NCBI GenBank assembly: GCA_020833025.1 | Contig: JAJHRB010000007.1 | Span: 1-36,318, forward strand | Length of the DNA: 36,318 nt | Direction: 5' to 3' | DNA from: Thermoproteaceae archaeon | GTDB lineage: Archaea > Thermoproteota > Thermoprotei > Thermoproteales > Thermoproteaceae | In this document: positions 1-36,318 of the stretch, in pieces | Layout of the letters: the number at the start of each line of letters is the position of its first letter | Position numbering within the stretch: position 1 is the first letter of the stretch | Made by a program: the position numbers and the translations under genes | Notes under the pieces: model-generated | What the model saw: only the letters and a program-made list of their open reading frames with translations | Databases searched by the model: none | Told to the model about the DNA's origin: nothing

Positions 1-115
1 TGGCGTAGCAGTACAGACACCCGTGGCCGCAGCCAGTGTAGGGATTCAGACCGTACTTGGGCGGGCACGTGCACAGCGGGTTCCTCCATGGGTCGAATGG
101 CCGTATGACGCTCAC
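1..115 (-). CDS. Radical SAM protein (SplB-like family), N-terminal part, truncated by window edge
   Basis: Manual translation from GTG at 115: MSVIRPFDPWRNPLCTCPPKYGLNPYTGCGHGCLYCYA, with NPYxGC and CxxxCxxC motif; divergent from ORF 182. Confidence 0.85.
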   Translation of the reverse strand, partial: MSVIRPFDPWRNPLCTCPPKYGLNPYTGCGHGCLYCYA

Positions 116-181
116 GCGCCCGCTCCGCGCGCGGGTTTATGTGCACGAACGCTTATTACCTAATCCCGGCTAGAGCAAGAG

Positions 182-952
182 ATGTCGGGGTTTAAGACCG
201 GCGTGATCCCTCTAGACGGGCAGCTCCCTCATGGCGTGCCAGCGGGCTACGTAATGCTGATAGAGGGGCCCCTGGGGACAGGCAAGAGCTTCTTTGCAAT
301 TACCATAGCCGCGACTGCCGCGAGGCAGGGCGCGCCAGTGCTCTTCTTCTCATTTGACGCGCTGCCTGACGAGGTGGCAGACGAGCTCAGGCAGCACGGC
401 GCCGCGCTCGAGCGCGTCACAGTCGTCGACGGCTTTGTCGCGCCGGACGAGCACTACTCGAGGCTCAAGCCCCCCATCAGGCACAGGCTGGAGGCTGTAG
501 ACGCGCGCCTCTTCATAAGAAAGCTTGCAGAGTTCGCAGGAGAGTTCAGGAGAGGCGTTGTCGTGGTCGACTCGCTTAATGAAATGCTGCTAAGGAGCCC
601 GGCCTCGGCCTCTGATGTCATCCGTGCGCTGAAGATCTTTACAAGATACACGGACTCTGTTGCCGTCGTCACGGTACACACAGACATGGAGGAAATTCGC
701 GCCGTTATGAGCGCCGTGAGGCACATGCTTGATATGGTGATCGAGCTCGGCACCGACCAAGAGTTCGAGAAGATGGGCGTCTACGTGCGGTGGATGAGGG
801 TGGCGCGCGCGAGAAAGCTGAGGGTGTCGCACGACAGAGTATATTTCGAGATCGTGAACGGCAGCGTCGTCGAGATTGATATCAAGGCCCTTATCAAGGC
901 GCTGAACAAACAGCTCGCAGAGGGGCTGGCGGTACTGAGGCAGGGCGTGTGA
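182..952 (+). CDS. KaiC/RAD55-family RecA-superfamily ATPase
   Basis: Walker A GPLGTGKS, Walker B VVVVDS, single KaiC-type domain of 256 aa. Confidence 0.85.
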   Translation: MSGFKTGVIPLDGQLPHGVPAGYVMLIEGPLGTGKSFFAITIAATAARQGAPVLFFSFDALPDEVADELRQHGAALERVTVVDGFVAPDEHYSRLKPPIRHRLEAVDARLFIRKLAEFAGEFRRGVVVVDSLNEMLLRSPASASDVIRALKIFTRYTDSVAVVTVHTDMEEIRAVMSAVRHMLDMVIELGTDQEFEKMGVYVRWMRVARARKLRVSHDRVYFEIVNGSVVEIDIKALIKALNKQLAEGLAVLRQGV

Positions 953-961
953 GAGAGCGCT

Positions 962-1600
962 CTAGACGCTCCTCAGCTGCACTGTCACCCTGACCCCGTC
1001 GAGCACAGCCTCGGCGTAGTGCCCGCCTCTCAGAGAGCCGGGGTTCACGATTACAGTCTCGCCGATGATCTCGATGCCCCTGTCCTCGTGTATGTGCCCG
1101 TGTACCGAGAGTAGGGGCCGCCTCTCCTCCAGGTACCTGCGTATTGAGGTGCTGCCCACCGGCACCACCCCGCCTACCCTGTCGAGGCACCCTCTCGGCG
1201 GGTTGTGAGCGACTAGCAGCTGGGGGGCTGGCCGGAGCGACTTGAGCGTGCCCTCTATTTCGTCCTCGTCTATCTCAAACGGAGTCCCGAACGGCGTTGG
1301 AAGGCTGCCGCCGACCCCGCCGACAGTGTAGGGCCCCAGCTGCTGCACCCTGCCGTGGAGGGGCTTCACGAGCTCGCTCTCGTAGCCTGCCAGCGCGGGC
1401 GGGTCCAAGTTTCCGGGGACGAAGTAAACAGGCGCGATTTTAGCCAGTGCGTTAAGAATTCCCGCCGCCTCCGAAACGGTGCCGCGGTGCGTTATATCGC
1501 CTGCCACTATCACGGCGTCGTACCGCCCCGTTAGCGCTCCTATCACATCGGCAGCCCCGTGTATGTCTGCGAGGATGAGAGCGCGAAGCGCCCCGCTCAT
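962..1600 (-). CDS. Calcineurin-like metallophosphoesterase (Icc-like)
   Basis: Motifs DIHG, GDIT, GNLD, HNPP, GHIHE; TTTAAT box ~25 nt upstream of ATG. Confidence 0.9.
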   Translation of the reverse strand: MSGALRALILADIHGAADVIGALTGRYDAVIVAGDITHRGTVSEAAGILNALAKIAPVYFVPGNLDPPALAGYESELVKPLHGRVQQLGPYTVGGVGGSLPTPFGTPFEIDEDEIEGTLKSLRPAPQLLVAHNPPRGCLDRVGGVVPVGSTSIRRYLEERRPLLSVHGHIHEDRGIEIIGETVIVNPGSLRGGHYAEAVLDGVRVTVQLRSV

Positions 1601-1640
1601 GGCGCCGGGTTGACCGCAGCTATTAAAGTTGCTGCTGGCG

Positions 1641-2372
1641 CTAGACGTATGGATAGTACAGGCGGAAGAGCTCTCTCAGCTCAGCGAGTTGGGAGCTGCG
1701 GCCAAGCCTCCTCACAATATTCCTGGCGAGAGCCCACGTAGCGTTGACGTCCCGGCTAAGCCTTATGCCACAGCGCGCGCAGCTCACAAGCTTGCCGTGT
1801 CTTTCCATTCTGACTCCGCATAGGGGGCACACGTCTGACATCATGGTCACGTGAAGCTCCACGTAATGCTCCCTCGCGAGCGCTACTGCCTCCTCGAGGA
1901 ACTGCCTGAATTTTGGCTCCGTGGGCACGTCAGCGATGAGAATGTTGACCCCCCGCTTCGGCCTGTAAATCTCTTTTATGCTACTCGCGACGCCCCGAGA
2001 CGCCAGCTCGACGTACTCTCCCATTCTAAACACGCGGTAAGTCGCGCCGAACTCATTCACATCCACAGCGTGAATGACAAGCGGCGACCCCTCTGCGAGC
2101 TCCGGCAGTCCAACTCTCTCGTCGCTCCTCACCAGCCTGACAATAACGCCGTTCCTCCTGACCAGAACCTCGGCGCGGCTCACGCCGAAGAGCGACGCCT
2201 CGGCGTACGTGAGCCTCCAGCTCTTGTACATGCACAGCGGAGTGTCGCCCTCGTACAGCGCCACGAAGCTCTCGACAAGTCTAACGACGCCTCCAAGCGC
2301 GGTCACTTTGTAATCGCCGCCTAGTGCCCTCCTGACCCGCCCGACGTCACAACGGAGGAAGTAAGTGAGCAT
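1641..2372 (-). CDS. Reduced TnpB/IS605-OrfB-derived protein with zinc ribbon, probably domesticated
   Basis: RuvC-I-like HAVDVN, C-terminal SDVCPLCG...CARCG...RDVNA typical of the OrfB zinc ribbon/RuvC-III; only 243 aa; no tnpA or IS ends visible. Confidence 0.65.
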   Translation of the reverse strand: MLTYFLRCDVGRVRRALGGDYKVTALGGVVRLVESFVALYEGDTPLCMYKSWRLTYAEASLFGVSRAEVLVRRNGVIVRLVRSDERVGLPELAEGSPLVIHAVDVNEFGATYRVFRMGEYVELASRGVASSIKEIYRPKRGVNILIADVPTEPKFRQFLEEAVALAREHYVELHVTMMSDVCPLCGVRMERHGKLVSCARCGIRLSRDVNATWALARNIVRRLGRSSQLAELRELFRLYYPYV

Positions 2373-2470
2373 AACAGAGCGCGGGAGGTGGCAGTAAAAG
2401 GTTATATCCTAAGCGGCGCTGCCGTTAGAAGGTGTCAAGAGCTTTTAAGCGGTTGCTAGTAAGGAGGGTC

Positions 2471-2761
2471 GTGTCGGTGAGAGTGCCTGGAGAGAATGAG
2501 GTGGTGGGAAAGGTGCTAGAAATGCTCGGCGATGGCAGGTTTAGGGTCATTTGTGCTGACGGGCGGATCCGCATTGCCCGCCTGCCTGGTAGGCTGAGGA
2601 AGAGACTCTGGCTGAAGGCTGGAGACTTTATTGTGATTGCGCTGTGGGATTTCGACCCGGACAAGGGCGACATAATTTACAAGTACGAGAAGAGGGAGCT
2701 GAAGGAGCTGGAAAAGCAGGGCTTCGCGGAGGTTATCAAGGCGCTCAGTCGCTATGTCTAG
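2471..2761 (+). CDS. eif1a: Translation initiation factor aIF-1A
   Basis: LGDGRFRV...RIARLPGRLRKRLWLKAGDFIVIALWDF...KGDII signature; start moved from 2432 to GTG 2471 because TTTTAAG lies at ~2443. Confidence 0.93.
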   Translation: MSVRVPGENEVVGKVLEMLGDGRFRVICADGRIRIARLPGRLRKRLWLKAGDFIVIALWDFDPDKGDIIYKYEKRELKELEKQGFAEVIKALSRYV

Positions 2762-2933
2762 CCGCCAAGAGGGCGGCTGGCTGTTGAGGCAGGCGCGCCG
2801 GAGGGGGCTGGGAACAATGCCAGCGCGTCCCCGGGGCCGGTGGAAGGTCGGGGAGCCGCCTCCCGCCATGCATTAACACACTGACGGACCCAGCACACAG
2901 AAAGTTTAATACGCGCGGCTGGCACGTGCTATT

Positions 2934-3380
2934 GTGAAGTTTCCTCCCGTCAGCGTCGACCAGCTCTTGGGCTTGCTGAAAGCCGTCTACAGTCTAGGCG
3001 GCAAGGCCGACGCTATGCACGTTAGCAATGCCATAAGTACAGGGCTGGGGGGCCTGCCCCTTGCAATCGACGCGGCGGAGATGCTAGGCTTGATAAGGGC
3101 GAGGGGCGGCGATCTCGAGCTCACTGAGGCGGGGAGGGCAGCGGTCTCAGGGCCCCTGCGCGAGCTCCAGAAGTACCTGAGGGCGAAGCTCAGGGACATC
3201 GAGCCGTTCGCTAGCCTGCTGAGGCTAGTCGGGGAGCTTAAGAGAGTAGAGATAACGAGAGTCGCAGAGCTCTTGAGGTCCGAGGGCTACAGCGAGGAGG
3301 GCGCCCAGAGGGTGCTTGAGTGGGCCGTGTTCGCGCAGCTCGTAGAAATAAGCGAGGGGGCGTGGGTCGTGCTGGCCTAG
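2934..3380 (+). CDS. Stand-alone AAA-associated (winged-helix-like) domain of NitT/TauT ABC ATPases
   Basis: LGLLKAV...GGKAD...LPLAIDAAEMLGLI...GDLELTEAGR pattern recalled from the C-terminal AAA-associated domain; converges on the ABC ATPase gene. Confidence 0.65.
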   Translation: MKFPPVSVDQLLGLLKAVYSLGGKADAMHVSNAISTGLGGLPLAIDAAEMLGLIRARGGDLELTEAGRAAVSGPLRELQKYLRAKLRDIEPFASLLRLVGELKRVEITRVAELLRSEGYSEEGAQRVLEWAVFAQLVEISEGAWVVLA

Positions 3381-4111
3381 ATGTATGAATACACCAGGTC
3401 CACGTAGTGCTGGAATTCTTGACTCCTTCTGTTCCGCGGATATGGCAGGTCAATTCTCATGTTCGCAACAATTCTAGCGGGTCTCGGGCTCAACATGACT
3501 ATCCTGCTCGCCATGTAGACCGCCTCCTCAACGTTGTGCGTAACAATAATTGCAGTGTGCACAGTTGATAGGTTCTCATGCCACATTCTGAGCACCTCAG
3601 ACCTCAAGCTCTCCGCCGTCAGCGAGTCGAGCATCGAAAACGGCTCGTCGAGCAGCAACACCTCGGGCTCTACGGCCAGTGCTCTCGCGAGAGCAACCCT
3701 GTACTGCATGCCGCCGGAGAGCTGCCGCGGGTAGGCCTCCTCGAACCCCGAGAGCCCGGCCAGCGCGAGATATCTCGCCGCTATCTCGCGCGCCTGGCTC
3801 CACTTAACCCCTCTCGCGACGAGGGGCAGCGCAACATTGTCCAGCGCGGTCTTCCACGGCAGTAGCGCCGGGAATTGAAACATTATTGCAATCTCAGTGC
3901 GGGGGCTGCTGACAGGCACGCCCTTAAATCTCACGACGCCCCGGTCGGGCCGCTCGAGCCCCGCTATAATTCTCAGCAGCGTGCTCTTGCCGCACCCAGA
4001 GGGGCCGAGTATTGCAACAAACTCTCCCTTTTCAATACTAAGAGATATCTTGTCAAGCACTATAGTATTGTTGTATTTCTTTGTAATACCTTCTAGCTCT
4101 ATGAGAGCCAC
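3377..4111 (-). CDS. NitT/TauT-family ABC transporter ATP-binding protein
   Basis: GPSGCGKST, LSGGMQ, LLLDEPFS, VTHN motifs. Confidence 0.93.
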   Translation of the reverse strand: MALIELEGITKKYNNTIVLDKISLSIEKGEFVAILGPSGCGKSTLLRIIAGLERPDRGVVRFKGVPVSSPRTEIAIMFQFPALLPWKTALDNVALPLVARGVKWSQAREIAARYLALAGLSGFEEAYPRQLSGGMQYRVALARALAVEPEVLLLDEPFSMLDSLTAESLRSEVLRMWHENLSTVHTAIIVTHNVEEAVYMASRIVMLSPRPARIVANMRIDLPYPRNRRSQEFQHYVDLVYSYI

Positions 4112-5460
4112 AGTACTGCCTTGTTGTAAATTCTCTTCCAGACCAGCGCGTTCACGACCACGACGAATGTGGTCATTGTGAGCAGCAAAACTGATACCAG
4201 CTGCATGTTGCCAGCCTCAGCTGCCGAGACCAGCGCGGAGCCTATTCCGTGAACTCCGGCGAGAGGCTCGGCAATCACTATTGCATTCCACGCGCCGCCC
4301 CACGCAGTTAGCAGTCCGGTGGCGAGATAGGGGAGGGATGCCGGCAGGAGGACGTGCGCATAGTACACAAGCCCCCTAATCCCGTACGCTGCGGCGTACT
4401 CAACCGGCACGTCGCGCCTTGCCGCACACGCGTTAAGTACCACATACACGGCGCTGCCGGGCAGCAGAAGCGCGTACGCCAGCAGCTCGCCGCCGAGCGC
4501 GTGGCTGAGAAGCGGGTATAGAAACGGCGCTGGCACCGACGATAATGCAGAGGTCAGCAGCAGGACAGCCCCTTCCAGCCCCGGCCTTCTGAGCACGCAC
4601 TCCAGCACGAGCAGACCAATGGCGAGGCACAAGAGCAGCACCAGCATTACGCGGAGCAGCGACGCGGCCAGCGCGTCGATAGAGTACATAAGGTAGGCCG
4701 CCGCCACGCCGGGGGCTGCGCCCAGGAGCGGCGAGACGGCGCAGTATACCAGCGCGATAAACAATATCAATATCAGCGCCGCAGATAAGAGGGAGCCGTG
4801 GCTCGTCCAAGCGGCCAACGCCCCCGCCACTCTCGCCGGCAGCGGCGGTAGTTCTTTAACAAGACGCGACCAGAGCAGCGCATACAGCGCGAAGTTAAAT
4901 GCCGAGCCGACCACTATGCCGAGCGCCATCATGAGCTCGTCTCCGCTCATGTAGGCGCTCATCACTAGGCTCCCAATGCCAAAAACCCTGTGCTCAGACG
5001 CGCCCAGGGCTATGACCTCGGAGGACGTGATGAAGAAAAACGCGTTGGCCCAGGATACCGGAATATTGTAGTACACGCTGCACAGCGCTGCCGGTATTAG
5101 CACGTGCGCCAGCTCCAGGCGCTTGTCTCTGAGATACGCACGCGACATTTCAACGTACTCCCGCGGAATCGTCTTGAACGACTGGTAAACGCCAAGGATG
5201 ATATTCCACGCCGTGCACGTGAAAATCAGAAACATGACGGCCAGCTCGACGCCCGCGACGGGAGCCAGCCGCACGATAGCGTGCAGCGCGACGGGAAAAA
5301 ATGCAAGTATGGGAATTGACTGAAGCACGTCAATGATGGGCAGCGTGAGCCGCTCGACAAGCCTGGAGTTGCGCATTGCATACGCAAGCGCGCAAGCAAC
5401 GGCCACTGACGCGAAGAGCGCGGCCATTATGCGTCCCGAGCTCGCGAGTGCTGCCAGCAT
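4099..5460 (-). CDS. NitT/TauT-family ABC permease with two BPD_transp_1-like modules
   Basis: PIIDVLQSIPILAFFP, AWNII, GGAWNAIVIAE motifs; highly hydrophobic; overlaps ATPase start. Confidence 0.85.
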   Translation of the reverse strand: MLAALASSGRIMAALFASVAVACALAYAMRNSRLVERLTLPIIDVLQSIPILAFFPVALHAIVRLAPVAGVELAVMFLIFTCTAWNIILGVYQSFKTIPREYVEMSRAYLRDKRLELAHVLIPAALCSVYYNIPVSWANAFFFITSSEVIALGASEHRVFGIGSLVMSAYMSGDELMMALGIVVGSAFNFALYALLWSRLVKELPPLPARVAGALAAWTSHGSLLSAALILILFIALVYCAVSPLLGAAPGVAAAYLMYSIDALAASLLRVMLVLLLCLAIGLLVLECVLRRPGLEGAVLLLTSALSSVPAPFLYPLLSHALGGELLAYALLLPGSAVYVVLNACAARRDVPVEYAAAYGIRGLVYYAHVLLPASLPYLATGLLTAWGGAWNAIVIAEPLAGVHGIGSALVSAAEAGNMQLVSVLLLTMTTFVVVVNALVWKRIYNKAVLWLS

Positions 5461-5530
5461 CAATACTGCGGCCGCGTTCGCGACCCCACTGTATACTTGT
5501 AATAAGGCCGGTTTATATCAATGATCAATG

Positions 5531-5592
5531 GCGGGGTCAGCACTCGGCAAATTCCTCACGCGTCGGGCGAGGTCGCCCAGTCATCACGCACC
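5531..5592 (-). ncRNA. C/D-box methylation guide sRNA (D guide to 23S rRNA)
   Basis: Minus strand: box C GTGATGA 5587-5581, D' CCGA 5566-5563, C' TGAGGA 5558-5553, D CTGA 5540-5537; D guide complementary to ACUCGGCAAAU; TATA-like TTAAAAA at ~5612-5618. Confidence 0.85.
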
Positions 5593-5688
5593 TGCGGCTC
5601 CCCCCGCGCGCTTTTTAATTCTACAGTCCGGCGCGTCTGCTAGCGGGCTAGCCGCAAGCCCGAGACCCGCGGGCAGCCTCCGGGTAGT

Positions 5689-6213
5689 TCAGAGGTACTC
5701 CACCCTGATACTCTCGGGCCTGTAGGGCTTTATGAGCGACTTGCCGAGCGGGTCCTCTACCACTAGCGTGAAGCCGCCGCTCTCTATCGCCCGGTAAACG
5801 CGCCGTATGAATTCATCAACTCTCTGCGCGCTCCCTGGCTCCAGCACTTTCAGCTTCTCTGCGTAGTCTGCAACGCGGTAGAGGAGGCCCTCGACTGTGA
5901 TTATCATCGGCTCTCCGCCGAGTGCCGGCTCGAGCGAGAAGCCGAGGTCGGGCGAGTACACCGTGCCCGTCTTGCTTCTGATTAGGTAGGACCTCGCGAC
6001 GTCCTCTCCGTCCCTCGCCGCGAAGATAATGCGAGTGGGCCTCCCCACATCTGCGTACTCGATATCAAACAGCCGGTAGCCGCAGACGCTGCAGTAGCCC
6101 GTCTCCACAAGCACATTGCCAAAGTGCGGCATGTCGTATAGCAGCTCTTGGTAGCGAAACGCGCGGGACCTGCAGGCAGGGCATCTTGTTTCCTCGGCAA
6201 TGAGTACCGCCAC
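5689..6213 (-). CDS. ZPR1-like zinc-finger protein
   Basis: CPAC...PHFGNVLVETGYCSVCGYR...ITVEGLL...FTLVVEDPLGKS. Confidence 0.9.
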   Translation of the reverse strand: MAVLIAEETRCPACRSRAFRYQELLYDMPHFGNVLVETGYCSVCGYRLFDIEYADVGRPTRIIFAARDGEDVARSYLIRSKTGTVYSPDLGFSLEPALGGEPMIITVEGLLYRVADYAEKLKVLEPGSAQRVDEFIRRVYRAIESGGFTLVVEDPLGKSLIKPYRPESIRVEYL

Positions 6214-6259
6214 GCGTCGGACGCGCGCTCACTTTTTAAGCCCGGCGCTCGTGCCGCCC

Positions 6260-6517
6260 ATGAGCTTATTTGAAATCGCGGTGGCGCTTGCGGCAGTGGC
6301 GCTCGTGTCGCTCCTCCTCAACGGGCTCTGGAGTCTCTCGAGCCCGCACTGCGGCGCGCTCTGGGGCTACGTCACACTGGGAGTGTTGGTGGGAGCCGCC
6401 TTCCTATTCGGCGGGCGTTATAAGTGGCTTGAGACAGTGGGCGCGGGCCTCCTGCTGCTCTACCTCCTAGCAATTTGGTTGGTACTCGCAAGCCCCGGGC
6501 CCCTCGCCTACTGCTAG
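6260..6517 (+). CDS. Small hypothetical membrane protein
   Basis: Three hydrophobic segments; ATG 6260 lies ~25 nt after TTTTTAAG. Confidence 0.55.
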   Translation: MSLFEIAVALAAVALVSLLLNGLWSLSSPHCGALWGYVTLGVLVGAAFLFGGRYKWLETVGAGLLLLYLLAIWLVLASPGPLAYC

Positions 6518-6558
6518 CACGGGCGCTAAGTTATAAAGAGGCGTGCGGAGCTTTACAC

Positions 6559-7119
6559 GTGCCGGCCGCGGGGGTCAAGAGGCGGAAGAAACTCTTCCTG
6601 ATGGCGCTCGCGGCAATAATATTTGCCGAGACGGGCTACATACTGGGAACGACGGGCATAGGCTGGATGCTAATCGAGCTTTTCTTCGGGACGCGCCCCT
6701 TAGCATTCCTCGATCTGGTCTCCAAATCGCCGGAAGTCTACGTTTTCTACAACGGGAGCGTTGCGCGCGCAGATTCCCGCGCGGTGCGCTACAACGACTC
6801 TTACGTCCACCTCATTTACTATGCCGGAGCCAGGCTGGCGCCAACAGCGCTGAGGTGGATTGAAGTCGACGCGTCTGAGAAACCTGTTTACGTGATTCCC
6901 TTCTCCCCCCGGGGTGTGCCCGTGAATCCCGCGGACTTCTACGACGCGCTTCCGAAAACGGCCGCGCATCCCGTCGTTCTCGTGATATGCAATGCCGGCG
7001 ATCTCGAGAGATGGCTCTCTTACGTCTCTCAGAGACTGCAGTACAGGCCGAGCGGCACTCACATTAGAATTGAAATTGCTGGGGGAGAGCCCGTGGCCGC
7101 GCGCTCGCTGGCTGATTAG
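6559..7119 (+). CDS. Hypothetical protein with N-terminal membrane anchor
   Basis: Basic stretch KRRKK then hydrophobic helix; GTG 6559 follows TTATAAA at ~6531. Confidence 0.6.
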   Translation: MPAAGVKRRKKLFLMALAAIIFAETGYILGTTGIGWMLIELFFGTRPLAFLDLVSKSPEVYVFYNGSVARADSRAVRYNDSYVHLIYYAGARLAPTALRWIEVDASEKPVYVIPFSPRGVPVNPADFYDALPKTAAHPVVLVICNAGDLERWLSYVSQRLQYRPSGTHIRIEIAGGEPVAARSLAD

Positions 7120-7204
7120 GCCGCGGCGGGCCTCGCGCCGCCCAAACCGCGACGGCGCTCCCGCTGGCAGGGAACGCTTATAAAAAGGCTCCCGCGCTGG
7201 CGGC

Positions 7205-7708
7205 GTGAGCTCGCCGGCCCAGCTGCCCAGGCCCCGCAGAGAGCTGCCGGGAGGGCTGCAGAGACTACTCAGGCTGAGGGTCAGGATGGAGAGAAGAATG
7301 CCGGAGTTCGTGCGCATAGACCAGTGGCGCTACAAGCGGATAGAGGGCAGCGGCTGGCGTTACCCGCGCGGCCTGGATAGCAAGATAAGGAGGAAGTGGA
7401 AGGGCTGGCCGCCGTGCGTCGAGGTGGGCTACCGCAAGCCGGCGGCAGTGCGCGGGCTCCACCCCTCTGGCTTCGTCGAGGCCGTGATCCACAATGCGGA
7501 GGAGCTCGACAGACTGGACCCGAGGACTCACGCCGTTAGAATCGCGAGCGCCGTCGGGCTGAGAAAGAGGCTGGAGATCCTCAAGAGGGCAATAGAAAGG
7601 GGCTTTTACGTCCTGAATCCCGGCAGGAGGGCGCTCGGGGCGCTCAGCAGCGAGGCCGCTGGCGCGCAGGCACAGCACTCCCAGGCAGGCCAGGCGCAGG
7701 CCGGGTAG
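7205..7708 (+). CDS. rpl32e: 50S ribosomal protein L32e
   Basis: PEFVRIDQWRYKRI...WRYPRGLDSKIR...GYRKP...GLHPSGF. Confidence 0.95.
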   Translation: MSSPAQLPRPRRELPGGLQRLLRLRVRMERRMPEFVRIDQWRYKRIEGSGWRYPRGLDSKIRRKWKGWPPCVEVGYRKPAAVRGLHPSGFVEAVIHNAEELDRLDPRTHAVRIASAVGLRKRLEILKRAIERGFYVLNPGRRALGALSSEAAGAQAQHSQAGQAQAG

Positions 7709-7711
7709 GCC

Positions 7712-8155
7712 GTGACGGACGTGAAGAGGCTAGCGGCGGAAATTCTCGGCGTCGGCGCCAGCAGGGTTAGAATATCGCCGGAGGCCGCGCAGAGGCTAGA
7801 GGAAGTCGCGACGAAAAATGACGTGAGGGCGCTGATAGACGAGGGGCTTGTGTGGGCCGAGCCGAAGAGGGGAAACTCGAGAGGCCGCTGGCGCGAGCGG
7901 CACGAAAAAAAGAGGCGGGGCAGGAGGAGGGGCCCAGGCAGGCGCAAGGGACCGAGAGTCGATGAGAAGCGGGCGTGGATAAACAGAGTCAGGCCGCTCA
8001 GGAGGTTTCTCAGTGTGCTGAAGAGAGCGGGAGTGATAGAGCCGCGGATCTGGCGTGAGCTCTACAGAATGGTCAAGGGCGGCTACTTCCGCGACATAAA
8101 TCACTTGAAGGCGTACATAAACGAGCGCAAGCTCGCCAAGGGGCCCGTAAGGTGA
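7712..8155 (+). CDS. rpl19e: 50S ribosomal protein L19e
   Basis: [17 protein letters not shown]...DVRALI...RGPGRRKG...[12 protein letters not shown]. Confidence 0.95.
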
Positions 8156-8156
8156 C

Positions 8157-8819
8157 ATGGCAAGGGGGCCGAGGTACAGGGTTCTCTTCAGGAGGAGAAG
8201 GCTCGGCCTGACAAATTACAGCAAGCGGCGCAAGCTTCTCCTCTCTAAAAAGCCCAGGCTTGTCGTGAGGAAGACGAACAAATACATTATCGCGCAGATC
8301 GTCGTCGCAAGGCCTGAGGGCGACGTTACCGTGGTCGGCGTTGACACCAGAGCGCTCGCAAGATTCGGGTGGAGGGGCGACGAGAACAACACCCCGGCGG
8401 CTTACCTGCTCGGGCTAGTTGCCGGCTATAAGGCGAGGCTCCGCGGCGTGACTGAGGCAATAATTGATATCGGGCTCCACAGACCCGCGAGAGGCGCTAG
8501 AGTCTTCGCGGTGCTGAAGGGGGCTGCGGATGCCGGGCTCAAGATACCGTATAGCGAGGAGGTAATACCGAGCGAGAGCAGAATTCGCGGCGAGCATATT
8601 GCAGCATACGCAAAGAAATTGAAAGAGGCAAGCCCCGAGCTATACAACGCCAGGTTCTCGCGGTACCTGCAGCGCGGACTGCCCCCCGAGGAGCTCGCCA
8701 GGCACTTCGAGGAGACAAAGAAGAAAATTATCGAGTACTACGAGCAGAAGCTCGCCAAGCCTGCCCCCTCCAGCCCCAGTCCTGCCTCCGGGAGCGCGGC
8801 AGGGCAGGGCAGCGCTTGA
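8157..8819 (+). CDS. rpl18: 50S ribosomal protein uL18 (L18/L5e)
   Basis: [17 protein letters not shown]...RLVVRKTN...[10 protein letters not shown]...RIRGEHIA. Confidence 0.95.
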
Positions 8820-8966
8820 GCGCGACAGAGCGCCTGAGAGGGCCGCGCGCCGGAGCTGGCCCTCGTCAGAGTGGTGGGGCTGCAGCGCGAAATAAAGCCG
8901 TCCCGCTGCGCGCGAGGGCGAGTAGCGCGCGGCGATGGCCGCACCGCGGCTGTCCCTCAGACCTCC

Positions 8967-8980
8967 CGAAAGTTTTAAAT
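8967..8980 (+). promoter_or_regulatory. BRE + TATA box driving the tRNA 5' piece at 9003
   Basis: CGAAAG-TTTTAAAT, with TATA ~29 nt upstream of tRNA G1. Confidence 0.75.
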
Positions 8981-9002
8981 AGCCGCAGCCTAATAGCCGC
9001 AA

Positions 9003-9056
9003 GCCCCGGTAGCTCAGCCCGGTCGGAGCGCCCAGGCAGCCCCGCCGGGCCGCCGC
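9003..9056 (+). tRNA. tRNA 5' fragment (positions 1 to ~29, Thr-like) with GC-rich trailer; candidate split tRNA piece
   Basis: GCCCCGG-TA-GCTC-AGCCCGGTCG-GAGC-G-CCC gives the acceptor 5' strand and a complete D arm; no T-loop or CCGGGGC downstream; trailer AGGCAGCCCCGCCGGGCCGCCGC then pyrimidine tract. Confidence 0.75.
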
Positions 9057-9538
9057 ACTCCCAGTCCTCCTCTCGAGCCGCTCCCAAGGGGCCGGTCTCC
9101 ACGGAGGGCGCAGAGAAGCCGGAGCGAGAGTGCGCGGCTGAGCGTATTCGGCCCCTCAGGGTATCGGCGCGGCGCGTCAGCGTGTCATTCAAGCGCGTTG
9201 CGGCCTCGCTGAGCTGCGGCGCCGCCCGGAAAAGCTCGGCCAATTAAGGCCGGCCGCGATGTAGCGCGCCCACCATATCTGCCACTATGCCGGCGCTTAC
9301 ACCGCCGGCCTGCGGGCAGGAAGCATGGCTGCGAGAAGGGATCCCGACATGCCGATTACCGCGTCGAGAGCGCCCACTAGCGCAGGTCGCGCCCAGAATC
9401 CTCCCCTCCTTTAGCCGCTCTCAGCTGGCGCGGTGTCTCCTGGCGGCCCCGCTGCAAACAGCCCTAACGCTAGCGTGGCTGGCGCCGGCAGCAACGCGAG
9501 TGCACGCTGTTTGCGAATATCCCGGCGTTGCGCGAAAT

Positions 9539-10435
9539 CTATGTGGCACACACCGTTTTCTTGCAGCTGCGCTTTGCTATAGATGCCGGCTTCTTGTCGT
9601 GCTGCTTATTTGCTCTGGTTTCCGCGTAGATCGATATTACGCCTCCTAAAATCACCAGAGCCCCACCGGCGGCGGTCCATTGCGATGGCGTCTGGCCCAG
9701 AAACAAGAAGGCAAACGTCGACGCATAAACTGGGTCCAGATAGCTGAGCGCGGACGCCAGCTGTACCGTGATTCTGCGCAACGCGTCGTACCACAGAAAC
9801 AGCGCCAACAAGGTGTTTAACACGGCGGCTGTAAACGCCGCGACTAAGGCGGAGGGGGTCGCCTCAAATCTGTATAGCGCCAGAAAAGGCGCCGTGAAAA
9901 ATGTTGCCACAGATGTCTGACATAGAACTAAATGGATAGGCGCCATGCGACTTGCGGAGAGCTTGCTGGTAACTATAAGCGCTGCATAAAACGCGGCGCT
10001 TAATGCGGCAAATAAGACGCCTAAGGGCGTAGTGTAGCTGGCGAACCCCATTAGCATGGTTACGCCGATAAACGAGACTAGTAAGGCCAGTAACTTTAGT
10101 GTCTGCATTTTCTCGCCGAGAAAGTGCATGTAAACGCTAGCTATTATGGGGCCTGCATAGTAGATCATAACAGCAGTGGACACCGGCATAAGAGTAGTGG
10201 CGTGGAATAGGAAGATCCAGTTAAGCGCGAGGAAAACGCCAGACAAAATCGCAGTCAGGCTGTCACACGCGAAGCCGCGCAGAGCCACAGCTAGCAAGAC
10301 GGCGGTAATAGCCACCCTGAAGAAGACAAACACAGGCGAAGGAAGTCCAGAAAGCTCGAATATAATGGGTACACTACCCCAAATAGCCGTCACCGCCAGC
10401 ATTTCTAATATGCCGACCGCGACTTGACCCCGCAT
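9539..10435 (-). CDS. EamA/DMT-family permease
   Basis: About 10 TM segments, AIWGS...FFRV and ASALSYLDPV repeats of the DMT fold; starts 2 nt after upstream stop. Confidence 0.9.
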   Translation of the reverse strand: MRGQVAVGILEMLAVTAIWGSVPIIFELSGLPSPVFVFFRVAITAVLLAVALRGFACDSLTAILSGVFLALNWIFLFHATTLMPVSTAVMIYYAGPIIASVYMHFLGEKMQTLKLLALLVSFIGVTMLMGFASYTTPLGVLFAALSAAFYAALIVTSKLSASRMAPIHLVLCQTSVATFFTAPFLALYRFEATPSALVAAFTAAVLNTLLALFLWYDALRRITVQLASALSYLDPVYASTFAFLFLGQTPSQWTAAGGALVILGGVISIYAETRANKQHDKKPASIAKRSCKKTVCAT

Positions 10436-10436
10436 G

Positions 10437-11978
10437 TCACAACTTGCGGAAGACCAGCACGTAGGTGCCCGACCCTCTTCCTGTGGGATATACTCTATAC
10501 TGTGCCACCGGCTTCAAGCCGAGCGCAGACGCCGCGCCTACGAACTTCTCCACCGACGTCTTCCTCTCCTCTATGTATGCCACCCCCAGCAGAAGCGAGG
10601 TGAGCTCAAGCCTATAGAAGTGAAGAAAGGCCTTTTCTACGTCGTCTCCGCTCTCCCTAAGCTCTTTGGATATGCCGTGGTACGTCTTCGCCAAGATGTC
10701 CAGGGCCAATTTTATCTTTTCTGCCCTAGCGGCGTGGTATGCAGATAGGAGCTCCACGCGATATCTCTCTAGCGGGATGTCCAGGAGGTAGCGCAGATGA
10801 TGCATTATTATATTTCTCCGCCTTTCTCGCTCATTGTTATAGTCCGCTATAAACTCATCAGCCACAACGAGCAGGCCGCCGCTTCTCAGTCTCGACGAAA
10901 TCCATTCAAGGAAGTTCTCGATATGATGCGAAGCTCCGAACGAAACCACAGCAGAAGTGCCGGCGGGCACGTCGTCCAGCACTTGAACCGGGCTCAACTT
11001 CCTGAAAAACGGCGAAGATTCCACACAGGATATTTTCAAATCGGGCAAAAGCTCCGCCAGAATCCTTTCGTGATAGGCAGGGCCGCATGTCACGCTGATT
11101 ACCTCCGTAATTCTGCGCTTATAGAGCTCGTACGCGACATATACGGCCTGCTCGGCATAGCCAGGATGAAGAGGCTCGTAGATAAGATATTCGTACACAT
11201 CAAAATTCTGCTCGAACGGCGTAGTTCTCAAAACCTGTGGAAGGTTAGCACCCCTCGCGTGTACGACGGCTTTAGGTAGCGTCAACCTGCCAGCTAACGT
11301 GTTGTACTCGGCGGAAAGAATGTCAAAGAGGAGTAGATCCAGATACCTCTCCGGGGGCTGTTTCTTGTTTACCACCGAGATCGCATAGGCGAGGATCTCA
11401 TTGTCAACGTCTGGCTCAAGCAAGTCCCTAACCCCCTCTGTAACTACAGGCGTGGCGTCGAGGTACCATCTCTTGGCAGGTCTTCTCTGCGTGTGATAAA
11501 ACATAGCCACGACGGCAACAGCGCCGCCGCCCACCGCCATATAGAGATGGGGCTCCCCGCCGTAGAATTTGGCCGTCTCCCCCTCCCAGACGTACTTCGG
11601 CGCGTCGAGAGGCCCCACTATCATAGCCCCCTCAATTACGTGAACTACCTCAAGCGGCGAGTTTTCATGCGGCTCCGCGTAGCGTGTAGCCCCGGCTCCC
11701 AGCCTCATGAGATACACCTCCTTGCTGTTCCTTCGTTCTATTAAACGAACTTCGACGCCGTTTTCGGCGACGGATAGACTATGTTCCACAAGCTCGCCAA
11801 ACGTAACGCCTAAGGCGTTGGCGATTTTCCACAGGGTAGAGATGGTGGGGCTTACCCTCCCTTGCTCAATGGCCCACAACGCCGATTTGGAGATTCCTAC
11901 CAATTTTGCTAGTTGCGACAAGGTAAGACCCCGCTTCTCTCTGAGCTCCATAATCCTTTTCCCAACGGCGACTTCCAC
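10437..11978 (-). CDS. XRE helix-turn-helix + cupin + class I methyltransferase-like fusion protein
   Basis: N-terminal LREKRGLTLSQLAKLVGISKSALWAIEQGRVSPTISTL; cupin HENSPLEVVHVIEG...PHLY; C-terminal VTCGPA..., CVESS, SFGASHH, LRSGGLLVVADEF. Confidence 0.75.
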   Translation of the reverse strand: MEVAVGKRIMELREKRGLTLSQLAKLVGISKSALWAIEQGRVSPTISTLWKIANALGVTFGELVEHSLSVAENGVEVRLIERRNSKEVYLMRLGAGATRYAEPHENSPLEVVHVIEGAMIVGPLDAPKYVWEGETAKFYGGEPHLYMAVGGGAVAVVAMFYHTQRRPAKRWYLDATPVVTEGVRDLLEPDVDNEILAYAISVVNKKQPPERYLDLLLFDILSAEYNTLAGRLTLPKAVVHARGANLPQVLRTTPFEQNFDVYEYLIYEPLHPGYAEQAVYVAYELYKRRITEVISVTCGPAYHERILAELLPDLKISCVESSPFFRKLSPVQVLDDVPAGTSAVVSFGASHHIENFLEWISSRLRSGGLLVVADEFIADYNNERERRRNIIMHHLRYLLDIPLERYRVELLSAYHAARAEKIKLALDILAKTYHGISKELRESGDDVEKAFLHFYRLELTSLLLGVAYIEERKTSVEKFVGAASALGLKPVAQYRVYPTGRGSGTYVLVFRKL

Positions 11979-12615
11979 GCCAGTTCTATATTTAGAACTT
12001 AAAATTGTTCAGCCCGTCTATCGCCGACCACCGCTCGCCCACCAACGCTCTCATCGCCGAGTGCTCTGACCGCAGAGGCTATGCATCATGATACTCATGT
12101 TGCTATTCTCCAGCAGTGGCGGCAATTTCGGCCTGAACCATGCGCCGCTGTAACAAAAGAAAGTAAGGGTAGCCCAGATCCCGGGGTCTACGCTGAGCGC
12201 TTGCGCAGTCACGTAGTCAGCCTAGGCGCAGTTTTCGCCGGTCACAATAGTGCCGCCTGCCATGCAGTAAGCGTTTCTCGCCACTTAGTGCTTATACAAG
12301 GTCCTGAAGCTTTCATACATGTTCTGTGTCTCTTTCGGCCCCAGGATCTGTAGCGTCCCTCCCGAAGACTCTGCGCCTTTCCTCGGTCGTTGACACTTCT
12401 TCACAACGCAATTGAGGCCGCCGGCGGCCCCGAGGCGGCCAAAATTAGGCCGTACGCTGCAGCTGACCTCCTAAGGCCGGCCAGGAGGGACGATGAAGTA
12501 AGAGAGGCGATAGCGATGTACCTCGCCGAGATGGCGAGAAGCAGAGCGCCGAGACGGAGAGTTCGCTGAATGTTTAAGTTAGAATGCCGGCCGGGCATGA
12601 CGGGAATAAAGGAGT

Positions 12616-12732
12616 TGGTGGACCGGCCGGGATTCGAACCCGGGATCGCCCGCGCTCTCGGGCGTATTGTGGCACGCCGCGCCAAGCGGGCATCCTTCCG
12701 CTAGACTCGGCGGTCTCGATCTCTACCGGCCC
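12616..12732 (-). tRNA. tRNA-Ala(GGC) with two introns (17 nt at 10/11, 12706-12722; 25 nt at 37/38, 12655-12679); CCA encoded
   Basis: Removing both introns gives 75-nt GGGCCGGTAGTCTAGCGGAAGGATGCCCGCTTGGCGCGCGGGCGATCCCGGGTTCGAATCCCGGCCGGTCCACCA, a full cloverleaf with G3-U70; TTTAAA at 12764-12769. Confidence 0.93.
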
Positions 12733-13039
12733 TCGCGCCGGTCCTGTGCCCTGATTATCCGCGTTTAAAAAAGTTTTTCGCTTTATCGGCATCCGAGCCA
12801 GGAGATCCGCGCAGGCTTCTCTGCACTCTAGCCCAGGTCGGCCGCTAATAGCAGGAAAACCAGCCTAGTTGGCTAGCAGTATGCGTAAACGGTGCGAGGA
12901 GCTGCGGCGCTGCGTGTATCGAAACCGCCCTCAGGGGCTGCTGGACAGCCCACGGTCAAGGAGCTGGGACCGTGAGCTTGCCTGGGTCTCAGCGGCAGGT
13001 AGGTTAAAGTCAAGGCACTGGGCAGGCCCGCCGATATGC

Positions 13040-13489
13040 ATGCAGTGCCGCGTCAGGATATACGCAGATGCTGAGAGCGTGGCGAGGAAGGCGGTGGGAG
13101 CCGGGCCTCTCAGGGGCATGCATGCCGATAGCCGCCTGATTAATAGCATGCTGGTGATCCGCGTCCACGGCCTGGGCGTGCCGCTTCAGGTCTCTCTGCG
13201 TGAGGCAGGCAGGAGCTGGCGCGCTGACTGTGAGGTGCCGCCTAATGCCGTCGCCGAGCGTCGCGCCGGCCGTACTGCCGGGTGTGCGGGACTGGCGCTC
13301 TCCTGCCGGCGGGGCCAGCGCCACAGAGCCCCTGCCCGAGCCCGCACGAGCCCGCGCCCGTCTCGCCGCAGCGCGGCTCACGGGCGGGCGCCTCGCTGCA
13401 CCATGCAAGAACTTACTCGCGTCGCCACCACAGCCCTCCCCTCTCGCCCTCAGGTTATCGATGGCCCGCGGCGTGCCGGCTCAACATAG
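13040..13489 (+). CDS. Possible hypothetical or decaying ORF
   Basis: ATG 13040 downstream of GGTTAAAG; first ~70 aa look protein-like, remainder is R/A/P-rich and shadow-like. Confidence 0.2.
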   Translation: MQCRVRIYADAESVARKAVGAGPLRGMHADSRLINSMLVIRVHGLGVPLQVSLREAGRSWRADCEVPPNAVAERRAGRTAGCAGLALSCRRGQRHRAPARARTSPRPSRRSAAHGRAPRCTMQELTRVATTALPSRPQVIDGPRRAGST

Positions 13490-13559
13490 TCCATCCGCGC
13501 GGATTTGCACGCGGGGCGCCGGGTTTTGCGTGCCGGCGGAAGTTGAGGGCGTGCGGCTC

Positions 13560-13979
13560 TCAGCCCCAGAGCATGTACTCCTCCTTCAGTAACTCTTGCA
13601 GCACTGCTCTCTCGAAGCACAGGTCCCTCACGGATATCACGCCGACGAGCTCGCCATCTCTGTTGACAATTACCAGGTGCCTGATTTTGTGCTCGCGCAT
13701 TCTCTCCGCGGCGACCCAGATAGGGTCTGTGTCGAGGGCAGTGACCGGGGGCTTTCTCGCTACCTCGACGGCAGGCCTCTCGGGGTCTACATGCTCTGCT
13801 ACCGCCCTCACGACGTCTCTCTCCGAAATCACGGCAACGGGCCTCCTCGGGTCGCTCCTAGAGGTCAGAACCACTATCCCTACTCTGCTCCTGGCTAGTT
13901 CTCTTGCCACGTCCCTTATCGTTGCCGTCTCGGAGAGCGAGACTGGCGGCCTTCTTATCAAGTCCGCGCACCTGAGCAT
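13560..13979 (-). CDS. CBS-domain pair protein
   Basis: Two CBS repeats: VAVISERDVVRA and IRHLVIVNRDGELVGVISVRDL. Confidence 0.92.
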   Translation of the reverse strand: MLRCADLIRRPPVSLSETATIRDVARELARSRVGIVVLTSRSDPRRPVAVISERDVVRAVAEHVDPERPAVEVARKPPVTALDTDPIWVAAERMREHKIRHLVIVNRDGELVGVISVRDLCFERAVLQELLKEEYMLWG

Positions 13980-14029
13980 GGACAGCTCAGTAACCCGCCC
14001 AATTAAACAATATTATCGCAATTGTCGAA

Positions 14030-14758
14030 CTACACCGGCACGCGTAGCACTACGTCAACAGGAAAGCTAAGCCGGAGCGCCAGCCCCTCCCGCGCCATCA
14101 GCACCGAGGCCCCGACGACTCGCGCGCCTGCCGCTTGCGCCAAGTTCGCTAGGGCCTCGAGAGTCCTGCCCGTCCTGGCTATGTCGTCGACTACAAACGC
14201 GCGATCCCCACGCCCAATTTGCGTCGCGGGAATGTAGAGCGTGACGGGCCTCCCCTCCCTCAGCAGCGTGTACTCATAATTTGCAACTCCCGGCTCTCTG
14301 TACTGCTTGGCGACAACGAGTCTGGCGGAGAGCCGCGAGGCCGCGACGACGGCAAGCGGCACTCCGTCGACTGCCGCCGTGAGGACGACGTCTACTTCAA
14401 GCTCGGGGAACCTCCTGCTGAGGTATATGCCGTACAGCTCCCAGAGCTCGGGCAGGTTTGCAAATGACATGTCTACATAGGTCTCGTACGTCCTCACTAG
14501 CGTCTTGATAATGCTTGACAGCGGGTACGCTCTTTCGAGCGCTGCCAGCATCCTCCCGGCTGTGTCTGGAGACGGCAGCATGTCGCCCGTGACGTACCTG
14601 GAGAGAACGCTCTCTGGCAGGCTGAGCAGCACGGAAAGGTCTCTGTACGTCACATTCAGCAGCCGCTTCACCGACTTCAGGTAGTTAACTGCGTCGAGTC
14701 TTAGCCTTAGGCTCTCCATTCTTCTCGCGAAATTTCTCGTGACCTCTCTCGCAGACAC
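14030..14758 (-). CDS. HTH + purine phosphoribosyltransferase (PurR/Apt-like)
   Basis: N-terminal TYRDLSVLLSLPESVLSRYVTGDMLPS HTH; PRPP-binding VVDDIARTGRT. Confidence 0.85.
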   Translation of the reverse strand: MSAREVTRNFARRMESLRLRLDAVNYLKSVKRLLNVTYRDLSVLLSLPESVLSRYVTGDMLPSPDTAGRMLAALERAYPLSSIIKTLVRTYETYVDMSFANLPELWELYGIYLSRRFPELEVDVVLTAAVDGVPLAVVAASRLSARLVVAKQYREPGVANYEYTLLREGRPVTLYIPATQIGRGDRAFVVDDIARTGRTLEALANLAQAAGARVVGASVLMAREGLALRLSFPVDVVLRVPV

Positions 14759-14849
14759 TATCTAGTGTGCGCTATATTATTTAATATTAATATCGGGCAG
14801 GCCAGCCCTCTTGCGAGTTGTTTTAATAAGCGCGCGCGGAAGCCTCGCA

Positions 14850-15446
14850 ATGTTAGAGGGCACAGGCGAGCTGGCAATTGAAATGTTCCAGGACTCCATA
14901 ACCGTGTACTACAGGGGTAAGAAAATTCCTGTGCTCGCTCTCTACGCAACGCCAACGCTCCACTACATACAGTTCGTCGCGCCGTACGTTGCCAGGAGGC
15001 TGATAGAGAGCAAGATAGCTGAGTTCAGAATCTGGGACCGCAGAGCCGCGAGAGTGATAGAGCTCGCGTGCAGGGGGCTCTGCCGTTACAGCAGTGCCGG
15101 CGCCGACATAAGCGGCGTGCTCGAGGAGGCGTATTACAACAGCCTTGCCGACGCGATCCTGGCGCGCGCGGCAGCTGTGGACGCGCTGGTCGTGCCGTGC
15201 GCCGACGCGCCGTTCGCCAGGGCGCTCATCAAGCGCGCGAGCGAGAGCGCGCCCGATCTCAAGATAATAGCGTCGCAGTACGGCGGTCAGTGCGTCGGAG
15301 CAGACGTCGTTCACACGCCGCAGCTCGCCGACGTGCCGCTCCCCCTGGGCCCCATCTCCAGAGCCGCGCTGCACACCGCGATGTGGGCCGTCGGGTCGGG
15401 AGAGGCAGAGTGTCCCTTGACGCCGCTGCTCGACTGTTCGTGCTGA
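14850..15446 (+). CDS. Hypothetical protein
   Basis: ATG 14850 lies ~25 nt after TTTTAATA; typical codon and amino-acid usage. Confidence 0.65.
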
Positions 15447-15454
15447 CGGCAATG

Positions 15455-15515
15455 CGGCTCAGCCCTCCAGGTGTGCGTCATCGTGTCGGGCGTCCCGACG
15501 GCCCTCATCACGGCA
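15455..15515 (-). ncRNA. C/D-box sRNA, targets unassigned
   Basis: Minus strand: box C GTGATGA 15511-15505, D' CCGA 15489-15486, C' CGATGA 15483-15478, D CTGA 15462-15459; two 15-nt guides. Confidence 0.8.
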
Positions 15516-15600
15516 AGCCACGGCGCCCCGCGCCCTCTGCGTGCCCCCGCGGCCCACTTCTTGCAGCAAGGTAAAAAAAAAGCTGGGAGCGCTGCGGCGC

Positions 15601-16425
15601 GTGAGGAGTGCGGGCACCCAGGGTCCGTGCAGGGTAGTTGCCGTGGTCTCGGGCGGTCCCGACAGCACGTGCTACGCCGTGTCGTGGCTCAAGCGCGGCT
15701 GCGACGTGCACGCACTGACGTTCGCGTACGGCCAGAAGGCAAGGGCGGAGGTCGAGAGGGCAGTGGCGCTAATGAGGAGGATAGGCAAGATCGCTGAGAG
15801 CAAGGGCTGGGGGCGCGTGGTCGAGCACAGAGTGGTGGACGTCTCGCGGCTCGGCGAGATGTGGCGGGGCACACAGCTCACGGACGCCTCCGTGCCCGTG
15901 AGGGCGGAGTACGCGCCGACAGTTGTGGTGCCGATTAGGAATGTGGTTATGGCTGCAATTGCCACGGCATATGCCTACACGCTAAAGGCTCTGACCGGCG
16001 CTAGGGTGTACGTCGCGCTGGGCTCTCAGTACGACGACGTAAGGCCGCGGGACGACACGTGGGAGCCGCGATACCCGGACTGCTCTCCCGAGTGCATCGA
16101 GGCGCTGCAGGCAGCCTTTAGGATCTGCCACTTCCGCGCCGAGCGCGACGTGGAGATATGGACTCCGTCCAGAGAGGGCGTCAGGAAGTCGCAACTGCTG
16201 AGGGCGTGTTACGAGGAGGTGGGAGAGCTAGTGTACGAGACGTGGTCGTGCTATAAGCACGGAGAGATCCACTGCGGCGGGTGCGAGAGCTGCAAGAATA
16301 GACACGCGGCCTTTCTTGAGGCGGGAATTCCCGACTGCACGGCATACGCCACGCCGCCAGGTCCTGGTTTTGAGCGGCGCGGCAGCGCGCACGTGCACGC
16401 GAGCTGCCGCAGGCCCTCATCCTGA
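15601..16425 (+). CDS. queC: 7-cyano-7-deazaguanine (preQ0) synthase
   Basis: VSGGPDS, YGQK, VVPIRN, RYPDC, TWSCY...HCGGCESC; start set at GTG 15601 after the A-rich TATA at ~15572. Confidence 0.9.
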
Positions 16426-16461
16426 GATCGGCCCCGCGGCCGCGCGCCTGAAGCGGGGCGG

Positions 16462-17709
16462 CTACTCTGGCGGAGCTGACAGCAGGCTGAGCAGTCTCGT
16501 TAGCGTGTCTCTCGCGCTGCTTTCCAGCGTCTCCAGAACCATGTCTGTTATCTCGCGGAGGGCTGCGCGGGACAGCGACGCCACAGCCAGCGCGTCAATT
16601 GGCGTGTGCCCGCCGCGCGCGAGCGCGTCTATGTATCTCGCCGGCGCGCCGCCCTCCCTCAGTCTCTCAACATACTGGCTCTCCCCGCCCTCCCTCCTTG
16701 CAGTCGCGGCGCTGTGAGCGGCATTTAGAGTCTTGAGGTGCGGCGTTATGTCCGCCGCACGCCTGCCGGCGCTCACGTAAACGCGCGGGAGGGCCACGCC
16801 GCGGGAGCCGAGAAAGGACTGGACAGACGCGTAGTCGTAATAGAGGTTGTCTCCCATCTCTACCAGGAGGAATCCGAGGATCTCGCCGCGGGCCGCGTCT
16901 GCACGCAAATGAATTGTAATGGCGCTCTTGCTCACGCTCACGCACTCGGCGACTTTAAATGCTATGTTCGCAGCGTAGCCTGCATCGAATGAAAGCAAGC
17001 CCTCGACATCAACCCCGCTCACTCTTTCTCGAGTGATGTCAAGAGCATCCGCGAGTCTTAGCACGGCGCCCCAGAAGCTCACATCAATAACGCGGCCGGA
17101 GAGTTGTGCCGGGGGCAGGTCGAGTCTTGCAAATCCCCAGTGGAGCAGCGCCACGTCACTCACGACGCTCGCGAATGCCCTGGCGTCCTCCACGCAGCCG
17201 CTCACAAAGCTCGAGAGCTCCCTTCTCGTAATCTCGCGGCTCACCCACGGGTGTATCACTCTGAGGAATCTCGCAAAGTGCCGCATGTCTGAGGCGCCTA
17301 TGCTAGCGCTCGGCACCATGAGCCTGCCCCACTCTATGATGCTCTTGCCCTCGCCGTACTTCTCAAAGTAGCTGGCGAATTGCCTTAGCCTCGTCGAGAG
17401 GCCGGCGGCGCCCCCTGGGTCTAAGTACTCGCGCAGCGTCGCCGCGTTCAGTGACAGCGCATTGAGCTCTTGCGGCGTGACGAACATTCCCACGTCGTGG
17501 GCGTAAGCAGAGCACGCCAGGAGTGACCCGTGAAGGCCGCCGCACTGCTCGCCGCCCTCTCCCAGCGCGGCGCAGAGCTCCCTTCCCGCCCTCTCCACGC
17601 GGTCTGCGTGAGAGACGCCATGCAGGGTGAGGTGGGGGAGGCCGGAGTGCTTCTCGCGCCTCTCGGCGAATTCCCTGCACGCCTCAGTGGCGCCGCTCCA
17701 CACAGTCAC
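16462..17709 (-). CDS. HD-superfamily metal-dependent phosphohydrolase (HD-CE-like)
   Basis: LTLHGVSHADRV, AYAHDVGM, VALLHW, LRLADALDITRER. Confidence 0.75.
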   Translation of the reverse strand: MTVWSGATEACREFAERREKHSGLPHLTLHGVSHADRVERAGRELCAALGEGGEQCGGLHGSLLACSAYAHDVGMFVTPQELNALSLNAATLREYLDPGGAAGLSTRLRQFASYFEKYGEGKSIIEWGRLMVPSASIGASDMRHFARFLRVIHPWVSREITRRELSSFVSGCVEDARAFASVVSDVALLHWGFARLDLPPAQLSGRVIDVSFWGAVLRLADALDITRERVSGVDVEGLLSFDAGYAANIAFKVAECVSVSKSAITIHLRADAARGEILGFLLVEMGDNLYYDYASVQSFLGSRGVALPRVYVSAGRRAADITPHLKTLNAAHSAATARREGGESQYVERLREGGAPARYIDALARGGHTPIDALAVASLSRAALREITDMVLETLESSARDTLTRLLSLLSAPPE

Positions 17710-17760
17710 GCGAGGCTTGCAGCGCGCCCGGGAAAAAGTATTATTAACTGCCGCGGCGGC

Positions 17761-18972
17761 CTACGCGCAGAGCCTGAGCGATAGGGAGTCTCTTGTGAGC
17801 TCTCTGACCGGCCACTTCTGGTAGTCGAACGTGACTGCCTTAATTTCGCGCGCCTTTCTGTAAGCGTCGGCGCGGCGCGCGCCCTCCCTGATCAGCCTAT
17901 TCATGTGAAACTCGGTCAACGCGTACGGCAGCGCTCTCTGCAAGTTCTCTGCTATGCGGCCCTCGTTTACCTCCAGGCTTCTCAGAACTGCAAGCATGCT
18001 TTCCAGCATCTCGTCAACCGCCAGAATCGACTCGGGTATCCAGATGCGCTCGTTTGCCGAGTTTGTGAGGTCTCTCTCGTGCCACAGCGCAACATTCTCC
18101 AGCGCGACGTTGACCAGAGCGCGGACGTAACGCGCGAGGCTGACTATTCTCTCTGACGCTGTCGGGTTTGATTTGTGCGGCATGGCCGACGAGCCGCCGC
18201 CCCTCTCGACGAGCTCTCCAATCTCCGGCCTTGAGAGCTCCCTGACCTCGGTTGCCAGGCGCTCTAAGACGGCTGCCACGAGGGCCAGCGCGAAGGCAAG
18301 CACTGCAAAGGTCTCGCGCGGTGCCACTTGCGTCGTTATCGTGTGGTACGGCAGCCCCAGCCTCTCGGCGACGCGCCGCCTTATCTCGGGCCCCAGCTCT
18401 CCCCACGCGGCCATTGTGCCCACGGCGCCGCCAATTTTTGCCCTCACCATGTCCTCGGCAAGCGTCAGCTGCTTGCACGCTATGTAGAGCTCGTAGTAGT
18501 AGTTTGCAAACTTGAAGCCAAGCGTGATAGGCTCGGCCCACTGCCCGTGAGTGCGGCCGATCATCTCAAGGTTCTCGTACTTTCTCGCGAGGCGCGAGAG
18601 CTCCTCGCCTACAGCCACTATTTTGCTCTTCACGGCCGACAGCGCCCTCCTGACCAGCATGGCCCACGCCGTGTCCACAATGTCGTACGACGTCGCGCCG
18701 TAGTGCACAAAGCGACAGCCGCTCCTCTCTTCGAGCAGCAGTACTAGGCTTAGGACGTCGTGTCTTGTCTCCCTCTCGAGCTTGTAGACGTCGTCGGCGC
18801 TCACTTTAACTCCAGCGAGGGCGTCACAGCAGCCGCGCTCGGCAACTCCAAGCTCCTCCAGCACGCACACAAGCGCCCTCTCGACCTCAACGTAGGCATC
18901 AATTATTGACTGGGGGGTGAAGAGGCTGCGGATCTCGTCCGAGCCGTAGCGCCAGTCAAACGGGGAGATCAT
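17761..18972 (-). CDS. purB: Adenylosuccinate lyase
   Basis: GRTHGQ, GGAVGT, SSAMPHKSNP, HERDLTNS; closely resembles the Pyrobaculum enzyme. Confidence 0.97.
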   Translation of the reverse strand: MISPFDWRYGSDEIRSLFTPQSIIDAYVEVERALVCVLEELGVAERGCCDALAGVKVSADDVYKLERETRHDVLSLVLLLEERSGCRFVHYGATSYDIVDTAWAMLVRRALSAVKSKIVAVGEELSRLARKYENLEMIGRTHGQWAEPITLGFKFANYYYELYIACKQLTLAEDMVRAKIGGAVGTMAAWGELGPEIRRRVAERLGLPYHTITTQVAPRETFAVLAFALALVAAVLERLATEVRELSRPEIGELVERGGGSSAMPHKSNPTASERIVSLARYVRALVNVALENVALWHERDLTNSANERIWIPESILAVDEMLESMLAVLRSLEVNEGRIAENLQRALPYALTEFHMNRLIREGARRADAYRKAREIKAVTFDYQKWPVRELTRDSLSLRLCA

Positions 18973-19106
18973 GTTCCCTGCGTGCGGCCAGCACTAATTA
19001 TAGTTGGGGGCCCCGAGACTCGGGGGAATCCCGCTCTGGACGCCTCAAACCGCGCCTGCGCGCTAAGCTGGCTTGAGGGCGGCCTGGGCTAAAATTAGCG
19101 CTTAGT

Positions 19107-20111
19107 TCAGAGCCTTCCCTTCTCGCGCCTCAAGTCTATCACGTGCCAGGGCTCGGGCCCTGTGCCTATCAGCGTGACTGGCACCCCGAGCTGGCTCTCT
19201 ATCTCGTCAATCCACCGTCGCGCCTCCGGGGGCAGATCCCCCCAGCGCGCCTTTCCGGCAGCCTCCCTAAATATGGCGTCTACTTTGGTGATCGCTATCT
19301 GCGTGGGCGTGTTGAGAAGGACCGCCCTCTTGGCCAGGTCAATATTGAAGGGGGCGGCCCTCCTCTGCCTGCCGGTGACGGCCCCGCGCTCCGCCCAGCC
19401 CCTCCTCTCGACCTCCTCGGGCGGCAGCTCGCCAGGGAGGGGGCCCCCGCCCACTCTGGTAACGTAGGCCTTGAAGACCAAGACGATCTCGTCAGCTGCC
19501 TTGGGCCCGACGCCGGCCTCGCTTAACACGCCGCTGGCAGTCACGTCCCTGCTCGTGACGTACGGGTAGGTTCCGTGGTAGAGCGATAGAAACGTTCCCT
19601 GCGTGCCCTCAATTATAACGCCGCGGTCCTTAAGCTCGTGGACCAGAGAGGGGACGTCTGCCAGGTAGGGTTTTAGCACGTCGAAGTCCCTGGCCAGTCT
19701 CAGCCTCCTCAGAACGCGATCCACCACGGCCGCTCCCACGCCCTGTCCCGTTGACCCGATCACCCTCATCAGATACTCGTCCTCCAGCTCCGCGCTCACG
19801 TGCCGGTCCTCTATTACGCCGGTATTGTAATCAACGTGAGACTTGCCCCTGCCGTACTTGTTTACCTCGTCGAGGAAGATATCAACTCTTATCAACGCGC
19901 CCGGCGCCACCGCTAGCCTGGCCTCGTGGTGCGTAAAGCACGCAGGGAGGGCCCTCAGTACGTGCGCCACGCCGTTTATCATGACTGTGTGGCCAGCATT
20001 CGGCGCGCCGGTCCTCACGCAGAGGGCCGGTCTGTCGGCGGCTGCCAAGTATGACACTACCTTTCCTTTGCCTGTGTCGCCGAAAAAGCCGTCGACTACC
20101 ACGTAGAGCAC
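19107..20111 (-). CDS. purA: Adenylosuccinate synthetase (short archaeal type)
   Basis: GFFGDTGKGK, NAGHT, IGSTGQGVG, EGTQG, YPYVTS, RGAVTGRQR; start at GTG 20111. Confidence 0.96.
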   Translation of the reverse strand: MLYVVVDGFFGDTGKGKVVSYLAAADRPALCVRTGAPNAGHTVMINGVAHVLRALPACFTHHEARLAVAPGALIRVDIFLDEVNKYGRGKSHVDYNTGVIEDRHVSAELEDEYLMRVIGSTGQGVGAAVVDRVLRRLRLARDFDVLKPYLADVPSLVHELKDRGVIIEGTQGTFLSLYHGTYPYVTSRDVTASGVLSEAGVGPKAADEIVLVFKAYVTRVGGGPLPGELPPEEVERRGWAERGAVTGRQRRAAPFNIDLAKRAVLLNTPTQIAITKVDAIFREAAGKARWGDLPPEARRWIDEIESQLGVPVTLIGTGPEPWHVIDLRREKGRL

Positions 20112-20250
20112 GCTAGAGTCTACGCGGCAGGTAAAAAACGTCGCGCGCCTGGGAGCGCTGGCCGTGAGGCGGCGTCTGTCCCAGGGCTCTTGAGCGCTGG
20201 CGGGGCTCAAGAGTCCCGAAGTTTATAAACGGCGCGGGCGCAGCTCGGGC

Positions 20251-20778
20251 GTGAGCCCCCTCAGGGAGGCCTACCTCTACATAGTTGAGAGGGCTGTCGC
20301 GTGGGAGTTTGACAGCGCGGAGTACGGGAAGCTCGCGAGAAAAATGGTTGAACTCCTTCTTGAGCAGAGAGAGAGCATGACAGACGATAAAATAGCAATA
20401 ATGCTCAATGTCTCCACAGCAGAAGTCAGAAGAATACTTCAATACTTGATGAAACATAACTTAATAGGCACCAAGAAGAGAATGACGGAAGATTACAGAA
20501 CCGAGTACACGTGGTACGCGAACGACGAGGTGATACGGCAAGCGGTCAGAGGCAGGGCAAGGGCAGTGAGGGAGAAGCTGTCGCTCCTAATAAAGGCACT
20601 CGCCGAGGGGAGCTACTATGTGTGCCCCAACTGTTTCATGCGCTACGCGCTCGACGACGTGATGAGTGGGGGAGACTCATGTCCTGTGTGCGGGGCTAAG
20701 CTCGAGTACGTCGAGGGACCAGACGAGATAGGCAAGCTGACTAGAGTGTACGAGGAGCTCGAGAAAGTGCAGGGCTGA
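20251..20778 (+). CDS. tfe: Transcription factor E (TFIIE-alpha homologue)
   Basis: Winged helix MTDDKIA...EVRRIL, zinc ribbon CPNC...CPVCG; TTTATAAA upstream. Confidence 0.9.
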   Translation: MSPLREAYLYIVERAVAWEFDSAEYGKLARKMVELLLEQRESMTDDKIAIMLNVSTAEVRRILQYLMKHNLIGTKKRMTEDYRTEYTWYANDEVIRQAVRGRARAVREKLSLLIKALAEGSYYVCPNCFMRYALDDVMSGGDSCPVCGAKLEYVEGPDEIGKLTRVYEELEKVQG

Positions 20779-20893
20779 GCCCAGGCGCCCATTCCGCGCC
20801 CGGCCCCGGGCCGCGAGACCAGCGCCGTGTTATGCCCGCTTCAGCGCGCTCGCGGCGAGGTTAAAAAGAGGGCGTGCAGGTCTCGGGATTCTT

Positions 20894-22528
20894 GTGAGCT
20901 TTGAGATTGCCGCCAAGGACTTGGCGGCCAGAGTGGGGCGGCTCAGAGTGAAGGGCGGTGTCGTAGAGACTCCCGCGCTCTTCCCGGTAGTTGACCCGAG
21001 AAAGCAGGAGGTGCCTGTCGAGACGCTGAGGAAGTACTTTGGCCAGGTGATAACAAATGCCTACTTCATATACAAGCTTACTGGCGGCAAGACGGTAGAC
21101 GTGAAGAAGTTTATCAAGTGGGACGGCGTTGTAATGACGGACTCCGGGGCCTATCAGATGATACACCGCGGCACAGTTGAAATCGATCCAGATGAGATCC
21201 TGACATACCAGTCGAGAATAGGGAGCGATATAGGAGTCATTCTCGACATTCCGTTTGACTATGAAGAGCCTTACGAGAGCGCGCTGCTCAAGGTAGAGGA
21301 GACGATCAGGAGGGCAAAGCGGGCTGCCACGATGCTGGACAGGTTGGACATGCTCGTCGTCGCGCCGCTGCAAGGCGCTCTCTACACCGACTTGCTCATC
21401 AGGTCAGTCCGCGAGCTATCGAGACTAGGCTTCCACGTATTCGCAATAGGCAGCCCGACGACACTACTCGAAGAATATAGGTTCGACCAAGTACTCGAGA
21501 TTGTGCTGAACGTGAAGCTGAACATGGCACGAGAGGCGCCGCTCCACCTCTTCGGGGCCGGGCACCCGCTGATAATTCCATTCGCCGTGGCTCTCGGCGT
21601 TGACGCGTTTGACAGCGCGTCCTACATACTCTATGCCAGAGACGGCAGGGTCTTGCTGAGAGACAGGACGCTGCGGCTTGACGACGTGAGGACGGACTAC
21701 TTGCCGTGCAGCACTAAACTGTGCGAGATGCCCGTGAGGGAGCTGCTGGAGATGCCCCAGCACGAGCGCACGCTGCTGATAGCAGAGCACAACCTGGCTG
21801 TGATACGGGAGGAGCTGCTTGAAGTCAAGCAGCGCATATATGAGGGCACGCTGTGGGAGTACCTCGAAGTTAAGGCGCGCGCCCACCCCTCGCTCTACAG
21901 GTTCCTCCTGCTCTTGAGACGCTACCGGCACCTGCTTGAGGAGTACGACCCGGAGACGCACCCAAGACCCCACGGGCTGGTGTTTTACGGCGACACGTCG
22001 CCCGCAAGGCCGGAGCCGCTGAGACACCGCACGAGGATGTCGCGCGTCGAAATAAGCGGGAGGGCGGTAATTGTCCTGCGCGTCGAAGAGAAACCGTATA
22101 ACAAGAGCTGGGAGTATCAGTTTGTAAAGAGCATTGCAGGGAGCAGAATTCCAGTGCTCTTCTTCGATCCCACTTTTGGCATAATTCCGGAGGGCATTGC
22201 AGATGTCTACCCGCTGTCTCAAAACTCGTCCGAGGGCGAGAGCGAGGAGGCCAGGGCATTTGCGTACGAGTGGCTGGGCCGCTACGATGTGATACTGGCG
22301 TACGGAGTTGACCTGCCGCTGGCAGGCAAGCGCGTCATAAGACTCAGCTCGCTGGAGGAGATAGCAAACATGCTCTCCCTCAGCCCCGGCAGCCATCCAG
22401 AGGGCGGGGGCCCCGGGACGCCCTATATCCCGGACCGCGCAGTCCCGCCCTCAGGGCCCCCGCGCGCCCCCGCCAGCGGCGGGACTAAAGTGGAGTCAGC
22501 CGTTGAGGGCGGCGCACGCCTTATATGA
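20894..22528 (+). CDS. tgtA: Archaeosine tRNA-guanine(15) transglycosylase
   Basis: MTDSGAYQ, GVILDIP, PLQG, HLFGAG, GVDAFDSA, LPCS; last ~50 aa are an atypical G/P-rich extension. Confidence 0.93.
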   Translation: MSFEIAAKDLAARVGRLRVKGGVVETPALFPVVDPRKQEVPVETLRKYFGQVITNAYFIYKLTGGKTVDVKKFIKWDGVVMTDSGAYQMIHRGTVEIDPDEILTYQSRIGSDIGVILDIPFDYEEPYESALLKVEETIRRAKRAATMLDRLDMLVVAPLQGALYTDLLIRSVRELSRLGFHVFAIGSPTTLLEEYRFDQVLEIVLNVKLNMAREAPLHLFGAGHPLIIPFAVALGVDAFDSASYILYARDGRVLLRDRTLRLDDVRTDYLPCSTKLCEMPVRELLEMPQHERTLLIAEHNLAVIREELLEVKQRIYEGTLWEYLEVKARAHPSLYRFLLLLRRYRHLLEEYDPETHPRPHGLVFYGDTSPARPEPLRHRTRMSRVEISGRAVIVLRVEEKPYNKSWEYQFVKSIAGSRIPVLFFDPTFGIIPEGIADVYPLSQNSSEGESEEARAFAYEWLGRYDVILAYGVDLPLAGKRVIRLSSLEEIANMLSLSPGSHPEGGGPGTPYIPDRAVPPSGPPRAPASGGTKVESAVEGGARLI

Positions 22529-22644
22529 TCGCTGGCTGCAACAACCCCCGTCCAAAGCAGCCGCGCCTCGTGTGCCTCGGAGAGAAATCGGAGAGAAAAA
22601 AAGAGGCAACAGAAGGCATGGGGAGGGGCTAGGCGCCCCAAACA

Positions 22645-22660
22645 ACTAAAAATTTAAAAA
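22645..22660 (+). promoter_or_regulatory. BRE + TATA box of the tRNA-Leu 3' piece
   Basis: ACTAAAAA-TTTAAAAA; spacing as at the 9003 promoter predicts a start near 22681. Confidence 0.7.
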
Positions 22661-22680
22661 TGCGCGGGAAGAGAGGTCCC

Positions 22681-22788
22681 ACCAGCCGCCGCCCGCCCGA
22701 CTCAAGGGGCAGGGCTCTCGGCTGCAGGCCGGCCCACAAGACCCTGTGGCGTAGGCCTGCGTGGGTTCAAATCCCACCCCCCGCACCA
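22681..22788 (+). tRNA. tRNA-Leu(CAA) 3' piece (positions 22-76) with 5' leader and 20-nt intron at 34/35 (22718-22737); candidate split tRNA
   Basis: AGGGG-CAGGG-CTC[intron]AAGA-CCCTG-TGGCGTAGGCCTGC-GTGGG-TTCAAAT-CCCAC-CCCCCGC-A-CCA; the required GCGGGGG acceptor strand and D-arm 5' side are absent in cis. Confidence 0.88.
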
Positions 22789-22804
22789 CCCTCCTGCCGG
22801 CTCC

Positions 22805-23956
22805 TCACAGTGCGCTCGTAATTATGTCGGCGACAACCTCACTGGTCACCTGAAACGGCGCATTGCTCTCAAGTGTGCCTCTAGACGTCGCAAGAACTCT
22901 CTCCGCGAGCGCCTTAACATCCCTCTCAGAAAAGCCGTAATCGCCGAGTCTCTCGCGAAAGCCTATCTCTTCCTGGAACCTCGCAATGGCTCTCTCGGCA
23001 TCCTTCGCATACTCCGGGCTGGGCTTGATGTTGGGAGCCAGCGCCCTCAGGACTCTAGCGGAGGTCCCGGGGTCTGCCCGGTGCGTGTAGTACACCGCGC
23101 GCGGGCCCAGCATTCCGAGCCCGCAGCCGTGGGGGAGCCTGGGCTCGAGGCCGCTCAGCACGTGCTCCACCGCGTGCAGCACGTGAACGCGCGACATGTC
23201 AATCGCAATTCCTGCTATCATTGACGCGTACAGCATTTCGTAGCGGAGCTCCAGATTCTTTAGGTCGTTCATGAGAGAGGGCAGAGACCTCGATATTGTC
23301 GCGGCGGCGCTCTCAGCTAGCGTTAGGGTCAGCGGGTTGGAGAGCCTGCCGGTCGCGGACTCGTACGCGTGATAGAGCGCGTCCAGCGAGACGCAGATGC
23401 TCTGCCTCCTGTCAAGCGTTAGCGTGTACCTTGGGTCGTCTACCGACACGTCCGGATACCTCGCGTAAATGCCGACCTTCTCCCTGGTATTCTCAAACGT
23501 GACGACTGCCCACTTGTTGACCTCGCTGCCCGTGCCGTGAGTCAGGTTGACAACTATCAAGGGCACCGCCCTCTTGGCCCTCCTCGCGCCCGTTCTGTAA
23601 TCAGAAACCCTCCCCCCGCTAGCGGCCACGATAGTCGCCAGCTTCGCCGCGTCGATCACGCTACCGCCGCCTATTGCCACTACCGCGTCCGCGCCTTCCT
23701 CCCAGACGGCCCTCGCGAGCTCCTCGGCTTGCGCGGCCCATGGATTCGGCGTGATATTGCTGAACACGGTGTGCTTGATGCCGAGATTGCCGAGCAGTCT
23801 AAGCACGTCGTCCAGCGCGCCGGAGACAGCAGCTGAGGATCTCCCCGACGCTATGACGGCTCTCTCGAAGTGCCGCACGAAGTCTCCAATCTTCTCCACG
23901 GCCCCCGGGCCGAAGAATAGCGTCACGCCGCCGTACTTGAGCTCGAACTTGCGCAC
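22805..23956 (-). CDS. Iron-containing alcohol dehydrogenase
   Basis: AIGGGSVIDAAK, LTHGTGSEV, DALYHAYES, HAVEH...PHG. Confidence 0.93.
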   Translation of the reverse strand: MRKFELKYGGVTLFFGPGAVEKIGDFVRHFERAVIASGRSSAAVSGALDDVLRLLGNLGIKHTVFSNITPNPWAAQAEELARAVWEEGADAVVAIGGGSVIDAAKLATIVAASGGRVSDYRTGARRAKRAVPLIVVNLTHGTGSEVNKWAVVTFENTREKVGIYARYPDVSVDDPRYTLTLDRRQSICVSLDALYHAYESATGRLSNPLTLTLAESAAATISRSLPSLMNDLKNLELRYEMLYASMIAGIAIDMSRVHVLHAVEHVLSGLEPRLPHGCGLGMLGPRAVYYTHRADPGTSARVLRALAPNIKPSPEYAKDAERAIARFQEEIGFRERLGDYGFSERDVKALAERVLATSRGTLESNAPFQVTSEVVADIITSAL

Positions 23957-23980
23957 TGTGCGGCGGGGGCCTGGCGGGAG

Positions 23981-24469
23981 TTAAACTTTGCGCGCCTGGC
24001 GGCACCTGTCCCTCGCGGAGACCTCTACCTCCAGCAGCGCCAGGTACTGCTCGTCTGTCACTGAAATGAGCGGGTTCGCCCTCTGCACTTCCTGTATCGC
24101 GTCGTCGGCGCTCAGACACTTTGTGAGTACCAGATACGCGGCAAGCGCCGTGGCAGTCCTCCCGACTCCCCCGACGCAGTGGACCACCACGGCGCCTCTC
24201 GATGCCTCAAGCGCGATGATCTCGGCAAGGTCGTGCAGGTCTCTTGGCGCGCGCCCGTCTTGCGTGGGCCAGTGCACCCACTTGATTCCGCTCTTCTCCA
24301 GCACCCGGCGAAACTCGCGCGGGTCCCACCTGCCGTAGTGCTCTAGCTCCCACGACTCTGCCAGGGTTATTACAGTTCTCACGCCAGCTCTGACCCACTC
24401 CACGACGCTCTCTGCGCTTGGCACGCAAGACCCGGCGACTCTCTCGTCAAGCCAGTACAGGCAGTTCAC
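23981..24469 (-). CDS. Dual-specificity/tyrosine protein phosphatase
   Basis: HCVGGVGRT active-site loop, WPTQDG general-acid loop; start at GTG 24469 or upstream. Confidence 0.9.
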   Translation of the reverse strand: MNCLYWLDERVAGSCVPSAESVVEWVRAGVRTVITLAESWELEHYGRWDPREFRRVLEKSGIKWVHWPTQDGRAPRDLHDLAEIIALEASRGAVVVHCVGGVGRTATALAAYLVLTKCLSADDAIQEVQRANPLISVTDEQYLALLEVEVSARDRCRQARKV

Positions 24470-24520
24470 GCGCACAGCGCCGGCGGTACCATAAATACCC
24501 GCCACAGCAATGCCCGCAGC

Positions 24521-25633
24521 GTGAGGGCGGTAGTGCTCGGCGGGGGCATAGCCGGGGTCTTCACGGCATACTTCCTGAGGCGGCTCGGCTTTAGGGTCGT
24601 CGGAATTGGAGGGAGGCTGCAGTATCCGCTGGCACGGCTAGTGCTCACGCTCTCGATGCCTTACGAGGACGACGTAGAGCTGGCGCGGAGAAGCCTGGAG
24701 ATATACAGCGAGCTCGCAGAAGTTGAGGGAGTCACGTCGGTGGATATACTGCCGGAGGGAGTTGACCTCTCCAGGCTGAGAATACCTCACGAGGTGGTCG
24801 ACACGGTAGAGGGCGTGAGGCTGAGACCTGGGGAAATCGCCGTCATTAGCAGAGACTACCTAGTGCCGGTCAGACGCGTAGTTGCGGAGCTAAGACGGGA
24901 GCTAGGCTTCATTAAGGCACACGGCAGGCTGAAAGTTGTCGGCGACGCGGCGCACGTGATCGTGAACGGCGGGAGGGTGGCCGGCGACATCGTCGTTCTC
25001 GCCGCCGGGCACATGAACAGGCAGCTAGCACAGGAGGCGGGCATTAACCTCCCGCTGGTGCCCTATGACTGCTACGCCGTTATCTGCCTCGCGCGGAGGC
25101 GGCTCTGGAATTACAGCATCGGCGATTACGTGCTCGGCTGGTACGGGCGCCCGGCAGTGCCACCGCTCTACATAATTGGGAATGGGTGCGGCCGGTACTG
25201 CGGCGGCGTGCCCCGCGGCTATGCGTCACGGCTCGCCAGACTTGTATCACAGAGAGTTGGGCGCGTAATACCGCTGGCTGTCAGAGCTGGGCATTGCGAG
25301 GTCGGGCCTCACGGCGGCCCGCTCTACGGAAAGCACCCGCACGTTAAGAACCTGTATGTAATTGGCGGTCTCGACGGGTACGGCGGCATGGTCGGCCCGG
25401 CCCTCGCGGAGCGGCTCGCCGCGCTAATATCGGGGCGCGGCTTTGACGACGCGTACAGGCTGGAGAGGTACGCAGATGCAGCGGCCTTCGACCCGTGCTC
25501 TATTGTTGAGAGGCATGACTGGAGGTTGGCGCTAAAAACACAATATTTAAATACTCAGGACGCAGGACCGCGTGTCAAGAAAGCGCGAGAGAATGGTACT
25601 GGTTTCCTTTCACGCCCCCCAGACGTATATTGA
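24521..25633 (+). CDS. FAD-dependent oxidoreductase (DAO/sarcosine oxidase beta-like)
   Basis: VVLGGGIAG dinucleotide-binding motif, VLAAG, GGLDGYGGMVGPALAE; 3' end overlaps next gene by 62 nt. Confidence 0.85.
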   Translation: MRAVVLGGGIAGVFTAYFLRRLGFRVVGIGGRLQYPLARLVLTLSMPYEDDVELARRSLEIYSELAEVEGVTSVDILPEGVDLSRLRIPHEVVDTVEGVRLRPGEIAVISRDYLVPVRRVVAELRRELGFIKAHGRLKVVGDAAHVIVNGGRVAGDIVVLAAGHMNRQLAQEAGINLPLVPYDCYAVICLARRRLWNYSIGDYVLGWYGRPAVPPLYIIGNGCGRYCGGVPRGYASRLARLVSQRVGRVIPLAVRAGHCEVGPHGGPLYGKHPHVKNLYVIGGLDGYGGMVGPALAERLAALISGRGFDDAYRLERYADAAAFDPCSIVERHDWRLALKTQYLNTQDAGPRVKKARENGTGFLSRPPDVY

Positions 25634-25814
25634 TATGGTCAATGAGCTCGTGAGGCGCGGGGTGTATCCCAGCAGGAGCGAGGCCGTGAGGGCTGCAATC
25701 CGCGAGCTGCTCAGCAAGTACAGGCCGGAGACTGCCGGCGGGCGGCCGGGCGCCCCCTCGGATGGGTCGCCCCCTTCGCCCCCTCCCCGCCCTCTGCCTA
25801 GAGCTGATGAGTAA
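25572..25814 (+). CDS. Ribbon-helix-helix (CopG/NikR-like) protein
   Basis: LVSFHAP...VNELVRRGVYPSRSEAVRAAIRELL; own TATA TTTAAAT at ~25546. Confidence 0.85.
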   Translation: MSRKRERMVLVSFHAPQTYIDMVNELVRRGVYPSRSEAVRAAIRELLSKYRPETAGGRPGAPSDGSPPSPPPRPLPRADE

Positions 25815-26159
25815 CTAGACAGCAGACTGCTGATGAGCTGACGACGAGCTGACCCCTCCCCTCATCTGGGAGAGCTTCTTACTGATCTCATCCAGTAGCT
25901 GCTCTCTCGTCTTGCCCTCAACGGGTATGCCGAGGGCCCTCGCCATTTCGAGAACCTTGTTGTCCGGCTCCTCCCGTCTCTCGGCGGCCCTCTTCTCCTC
26001 CCTCTCCCCCGCGCCGGAGACTGCCTTTCTGAACTCCCTGATCGCCTCGCCCACGCCTCTTGCGAGAGACGGCAGCTTAGTCGGGCCCCATATCAGCAGG
26101 ATTACTATAGCTATGAGCACGATTATCCACTCTTGCCCGCCGAGCCACAGATACATCAT
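25815..26159 (-). CDS. tatA: Twin-arginine translocase TatA/E
   Basis: GGQEWIIVLIAIVILLIWGPTKLPSLARGVGEAIREFRKA. Confidence 0.93.
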   Translation of the reverse strand: MMYLWLGGQEWIIVLIAIVILLIWGPTKLPSLARGVGEAIREFRKAVSGAGEREEKRAAERREEPDNKVLEMARALGIPVEGKTREQLLDEISKKLSQMRGGVSSSSAHQQSAV

Positions 26160-26239
26160 GAGAGCCGCAGCCGGAGAATAAATGCTTTCTCCCAGCCGGC
26201 ACGCTTTATTTGTTTTTTAGTGCACGCAAGAGTAGTGCT

Positions 26240-27100
26240 GTGGAGGACAGGCCCCCGCGCGACAGGGAGATGACGATCTTGGAGCACCTTTCCGAGCTTG
26301 GTACGCGGCTCAAGCGCGTCGCCATAGCGTTTGTGGTCGCCTTTATCATAACGTGGCTCCCCGCGCCAGGGCCCGGCGGCAGCCCGCTCAATATTCTCAC
26401 GTCATTCTTCGTCACCGGGGAGTACAACCCTCTTGCCTACTGGCTCTTCATGAGCTCGCTGCAGCCCCTCATGGCGGAACTGAACAAGACAGGTACCGTG
26501 AGGATAGGCCTGATAGCGGGCGAGGTCTGGAGCCCGCTGAACGCCGTTATTTACATCTCGCTGTACTTTGCGGCGCTCGCAGTGTTCCCGTATCTCGTGT
26601 ACGAGGTCTGGATGTACGTCAGGCCAGCCCTGTACTCGCACGAGGAGGGGGCCGCGAGGAGATATCTGGTGCCCGCCCTGCTACTGTTCTACGCCGGAAA
26701 TCTATTCAGCGCGCTGGTCGTGTACCCGGCGCTGCTGAGATTCATCGTGGGAATGTCGCGGATACTAAACGTCGAGGCCATCTTCAGCGTGTCCTCGGTA
26801 ATAAGCTCGTGGATTCAGCTGGCCCTCATAACAGGGGCAATCTTTGAGACTCCCGTCGTCATGGCAATTCTCTCTGAGCTGTGCCTCCTGAACCCGTGGA
26901 GTCTCGCGGGGTACAGGCCTGTTGTCTACGCGCTCGCGTTAATAGTAATTGCAATACTGACTCCCGACACCACTCTAATATCGACAACGCTAACATTCAT
27001 ACCGTTCGCGCTGCTGTTCGAGCTCGGCCTGCTCTGGAGCAAGCGAATAGTGCGCAAGTGCCCCGAGATGGCGCGGGAGGGGCTCGGTGTAGGCAGATAA
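26240..27100 (+). CDS. tatC: Twin-arginine translocase TatC
   Basis: MTILEHLSELGTRL, EVWMYVRPALY, FETPVV, ILTPD. Confidence 0.93.
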   Translation: MEDRPPRDREMTILEHLSELGTRLKRVAIAFVVAFIITWLPAPGPGGSPLNILTSFFVTGEYNPLAYWLFMSSLQPLMAELNKTGTVRIGLIAGEVWSPLNAVIYISLYFAALAVFPYLVYEVWMYVRPALYSHEEGAARRYLVPALLLFYAGNLFSALVVYPALLRFIVGMSRILNVEAIFSVSSVISSWIQLALITGAIFETPVVMAILSELCLLNPWSLAGYRPVVYALALIVIAILTPDTTLISTTLTFIPFALLFELGLLWSKRIVRKCPEMAREGLGVGR

Positions 27101-27124
27101 ATTGACGCGAATTCGGAGTGGCAG

Positions 27125-27496
27125 ATGAGTGTGGTCGGAATAAGGTTCGAGTACCTACACGCCGAGAGGCTCGGCACGCCGCCCTCGGGATCGCAGCTGC
27201 AAATAAACATGCACGTGATGATAGAGGGTGAGAGAGCTGTCAAGCGGGGCGATGCCCTCGAGGTGCCCTTTGCTGTCAGCGTTGCGTCAACGCCCAGCGT
27301 CGTTACTGTAACGATCAGGGGAGTCGCGTCAATACAGGGCGACGTTGATGCAAAGAATTTGCCGCCTCACGTGGCAGGCCCAATTATACAGGCAGCGCTC
27401 TTCGAGGCAGCGCTCATCATGAGGGAGCTAGGCCTGCCCCCGGCTCTGCCCATCCAGCCACAGCAGGCCGCTCAGCATGCGCCACAGTATGCGTGA
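27125..27496 (+). CDS. Archaeal SecB-like hypothetical protein
   Basis: Four-strand beta pattern, then helix ending IMRELGLPPALPI, resembling the SecB-fold C-terminal LPP motif. Confidence 0.5.
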   Translation: MSVVGIRFEYLHAERLGTPPSGSQLQINMHVMIEGERAVKRGDALEVPFAVSVASTPSVVTVTIRGVASIQGDVDAKNLPPHVAGPIIQAALFEAALIMRELGLPPALPIQPQQAAQHAPQYA

Positions 27497-27503
27497 TGGC
27501 CTG

Positions 27504-28805
27504 TCATGCCTCCTTGCCGAGAAACTCGGTGACAGGCCTCTCGACCTCCTCTCTCTTGCCGAGGTCCTTTACTCTCACCACGCCCCTCTCTAGCTCCCTC
27601 CTCCCAATAATGACCATGTACCTCACGCCCAGCCTCAGCGCGTACTCTAGGGCCTCTCTCAGGGTCTTATCGCCCAGTTCTATGACGACGTCGCTGCCGC
27701 TGGCGCGCATTCGCCGGGCAATCGCCGCGGCTAGACTGTACGCCCCGTCGTCAAAGATGTAAATGTAATAATCGGGCGGCTTCTCGATGCCCTGAACTCC
27801 CAGCGCCTCCATGAGTCTCTCGACGCCCAGGGCGAAGCCCAGCGCGGGCATGCTGATGCCGCTGTACAGCTCCAGCAAGCTATCATAGCGACCCCCGCCG
27901 CCAATTGCCAGCTTGTAATTGCCAGCGAATACCTCGAATACCATTCCGGTGTAGTAATCAAGCCCCCTCACGATGGACATGTCGAATACAAACTTGTCAA
28001 GGCCCGACGCAGAGTCTAGATACTTTAGCAACTTGCAGTAGAAATTGTACAGTTCAGCTCCGGCTCTCTTTATGATGCTCTCAACCGCCTCTTGGAGGGG
28101 CATCTCCACTGCGGCGTCGTAAATGGCCTCCGCCTTGCTGGGCTCAACTCCGCTGCTCGTCATGATTTTCACGACGTCCTCCCGGGGCAGTTTGTGCTTC
28201 TTATCCAGCGCGCGGTAAATCGCTTCTCTATACTCGCGGACTCCCATGCTCTCGAGCATCTTGTCCACCATTTTCCTGTCGTTTATCCTAACCACGAAAT
28301 CAGGCACGCCGACAGCCCTTAGGGACTCCGCAAGCACGCCGAGGACCTCTGCGTCCGCTCTGGGGCTGGACGAGCCCACTAGCTCCACGCCGAATTGGTG
28401 GAATTCCCGGTAGCGCCCGTGCTGCGGCTCGTCGTAGCGGTACACCCTGGAGAAGTAGTACCATCTGACGGGCCTCGGAATTGTAAGGTTGTAAGAGATC
28501 GCCCGCGCGATAGGAACTGTCATGTCGAACCGGAGGCCCAGCTCTCTGCCTGCCCTGTCCTTGAAGTAGTAAATCTCGCCTACAATCTCGCGGCCCGCCC
28601 TCCTGGCGAGCACTTCAAAGTGCTCGACGACAGGAGTTTCCACTCTCCTGTAGCCAAACGACTCGGCCACTCTCGACAGCAGCTCCTCCATCCGCCTGAG
28701 CGCGTAAAACTGGGGCGGGAGCCAGTCGCGCATCCCGCGCACCGGCCTCCTCAGGTGATCTGGGAGGCCTCCGGTGCCTGTCGCCGCCTGTGCTCTCTGC
28801 GTCAC
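27504..28805 (-). CDS. hisS: Histidine--tRNA ligase
   Basis: RGMRD, LRFDMTVP, YRYDEPQHGRYREFHQ, IVRGLDYYTG, GGGRYD. Confidence 0.97.
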   Translation of the reverse strand: MTQRAQAATGTGGLPDHLRRPVRGMRDWLPPQFYALRRMEELLSRVAESFGYRRVETPVVEHFEVLARRAGREIVGEIYYFKDRAGRELGLRFDMTVPIARAISYNLTIPRPVRWYYFSRVYRYDEPQHGRYREFHQFGVELVGSSSPRADAEVLGVLAESLRAVGVPDFVVRINDRKMVDKMLESMGVREYREAIYRALDKKHKLPREDVVKIMTSSGVEPSKAEAIYDAAVEMPLQEAVESIIKRAGAELYNFYCKLLKYLDSASGLDKFVFDMSIVRGLDYYTGMVFEVFAGNYKLAIGGGGRYDSLLELYSGISMPALGFALGVERLMEALGVQGIEKPPDYYIYIFDDGAYSLAAAIARRMRASGSDVVIELGDKTLREALEYALRLGVRYMVIIGRRELERGVVRVKDLGKREEVERPVTEFLGKEA

Positions 28806-28859
28806 TCAAGCACCTTAACGGTGTAGTTATTTGCTTTTCCCACTTCCGGTCGCCCGCCC

Positions 28860-29264
28860 CTAGACCAGCTGGAGCCTGTAGGCATAGAGCGTGAGCGCGA
28901 GAGGCGGGAGCCTGCTTACCCTACTGGCGACAGGCACTAAGGCGAGCACGGGGCCTGACACTGATCTGTCGAGCACTCGAATTCTCACTCTCTTGTTGCA
29001 GACGACGCCGCTTAAGAGCCCGTCCTTAACCTCGCCCTCTATCACGTGATCGAAGTGGCTCAGTAAGAACTCGTCAAGTCTCACTCTAGTCATGTTTAAC
29101 AGCATCACGCCGCGTCGCGCTCTGAAGAGAGACGCTCGGAACGGGGGCTCCATGCCTGTGGGGAGTTCCACGAGCTTCACGCGCACTGCGCCGCAGTGCG
29201 GAGGCTCCGCGGTGATGTAGTACAGCCCGGCGCAGGGTCCGCGCGCAAGCGCCACTACGTCCAT
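28860..29264 (-). CDS. Hypothetical protein
   Basis: ORF with typical composition; ATG 29264 lies ~24 nt after TTAAAA box at 29286-29291. Confidence 0.6.
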   Translation of the reverse strand: MDVVALARGPCAGLYYITAEPPHCGAVRVKLVELPTGMEPPFRASLFRARRGVMLLNMTRVRLDEFLLSHFDHVIEGEVKDGLLSGVVCNKRVRIRVLDRSVSGPVLALVPVASRVSRLPPLALTLYAYRLQLV

Positions 29265-29299
29265 GCCGGCGTCTCGCGGCGCCATTTTAAGGAACGCGC

Positions 29300-29333
29300 A
29301 GGTTCACGGCGTGAACTTGAGGTTCACGGCGTG
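29300..29333. repeat. Tandem 14-bp direct repeat AGGTTCACGGCGTG, 20-nt period, first copy palindromic (GTTCAC-GGC-GTGAAC)
   Basis: Copies at 29300-29313 and 29320-29333; palindrome at 29302-29316. Confidence 0.85.
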
Positions 29334-29375
29334 GAAAACGCGGGGAAAAGCCTTGCGGCAATTTCCGAGAGGGCC

Positions 29376-29858
29376 TTAGGAGCGCGCTACTTTCAACTTT
29401 CTTGGCGTGCCTCTCACGTAATCCACAATCACCTCAACCGGCTTGCGCAGCTCCTCCACTCTCGGCGGCTCTTTCTCTCTGTCGGGCGTGAATACCATGC
29501 TGTCGTAGCTGTAAAACGCCAAGTCCTTGATTTCCGTCGAGTACAGCGCGTCTGCAGGGCATGTGTCAATGCAGAAGTGGCACATTATGCAACGCCCGTA
29601 GTCAATTCCTGGGCGCCTCTTTCCATCTGGCGCCAGGTACATCTTAATTGCATTGGCGGGGCATACGCGGGCGCACATCATACACGAGGTGCACTTCTCG
29701 ACGTGCAAGCCTATCCAGCCCCGCACGGCGCCGTACTCCAGCCTCTCATAGGGGTAGTATATTGTAATACGCTCCGGCTTGATGAAGTTCCTGATGACTA
29801 CTTTAAATGCATCCACTGTGAACTTTATTATTGAGCGCGCCGACATCTTCGCCCTCAT
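29376..29858 (-). CDS. nuoI: NADH:quinone oxidoreductase-like subunit I (2x[4Fe-4S])
   Basis: CTSCMMCARVCP and CIMCHFCIDTCP; ATGA overlap with nuoH stop. Confidence 0.93.
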   Translation of the reverse strand: MRAKMSARSIIKFTVDAFKVVIRNFIKPERITIYYPYERLEYGAVRGWIGLHVEKCTSCMMCARVCPANAIKMYLAPDGKRRPGIDYGRCIMCHFCIDTCPADALYSTEIKDLAFYSYDSMVFTPDREKEPPRVEELRKPVEVIVDYVRGTPRKLKVARS

Positions 29859-30913
29859 GGCGCCGCGCCCGCGAGCCTCAGCGCCACTGACCACGCGAGC
29901 GATAGAACTGACATGACTAAAAGTCCCCTCCACCCAAGCGCGAGTGCATGATCGAGCCTCAGCACGGGCATCACGGCCCTAAGAAATACTAGAAAGAACA
30001 TGAGCGCGGCAACCTTCACAAAAACCCACGCGGAGAGCATCAAGTGCCCTAGCATGTCCTGAGGCCACGGCCCGGCGGAGAAGCCGGGGAGGGACCAGCC
30101 GCCGAGGAATAGAAGCGACGCGAGAAACGAGTAAGAGAACGCAGCGTAGTACGTGCCGCCGGCAAACGACAGCACGAGAAACACCCCGCCGTAATCGCTG
30201 TAAGGCCCCGTGGCCACGTCGCCCTCGTAATCTGCTATCTCGAAGGGAAACCGCGCCGTTGCCATCGCAACGGCGGTCATGAACGCCAAGAACGCAAGGG
30301 GGTTCATAACCGCGCCGACGAGGGCGTACTGCTTGGCCACTATTTCGAGCGGGTTGAGAGTCCCGTATAGTATTACCATGGCGAGGAATGAGAGCAGCAG
30401 AGGGACCTCATACGCTGCAACTAGGAGTGCCTCGCGGGCAGCGCCTATATAGGCAAACCTGTTATTTGCAGACCAGCCTATGATTACAACGGAGATGGAG
30501 ACTAGAAGCAGCAGCGCGAGCGAGAACACCAGGCCGTAGGGGAGCAGGCCCGGGTCCCTTATCAGTCTCAGGTCAGGGGTCAGCGGCAGCAGCAAGGACG
30601 CGCCGAATGCCAGCGTGATGAATATGGGCGGCCCCCAGGTGAAGAGAATCCTGAATGCCCCCCTGTGTACTATTGGCTCGCTTATTATGAACTTAAGCGC
30701 GTCAGCCACCAGCTGCAGGAGCCCGCCGAGTCTCGGCGAGGCGTGATAGGGGCCGACTCTCATTTGAACTCTCGCCGCGGCCTTGCGCTCGAACCAGACG
30801 GCAAGCAGCAAGACGGCGCTCGACGCCACTAACATGACGGCAAAGAACCACACGCGAGGCGATAGGAGCGCGCTCTGGATCAGCTGGGCGATCGCCTCGG
30901 GAGTGGCGTTCAT
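29855..30913 (-). CDS. nuoH: NADH:quinone oxidoreductase-like subunit H
   Basis: ERKAAARVQMRVGP, GLLQLVADALK, AAYEVP, RFPFEIAD. Confidence 0.93.
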   Translation of the reverse strand: MNATPEAIAQLIQSALLSPRVWFFAVMLVASSAVLLLAVWFERKAAARVQMRVGPYHASPRLGGLLQLVADALKFIISEPIVHRGAFRILFTWGPPIFITLAFGASLLLPLTPDLRLIRDPGLLPYGLVFSLALLLLVSISVVIIGWSANNRFAYIGAAREALLVAAYEVPLLLSFLAMVILYGTLNPLEIVAKQYALVGAVMNPLAFLAFMTAVAMATARFPFEIADYEGDVATGPYSDYGGVFLVLSFAGGTYYAAFSYSFLASLLFLGGWSLPGFSAGPWPQDMLGHLMLSAWVFVKVAALMFFLVFLRAVMPVLRLDHALALGWRGLLVMSVLSLAWSVALRLAGAAP

Positions 30914-30953
30914 GCCGTAGATTGCCTGGAGGGTTAATTGCTTACCGCCGTGT

Positions 30954-32159
30954 TTACCTGTCTTGCTCGGGCGGGAAGTAGCCGAAAGAGCCGTAAATTG
31001 CCGGCAGGTCCATGAGTCTCGACCCTATGAATGCCTTTATCATAGCGCGCAGGTTCTGCCACGACGGCGTTGTGATCCTTACTCTGTGCGGCCTCTCAGT
31101 GCCGTCCCCGAGGACGTGAAAGAGGAAGCGGCCGCGCCCGCCCTCCGTGACGCCCACAGCCTCTGCAGGGGGCAGTCTCATGAGGAACAGCGCTGTTAGC
31201 TTCACGCGCCTTGACGCCATCTCCCGAAGCTTGGGCGGCATCTTGCCCAAGAGTGCGTCGCCGACGAGCGGCCCATCTCTCGGCACTTTCTCAAGCGCCT
31301 GCCTGATGATTCTGGCGCTCTGCTTTATCTCGCAAATTCTGACCAGCGTCCTGGCTAGGGAGTCCCCGCCGTCCTCAACGCACACGCTCCACTCAAACTC
31401 GCCGTAGGCGCCGTATTTGTAATCCCGCCTCGCGTCCCAGTCAATTCCCGAGCCCCTTGCGCCGGGCCCCGTGGCCATGTACCTCGCGGCGTCCTCTCTG
31501 CTAAGGTAACCAACGTCCCTCAGCCTGTAATACCCAACGGGATTCTTTATAACAACTGTTACAAACTCATCAATTTTTTTCTCTAAATAATTCAAGTATT
31601 CTTTTGTCTTTGTGTAAAATGCATCCGGCGGCGCCGTGCGGGCGCCGCCGGGCAGGATCCAGGTCGGCGTGGTTCTCGAGCCTGTGACCATAGCCCACAG
31701 ATGCACCAAAAGCTCGCGCAAACCGAAGGCCCACATGTACCCCGTCGACGACCCGATCATTATTGAGTGTATCCCGAGGTCGTAAAGGTGCGTGGAGATC
31801 CTGCTCAGCTCTGCCATTATGACCCTGAGGTACTGCGCCCGCTTTGGCACGTCCAGACCGAGCAGCTTCTCAATGGCCATGACGTAGGCCCACGTCACGT
31901 TTATCGCGTCGGGCAGCGAGATTCTCTCGAATAGCGGTATGTTCTGTATCCAGTGCCGGGTCTCCCCGAGCTTCTCCATGGTGCGGTGCACGTAGCCCGG
32001 ATCCGGCGTGACGTTAACGACAATATCGCCCTCCACCTCGACTATAAAGCGCGTGTGGCCGGAGGAGGGGTGCTGAGGCCCCCAGAAAATCTCCAGGACT
32101 CGCCGCTCTCCGCTGCCCTCCTCTCTCAACACGAGCCCGTAGCTCTCAACCCTAACCAT
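30954..32159 (-). CDS. nuoD: NADH:quinone oxidoreductase-like subunit D
   Basis: WGPQHP, GYVHRTMEK, AELSRI, ARGSGIDWDAR, EGGRG, RVRITTPS; no NiFe CxxC motifs seen. Confidence 0.93.
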   Translation of the reverse strand: MVRVESYGLVLREEGSGERRVLEIFWGPQHPSSGHTRFIVEVEGDIVVNVTPDPGYVHRTMEKLGETRHWIQNIPLFERISLPDAINVTWAYVMAIEKLLGLDVPKRAQYLRVIMAELSRISTHLYDLGIHSIMIGSSTGYMWAFGLRELLVHLWAMVTGSRTTPTWILPGGARTAPPDAFYTKTKEYLNYLEKKIDEFVTVVIKNPVGYYRLRDVGYLSREDAARYMATGPGARGSGIDWDARRDYKYGAYGEFEWSVCVEDGGDSLARTLVRICEIKQSARIIRQALEKVPRDGPLVGDALLGKMPPKLREMASRRVKLTALFLMRLPPAEAVGVTEGGRGRFLFHVLGDGTERPHRVRITTPSWQNLRAMIKAFIGSRLMDLPAIYGSFGYFPPEQDR

Positions 32160-32281
32160 GTGCTCGCATCTCGCCCTAAATTAATCTGTTGGCACAGCCC
32201 GCGCCCTCGCTGCAGCGGCGCCATCAAAGCGCCTGGCTATCTTCGCAGCTTACTTTTTCTGCCGGGCCGCGCAGCGCTGCT

Positions 32282-32833
32282 ATGCACGACGAAGTGCTCA
32301 GACTGGAGGAGAGCATCAGACTCCTGCTGAAATACCTCGGAGAGGACGCCGAGAGGCCCGACCTGAGAGACACGCCCAGGAGATTCCTGCAGGCAATGAG
32401 CGAGCTAACGAGGGGCTTGAGAGAGCCAGCGCCAGAGATTGTATTCTTCTCCCTTGACGGCAAGGAGCGGCCCGGCCCTGTGATGATAGAGGACATTAGT
32501 GCGGCGTCTCTCTGCGAGCATCACTTGCTCCCAATTATCATGAGGGTCTCTGTAGCGTACGTGCCTGGAGATAGAGTGCCCGGGCTGAGCAAAGTCATTA
32601 GGCTGGTGAGGTGGGCCGCGGCGCGACCGATACTGCAGGAGCGCTTCACTGAATGGCTCGCGGACCTGCTCGCCGAGAGGCTCGGCGCGAGATCCGTCTC
32701 GGTGAGGGTCTGCGGCATTCACATGTGCGCATTCTTAAGAGGCGTCGTCGACGAGCACCACAAGATGATTACGCAGGCAAAGCGAGGCGAGATAGACATA
32801 ATGCCGGGATGTAAGTGCCCGGCCTTTCGGTGA
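32282..32833 (+). CDS. folE: GTP cyclohydrolase I
   Basis: DTPRR, SLCEHHLLP, GLSKVIR, LQERFT, HMCAFLRG. Confidence 0.92.
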   Translation: MHDEVLRLEESIRLLLKYLGEDAERPDLRDTPRRFLQAMSELTRGLREPAPEIVFFSLDGKERPGPVMIEDISAASLCEHHLLPIIMRVSVAYVPGDRVPGLSKVIRLVRWAAARPILQERFTEWLADLLAERLGARSVSVRVCGIHMCAFLRGVVDEHHKMITQAKRGEIDIMPGCKCPAFR

Positions 32834-32890
32834 GGGCGGGGTGTCACTTGCTAAATTAAGTTTAAATTTTCGAAAACTAGAAACAGCGAT

Positions 32891-33361
32891 ATGACTGAGG
32901 AGGTCAAGCTAACGGACAGACAGTATCAGCTGCTAAGCCTCTTGTTACAGCGGGCGCAGCCCATGAGAGTTTACACTGTGTACGGGGACCAGGACGAGAT
33001 AGCGAGGGAGCTGGGCATGACGAGACAGGCTCTCGCAATTCACCTGAAGAGGCTCAAGGAGCTTAATCTCGTAAGGACTGGGAGAGAGTTTATAGACATA
33101 ACCGAGAAAGCCGTTAGACTCCTCAAGGGGCACTCTAGTGACGTGATAATTCTCGTCAAGATAGAGCCAAAATACCGCGAGAAGGCGTACGAGATTGCCA
33201 AGAAGCTGCCGATAGAGAAGGCGTTGAGGCTGGCGGGCGATTACGACCTAGCAATAATAACGCAGGAGACAGTGCTTGACAAGGTGCTTGACGCAGTAAA
33301 CAACATGGAAGGCGTCAGAGAGACGAGGACGCTGATTTCTATAGGAACGATAAAGGAGTAG
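32891..33361 (+). CDS. Lrp/AsnC-like transcriptional regulator
   Basis: HTH QDEIARELGMTRQALAIHLKRL plus C-terminal LAGDYDLAI...MEGVRETRT. Confidence 0.8.
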   Translation: MTEEVKLTDRQYQLLSLLLQRAQPMRVYTVYGDQDEIARELGMTRQALAIHLKRLKELNLVRTGREFIDITEKAVRLLKGHSSDVIILVKIEPKYREKAYEIAKKLPIEKALRLAGDYDLAIITQETVLDKVLDAVNNMEGVRETRTLISIGTIKE

Positions 33362-33387
33362 CCGCGCGGCAGCCCGCGCCGGCGGGA

Positions 33388-35850
33388 ATGAAGTGCTTAA
33401 CCGGAAGGGACTTTGTTTTTCCCGACTACCTCCCCAGATTCTCCCGCAGCTTTGATTTCGATATCCTCCACATGCTACTCGATATAGAGATAGATATCGA
33501 GGGGGAGGCTGTCAATGGCACGGTGAGGTACAGAGCGAGGGCGAGGAGGGACGGCGCCAAGGTAGTGCTGGACGCCGTTGAGATGGAAGTGCTGGGGGCG
33601 AGCCACGACTATTACTACAGCGGAGAGGTAATTGAGATCTCGCCCCAGTGGAGGGCGGGAGACGTGGCAGAGGTCGCCGTGAGCTACAGGGCGAGGCCAA
33701 GGGCAGGCATGTACTTCGTCAGAAGGGGAGGGCTAGTTTACGTGTGGACGCAGGGAGAGACAGAGTATAACAGGTACTGGGTGCCGATACCCGACTCGCC
33801 CAACATAAAGTTCCCGTGGACCGTTGCCGTGACTGTCCCGAAGCCTCTCACGGCCGGGAGCAATGGCGTTTTGGCAGCCGTGAGGGATCTAGGCGACAGG
33901 ACCGCCTTCGTCTGGGAGATGAAGCACCCGATGTCGCCGTACTTGCTCGCGATAGTCGCGGGCGATTTCGAAATTCACAGGGAGACGTGCGGCAGAGCTA
34001 CACTAGAGTACTACGTGCCGAGGTACATCGCCGGCGACTGGAGGCTCTCGTTCTACAACACTTGCGAGATTCTTAAGTTCTACTCTGAGTACCTCGGAGT
34101 CCCGTACCCTTACGAGCGTTACGCTCAGGTCATCGTGCCCGAGTTCATATACGGCGGCATGGAGAACACCACCATCACGGTGCTCTCCGACTGGACGGTG
34201 CACGACAAGCACGCGCACTGCCCGTACGGCGACTTCCCCTGCCCGGAGCTGGAGGACTACACCTCTGACCCCCTTGTCGCACACGAGCTGTCGCACATGT
34301 GGTTCGGCGACCTCGTGACGGCGAAAGACTGGGGGCACATAGCGATAAACGAGGCGCTGGCAACGCTCATGGAGGCCCTGTGGCTCGAGAGGAGCAAGGG
34401 CCGCGACGAGTACATTTATAAAATGTATTTAAATTTCAAGAGCTACTTAGACGAGTACTCCAGGAGGTATTCAAGGCCAATAGTGATAAATGTGTATAAA
34501 ATTCCAGACGAGCTTTTTGACAAGCACTCATACGAGAAGGGGTGCGTGGCGCTCCACACGCTGAGGGGTCTCATCGGCGACGGCGCCTTCAGGACCGGCC
34601 TTAAGCTCTTTCTCGAGCGTTACAAGTACAAGGCCGTAGATATGGAGGACCTGAGAAAGGCAATGGAGGAGGCGTCTGGGCGGGACCTGGAGTGGTTCTG
34701 GAGGCAGTTCTTCTACTCGGCGGGCCACCCCGTTTTGAGAGTCTCGTGGGGCTACTCAGACGGAGAGCTCAGGCTCAGGATGGAGCAGGCACAGAGAGAC
34801 GACAGCTACCCCGTCTACACCCTCCCCCTGGATGTGAAAATAGTGTACGAGGACGGCACGAGGGAGTTGAGGGAGGTTGTCGTGAGCGAGAGGGAGGTCG
34901 CGCTGCGCGCGCGTTGCAAAAAGCCAAGATATGTTTGCGTCGACCCGGCATTTAAGGTCATGAAGGTGCTCGAGCCGCAGTATCCGCTTGAGTCTGCAGT
35001 TGCGATGCTGGGCGATGACGAGGTTTACTGCCGGCTTCAGGCAGTCGACGCGCTGAGGAGAAACGGCAGCAGGAGGGCCGTCGAGGCGCTGGCAACAGCT
35101 CTGCGCGACAAGTTCTGGGGCGTTGCAGTTGAGGCCGCGAGGGCGCTCGGCGAGATCGGCAGCAGGGAGGCCGTAGAGAGGCTGGTCGAGGCTTACGGCG
35201 GGGTGCGCCACCCGCGGGTGAGGAGGGCTATTGTCGAGGCGCTGGGCAGCTCAAGGCGCAAGGAGGCGGCAGAGTTTCTCGACAGGGTGCTTCACGACAG
35301 CAGCGAGAGCTATTACGTGAGGGCAGAGGCTGCCAGGGCGCTGGGGAGGCTCAAGTGGGAGTTCGCCGAGCACAGCCTCAAGAGGGCTCTCGAGTACGAG
35401 AGCCACCTCGAGGTCATAAAGCGGGGCGCCCTCGAGGGGCTGGCAGAGCTGGGAGCCGAGGACGCGCTGAGGCTGGTGCTGAGACACGCAGAGCCCGACG
35501 TGCCGACGCCCGTAAGAGTTACGGCAGTCCAGTCTCTCGCAAAGTTCGGGCCGCGCAAGGAGGTCCTCGAGGCCGTGAGGAGGGCAATGAGAGACGGCAG
35601 CGTTAGAGTGAGGCTGGCAGCCCTAGCCGCGGCGCTCGAGCTGCTCGAGCCGCGCCTGCTGGCGGACCTGCAGGAGCTCGCTGAGCGCGATGTGGAGGGC
35701 CGCGTCAGGAGAATGGCGAGAGAGGTCGCGGAGAAAATAAGGAGGGCTATGGAGAGAGGCGCGGAGTACCAGAGACTGAGGGAGGAGGTGGAGAGGCTGC
35801 GCGAGGAGTACAGAAAGCTGCTGGACCGCATTAGCCACATGGAGCGCTAG
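33388..35850 (+). CDS. M1-family aminopeptidase with C-terminal HEAT repeats
   Basis: GGMEN, HELSHMWFG...NEALA, YEKG; HEAT repeats ARALGEIG, ARALGRL. Confidence 0.93.
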   Translation: MKCLTGRDFVFPDYLPRFSRSFDFDILHMLLDIEIDIEGEAVNGTVRYRARARRDGAKVVLDAVEMEVLGASHDYYYSGEVIEISPQWRAGDVAEVAVSYRARPRAGMYFVRRGGLVYVWTQGETEYNRYWVPIPDSPNIKFPWTVAVTVPKPLTAGSNGVLAAVRDLGDRTAFVWEMKHPMSPYLLAIVAGDFEIHRETCGRATLEYYVPRYIAGDWRLSFYNTCEILKFYSEYLGVPYPYERYAQVIVPEFIYGGMENTTITVLSDWTVHDKHAHCPYGDFPCPELEDYTSDPLVAHELSHMWFGDLVTAKDWGHIAINEALATLMEALWLERSKGRDEYIYKMYLNFKSYLDEYSRRYSRPIVINVYKIPDELFDKHSYEKGCVALHTLRGLIGDGAFRTGLKLFLERYKYKAVDMEDLRKAMEEASGRDLEWFWRQFFYSAGHPVLRVSWGYSDGELRLRMEQAQRDDSYPVYTLPLDVKIVYEDGTRELREVVVSEREVALRARCKKPRYVCVDPAFKVMKVLEPQYPLESAVAMLGDDEVYCRLQAVDALRRNGSRRAVEALATALRDKFWGVAVEAARALGEIGSREAVERLVEAYGGVRHPRVRRAIVEALGSSRRKEAAEFLDRVLHDSSESYYVRAEAARALGRLKWEFAEHSLKRALEYESHLEVIKRGALEGLAELGAEDALRLVLRHAEPDVPTPVRVTAVQSLAKFGPRKEVLEAVRRAMRDGSVRVRLAALAAALELLEPRLLADLQELAERDVEGRVRRMAREVAEKIRRAMERGAEYQRLREEVERLREEYRKLLDRISHMER

Positions 35851-35922
35851 AGCGCGCAGGTCCCTGGGAGGACGCGGCTGAGAGTAGCCGCGGGGGCGCC
35901 GCGCTTTGTCTCGTGACGAGGA

Positions 35923-36318
35923 CTAGGGCAGGAGCCGGAGCGTAAAGTAGGCCGCCGCGTAGGCCCAGTAGCCCAGCGCGATAAGCAGCACGTACGGCAC
36001 GCCGTACCTTGCCTTCACCCACTCTGCGTCTACTCTGACGCTCCTGGGGTCGTAGCGCTCCACGTCTCTCACGCTGCCGACGATGTACTTTAGCGGGCTC
36101 CTCGCGAGCTCCTCGCGCGAGACGCAGACGTGCGTGAGCATCTCAAAGGCGGTCATGCGGCAGGGCCTCCCGCGGTTCGTCACGTAGAGCCTCAGCATTA
36201 TTGCCGGCAGGGCCGCGCTACCGGCTGCAACCGCAATGAAGGCTGCTGGCAGCGAGCACACGGGCGGGGCCGCGCTGACGGCGGCCAGCGCGATTGAGTC
36301 CGCGTAGCCGGCGCCGAG
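35923..36318 (-). CDS. A24-family prepilin/preflagellin peptidase-like protein, C-terminal part
   Basis: Frame open to window edge: LGAGYADSIALAA (GxD motif) and C-terminal YGVPYVLLIALGY. Confidence 0.6.
   Translation of the reverse strand, partial: LGAGYADSIALAAVSAAPPVCSLPAAFIAVAAGSAALPAIMLRLYVTNRGRPCRMTAFEMLTHVCVSREELARSPLKYIVGSVRDVERYDPRSVRVDAEWVKARYGVPYVLLIALGYWAYAAAYFTLRLLP

Follow-up and report, generated by a model that had tools for sequence, protein, structure and literature searches.

Here we describe a stretch of archaeal DNA in which a short tRNA-like sequence, at positions 9003-9033 of the forward strand, is very probably the working 5′ half of a trans-spliced (split) tRNA-Thr, and in which this one half is probably common to two isoacceptors, those with the anticodons UGU and CGU. 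The stretch, hereafter the window, is the 36,318-nucleotide contig C34 of a Thermoproteaceae assembly, and the candidate 3′ partners lie on two further contigs, C88 and C91. The features by which a split tRNA is recognised in sequence are present together: pieces at separate loci, each with its own promoter, complementarity between them, a bulge-helix-bulge (BHB) at the joint, a canonical product, and no intact gene in the assembly. From these sequences we infer the transcription, annealing, cleavage and ligation of the pieces, as well as the sharing of the 5′ half. Split tRNAs are rare, and they occupy a central place in the dispute over an ancestral or a derived origin of tRNA halves.

The 5′ piece lies 9 kb from one end of its contig and 27 kb from the other. 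Along the forward strand, a BRE-like GAAAG (8968-8972) is followed directly by a TATA box, TTTTAAATA (8973-8981), and by a 21-nt spacer (8982-9002), after which the tRNA sequence begins at G9003. The exon (9003-9033) has the acceptor strand GCCCCGG, U8 and A9, the D stem GCTC/GAGC, the D-loop GG, G26, and C27-C29 (9031-9033); since its D loop carries two extra nucleotides, tRNA positions 1-29 take up 31 nt. It is assigned to threonine by its identity to the exons of relatives, the same 31 nt forming the 5′ exon of tRNA-Thr(UGU/CGU) at most of the relatives' loci read. An earlier note on the window, made from its letters, had proposed a promoter-driven 5′ piece of a tRNA at this place, and this can be read directly: the promoter at 8968-8981 stands 21 nt before a perfect 5′ portion, the tRNA pattern ends at A9034, and nothing of the 3′ portion is on the contig. 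The next nucleotides are AGGCAGCCCCGCCGGGCCGCCGC, after which comes a pyrimidine-rich tract (about 9058-9074) that falls within the remainder of the trailer (9052-9075, delimited from the sequence only); after the trailer no oligo-T terminator is recognisable. No T arm or CCGGGGC-N-CCA was found downstream on the forward strand of the contig, no 3′ exon was found anywhere on its 36 kb, and 9034-9600 holds no decayed 3′-exon remnant, the best local alignment scoring 25 against 23.6 ± 6.7 for random contig stretches. ARAGORN and Rfam give no match at the locus, which is expected for a 31-nt fragment and hence uninformative. The exon is present in a single copy in the assembly, with no other copy within 4 mismatches.

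The promoter resembles those of ordinary tRNA genes. The distance of 21 nt from TATA box to +1 is that of cis tRNA genes in the same genome (for example C12:492 and C89:52603, compared by eye), and across 19 tRNA 5′ ends of the genome 21 nt usually separate the TATA box from +1 (again by eye), a spacing consistent with leaderless transcription at tRNA genes. The orthologous Thr genes of congeners have a similar TATA box and spacing. Three other classes of tRNA locus were considered and rejected. An integration scar was set aside because the assembly lacks an intact Thr(UGU/CGU) gene, the exon occurs in it only once and none of the neighbouring genes is an integrase; a permuted tRNA, because what lies upstream is the L18 gene and then the promoter, with no T arm or CCGGGGC strand; and a cis intron-containing tRNA, because of the missing 3′ exon.

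Partners were sought by scanning every contig of the assembly with a regular expression for the acceptor 3′ strand CCGGGGC-N-CCA, and fuzzy searches were added. Against the one matching 5′ exon, exactly two Thr 3′ pieces without positions 1-29 are present in the assembly: one at C88:12883-12962, with the anticodon UGU in the loop CTTGTAA, and one at C91:16936-17014, with CGU in the loop CTCGTAA. The earlier note had predicted a partner in which a trailer-complementary leader would run through GCGC and two nucleotides into an anticodon arm and a T arm, with CCGGGGC-N-CCA at the end, and such a partner was found twice. Both pieces sit inside their contigs with a BRE/TATA upstream, and from the 21-nt TATA spacing we predict, at the level of sequence, leaders of about 21 nt, laid out as 15 helix nucleotides followed by GCGC and two nucleotides. 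Each piece runs to position 76 with an encoded CCA, and each has two cis introns, one of 15 nt at 37/38 and one of 17-18 nt at 53/54, between T stem and T loop; in one gene of L006, a relative of the same family, cis introns occupy all three sites, these two and that of the split. The C88 and C91 pieces are close paralogues, with an identical 37/38 intron and leader stretches that agree at 18 of 21 nt when aligned by eye, and close paralogy also holds for the two Thr genes inside related genomes.

When the 5′ exon is joined to the spliced 3′ pieces, ARAGORN folds a canonical Thr(tgt) and a canonical Thr(cgt), and the joined CGU product is identical over 78/78 nt to the intronless tRNA-Thr(CGU) of L017, a relative of the same order, so that the threonine identity, originally a guess, has held. 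The piece is also, as had been supposed, separate from the Leu piece in the window: the Leu piece (3′ end at 22788) has a different acceptor strand, CCCCCGC, and the Leu leader region pairs with the Thr trailer at -25.7 kcal/mol, against -34.0 and -36.2 kcal/mol for the Thr partners. Two observations go beyond what was first noticed, namely that one 5′ piece is apparently common to two isoacceptors and that the 3′ pieces contain two further cis introns.

At the predicted joint, an unconstrained RNAduplex calculation with the 3′ part of the 5′ piece and the leader region gives the bulge-helix-bulge geometry expected in archaea. The central helix is of 4 bp, GCGC/GCGC, formed by G24, C25, G26 and C27 (9028-9031, from RNAduplex and constrained cofolding) with the GCGC at the 3′ end of either leader. 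It is flanked by 3-nt bulges, CC|A on the 5′ piece (C28, C29 and A; 9032-9034), which appears in both RNAduplex and cofolding and matches the cis intron boundary of the relatives, and AA|G (C88) or AG|G (C91) on the leaders. The geometry of the bulges would place the endonuclease cut of the 5′ piece between 9033 and 9034, and the predicted cuts, C29|A and A|G30, yield the joint 29/30 that is required for the anticodon stem CCCGC/GCGGG, in agreement with the junction at about 29/30 that had been proposed from the letters. Beyond the bulge, the trailer strand 9035-9051 pairs with the 15-nt 5′ part of each leader: in C88 all 15/15 helix nucleotides are paired, as 3+10+2 bp interrupted by two one-nucleotide bulges on the trailer side (-42.3 kcal/mol), and in C91 the helix has 14 bp, one mismatch and one bulge (-35.0 kcal/mol).

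Complementarity alone is weak evidence in a genome of 63% GC. A BLAST search of the genome with the reverse-complemented trailer was tried and rejected as a test, as it returned many equally good short GC-rich matches and did not single out the leaders, and mononucleotide shuffles of long leader regions gave z of only about -1 to -3, which is marginal. Since neither discriminates, an anchored test was used instead, in which the central helix and the bulges were held fixed and the leader was swapped for random genomic segments. With 15-mers, the C88 leader beats 6000/6000 random segments (P < 1/6000) and the C91 leader reaches P = 0.0017; with 36-nt leaders, P is about 0.01 for each. A cross test against tRNA-Thr(GGU) of the same genome prefers the cognate trailer/leader pairs: with the window trailer, ddG is -7.4 kcal/mol for the C88 leader, -8.6 for the C91 leader and +1.2 for the Thr(GGU) leader, and with the GGU trailer it is -7.3 for its own leader, +5.3 for that of C88 and -3.8 for that of C91.

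Folding of the complete transcripts depends on where they are assumed to end. Unconstrained cofolds with over-long assumed leaders were discarded, being dominated by alternative GC pairings. When the full transcripts are cofolded without constraints, the minimum-energy structure retains the acceptor stem, and the trailer/leader helix of the C88 pair is kept if the 5′ transcript ends at 9052 or 9056; that of the C91 pair is kept at 9052 and lost at 9056, and with an end at 9062 the helix is lost in both. The 4-bp central helix never formed in unconstrained cofolds, the GC-rich 3′ part of the leader pairing elsewhere in the 3′ piece (in C88, with the 37/38 intron). A fold constrained to the motif lies above the minimum by 3.5 (C88) and 6.7 kcal/mol (C91), out of about -100, and on the exon side the outer helix has just 2 bp, which makes the motif a relaxed one.

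The difference between the two leaders bears on the question of sharing. The 5′ half might serve only one of the 3′ pieces, the other being supplied by a separate 5′ half, with a different trailer, encoded in the unassembled 6% of the genome, an arrangement that we consider unlikely. The weaker pairing of the C91 leader, with its mismatch, would fit it, as would the incompleteness of the assembly and the two complete Thr(UGU/CGU) genes in each relative, which point to two ancestral 5′ exons. Yet the two leaders are nearly the same sequence and both use their 15 helix nucleotides with the trailer at a level far above chance, the assembly has no further 5′ exon within the 4 mismatches allowed, and known sets of split isoacceptors share constitutive halves as a rule (PMC4390854). 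A single 5′ half for both isoacceptors is the reading that we prefer.

The assembly to which the three pieces belong was binned from short-read metagenome data and comprises 126 contigs and 1.56 Mb, with 62.6% GC, an estimated completeness of 93.9% and a contamination of 0. Its closest named relative by L18 protein is a Pyrobaculum MAG (73% identity), which suggests that the host is a divergent Pyrobaculum-like species; the same-genus set used for comparison comprises 17 species with genomes of 1.2-2.5 Mb. Pyrobaculum is noted for its many tRNA introns. Standard detectors report about 20-23 tRNAs in the assembly, with tRNA-Thr absent from their output, a lack that would look like the loss of essential genes. 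The codons ACA and ACG do occur in the adjacent ribosomal protein genes. As to whether the tRNA set might be full without this piece, which the earlier note had asked, no intact gene for Thr(UGU) or Thr(CGU) was found in the assembly, at 93.9% completeness; the missing part of about 6% could harbour another 5′ half or even an uninterrupted Thr gene.

Because the assembly comes from a metagenome, we weighed the idea that the pieces are chimeric joins made by the assembler at repeated tRNA exons, and we regard it as highly improbable. Short reads and 126 contigs invite such errors, and identical Thr exons of 31-45 nt may mislead assemblers, but all three pieces sit well inside their contigs, and a chimera would not yield a correctly spaced TATA box or an in-register complementarity between contigs. 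A second assembly, from ENA, repeats the joint of the 5′ piece, with one mismatch in 6663 nt of context (99.985% over 6.6 kb) on a contig of 36,584 nt, against 36,318 nt here, and reproduces the C88 promoter, leader and exon within a 78-kb contig, though in both cases it may share the same reads. At least the surroundings of the C88 piece are also contained in sequencing run SRR25522564. An exact 23-mer of the exon/trailer joint had no match in metagenome contigs, a set from which near-identical records may have been missing.

Comparison with relatives indicates where the split came from. A BLAST search of the locus against 40 relatives gave tRNA-level matches in all 40, and 21 Thr(UGU/CGU) loci were read from 19 genomes, 12 of these same-genus. 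All 21 are contiguous. Leaving aside L017, which is intronless, and L026, whose intron is in the D arm instead, every one of these loci has a cis intron at 29/30 (counting one that is cut off by a contig end), which typically starts with AGGGGC, forms a short hairpin and in most cases ends in GCGN-NN|G. The window trailer sequence is absent from all 61 other genomes of the order. In six congeners the genes L32e-L19e-L18 are followed by tRNA-Thr about 185 nt downstream, and in the window, where the L18 gene ends at 8819, the 5′ piece is found at the same position. The exon and its promoter are unchanged, while the neighbouring proteins are about 65-80% identical to those of congeners. Downstream of the Thr gene, synteny is not conserved even among those relatives, and in the window it breaks exactly at the Thr gene; the flanks of the C88 and C91 pieces showed no synteny match to the Thr loci of relatives.

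A synteny break that falls exactly at the 5′ piece might also be what is left of an accident, in which a rearrangement or the insertion of a mobile element in the 29/30 intron left a dead stub behind, with functional Thr genes elsewhere. tRNA genes are indeed hot spots of rearrangement and integration (PMC3218864, PMC3293823), and two Ser 3′ fragments in this genome, C12:11399 and C17:69, resemble integration duplicates. Neither Thr(UGU) nor Thr(CGU), however, has an intact gene in the assembly, which also lacks any other 5′ exon; the only pieces that bear these anticodons lack positions 1-29 and have promoters and leaders that match the trailer in register. The exon and promoter, moreover, have been preserved despite the divergence of the neighbouring proteins, and no integrase or other mobile-element genes were found beside any of the three pieces. 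We consider a stranded remnant somewhat less likely even than an unshared 5′ half, and take the 5′ piece as a working one.

Because the genes of the relatives are contiguous with a 29/30 intron and the position beside L18 is conserved, the split can be read as recent and derived; on these comparisons, the Thr split is the descendant of an ordinary cis-intron gene downstream of L18. In the origin that we propose, a cis-spliced Thr gene would have been broken inside its 29/30 intron, the 5′ exon keeping the old locus and the old promoter, while the 3′ parts would have become independent units with new promoters, and the hairpin of the cis intron would have been replaced by an intermolecular helix.

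The pieces suggest the following course of events. Transcription from the BRE/TATA at 8968-8981 would start at or next to G9003 and produce the exon (positions 1-29) with its GC-rich trailer, and the loci C88:12883-12962 and C91:16936-17014 would produce transcripts composed of a leader of about 21 nt and positions 30-76. The trailer (9035-9051) would then anneal with the 15-nt 5′ part of either leader, the GCGC of the leader would pair with G24-C27, and a bulge-helix-bulge would form with the bulges CC|A and AA|G (for UGU) or AG|G (for CGU). The splicing endonuclease would cut both bulges, RtcB would join C29 to G30, and the removal of the two cis introns would leave tRNA-Thr(UGU) and tRNA-Thr(CGU). 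Genes for both enzymes are present in the assembly. The catalytic subunit of EndA is encoded at C61:40093-40611, and a second EndA-like frame, a weak match (19 bits, E = 0.0015) at C29:11828-12046, would fit the short structural subunit known from crenarchaeal heterotetramers, so that a two-subunit form of the endonuclease is likely, with C61 and C29 as its candidate genes. The RtcB gene is on C60.

The Thr pieces may not be alone in this genome. On contig C74, tRNA-Thr(GGU) is found in two parts, and the 196 nt that separate them contain a promoter-like motif. A rough census also turned up further 3′ pieces without an acceptor partner in cis, for Leu (CAA, TAG and GAG), Gln (TTG and CTG), Asn, Trp, Lys (TTT), Arg (TCT) and a CAT tRNA, together with several 5′ pieces, each behind a promoter, that break off near position 29-31. 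For an odd tRNA-like stub at C89:50115, Rfam gave no match. A single reading would cover all of this, and to our minds it is evenly balanced whether that reading, taken as a whole, is right: more than ten tRNA genes (Thr three times, Leu three times, Gln twice, Asn, Trp, Lys, Arg and the CAU tRNA) would recently have turned into promoter-bearing halves, the most fragmented set yet, with most breaks at places, around 21/22 and 29-31, where cis introns used to sit; constitutive halves would enter into several combinations, as when one Thr 5′ half gives two isoacceptors; and Thr(GGU) on C74 would be an intermediate, an intron with an internal promoter before its halves separate. If the census candidates hold, the tRNA set of this genome would be the most fragmented known.

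Split tRNAs have been described in Nanoarchaeum equitans, in Caldivirga maquilingensis and in four Desulfurococcales, and by 2014 they amounted to 29 genes with 12 anticodons in seven genomes (PMC4033280). That constitutive halves are shared among synonymous isoacceptors is already known (PMC4033280, PMC4390854), and a recent, derived split, with synteny that ends inside the gene, has been described for tRNA-Asp (PMC3218864). A survey of 2011 found none with trans-spliced tRNAs among the five Pyrobaculum genomes available at the time (PMC3218864), a search of PMC4390854 gave no passage on a split tRNA-Thr, and neither a split tRNA-Thr nor any split tRNA in Pyrobaculum was found in the literature searched, whose coverage is incomplete. 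Within the known structure of split tRNAs, what is new by that same incomplete coverage is the amino acid, threonine, and the Pyrobaculum-like host.

The tRNA-Glu of N. equitans, in which one 3′ half is common to two 5′ halves (Randau et al. 2005, via PMC4033280), is like the present case in its separate loci, its GC-rich complementary leader and trailer, its relaxed BHB, its processing by the endonuclease, and its use of one constitutive half for two synonymous isoacceptors. It differs in that here the shared half is the 5′ one, the alternative pieces bear the anticodon and the junction is at 29/30, and also in that the amino acid is threonine and the alternative pieces contain two cis introns each. 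The host too is different, here a crenarchaeon of free-living type with an assembly of 1.6 Mb. Closer in taxonomy are the split and tri-split tRNAs of Caldivirga maquilingensis, also of the order Thermoproteales, whose junctions likewise fall at common intron positions and in which constitutive pieces combine with alternative, anticodon-bearing pieces into synonymous tRNAs (PMC4033280, PMC4390854). Caldivirga belongs to another family and genus, and the tRNAs that the reviews consulted name there are tri-split and split Gly (Fujishima et al. 2009); here, by comparison, every congener gene read has the ancestral form with its cis intron, and the 5′ piece has stayed at the ancestral locus.

The split tRNA-Asp(GUC) of Aeropyrum pernix and Thermosphaera aggregans is, like ours, a derived split whose pieces have promoters of their own (Chan, Cozen and Lowe 2011, PMC3218864). 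The halves of tRNA-Asp adjoin each other, whereas here each lies on a contig of its own, the separation being at least 27 kb on the 5′ side, and one 5′ half matches two 3′ halves. The nearest comparison of all is with the cis-spliced Thr(UGU/CGU) genes of Pyrobaculum and related genera (L002-L027), which have the same exons, the same intron position, the same design of central helix and bulge at the 3′ junction (GCGN-NN|G), and the same promoter and L18 neighbourhood. Their introns are closed within 16-40 nt by a short hairpin, typically GGGGC-loop-GCCCC; in the window the 3′ part is missing from the locus, and an intermolecular helix of 14-15 bp would take the place of the hairpin. The direction of change can be read here, since all the contiguous Thr genes read in congeners have a cis intron at the very site of the break, and a 5′ piece that remains at the ancestral locus adjacent to L18, with the ancestral promoter, is clean evidence for the route from an intron to a split gene.

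Beyond the 5' exon of tRNA-Thr at 9003-9033 of the window, further promoter-bearing tRNA 5' pieces occur elsewhere in this assembly, at C46:7391 (-), C89:28993 (-), C100:10465 (+), C20:13302 (-) and C31:372 (-), and each of them ends near positions 29-31 and is followed by a GC-rich trailer. Orphan 3' pieces that match these 5' pieces lie on other contigs and belong to tRNA-Arg (TCT), a CAT tRNA, tRNA-Trp, tRNA-Lys (TTT), tRNA-Asn and tRNA-Gln, which suggests that tRNA genes are split genome-wide in this archaeon. The window itself carries a tRNA-Leu(CAA) 3' piece with its own promoter (about 22645-22788, + strand), which ends in CCCCCGC-A-CCA and has no GCGGGGG 5' strand upstream, and two further Leu 3' pieces, at C89:48568 and C102:3234, are likewise without a partner in cis.

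Duplicated 3' fragments of tRNA-Ser genes (C12:11399, C17:69 and C78:4323) begin at the anticodon arm and have no leader motif; instead of halves of split genes, they resemble duplicates left by integration (att) or repeats at contig ends. At C89:50115 (-) (locus L095), a promoter-like motif is followed by GCCCCGGTAGCAC AGCCCGG..., with the same acceptor strand as tRNA-Thr; both a D-stem partner and a tRNA continuation are absent, Rfam returned no match to it, and it is an unexplained tRNA-like stub. In the relative G012, the intact Thr(UGU) gene has 636 nt upstream of it (L010:867) a second, degenerate Thr 5' exon (GCCCCAGTAGCTCAGCCCGGTCGGAGCGTGCAG...), which lacks a 3' part and is probably a stranded remnant.

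Also in the window, an intron-containing tRNA with an encoded CCA (12616-12732, - strand) is most likely tRNA-Ala(GGC), with two introns, one in the D arm and one adjoining the anticodon loop; ARAGORN wrongly called it Ser(aga), and its sole Rfam match came through the tmRNA model (E = 2.3e-6). Archaeal C/D box sRNA families are matched below threshold at two sites: sR5/sR3 at 25800-25854 (+; E = 0.014-0.033), where motifs resembling the C, D', C' and D boxes are clear, and sR28 at 15457-15515 (-; E = 2.4). The RtcB ligase (C60:4614-7331) is matched in two segments inside a single open frame of 961 amino acids, as though a large insertion, which may be an intein, interrupted it.

The tRNA-Thr(GGU) gene at C74:17519-17829 (locus L030) carries cis introns at two places, beside the anticodon and within the T loop. 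Its 5' exon and trailer are separated by 196 nt from the leader and 3' part, the trailer and leader are complementary (pairing energy, ddG, -7.3 kcal/mol), and a BRE/TATA-like motif stands between the two parts, which are possibly transcribed separately. In this arrangement, the gene looks like a tandem form midway from a cis intron to a split gene.

Follow-up and report, generated by a model that had tools for sequence, protein, structure and literature searches.

The window, a 36,318-nucleotide stretch of DNA, in all likelihood contains two pieces of split tRNA genes and one tRNA gene with several introns, the products of the pieces being joined by trans-splicing; we put the probability of this reading at about 85%. 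Judging from the assembled genome, the organism seems to encode about one third of its tRNAs (15 of 46) as pieces that are joined at the RNA level. The evidence comprises the pieces themselves, their promoter-like boxes, the complementarity of their flanks, the cloverleaves obtained after joining, homologous cis introns in relatives and the genes of the splicing enzymes. The transcription, annealing, cleavage and ligation of the pieces are predicted from these features. A chance origin is excluded by the identity of the pieces to the tRNAs of relatives and by the perfect cloverleaves formed after joining.

The tRNA loci of the window

The window carries a 5′ piece of tRNA-Thr, a tRNA-Ala(GGC) gene with two introns and a 3′ piece of tRNA-Leu(CAA). 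A sequence-only reading had described three interrupted tRNA loci with junctions at 10/11, 37/38, 21/22, 34/35 and 29/30, and all of these were found where it had placed them. The source organism is an uncultured, Pyrobaculum-like archaeon. ARAGORN in default mode and Rfam at the gathering score found no tRNA in the window and are blind to all three loci, which are therefore easy to miss; ARAGORN in intron mode mis-called the Ala gene as Ser. Counts of Rfam tRNA matches per genome did not separate split-rich genomes from intron-rich relatives. For such genomes, standard tRNA finders give a badly incomplete tRNA set.

The tRNA-Thr 5′ piece lies on the forward strand. Its 31-base exon (9003–9033; tRNA positions 1–29, broken at 29/30), delimited by identity to relatives, comprises the acceptor strand GCCCCGG, the D arm and the first three bases of the anticodon stem. 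In many relatives, the 5′ part of the cis tRNA-Thr(UGU/CGU) genes is identical to it in 30 of 30 bases. A TATA-like box read from the sequence, TTTTAAATA (8973–8981), starts 30 nt ahead of the first exon base, a spacing similar to that of the other 5′ pieces of the genome (27–35 nt). Downstream of 9033, the T arm is absent and a C-rich trailer follows (AGGCAGCCCCGCCGGGCCGCCGC..., 9034–9060), which pairs with the leaders of Thr 3′ halves; the predicted cut site lies between 9033 and 9034.

The 3′ halves of tRNA-Thr were found elsewhere in the assembly, with ends at C88:12962 (UGU), C91:17014 (CGU) and C74:17829, and carry further cis introns. With the Thr(UGU) leader, the trailer of the window piece forms 3 bp, a bulged A and then a 10-bp Watson–Crick run, which was reached by 18 of 500 shuffles. 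The Thr(CGU) leader pairs with it over about 14 bp, with interruptions, and the longest Watson–Crick run of this pair is no better than in shuffles. Read by hand, the junction would consist of a clean 4-bp central helix, GCGC (tRNA positions 24–27, 9028–9031 of the forward strand in the 5′ exon), two 3-nt bulges (CC|A on the 5′ side, with leaders ending in GCGC-AA|G or GCGC-AG|G) and an inner helix, the outer helix being absent. Joined in silico to the C88 or C91 half, the window piece folds in ARAGORN as a perfect tRNA-Thr(UGU) or tRNA-Thr(CGU). Three ORFs, including those for the ribosomal proteins L19e and L18, lie upstream of the piece, and the same flank is found at the intact Thr gene of relatives. 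The downstream flanks of the relatives' Thr genes are not conserved among themselves and do not map beside the Thr 3′ halves of this genome; hence, only the upstream breakpoint is anchored.

The tRNA-Ala(GGC) gene (12616–12732, reverse strand) was delimited with the help of two further Ala genes, Ala(UGC) and Ala(CGC), which this genome also contains. Its three exons (12732–12723, 12705–12680 and 12654–12616) are separated by a 17-nt intron at 10/11 (12722–12706) and a 25-nt intron at 37/38 (12679–12655), and the spliced product folds as tRNA-Ala(GGC) with the G3:U70 pair. An A/T-rich box upstream of the gene, AAAAACTTTTTTAAAC (12763–12778, reverse strand), may serve as its promoter. Comparison with the Ala(UGC) gene, which is intron-free, and the Ala(CGC) gene places the first insertion at 9/10 or 10/11; it was read as 10/11 because a central helix of 4 bp (CGGU/GCCG, flanked by the bulges AG|A and AG|U) forms in this register only. 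The inner helix of this intron is weak and the outer helix is absent. The central helix of the 37/38 intron, UUGG/CGAG, contains one mismatch. A search for paralogues of the 10/11 intron gave nothing informative.

The tRNA-Leu(CAA) 3′ piece (22705–22788, forward strand) is broken at 21/22 and interrupted by a cis intron at 34/35. Its TATA-like box, AAAAATTTAAAAAT (22648–22661, read from sequence), stands about 57 nt ahead of the exon, inside the range of 46–60 nt observed for all 15 3′ pieces of the genome. The first exon segment (22705–22717) covers tRNA positions 22–34, A22705 being position 22. The second (22738–22788, positions 35–76), delimited by identity to relatives, includes the long variable arm, the T arm, the acceptor strand CCCCCGC, A73 and an encoded CCA ending at 22788. 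The piece is 100% identical to the Leu(CAA) tRNA of relatives over 53 bases. The 20-nt intron (22718–22737) was read from the sequence with a central helix GGGC/GCCC, an inner hairpin CGGC-UGCAG-GCCG and bulges UC|U and AC|A; 34/35 is the only register that gives a 4-bp helix. A near-identical intron of 19 nt occupies the same place in the cis Leu(UAA) gene (C100:10706–10812). Both this intron and the Ala 10/11 intron lack the outer helix, as had been noted from the window alone for two non-canonical cis introns, and the cis introns of the window display the bulge-helix-bulge (BHB) motif, with a 4-bp central helix and predicted cleavage sites two bases beyond it on each strand.

Two Leu 5′ pieces with trailers complementary to the leader of the window piece are located on contig C89, at 44350 (forward strand) and 55050 (reverse strand). 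The leader (22680–22704, with an approximate start) pairs with these trailers through CCGCCGCCCGCCC. Hand alignment gives 10 bp with the first 5′ piece and 13 bp, including one G-U pair, with the second; the 10-nt Watson–Crick run was reached by 8 of 500 shuffles. At the junction, GACU of the leader (22699–22702) would pair with GGUC of the D loop, followed by the bulge CA and a predicted cut after 22704, so that the 5′ piece reads GGUC-AA|A and the window leader GACU-CA|A. The hand-read central helix would thus be of 4 bp with one G-U pair, and the 5′ bulge of 4 nt rather than 3. The joined product folds in ARAGORN as a perfect tRNA-Leu(CAA), and the joined sequences of Thr(UGU), Thr(CGU) and Leu(CAA) all match the mature sequences of relatives. 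Minimum-energy cofolds formed the acceptor stem and the leader–trailer helices and did not reproduce the splice motif; the junctions were therefore placed without them.

Genome-wide inventory of tRNA genes and pieces

First-guess leader and trailer pairing segments had no partner in the genome, and the partner pieces were located through their acceptor and D-arm sequence. According to our reading of the 3′-end census, 31 anticodons are served by contiguous (cis) genes and 15 by split genes, each once, which is exactly the standard archaeal set of 46. No contiguous gene for Thr(UGU/CGU) or Leu(CAA) was found by this census in the assembly, a metagenome-assembled genome of 126 contigs and 94% completeness, the missing part of which could hide cis copies. 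Intact genes thus exist for 31 rather than all 46 anticodons, and complementary partner fragments lie on other contigs, in support of the earlier suggestion that this lineage may trans-splice several tRNAs. When the two junction sequences were sought in contigs from public metagenomes, in two scans, no independent assembly came up.

The genome contains at least 26 pieces. An A/T run precedes the exon of each of the 15 3′ pieces, and 10 of the 11 5′ pieces have one 27–35 nt upstream. In sequence terms, 25 of the 26 pieces, among them both pieces of the window, therefore have a promoter-like box at fixed spacing; the background for a run of at least seven A/T within 60 nt is 7%. The best-pairing trailer is acceptor-compatible for 12 of 15 leaders, compared with 3.8 expected, and a diagonal is visible in the matrix of longest Watson–Crick runs between leaders and trailers. 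Since trailers are rich in C and leaders in G, the duplex energies of leaders and trailers are only modestly above background, with z between −0.7 and −2.5 relative to dinucleotide shuffles. A code of orthogonal GC-rich leaders, proposed earlier, holds in so far as complementary partners exist. Strict orthogonality does not hold, however: several 3′ pieces depend on one and the same 5′ piece, and a Gln trailer also shows a 12-nt run with the Leu(CAA) leader.

Pieces could also belong to cis genes whose introns are very long, from hundreds of bases to kilobases, and that give a single precursor transcript with no trans-splicing. Such an arrangement is suggested by the 5′ and 3′ pieces of Thr(GGU) on C74 and Lys(CUU) on C31, which lie in tandem on the same strand about 200 nt apart, and by Met(CAU) on C89, which has a 71-nt cis intron at 29/30. 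Even in the tandem pairs, however, a second TATA-like box stands between the pieces. Moreover, the 27 kb that follow the Thr 5′ piece on the same strand contain no Thr 3′ half, the 22 kb ahead of the Leu 3′ piece lack any Leu 5′ piece, and the numbers do not match: a single Thr 5′ piece has to supply two 3′ halves, and four Leu 3′ pieces depend on two 5′ pieces. We consider long introns very improbable.

The pieces are just as unlikely to be dead remnants, whether decayed pseudogenes or partial tRNA copies that integrating elements left behind as attachment-site repeats. Integration into tRNA genes is known, according to references 22 and 24 as cited in PMC3218864, and partial 3′ copies of Ser(GCU) and Ser(CGA) are present in this genome beside or downstream of intact Ser genes (C12:11322–11399, C17:69–143 and the end of C78). 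These Ser fragments fit integrase attachment-site repeats; the window pieces do not. The latter have no intact counterpart of the same anticodon, and without split pieces the cell would lack any Thr tRNA and four of the five Leu tRNAs. One of them is a 5′ piece, which attachment-site duplication usually does not leave, and both retain the splice-site helix and their promoter-like boxes and are identical in sequence to tRNAs that function in relatives.

It is equally improbable that the genes are contiguous in the real chromosome and were split by metagenome assembly or binning, through chimeric joins at tRNA repeats or contigs of mixed strains. The assembly is fragmented, duplicate contig ends (C74/C75, C17/C69/C78 and C35/C54) suggest strain mixtures, and isoacceptors have identical stretches of 30–50 bases in common. 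Against this, the window pieces lie 9 kb and 13.5 kb from the ends of a 36-kb contig, and the breaks fall exactly at known intron sites, whereas the shared repeats end elsewhere. Misassembly cannot give each 3′ piece, as is seen throughout, a TATA-like box of its own and a leader complementary to a trailer, and a genome of a sister genus has the same architecture for all five Leu genes.

The preferred reading of split genes joined in trans leaves some junctions less regular than those of the window. A clean central-helix strand is absent in the three other Leu 3′ pieces, and no consistent BHB register was found for Leu(UAG/CAG/GAG), Lys(CUU) or the cis Met intron. A tentative and rather doubtful extension is that trans-splicing supplies 15 of the 46 anticodons, a few 5′ pieces free of the anticodon being combined with several 3′ pieces that bear it (two with four for Leu, one with two for Thr), and that at least three Leu 3′ junctions, in which no central helix is recognisable, are processed under a looser or different rule than the relaxed BHB.

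Proposed joining of the pieces and origin of the splits

Both subunits of the splicing endonuclease EndA are encoded in the genome. The alpha subunit (C61) matches chain B of PDB 2ZYZ with E = 2e-94 and the beta subunit (C29) matches chain A with E = 2e-44; a gene for the ligase RtcB is present on C60. Each piece would be transcribed from its own promoter. The Thr 5′ piece would then anneal through its acceptor strand and trailer to either the Thr(UGU) or the Thr(CGU) half, and the Leu(CAA) 3′ piece, consisting of the leader and positions 22–76, to either of the two Leu 5′ pieces of C89. At the junction, the last exon bases and the end of the leader are predicted to form a 4-bp helix between bulges, adjoining the leader–trailer helix, that is, a relaxed BHB. 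The two-subunit (alpha-beta)2 endonuclease would cut both strands, after which RtcB would ligate the exons. The same endonuclease and ligase would remove the cis introns (Ala 10/11 and 37/38, Leu 34/35 and those of the Thr 3′ halves).

Both break sites are occupied by cis introns in relatives. In three genomes of the same genus, Leu genes contain a cis 21/22 intron, both ends of which match the trailer and the leader found here. The window Leu leader is accordingly homologous to the 3′ end of that intron, as the sequence-only reading had suspected when it proposed an intron-to-split transition. A cis 29/30 intron with matching ends is present in the Thr genes of nearly all relatives. Genome rearrangements that broke older cis introns at 21/22 and 29/30 probably gave rise to the splits. 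About 15 splits together with matching cis introns in same-genus relatives provide a dense, datable intron-to-split series within one genus, which favours a late origin of split tRNAs. Some members of the group can be cultured and an endonuclease structure has been solved, so that bench experiments could test the rules that govern partner choice and cleavage.

Comparison with known split tRNAs

Split tRNAs are rare and are central to the debate on whether tRNA began as two halves or was split late. A 2011 survey gave a maximum of six split tRNAs per genome and none in Pyrobaculum (PMC3218864), and a 2014 review listed trans-spliced tRNA genes from seven species, 29 in number and covering 12 anticodons (PMC4033280). 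The 15 split tRNAs seem to be over twice the highest number reported for any organism by 2011–2014. Genes of this kind are already known; what appears to be new is the group of organisms, the break within the D loop of a long-arm tRNA and the scale. The ligation sites in the table of PMC3218864 are 30/31, 32/33 and 37/38 and do not include the 21/22 break.

In Nanoarchaeum equitans (Randau et al. 2005, as related in PMC3218864 and PMC4033280), halves lie far apart and have GC-rich complementary flanks, as here, and are processed by a heteromeric endonuclease at a relaxed BHB and ligated, steps that are predicted here from genes and sequence. One half is common to two partners (Glu) in that species; the shared piece here is the 5′ one, which has no anticodon. 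The six split tRNAs of N. equitans, joined at 30/31, 32/33 or 37/38, belong to the reduced genome of a symbiont, according to PMC3218864. Unlike it, the present host is a free-living-type relative of Pyrobaculum with additional cis introns inside the pieces.

Caldivirga maquilingensis, from the same order Thermoproteales and likewise free-living, has split and tri-split tRNA genes (Fujishima et al. 2009, as described in PMC4033280). According to the same review, one piece is common to synonymous tRNAs of different anticodons and the split sites are intron sites of related species, both of which apply here. It has six split tRNAs from ten transcripts; the genome studied here has 15 anticodons and at least 26 pieces, and other tRNA species are affected.

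Pyrobaculum and other Thermoproteales have non-canonical tRNA introns that are short, have a relaxed BHB, occur in multi-intron genes and can be similar in sequence between different tRNAs (Sugahara et al. 2008; Fujishima et al. 2010; both as presented in PMC3218864 and PMC4033280). To this kind belong the introns at Ala 10/11 and Leu 34/35 and the ancestral ones at Thr 29/30 and Leu 21/22. Unlike the known introns, the Ala 10/11 intron was found by its exact pattern in none of the 28 other genomes of the family, and the relatives' Leu(CAA) loci examined are free of introns and so lack that of Leu 34/35.

The tRNA-Asp(GUC) genes of Aeropyrum pernix and Thermosphaera aggregans and the tRNA-Lys(CUU) gene of Staphylothermus are split at an intron site of relatives, as are the genes described here (Chan, Cozen and Lowe 2011, PMC3218864). 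These splits, some with halves close together, were read as recent rearrangements through an intron, and they are single cases per genome, compared with about 15 in this Pyrobaculum-group genome.

Interrupted tRNA loci of the window and their predicted splice junctions

Default tRNA finders report no tRNA in the window, and a permissive Rfam scan returns only a tRNA-like acceptor and T arm at 12616–12732 on the minus strand. An A/T box read from the sequence (TTTTAAATA, 8973–8981, +) precedes a tRNA-Thr 5′ piece (9003–9033, +; GCCCCGGTAGCTCAGCCCGGTCGGAGCGCCC), which runs from the acceptor strand through a complete D arm to the third base of the anticodon stem; downstream of 9033 lies a C-rich stretch, and the T arm is absent. 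The tRNA-Ala(GGC) gene (12732–12616, −), with G3:U70, is interrupted by 17 nt within the D stem and by a 25-nt intron that follows position 37. The third locus consists of an A/T box (22648–22661, +), a GC-rich leader and the 3′ three-quarters of tRNA-Leu(CAA) (A22705 to 22788, +). The latter includes, in order, the D-stem 3′ strand, an anticodon arm broken by 20 nt, a long variable arm, the T arm, the acceptor CCCCCGC, A73 and an encoded CCA.

Splice junctions were placed by the standard bulge-helix-bulge (BHB) geometry, worked out from the canonical 37/38 case and from the established pairing of position 32 with the third-last intron base. In this motif, four helix bases and two bulge bases close the 5′ exon, and the four complements of those helix bases, again with two bulge bases, close the intron or leader. 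In the Thr piece, the helix strand GCGC (tRNA positions 24–27, window 9028–9031) and the bulge CC|A predict a cut after 9033, at 29/30. The leader of the Leu piece ends in GACU-CA|A and pairs with the D-loop GGUC-AA|, placing the junction at 21/22; this Leu(CAA) motif requires a 4-nt bulge and a G-U pair, and the GGCU/GACU element is lacking from the other three Leu 3′ pieces of the genome (UAG, CAG and GAG). The first Ala intron forms a helix (C5–U8 CGGU with GCCG) at 10/11 only, with none at 9/10; its inner helix is weak. For the Leu(CAA) cis intron, the helix GGGC with GCCC forms at 34/35 only and adjoins a hairpin, CGGC-UGCAG-GCCG. The complete motif is present at Ala(GGC) 37/38, its central helix containing a single mismatch; on contig 33, Ala(CGC) has a near-identical intron with perfect pairing. 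These helix registers support all five junction positions of the sequence-only reading, and its remark that the non-canonical cis introns lack an outer helix is borne out for both Ala 10/11 and Leu 34/35.

Both subunits of the heterotetrameric splicing endonuclease are encoded in the genome and match chains B and A of PDB 2ZYZ from P. aerophilum. RtcB is encoded as well; its match (contig C60, 4614–7331; loci L085 and L086) is broken by ~1.4 kb lying inside a single 961-residue open frame, a pattern that an intein would give.

Partner pieces and genome-wide census

The assembly is a fragmented MAG of 1.56 Mb in 126 contigs, 94% complete, with some contig ends duplicated; the window makes up all of its contig 34. 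Searching for T loops and for the 3′-end pattern T-stem–acceptor–N–CCA yielded about 50 tRNA 3′ ends genome-wide, three of which carry the acceptor CCGGGGC and U73. These Thr 3′ halves end at C88:12962 (UGU), C91:17014 (CGU) and C74:17829 (GGU). Their leaders end in GCGC-AA, GCGC-AG or GCGU-AG, where GCGC or GCGU is the partner strand of the central helix, and every half opens with GC (positions 30–31) right after the leader. Fit of the anticodon stem assigns the UGU and CGU halves (3′ strand GCGGG) to the window's Thr piece (CCC) and the GGU half (GCAGG) to a second Thr 5′ piece, which ends in CCU, at C74:17519.

Two promoter-preceded Leu 5′ pieces, at C89:44350 (+) and C89:55050 (−), read GCGGGGGTGCCCGAGCCAGGTCAA and continue as AGGGGCGGG(C/T)GG...; this continuation forms 10 or 13 bp with CCGCCGCCCGCCC, the leader of the window's Leu piece. 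The Leu 3′ pieces UAG, CAG and GAG are on contigs 89 and 102, and the only contiguous Leu gene of the assembly is Leu(UAA) on C100. When the pieces are joined in silico and the cis introns removed, ARAGORN folds flawless tRNA-Thr(UGU), Thr(CGU), Leu(CAA) and Ala(GGC). Scans of public metagenome contigs for two junction sequences found no independent assembly with the same junctions.

A matching 5′ acceptor was sought up to 420 nt upstream of each tRNA 3′ end, and 13 ends had none: Thr UGU and CGU; Leu CAA, UAG, CAG and GAG; Arg UCU; a CAU tRNA; Trp; Lys UUU; Asn; Gln CUG and UUG. In two further cases, Thr(GGU) (C74:17519–17829) and Lys(CUU) (C31:66–372), a 5′ piece is found about 300 nt upstream; the two pieces stand in tandem, separated by ~200 nt, and a second TATA-like box intervenes. 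With anticodons read by hand, 31 contiguous and 15 split genes make up 46 anticodons, each present once, which is the standard archaeal set. Intact cis genes in this 94%-complete assembly thus do not cover all 46 anticodons, and partner fragments exist, in keeping with the fragmented, trans-spliced tRNA system proposed from the window alone. An A/T run starts 46–60 nt before the first exon base in all 15 of the 3′ pieces and 27–35 nt before base 1 in 10 of the 11 5′ pieces; among random 60-nt windows, only 7% contain a run of at least 7 A/T.

Three incomplete 3′ copies of tRNA-Ser(GCU) and tRNA-Ser(CGA) (C12:11322–11399, C17:69–143 and C78:4323–4350) repeat parts of intact Ser genes, beside or ~10 kb downstream of them, and resemble the attachment-site repeats that integrated elements leave rather than split genes.

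Relatives and origin of the splits

The window's histidyl-tRNA synthetase shares 64–70% identity with Pyrobaculum species, and the genus of this genome holds 17 other species. Leu(CAA) is contiguous and without an intron in the examined same-genus relatives. Leu genes of three same-genus genomes carry a cis intron at 21/22, GGTCAA|A-GGGGCGGG-loop-CCCGCCC-GGCU-AG|A-GGGGC; the trailer of this genome's Leu 5′ pieces is the same as the intron's 5′ end and the leaders are the same as its 3′ end, which upholds the earlier idea of an intron-to-split transition at this site. Splitting at 21/22 is not peculiar to this genome, since all five Leu genes of the sister-genus genome G018 (loci L087–L091) are 3′ pieces. 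These repeat one nearly identical promoter and leader, GGCGCCGCCCGCCCGGCAAGA|GGGGC, and most have an extra intron after position 27.

A cis intron at 29/30 of Thr(UGU)/Thr(CGU), GAGCGCCC|A-GGGGC-nnn-GCCCC-GYGn-nn|GCCTYGTAA, was present in nearly all of ~30 examined loci, which come from 26 of the 29 family genomes searched. Upstream of the window's Thr piece lie three ORFs, among them ribosomal proteins L19e and L18, and the identical trio is found before the relatives' intact Thr gene; the downstream flank shows no conservation. The window's Thr 5′ piece thus occupies the ancestral locus, with the break in the old intron. The Ala 10/11 intron was absent from 28 other family genomes in an exact-pattern search.

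In the same-genus genome G004 (locus L064), a Thr 5′ part with exactly the window's sequence runs into unrelated sequence where the 29/30 intron and the 3′ part would usually follow; this locus may represent a split gene, or a large insertion, in another Pyrobaculum. In the window, G+C dips at 10000–12000 (0.53 vs. ~0.61). A 513-residue protein with an N-terminal HTH_3 domain (10437–11978, −) lies within the dip and adjoins an EamA-family transporter (9539–10435, −) just downstream of the broken Thr gene; the dip may be foreign DNA at the Thr breakpoint. The 5′ and 3′ pieces of Lys(UUU) (C81:446–655) are divergent, with ~180 nt and a palindromic promoter region between them, an arrangement that resembles the outcome of an inversion through the intron. 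A contiguous CAU-anticodon tRNA (C89:48692–48842) contains a 71-nt cis intron at 29/30, also the split site of Thr and of another CAU tRNA in the same genome, and looks like an intermediate state.

Split tRNAs were described with joining sites at 30/31, 32/33 and 37/38 and a maximum of six per genome (Chan, Cozen and Lowe, PMC3218864). The trans-spliced genes numbered 29, for 12 anticodons in seven species, with split sites resembling relatives' introns (Fujishima and Kanai, PMC4033280). In view of this work, the mechanism and the evolutionary reading are already known. A full-text literature search from 2013 onward found no report of split tRNA genes in Pyrobaculum. What appears to be new is the host group, the number of splits, a D-loop break in a tRNA with a long variable arm and the shared, anticodon-free 5′ pieces.

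Partner choice

When duplexes were computed for every pairing of the 11 trailers with the 15 leaders, an acceptor-compatible trailer came out best for 12 of the 15 leaders (3.8 expected). The acceptor GGGCCCG is common to five 5′ halves and five 3′ halves, and in this group the longest Watson-Crick runs (9–14 nt) assign the halves one to one. Strict orthogonality does not hold for the proposed leader code: one Thr 5′ piece would be shared by two 3′ halves and two Leu 5′ pieces by four 3′ pieces, and the window's Leu leader has a 12-nt run against a Gln trailer. Pairing of the window's Thr trailer with the CGU leader was no better than in shuffles. Duplex energies show only a modest excess over dinucleotide shuffles (z = −0.7 to −2.5), because trailers are C-rich and leaders G-rich. 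Register and homology are a stronger argument: the leader–trailer pairing adjoins the splice-site helix, and both ends match the ends of relatives' introns.

Sequences resembling C/D-box small RNAs, with C, D′, C′ and D boxes, occur at 25800–25854 (+) and 15457–15515 (−); their Rfam matches, to sR5/sR3 and sR28, score below the gathering threshold. A gene for a TGT-family tRNA-guanine transglycosylase (544 residues; 20894–22528, +) stops ~120 nt short of the Leu 3′ piece's promoter; the archaeal TGT family makes archaeosine in the D loop.

Follow-up and report, generated by a model that had tools for sequence, protein, structure and literature searches.

A candidate trans-spliced tRNA-Leu(CAA) gene divided in the D loop in a divergent Pyrobaculum genome

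Split tRNA genes are rare and have been central to the debate on whether tRNA was assembled from two half-genes or whether the splits are late accidents. By 2014 about 29 split-tRNA pieces with 12 anticodons were known from seven genomes (PMC4033280). The isotypes named in reviews are Glu, His, Lys, iMet, Gln, Gly, Ala and Asp and the hosts Nanoarchaeum, Caldivirga, Aeropyrum, Thermosphaera and Staphylothermus (PMC4090602, PMC4033280). Chan et al. found a trans-spliced tRNA in none of the five Pyrobaculum genomes then known (PMC3218864). A review by Kanai (2015) stated that no class II (Leu, Ser) split tRNA was known and argued from this that class II tRNAs are young (PMC4390854). An initial annotation of the locus described here had held that the known split tRNAs do not include a Thermoproteaceae tRNA-Leu split in the D loop, which agrees with the other isotypes named in these reviews (PMC4090602, PMC4033280, PMC4390854). 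No later report of a split class II or Pyrobaculum tRNA was found in openly readable full text.

The locus lies in a stretch of 36,318 nucleotides, referred to below as the window, which is the whole of contig C34 of a 1.56-Mb genome in 126 contigs with 62.6% G+C. It is a MAG from a divergent member of Pyrobaculum and clusters with 17 genomes that belong to a single genus; its archaeosine TGT shares 70% identity with those of Pyrobaculum oguniense and of a Pyrobaculum MAG. Completeness is about 94% and the estimated contamination 0. It is very probable, judging from the architecture of the locus and of its relatives, that positions 22645-22788 constitute an independent transcription unit making the 3' piece (positions 22-76) of a trans-spliced tRNA-Leu(CAA).

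The 3' piece and its putative promoter in the window

Reading of the sequence between 22400 and 23000 places tRNA-Leu(CAA) positions 22-76 on the forward strand at 22705-22788 once a 20-nt intron is removed (Table 1). The initial annotation had assigned the same coordinates and had omitted this intron, whose own BHB reads GGGC-TC/T-CGGC ... GCCG-GCCC-AC/A (the slash marks the cut). The exons of the piece are free of defects and the internal intron retains its BHB. No tRNA was called here by ARAGORN or Rfam (gathering, E<=1), which is expected for an intron-bearing fragment and is uninformative. Positions 22-76 stand alone and the remainder is absent in cis: a 15-mer of acceptor and D stem had 2 matches at 3 mismatches in the 36-kb window against 3.03 by chance, and the earlier statement that the acceptor-5'/D-loop part of tRNA-Leu is missing upstream therefore holds.

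The A/T box of the window piece aligns with the AAAAAYTTAAAWA box found 5' of three sibling 3' pieces. Among 18 contiguous tRNA genes of the same genome the A/T box ends 15-28 nt (mostly 19-25) 5' of the mature end, and the distance from box end to A22 in the window piece is 43 nt, so that some 22 nt are left over for a leader (about 22682-22704). The box is thus homologous to those of the siblings and stands at tRNA-like spacing plus a 22-nt leader, in agreement with the BRE/TATA and the leader start near 22681 that had been proposed for it.

Table 1. Coordinates of the 3' piece in the window and of the other pieces of Leu tRNA genes in the assembly
Feature	Location	Strand	Basis or remark
Promoter, BRE/TATA-like A/T box	22645..22661	+	read from sequence
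Best TATA 8-mer TTAAAAAT	22654-22661	+	inside A/T box
C-rich leader arm, predicted start about 22682-22684	22682..22698	+	predicted trans pairing with G-rich trailer of 5' piece
GACT, intron-side strand of BHB 4-bp central helix	22699..22702	+	pairs with G18G19U20C20a of 5' piece
3-nt bulge CA/A (CA of leader 22703-22704, A22 = 22705)	22703..22705	+	BHB geometry
Predicted 3' splice site = tRNA junction 21/22	between 22704 and 22705	+	BHB geometry
Exon, positions 22-34 (D-stem 3' strand, G26, anticodon-stem 5' strand, C32, U33, C34)	22705..22717	+	
20-nt intron, position 34/35	22718..22737	+	own BHB
Exon, positions 35-76 (A35 A36, anticodon-stem 3' strand, long variable arm, T arm onward)	22738..22788	+	
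T arm	22761-22777	+	
Acceptor 3' strand CCCCCGC	22778-22784	+	
A73	22785	+	
Encoded CCA	22786-22788	+	
Leu 3' piece, CAA	window (C34)	+	
Leu 3' piece, UAG	C89 near 48.5 kb	+	
Leu 3' piece, CAG	C89 near 53.5 kb	-	
Leu 3' piece, GAG	C102 near 3.2 kb	+	
Leu 5' piece F1	C89 44350	+	TATA-like box, 24-nt exon, AG, G-rich trailer GGGCGGGCGGGTGG...
Leu 5' piece F2	C89 55050	-	TATA-like box, 24-nt exon, AG, G-rich trailer GGGCGGGTGGCGGGTG...

That the region is correctly assembled is clear from three sequencing runs (X1, X2 and X3, from three hot-spring samples of one study), whose Logan contigs span 22300 to 22757 or 22766 with 0, 1 and 6 base differences respectively and with deletions of 1 nt (X2) at 22596 and 4 nt (X3) at 22621. 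All of these differences lie outside 22637-22766 and the contigs break only inside the T arm, which is common to all Leu genes; in a run from a second study (X4) the contigs gave no cover over 22609-22736. The unbroken passage of contigs from three runs excludes a misassembly at 22660-22700, which had been named beforehand as a fault that could undo the reading. A contig chimeric at that place, or pieces brought together from different organisms, can be given next to no credence: tRNA repeats do break assemblies, as the Logan contigs themselves do in the conserved T arm, and the genome is a MAG of many contigs, but the contigs of the three samples run on unbroken, four loci spread over three contigs share one architecture, the split is seen independently in two sister-genus genomes and the estimated contamination is 0.

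Two other tRNA-like loci were observed in the window. At 8970-9060 (+) a tRNA 5' part, GCCCCGG-TA-GCTC...GAGC-G-CCCAG, comes after a TATA-like box (AAAGTTTTAAATAG). Its tRNA pattern ends in the anticodon stem, where a GC-rich trailer (GCAGCCCCGCCGGGCCGCCGC) takes over, and the locus resembles a 5' piece, which would belong to a second split tRNA. At 12616-12732 (-) there is a tRNA gene with the acceptor GGGCCGG/CCGGTCC and an encoded CCA, which carries about 40 extra nt at two sites, the D arm and the anticodon region, and of which the ends alone are recognised by tmRNA and tRNA models (26 and 25 bits). This is probably a multi-intron tRNA.

The Leu gene set, partner pieces and splice motif

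In a regex scan that covered the whole assembly, Leu 3' ends numbered five and Leu 5' ends three. The four 3' pieces have a common build, with a TATA-like box, a C-rich leader containing CCCGCCC and a tRNA that begins at A22; they align across promoter, leader, exons and 3' flank and differ in the anticodon, and outside the anticodon arm the exon sequence of the window piece is identical to that of its siblings. The sole contiguous Leu gene, on contig C100, has a 19-nt intron homologous to that of the window piece. On first sight C100 was taken for a CAA gene, a reading rejected on the placement of the intron, the BHB of which (GGGC-NN/N-CGGC ... GCCG-GCCC-NN/A) puts it at 34/35 and so makes position 34 the second nucleotide of the left bulge; this nucleotide is C in the window piece (CAA) and T in C100 (UAA). 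The closed genome G024 (1,841,542 bp), in which Leu genes number exactly five, served to test the placement; two of its Leu genes carry introns homologous to these. Three of the five are UAA, CAA and UAG, and a fourth is GAG with either placement. The remaining one, with a left bulge TC/A and a right bulge AG/A, is CAG with 34/35 and a second GAG with 33/34. Since 33/34 would give G024 two GAG genes and no CAG, 34/35 holds, and C100 is therefore tRNA-Leu(UAA). The anticodons CAA, UAA, UAG, CAG and GAG then occur once each in the assembly, 4/5 as split pieces, and the window piece is, on this reading of the sequences, the only CAA source found there, about 6% of the genome being unassembled. 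That missing fraction could harbour a third 5' piece or a contiguous gene for Leu(CAA), and CAA might perhaps be dispensable if tRNA-Leu(UAA) reads UUG by wobble.

Two 5' pieces with a TATA-like box of their own and complementary G-rich trailers were found on contig C89 (F1 and F2), and every 5' and 3' piece has such a box at tRNA-like spacing. Their exons are identical (24 nt, GCGGGGGTGCCCGAGCCAGGTCAA, positions 1-21) and encode exactly the 5' exon that the initial annotation had predicted; the trailer predicted with it, GGGCGGGCGGCGGCTGG, is absent from the assembly in that exact form, the actual trailers giving 13 contiguous bp or 10 bp plus a few. The situation that the same annotation had allowed to count against it, a genome with no 5' piece and an intact Leu(CAA) gene elsewhere, was not encountered, given these two pieces and C100 being best read as UAA. 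The window piece could use either F1 or F2, the exons of which do not differ.

The window leader pairs with the F2 trailer over 13 contiguous bp (one G-U) and 2 more, with a dG of -35.4 kcal/mol, and with the F1 trailer over 10 bp plus a few more, with a dG of -32.4 over the 17-nt arm; longer flanks bring these values to -39 (F2) and -43 (F1). The corresponding control, 3000 33-mers taken at random from the genome, had a mean of -16.7 (sd 7.1) and 0.03% were as good. Over all leader-trailer duplexes the dG ranged from -32 to -49 kcal/mol, far beyond random genome 33-mers, which average -14 to -18 (sd 6-7) with <=0.07% of 3000 as good. No perfect trailer complement to the window leader is present among the 5' pieces, and the sole exact match genome-wide to the complement of the 17-nt leader arm is the window itself. 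Many unrelated GC-rich sites in the genome match that complement at 1-3 mismatches; complementarity alone is therefore unspecific and it is the adjacency to Leu 5' exons that is decisive. Unconstrained co-folds of both pieces were dominated by alternative GC pairings and were discarded. 

All BHB-like pairings were enumerated, requiring a 4-bp helix, an outer helix and, on both strands, cleavage two nucleotides 3' of the 4-bp helix. Whichever 5' piece is taken, one solution alone gives a tRNA-like joined product, having as its central helix GGUC x GACU (4 bp, one G-U), bulges of AA/AG (4 nt) on the 5' piece and CA/A (3 nt) on the window piece, and an outer helix GGGCG/CGCCC and beyond of at least 10 bp. 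The predicted motif is relaxed, not canonical, because the 5' bulge has 4 nt. The initial annotation had described GACT as pairing exactly with G18-G19-U20-C20a beside a 3-nt bulge. Its four pairs and the bulge CA/A22 on the window piece stand, with the corrections that one pair is a G-U and that the bulge on the 5' piece has 4 nt; its junction at 21/22 is borne out by the single solution and by a cis intron at the same site in related Pyrobaculum. When the 24-nt 5' exon is attached to the sequence from 22705 on, the resulting D loop is the one seen in contiguous Leu genes, and the joined, intron-free product is called by ARAGORN, in silico, as an 88-nt tRNA-Leu(CAA) with encoded CCA. It is almost the same in sequence as the contiguous Leu(CAA) genes that relatives have. 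This is a complete tRNA that no contiguous gene supplies, given the 34/35 placement and with ~6% unassembled. The joined products of all pieces were likewise called as 88-nt tRNA-Leu.

A C/D-box small RNA on C89 (about 61688-61741, -) has both guides antisense to tRNA-Leu, pairing with CAAAGGGGCA, across the 21/22 junction region, and with CTGTGGCGTA, at the start of the variable arm. It was considered as evidence of the ligated junction and set aside as not decisive, the guide pairing with the unspliced pieces too via one G-U.

A caveat applies to the sibling pieces. The UAG, CAG and GAG pieces are without the 4-nt central-helix strand (CCCGCCC-AG/A) and none of the standard BHB pairings enumerated for them yields a tRNA-like product, so that for the family as a whole the model of processing has a gap. 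One may conjecture for the siblings a helix of 3 out of 4 bp in which GGUC pairs with the final GCCC of the leader; it leaves the 16-bp outer helix intact for the UAG/F1 pair only. If the siblings are functional, the endonuclease must take a substrate outside the described relaxed motifs.

The splicing-endonuclease alpha subunit is encoded in the genome, with a full-length match to PDB 2ZYZ chain B (E 1.9e-94). 2ZYZ is the Pyrobaculum aerophilum heterotetramer and the catalytic alpha subunit is orthologous to its chain B; the structural beta subunit had no match with Pfam models. RtcB is also encoded in the genome. The RtcB matches fall in two parts of one 961-aa frame (C60 4614-7331, +) that cover profile positions 2-55 and 46-426 about 1.3 kb apart, and the gene looks intein-containing.

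The initial annotation had taken the locus for the trans-splicing half of a split tRNA, and at the level of sequence this is supported by the promoter-bearing 5' pieces, the BHB and the cis-intron homology. Transcription, annealing, the cleavage sites and ligation are predicted steps. RNA would start about 22 nt 3' of the TATA box, giving a leader of about 22 nt, the C-rich arm of which would anneal to the G-rich trailer of the 24-nt 5' exon RNA made from F1 or F2, with the acceptor stem and D stem forming between both RNAs. The pairing of GACU with G18G19U20C20a would set the cleavage sites in the bulges AA/AG and CA/A22 of a relaxed BHB. A heterotetramer-type endonuclease would then cut both RNAs and RtcB would join A21 to A22. 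The same enzymes would excise the second intron, at position 34/35, and the predicted end product is an 88-nt tRNA-Leu(CAA) with its CCA encoded.

The 22.7 kb upstream of the piece within the window contain no Leu 5' exon and have protein genes in both orientations, and the piece has its own promoter at a spacing that fits a 22-nt leader. A single very long cis-spliced gene, with its 5' exon at a great distance upstream in the same replicon and all the DNA between as an intron, is on these grounds very improbable, even though on C89 each 5' piece precedes a same-strand 3' piece, by 4.1 kb and 1.45 kb, and ARAGORN proposed a 2.5-kb 'intron' for Leu(CAG) that was anchored further upstream than the 5' piece. 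There are also fewer 5' pieces than 3' pieces, so that at least some must join in trans.

Locus history, relatives and probable origin of the split

Leu genes of G015 (a closed genome), G010, G004 and G014, all of the same genus, have a cis intron at the same D-loop site, with the layout ...GGTCAAAG-GGGCGGGTGG-loop-CCGCCC-GGCT-AG/AGGGGCAGGG, where the slash marks the 3' cut. The trailer and leader found in the split pieces correspond to its two arms, GGGCGGG...CCCGCCC-GGCT-AG, and the leader arm of the window piece is homologous to the 3' arm of the intron. As in the split pieces, the intron lies at the same site with GGGCGGG/CCCGCCC arms, a central helix with G18G19U20C20a and an AG/A or CA/A bulge. 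The arms of the cis intron are joined by a loop of 4-6 nt within one gene, whereas here they lie on separate units on different contigs. Among the homologues the central-helix strand is GGCT, GGCC or GACT, each of which keeps four pairs with GGUC (G-U, U-G or U-A).

Outside the genus, a single Leu 5' piece is present in each of G018 and G020, which belong to a sister genus within the family. There are five promoter-bearing 3' pieces with all five anticodons in G018 and four in G020, which is about 80% complete, and the leaders are identical within each genome. An excess of Leu 3' over 5' ends without another explanation was found in three genomes only (this one, G018 and G020) among 62 genomes from the order. 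Four others (G032, G035, G056 and G017) were rejected as split candidates on account of a variant 5' end (GTACCCGAG), contig ends or a T-arm-only remnant. A scan of metagenome contigs for CCCGCCC-N(2-6)-AGGGGCAGGG found a tRNA at 0/80 loci among the matches listed, the pattern being too unspecific.

Most of the sister-genus 3' pieces (L019, L023 and L064-L070) other than the CAA pieces L066 and L069 have an extra 16-nt anticodon-stem intron, GGGGCA-AGACGCAGGTCCCCCA-AGGG, that resembles the intron of the Leu(UAG) gene of G024 (L208). In another family of the order a Leu(UAA) gene (L062, G040 C63 4977-5270) has a short intron near 26/27 and an insert of about 190 nt after position 37, with a TATA-like box just 5' of the 3' part; this may be a tandem split or a long intron.

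The neighbours of the window piece are genes for archaeosine TGT, TFE, an iron alcohol dehydrogenase and a phosphatase. In G015 and G016 a dual-specificity phosphatase gene lies 3' of the contiguous Leu(CAA) gene and its orthologue in the window is at 23981-24505, while the upstream neighbour in those two genomes is found here on C124, followed by a TATA-like box and no tRNA piece. In P. oguniense and another Pyrobaculum MAG no tRNA adjoins TGT, from which it follows that the upstream side of the present locus is not ancestral. Downstream synteny thus puts the 3' piece at the ancestral locus, with the upstream side replaced by a promoter-leader module, and that module is homologous to the promoter-leader of the sibling pieces. 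A TnpB-type ORF of 427 aa with a Cas12f1-like TNB domain (L031 12544-13827, -, equivalent to C89 55543-56826) was noted about 0.5 kb 5' of F2 on the same strand and is a possible agent of local rearrangement. Truncated copies of tRNA-Ser(CGA), on C17 (-) near 94 and on C78 (-) near 4348, start in the anticodon arm with unrelated sequence before it; intact Ser(CGA) copies are on C17 and C69, and the truncated ones are maybe integration-site remnants or contig-end duplicates.

The loss of the upstream half of the ancestral locus bears on whether the window piece might be a non-functional relic, a 3' remnant of a Leu(CAA) gene left after rearrangement or integration, with UUG read by an unassembled CAA gene or by Leu(UAA) through wobble. 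Such a remnant would leave the former neighbour on C124 with a TATA-like box and no tRNA piece, as is observed, the assembly is incomplete, and plain truncated 3' copies do exist in the group, e.g. the T-arm-only Leu copy of G017 and the Ser(CGA) copies on C17 and C78. It is nevertheless improbable. The promoter and leader are homologous to those of three siblings bearing otherwise missing anticodons, 13 bp of the leader can still pair with the trailer of a 5' piece, the central helix is complete at 4/4, the exons are without defect and the BHB of the internal intron is kept. The piece stands between archaeosine TGT and iron alcohol dehydrogenase among its neighbours and no integrase, transposase or mobile-element gene flanks it. 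A strain variant that has changed on both sides of 22637-22766 and not inside it also speaks against a relic, weakly, as only ~2-3 changes would be expected there. A tRNA remnant left by duplication of an att site was likewise rejected: there is no integrase and no intact gene of the same anticodon in the assembly, the copy reaches position 22 and it has a promoter and a structured leader.

Trans-splicing of a functional 3' piece is therefore the preferred reading, and the homology of the arms suggests how it arose. A Leu gene with a D-loop intron was probably broken inside the intron, and the promoter-leader module probably spread later among the Leu isoacceptor genes. A wider proposal, which we regard as evenly poised between right and wrong, is that in one Thermoproteaceae lineage a whole class II isoacceptor family is built combinatorially: four or five 3' pieces, each with its own promoter and differing in the anticodon arm only, would draw on one or two common 24-nt 5' exon RNAs, the trans-splicing taking place in the D loop; the arrangement would have arisen from a cis D-loop intron and spread by copying of the promoter-leader module, and three of the junctions in the present genome would have lost the central helix.

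Comparison with known split tRNAs

The Leu locus and its siblings would remove the premise that class II tRNAs lack splits (PMC4390854). Within one family four states can be seen, i.e. no intron, a cis intron, a set split in part (this genome) and one split throughout (the sister genus) with one 5' piece for five 3' pieces, and with this series it can be tested how an intron turns into a split and how the split state spreads. Because standard tRNA finders miss these genes, MAGs of the group will appear to be without most Leu tRNAs. The mechanism is the known one; the isotype, class, junction (21/22) and genus are new.

In Nanoarchaeum equitans (Randau et al. 2005; PMC4090602) the pieces likewise have their own promoters and GC-rich complementary leaders and trailers, the BHB is likewise relaxed and is cut there by a broad-specificity endonuclease, and one half is common to two Glu isoacceptors. 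The host there has the reduced genome of a symbiont, with splits mostly at 37/38, and its trans-splicing was demonstrated experimentally, whereas the Leu split is predicted from DNA sequence. The splits of the Desulfurococcales (PMC3218864) are likewise apparently recent, with a contiguous gene in close relatives, are also given low scores or missed by tRNA prediction, and local rearrangement has been implicated in them; unlike the present case they concern single tRNAs at 37/38 or 30/31.

A close likeness is to the split and tri-split tRNAs of Caldivirga maquilingensis (Fujishima et al. 2009; PMC4033280, PMC4390854). That organism, too, is a free-living hyperthermophile of the Thermoproteales, with separately promoted pieces, complementary leaders and trailers and splits at non-canonical sites, there 25/26 and 29/30. 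One constant piece likewise serves several synonymous isoacceptors, and the intervening sequences resemble introns of relatives. The tRNAs split in Caldivirga are class I (Gly, Ala, Glu), whereas here a class II tRNA-Leu is concerned, in another family and genus (Thermoproteaceae, Pyrobaculum), with the junction at 21/22 inside the D loop, a 5' exon of 24 nt and, in the sister genus, up to five 3' pieces for each 5' piece.
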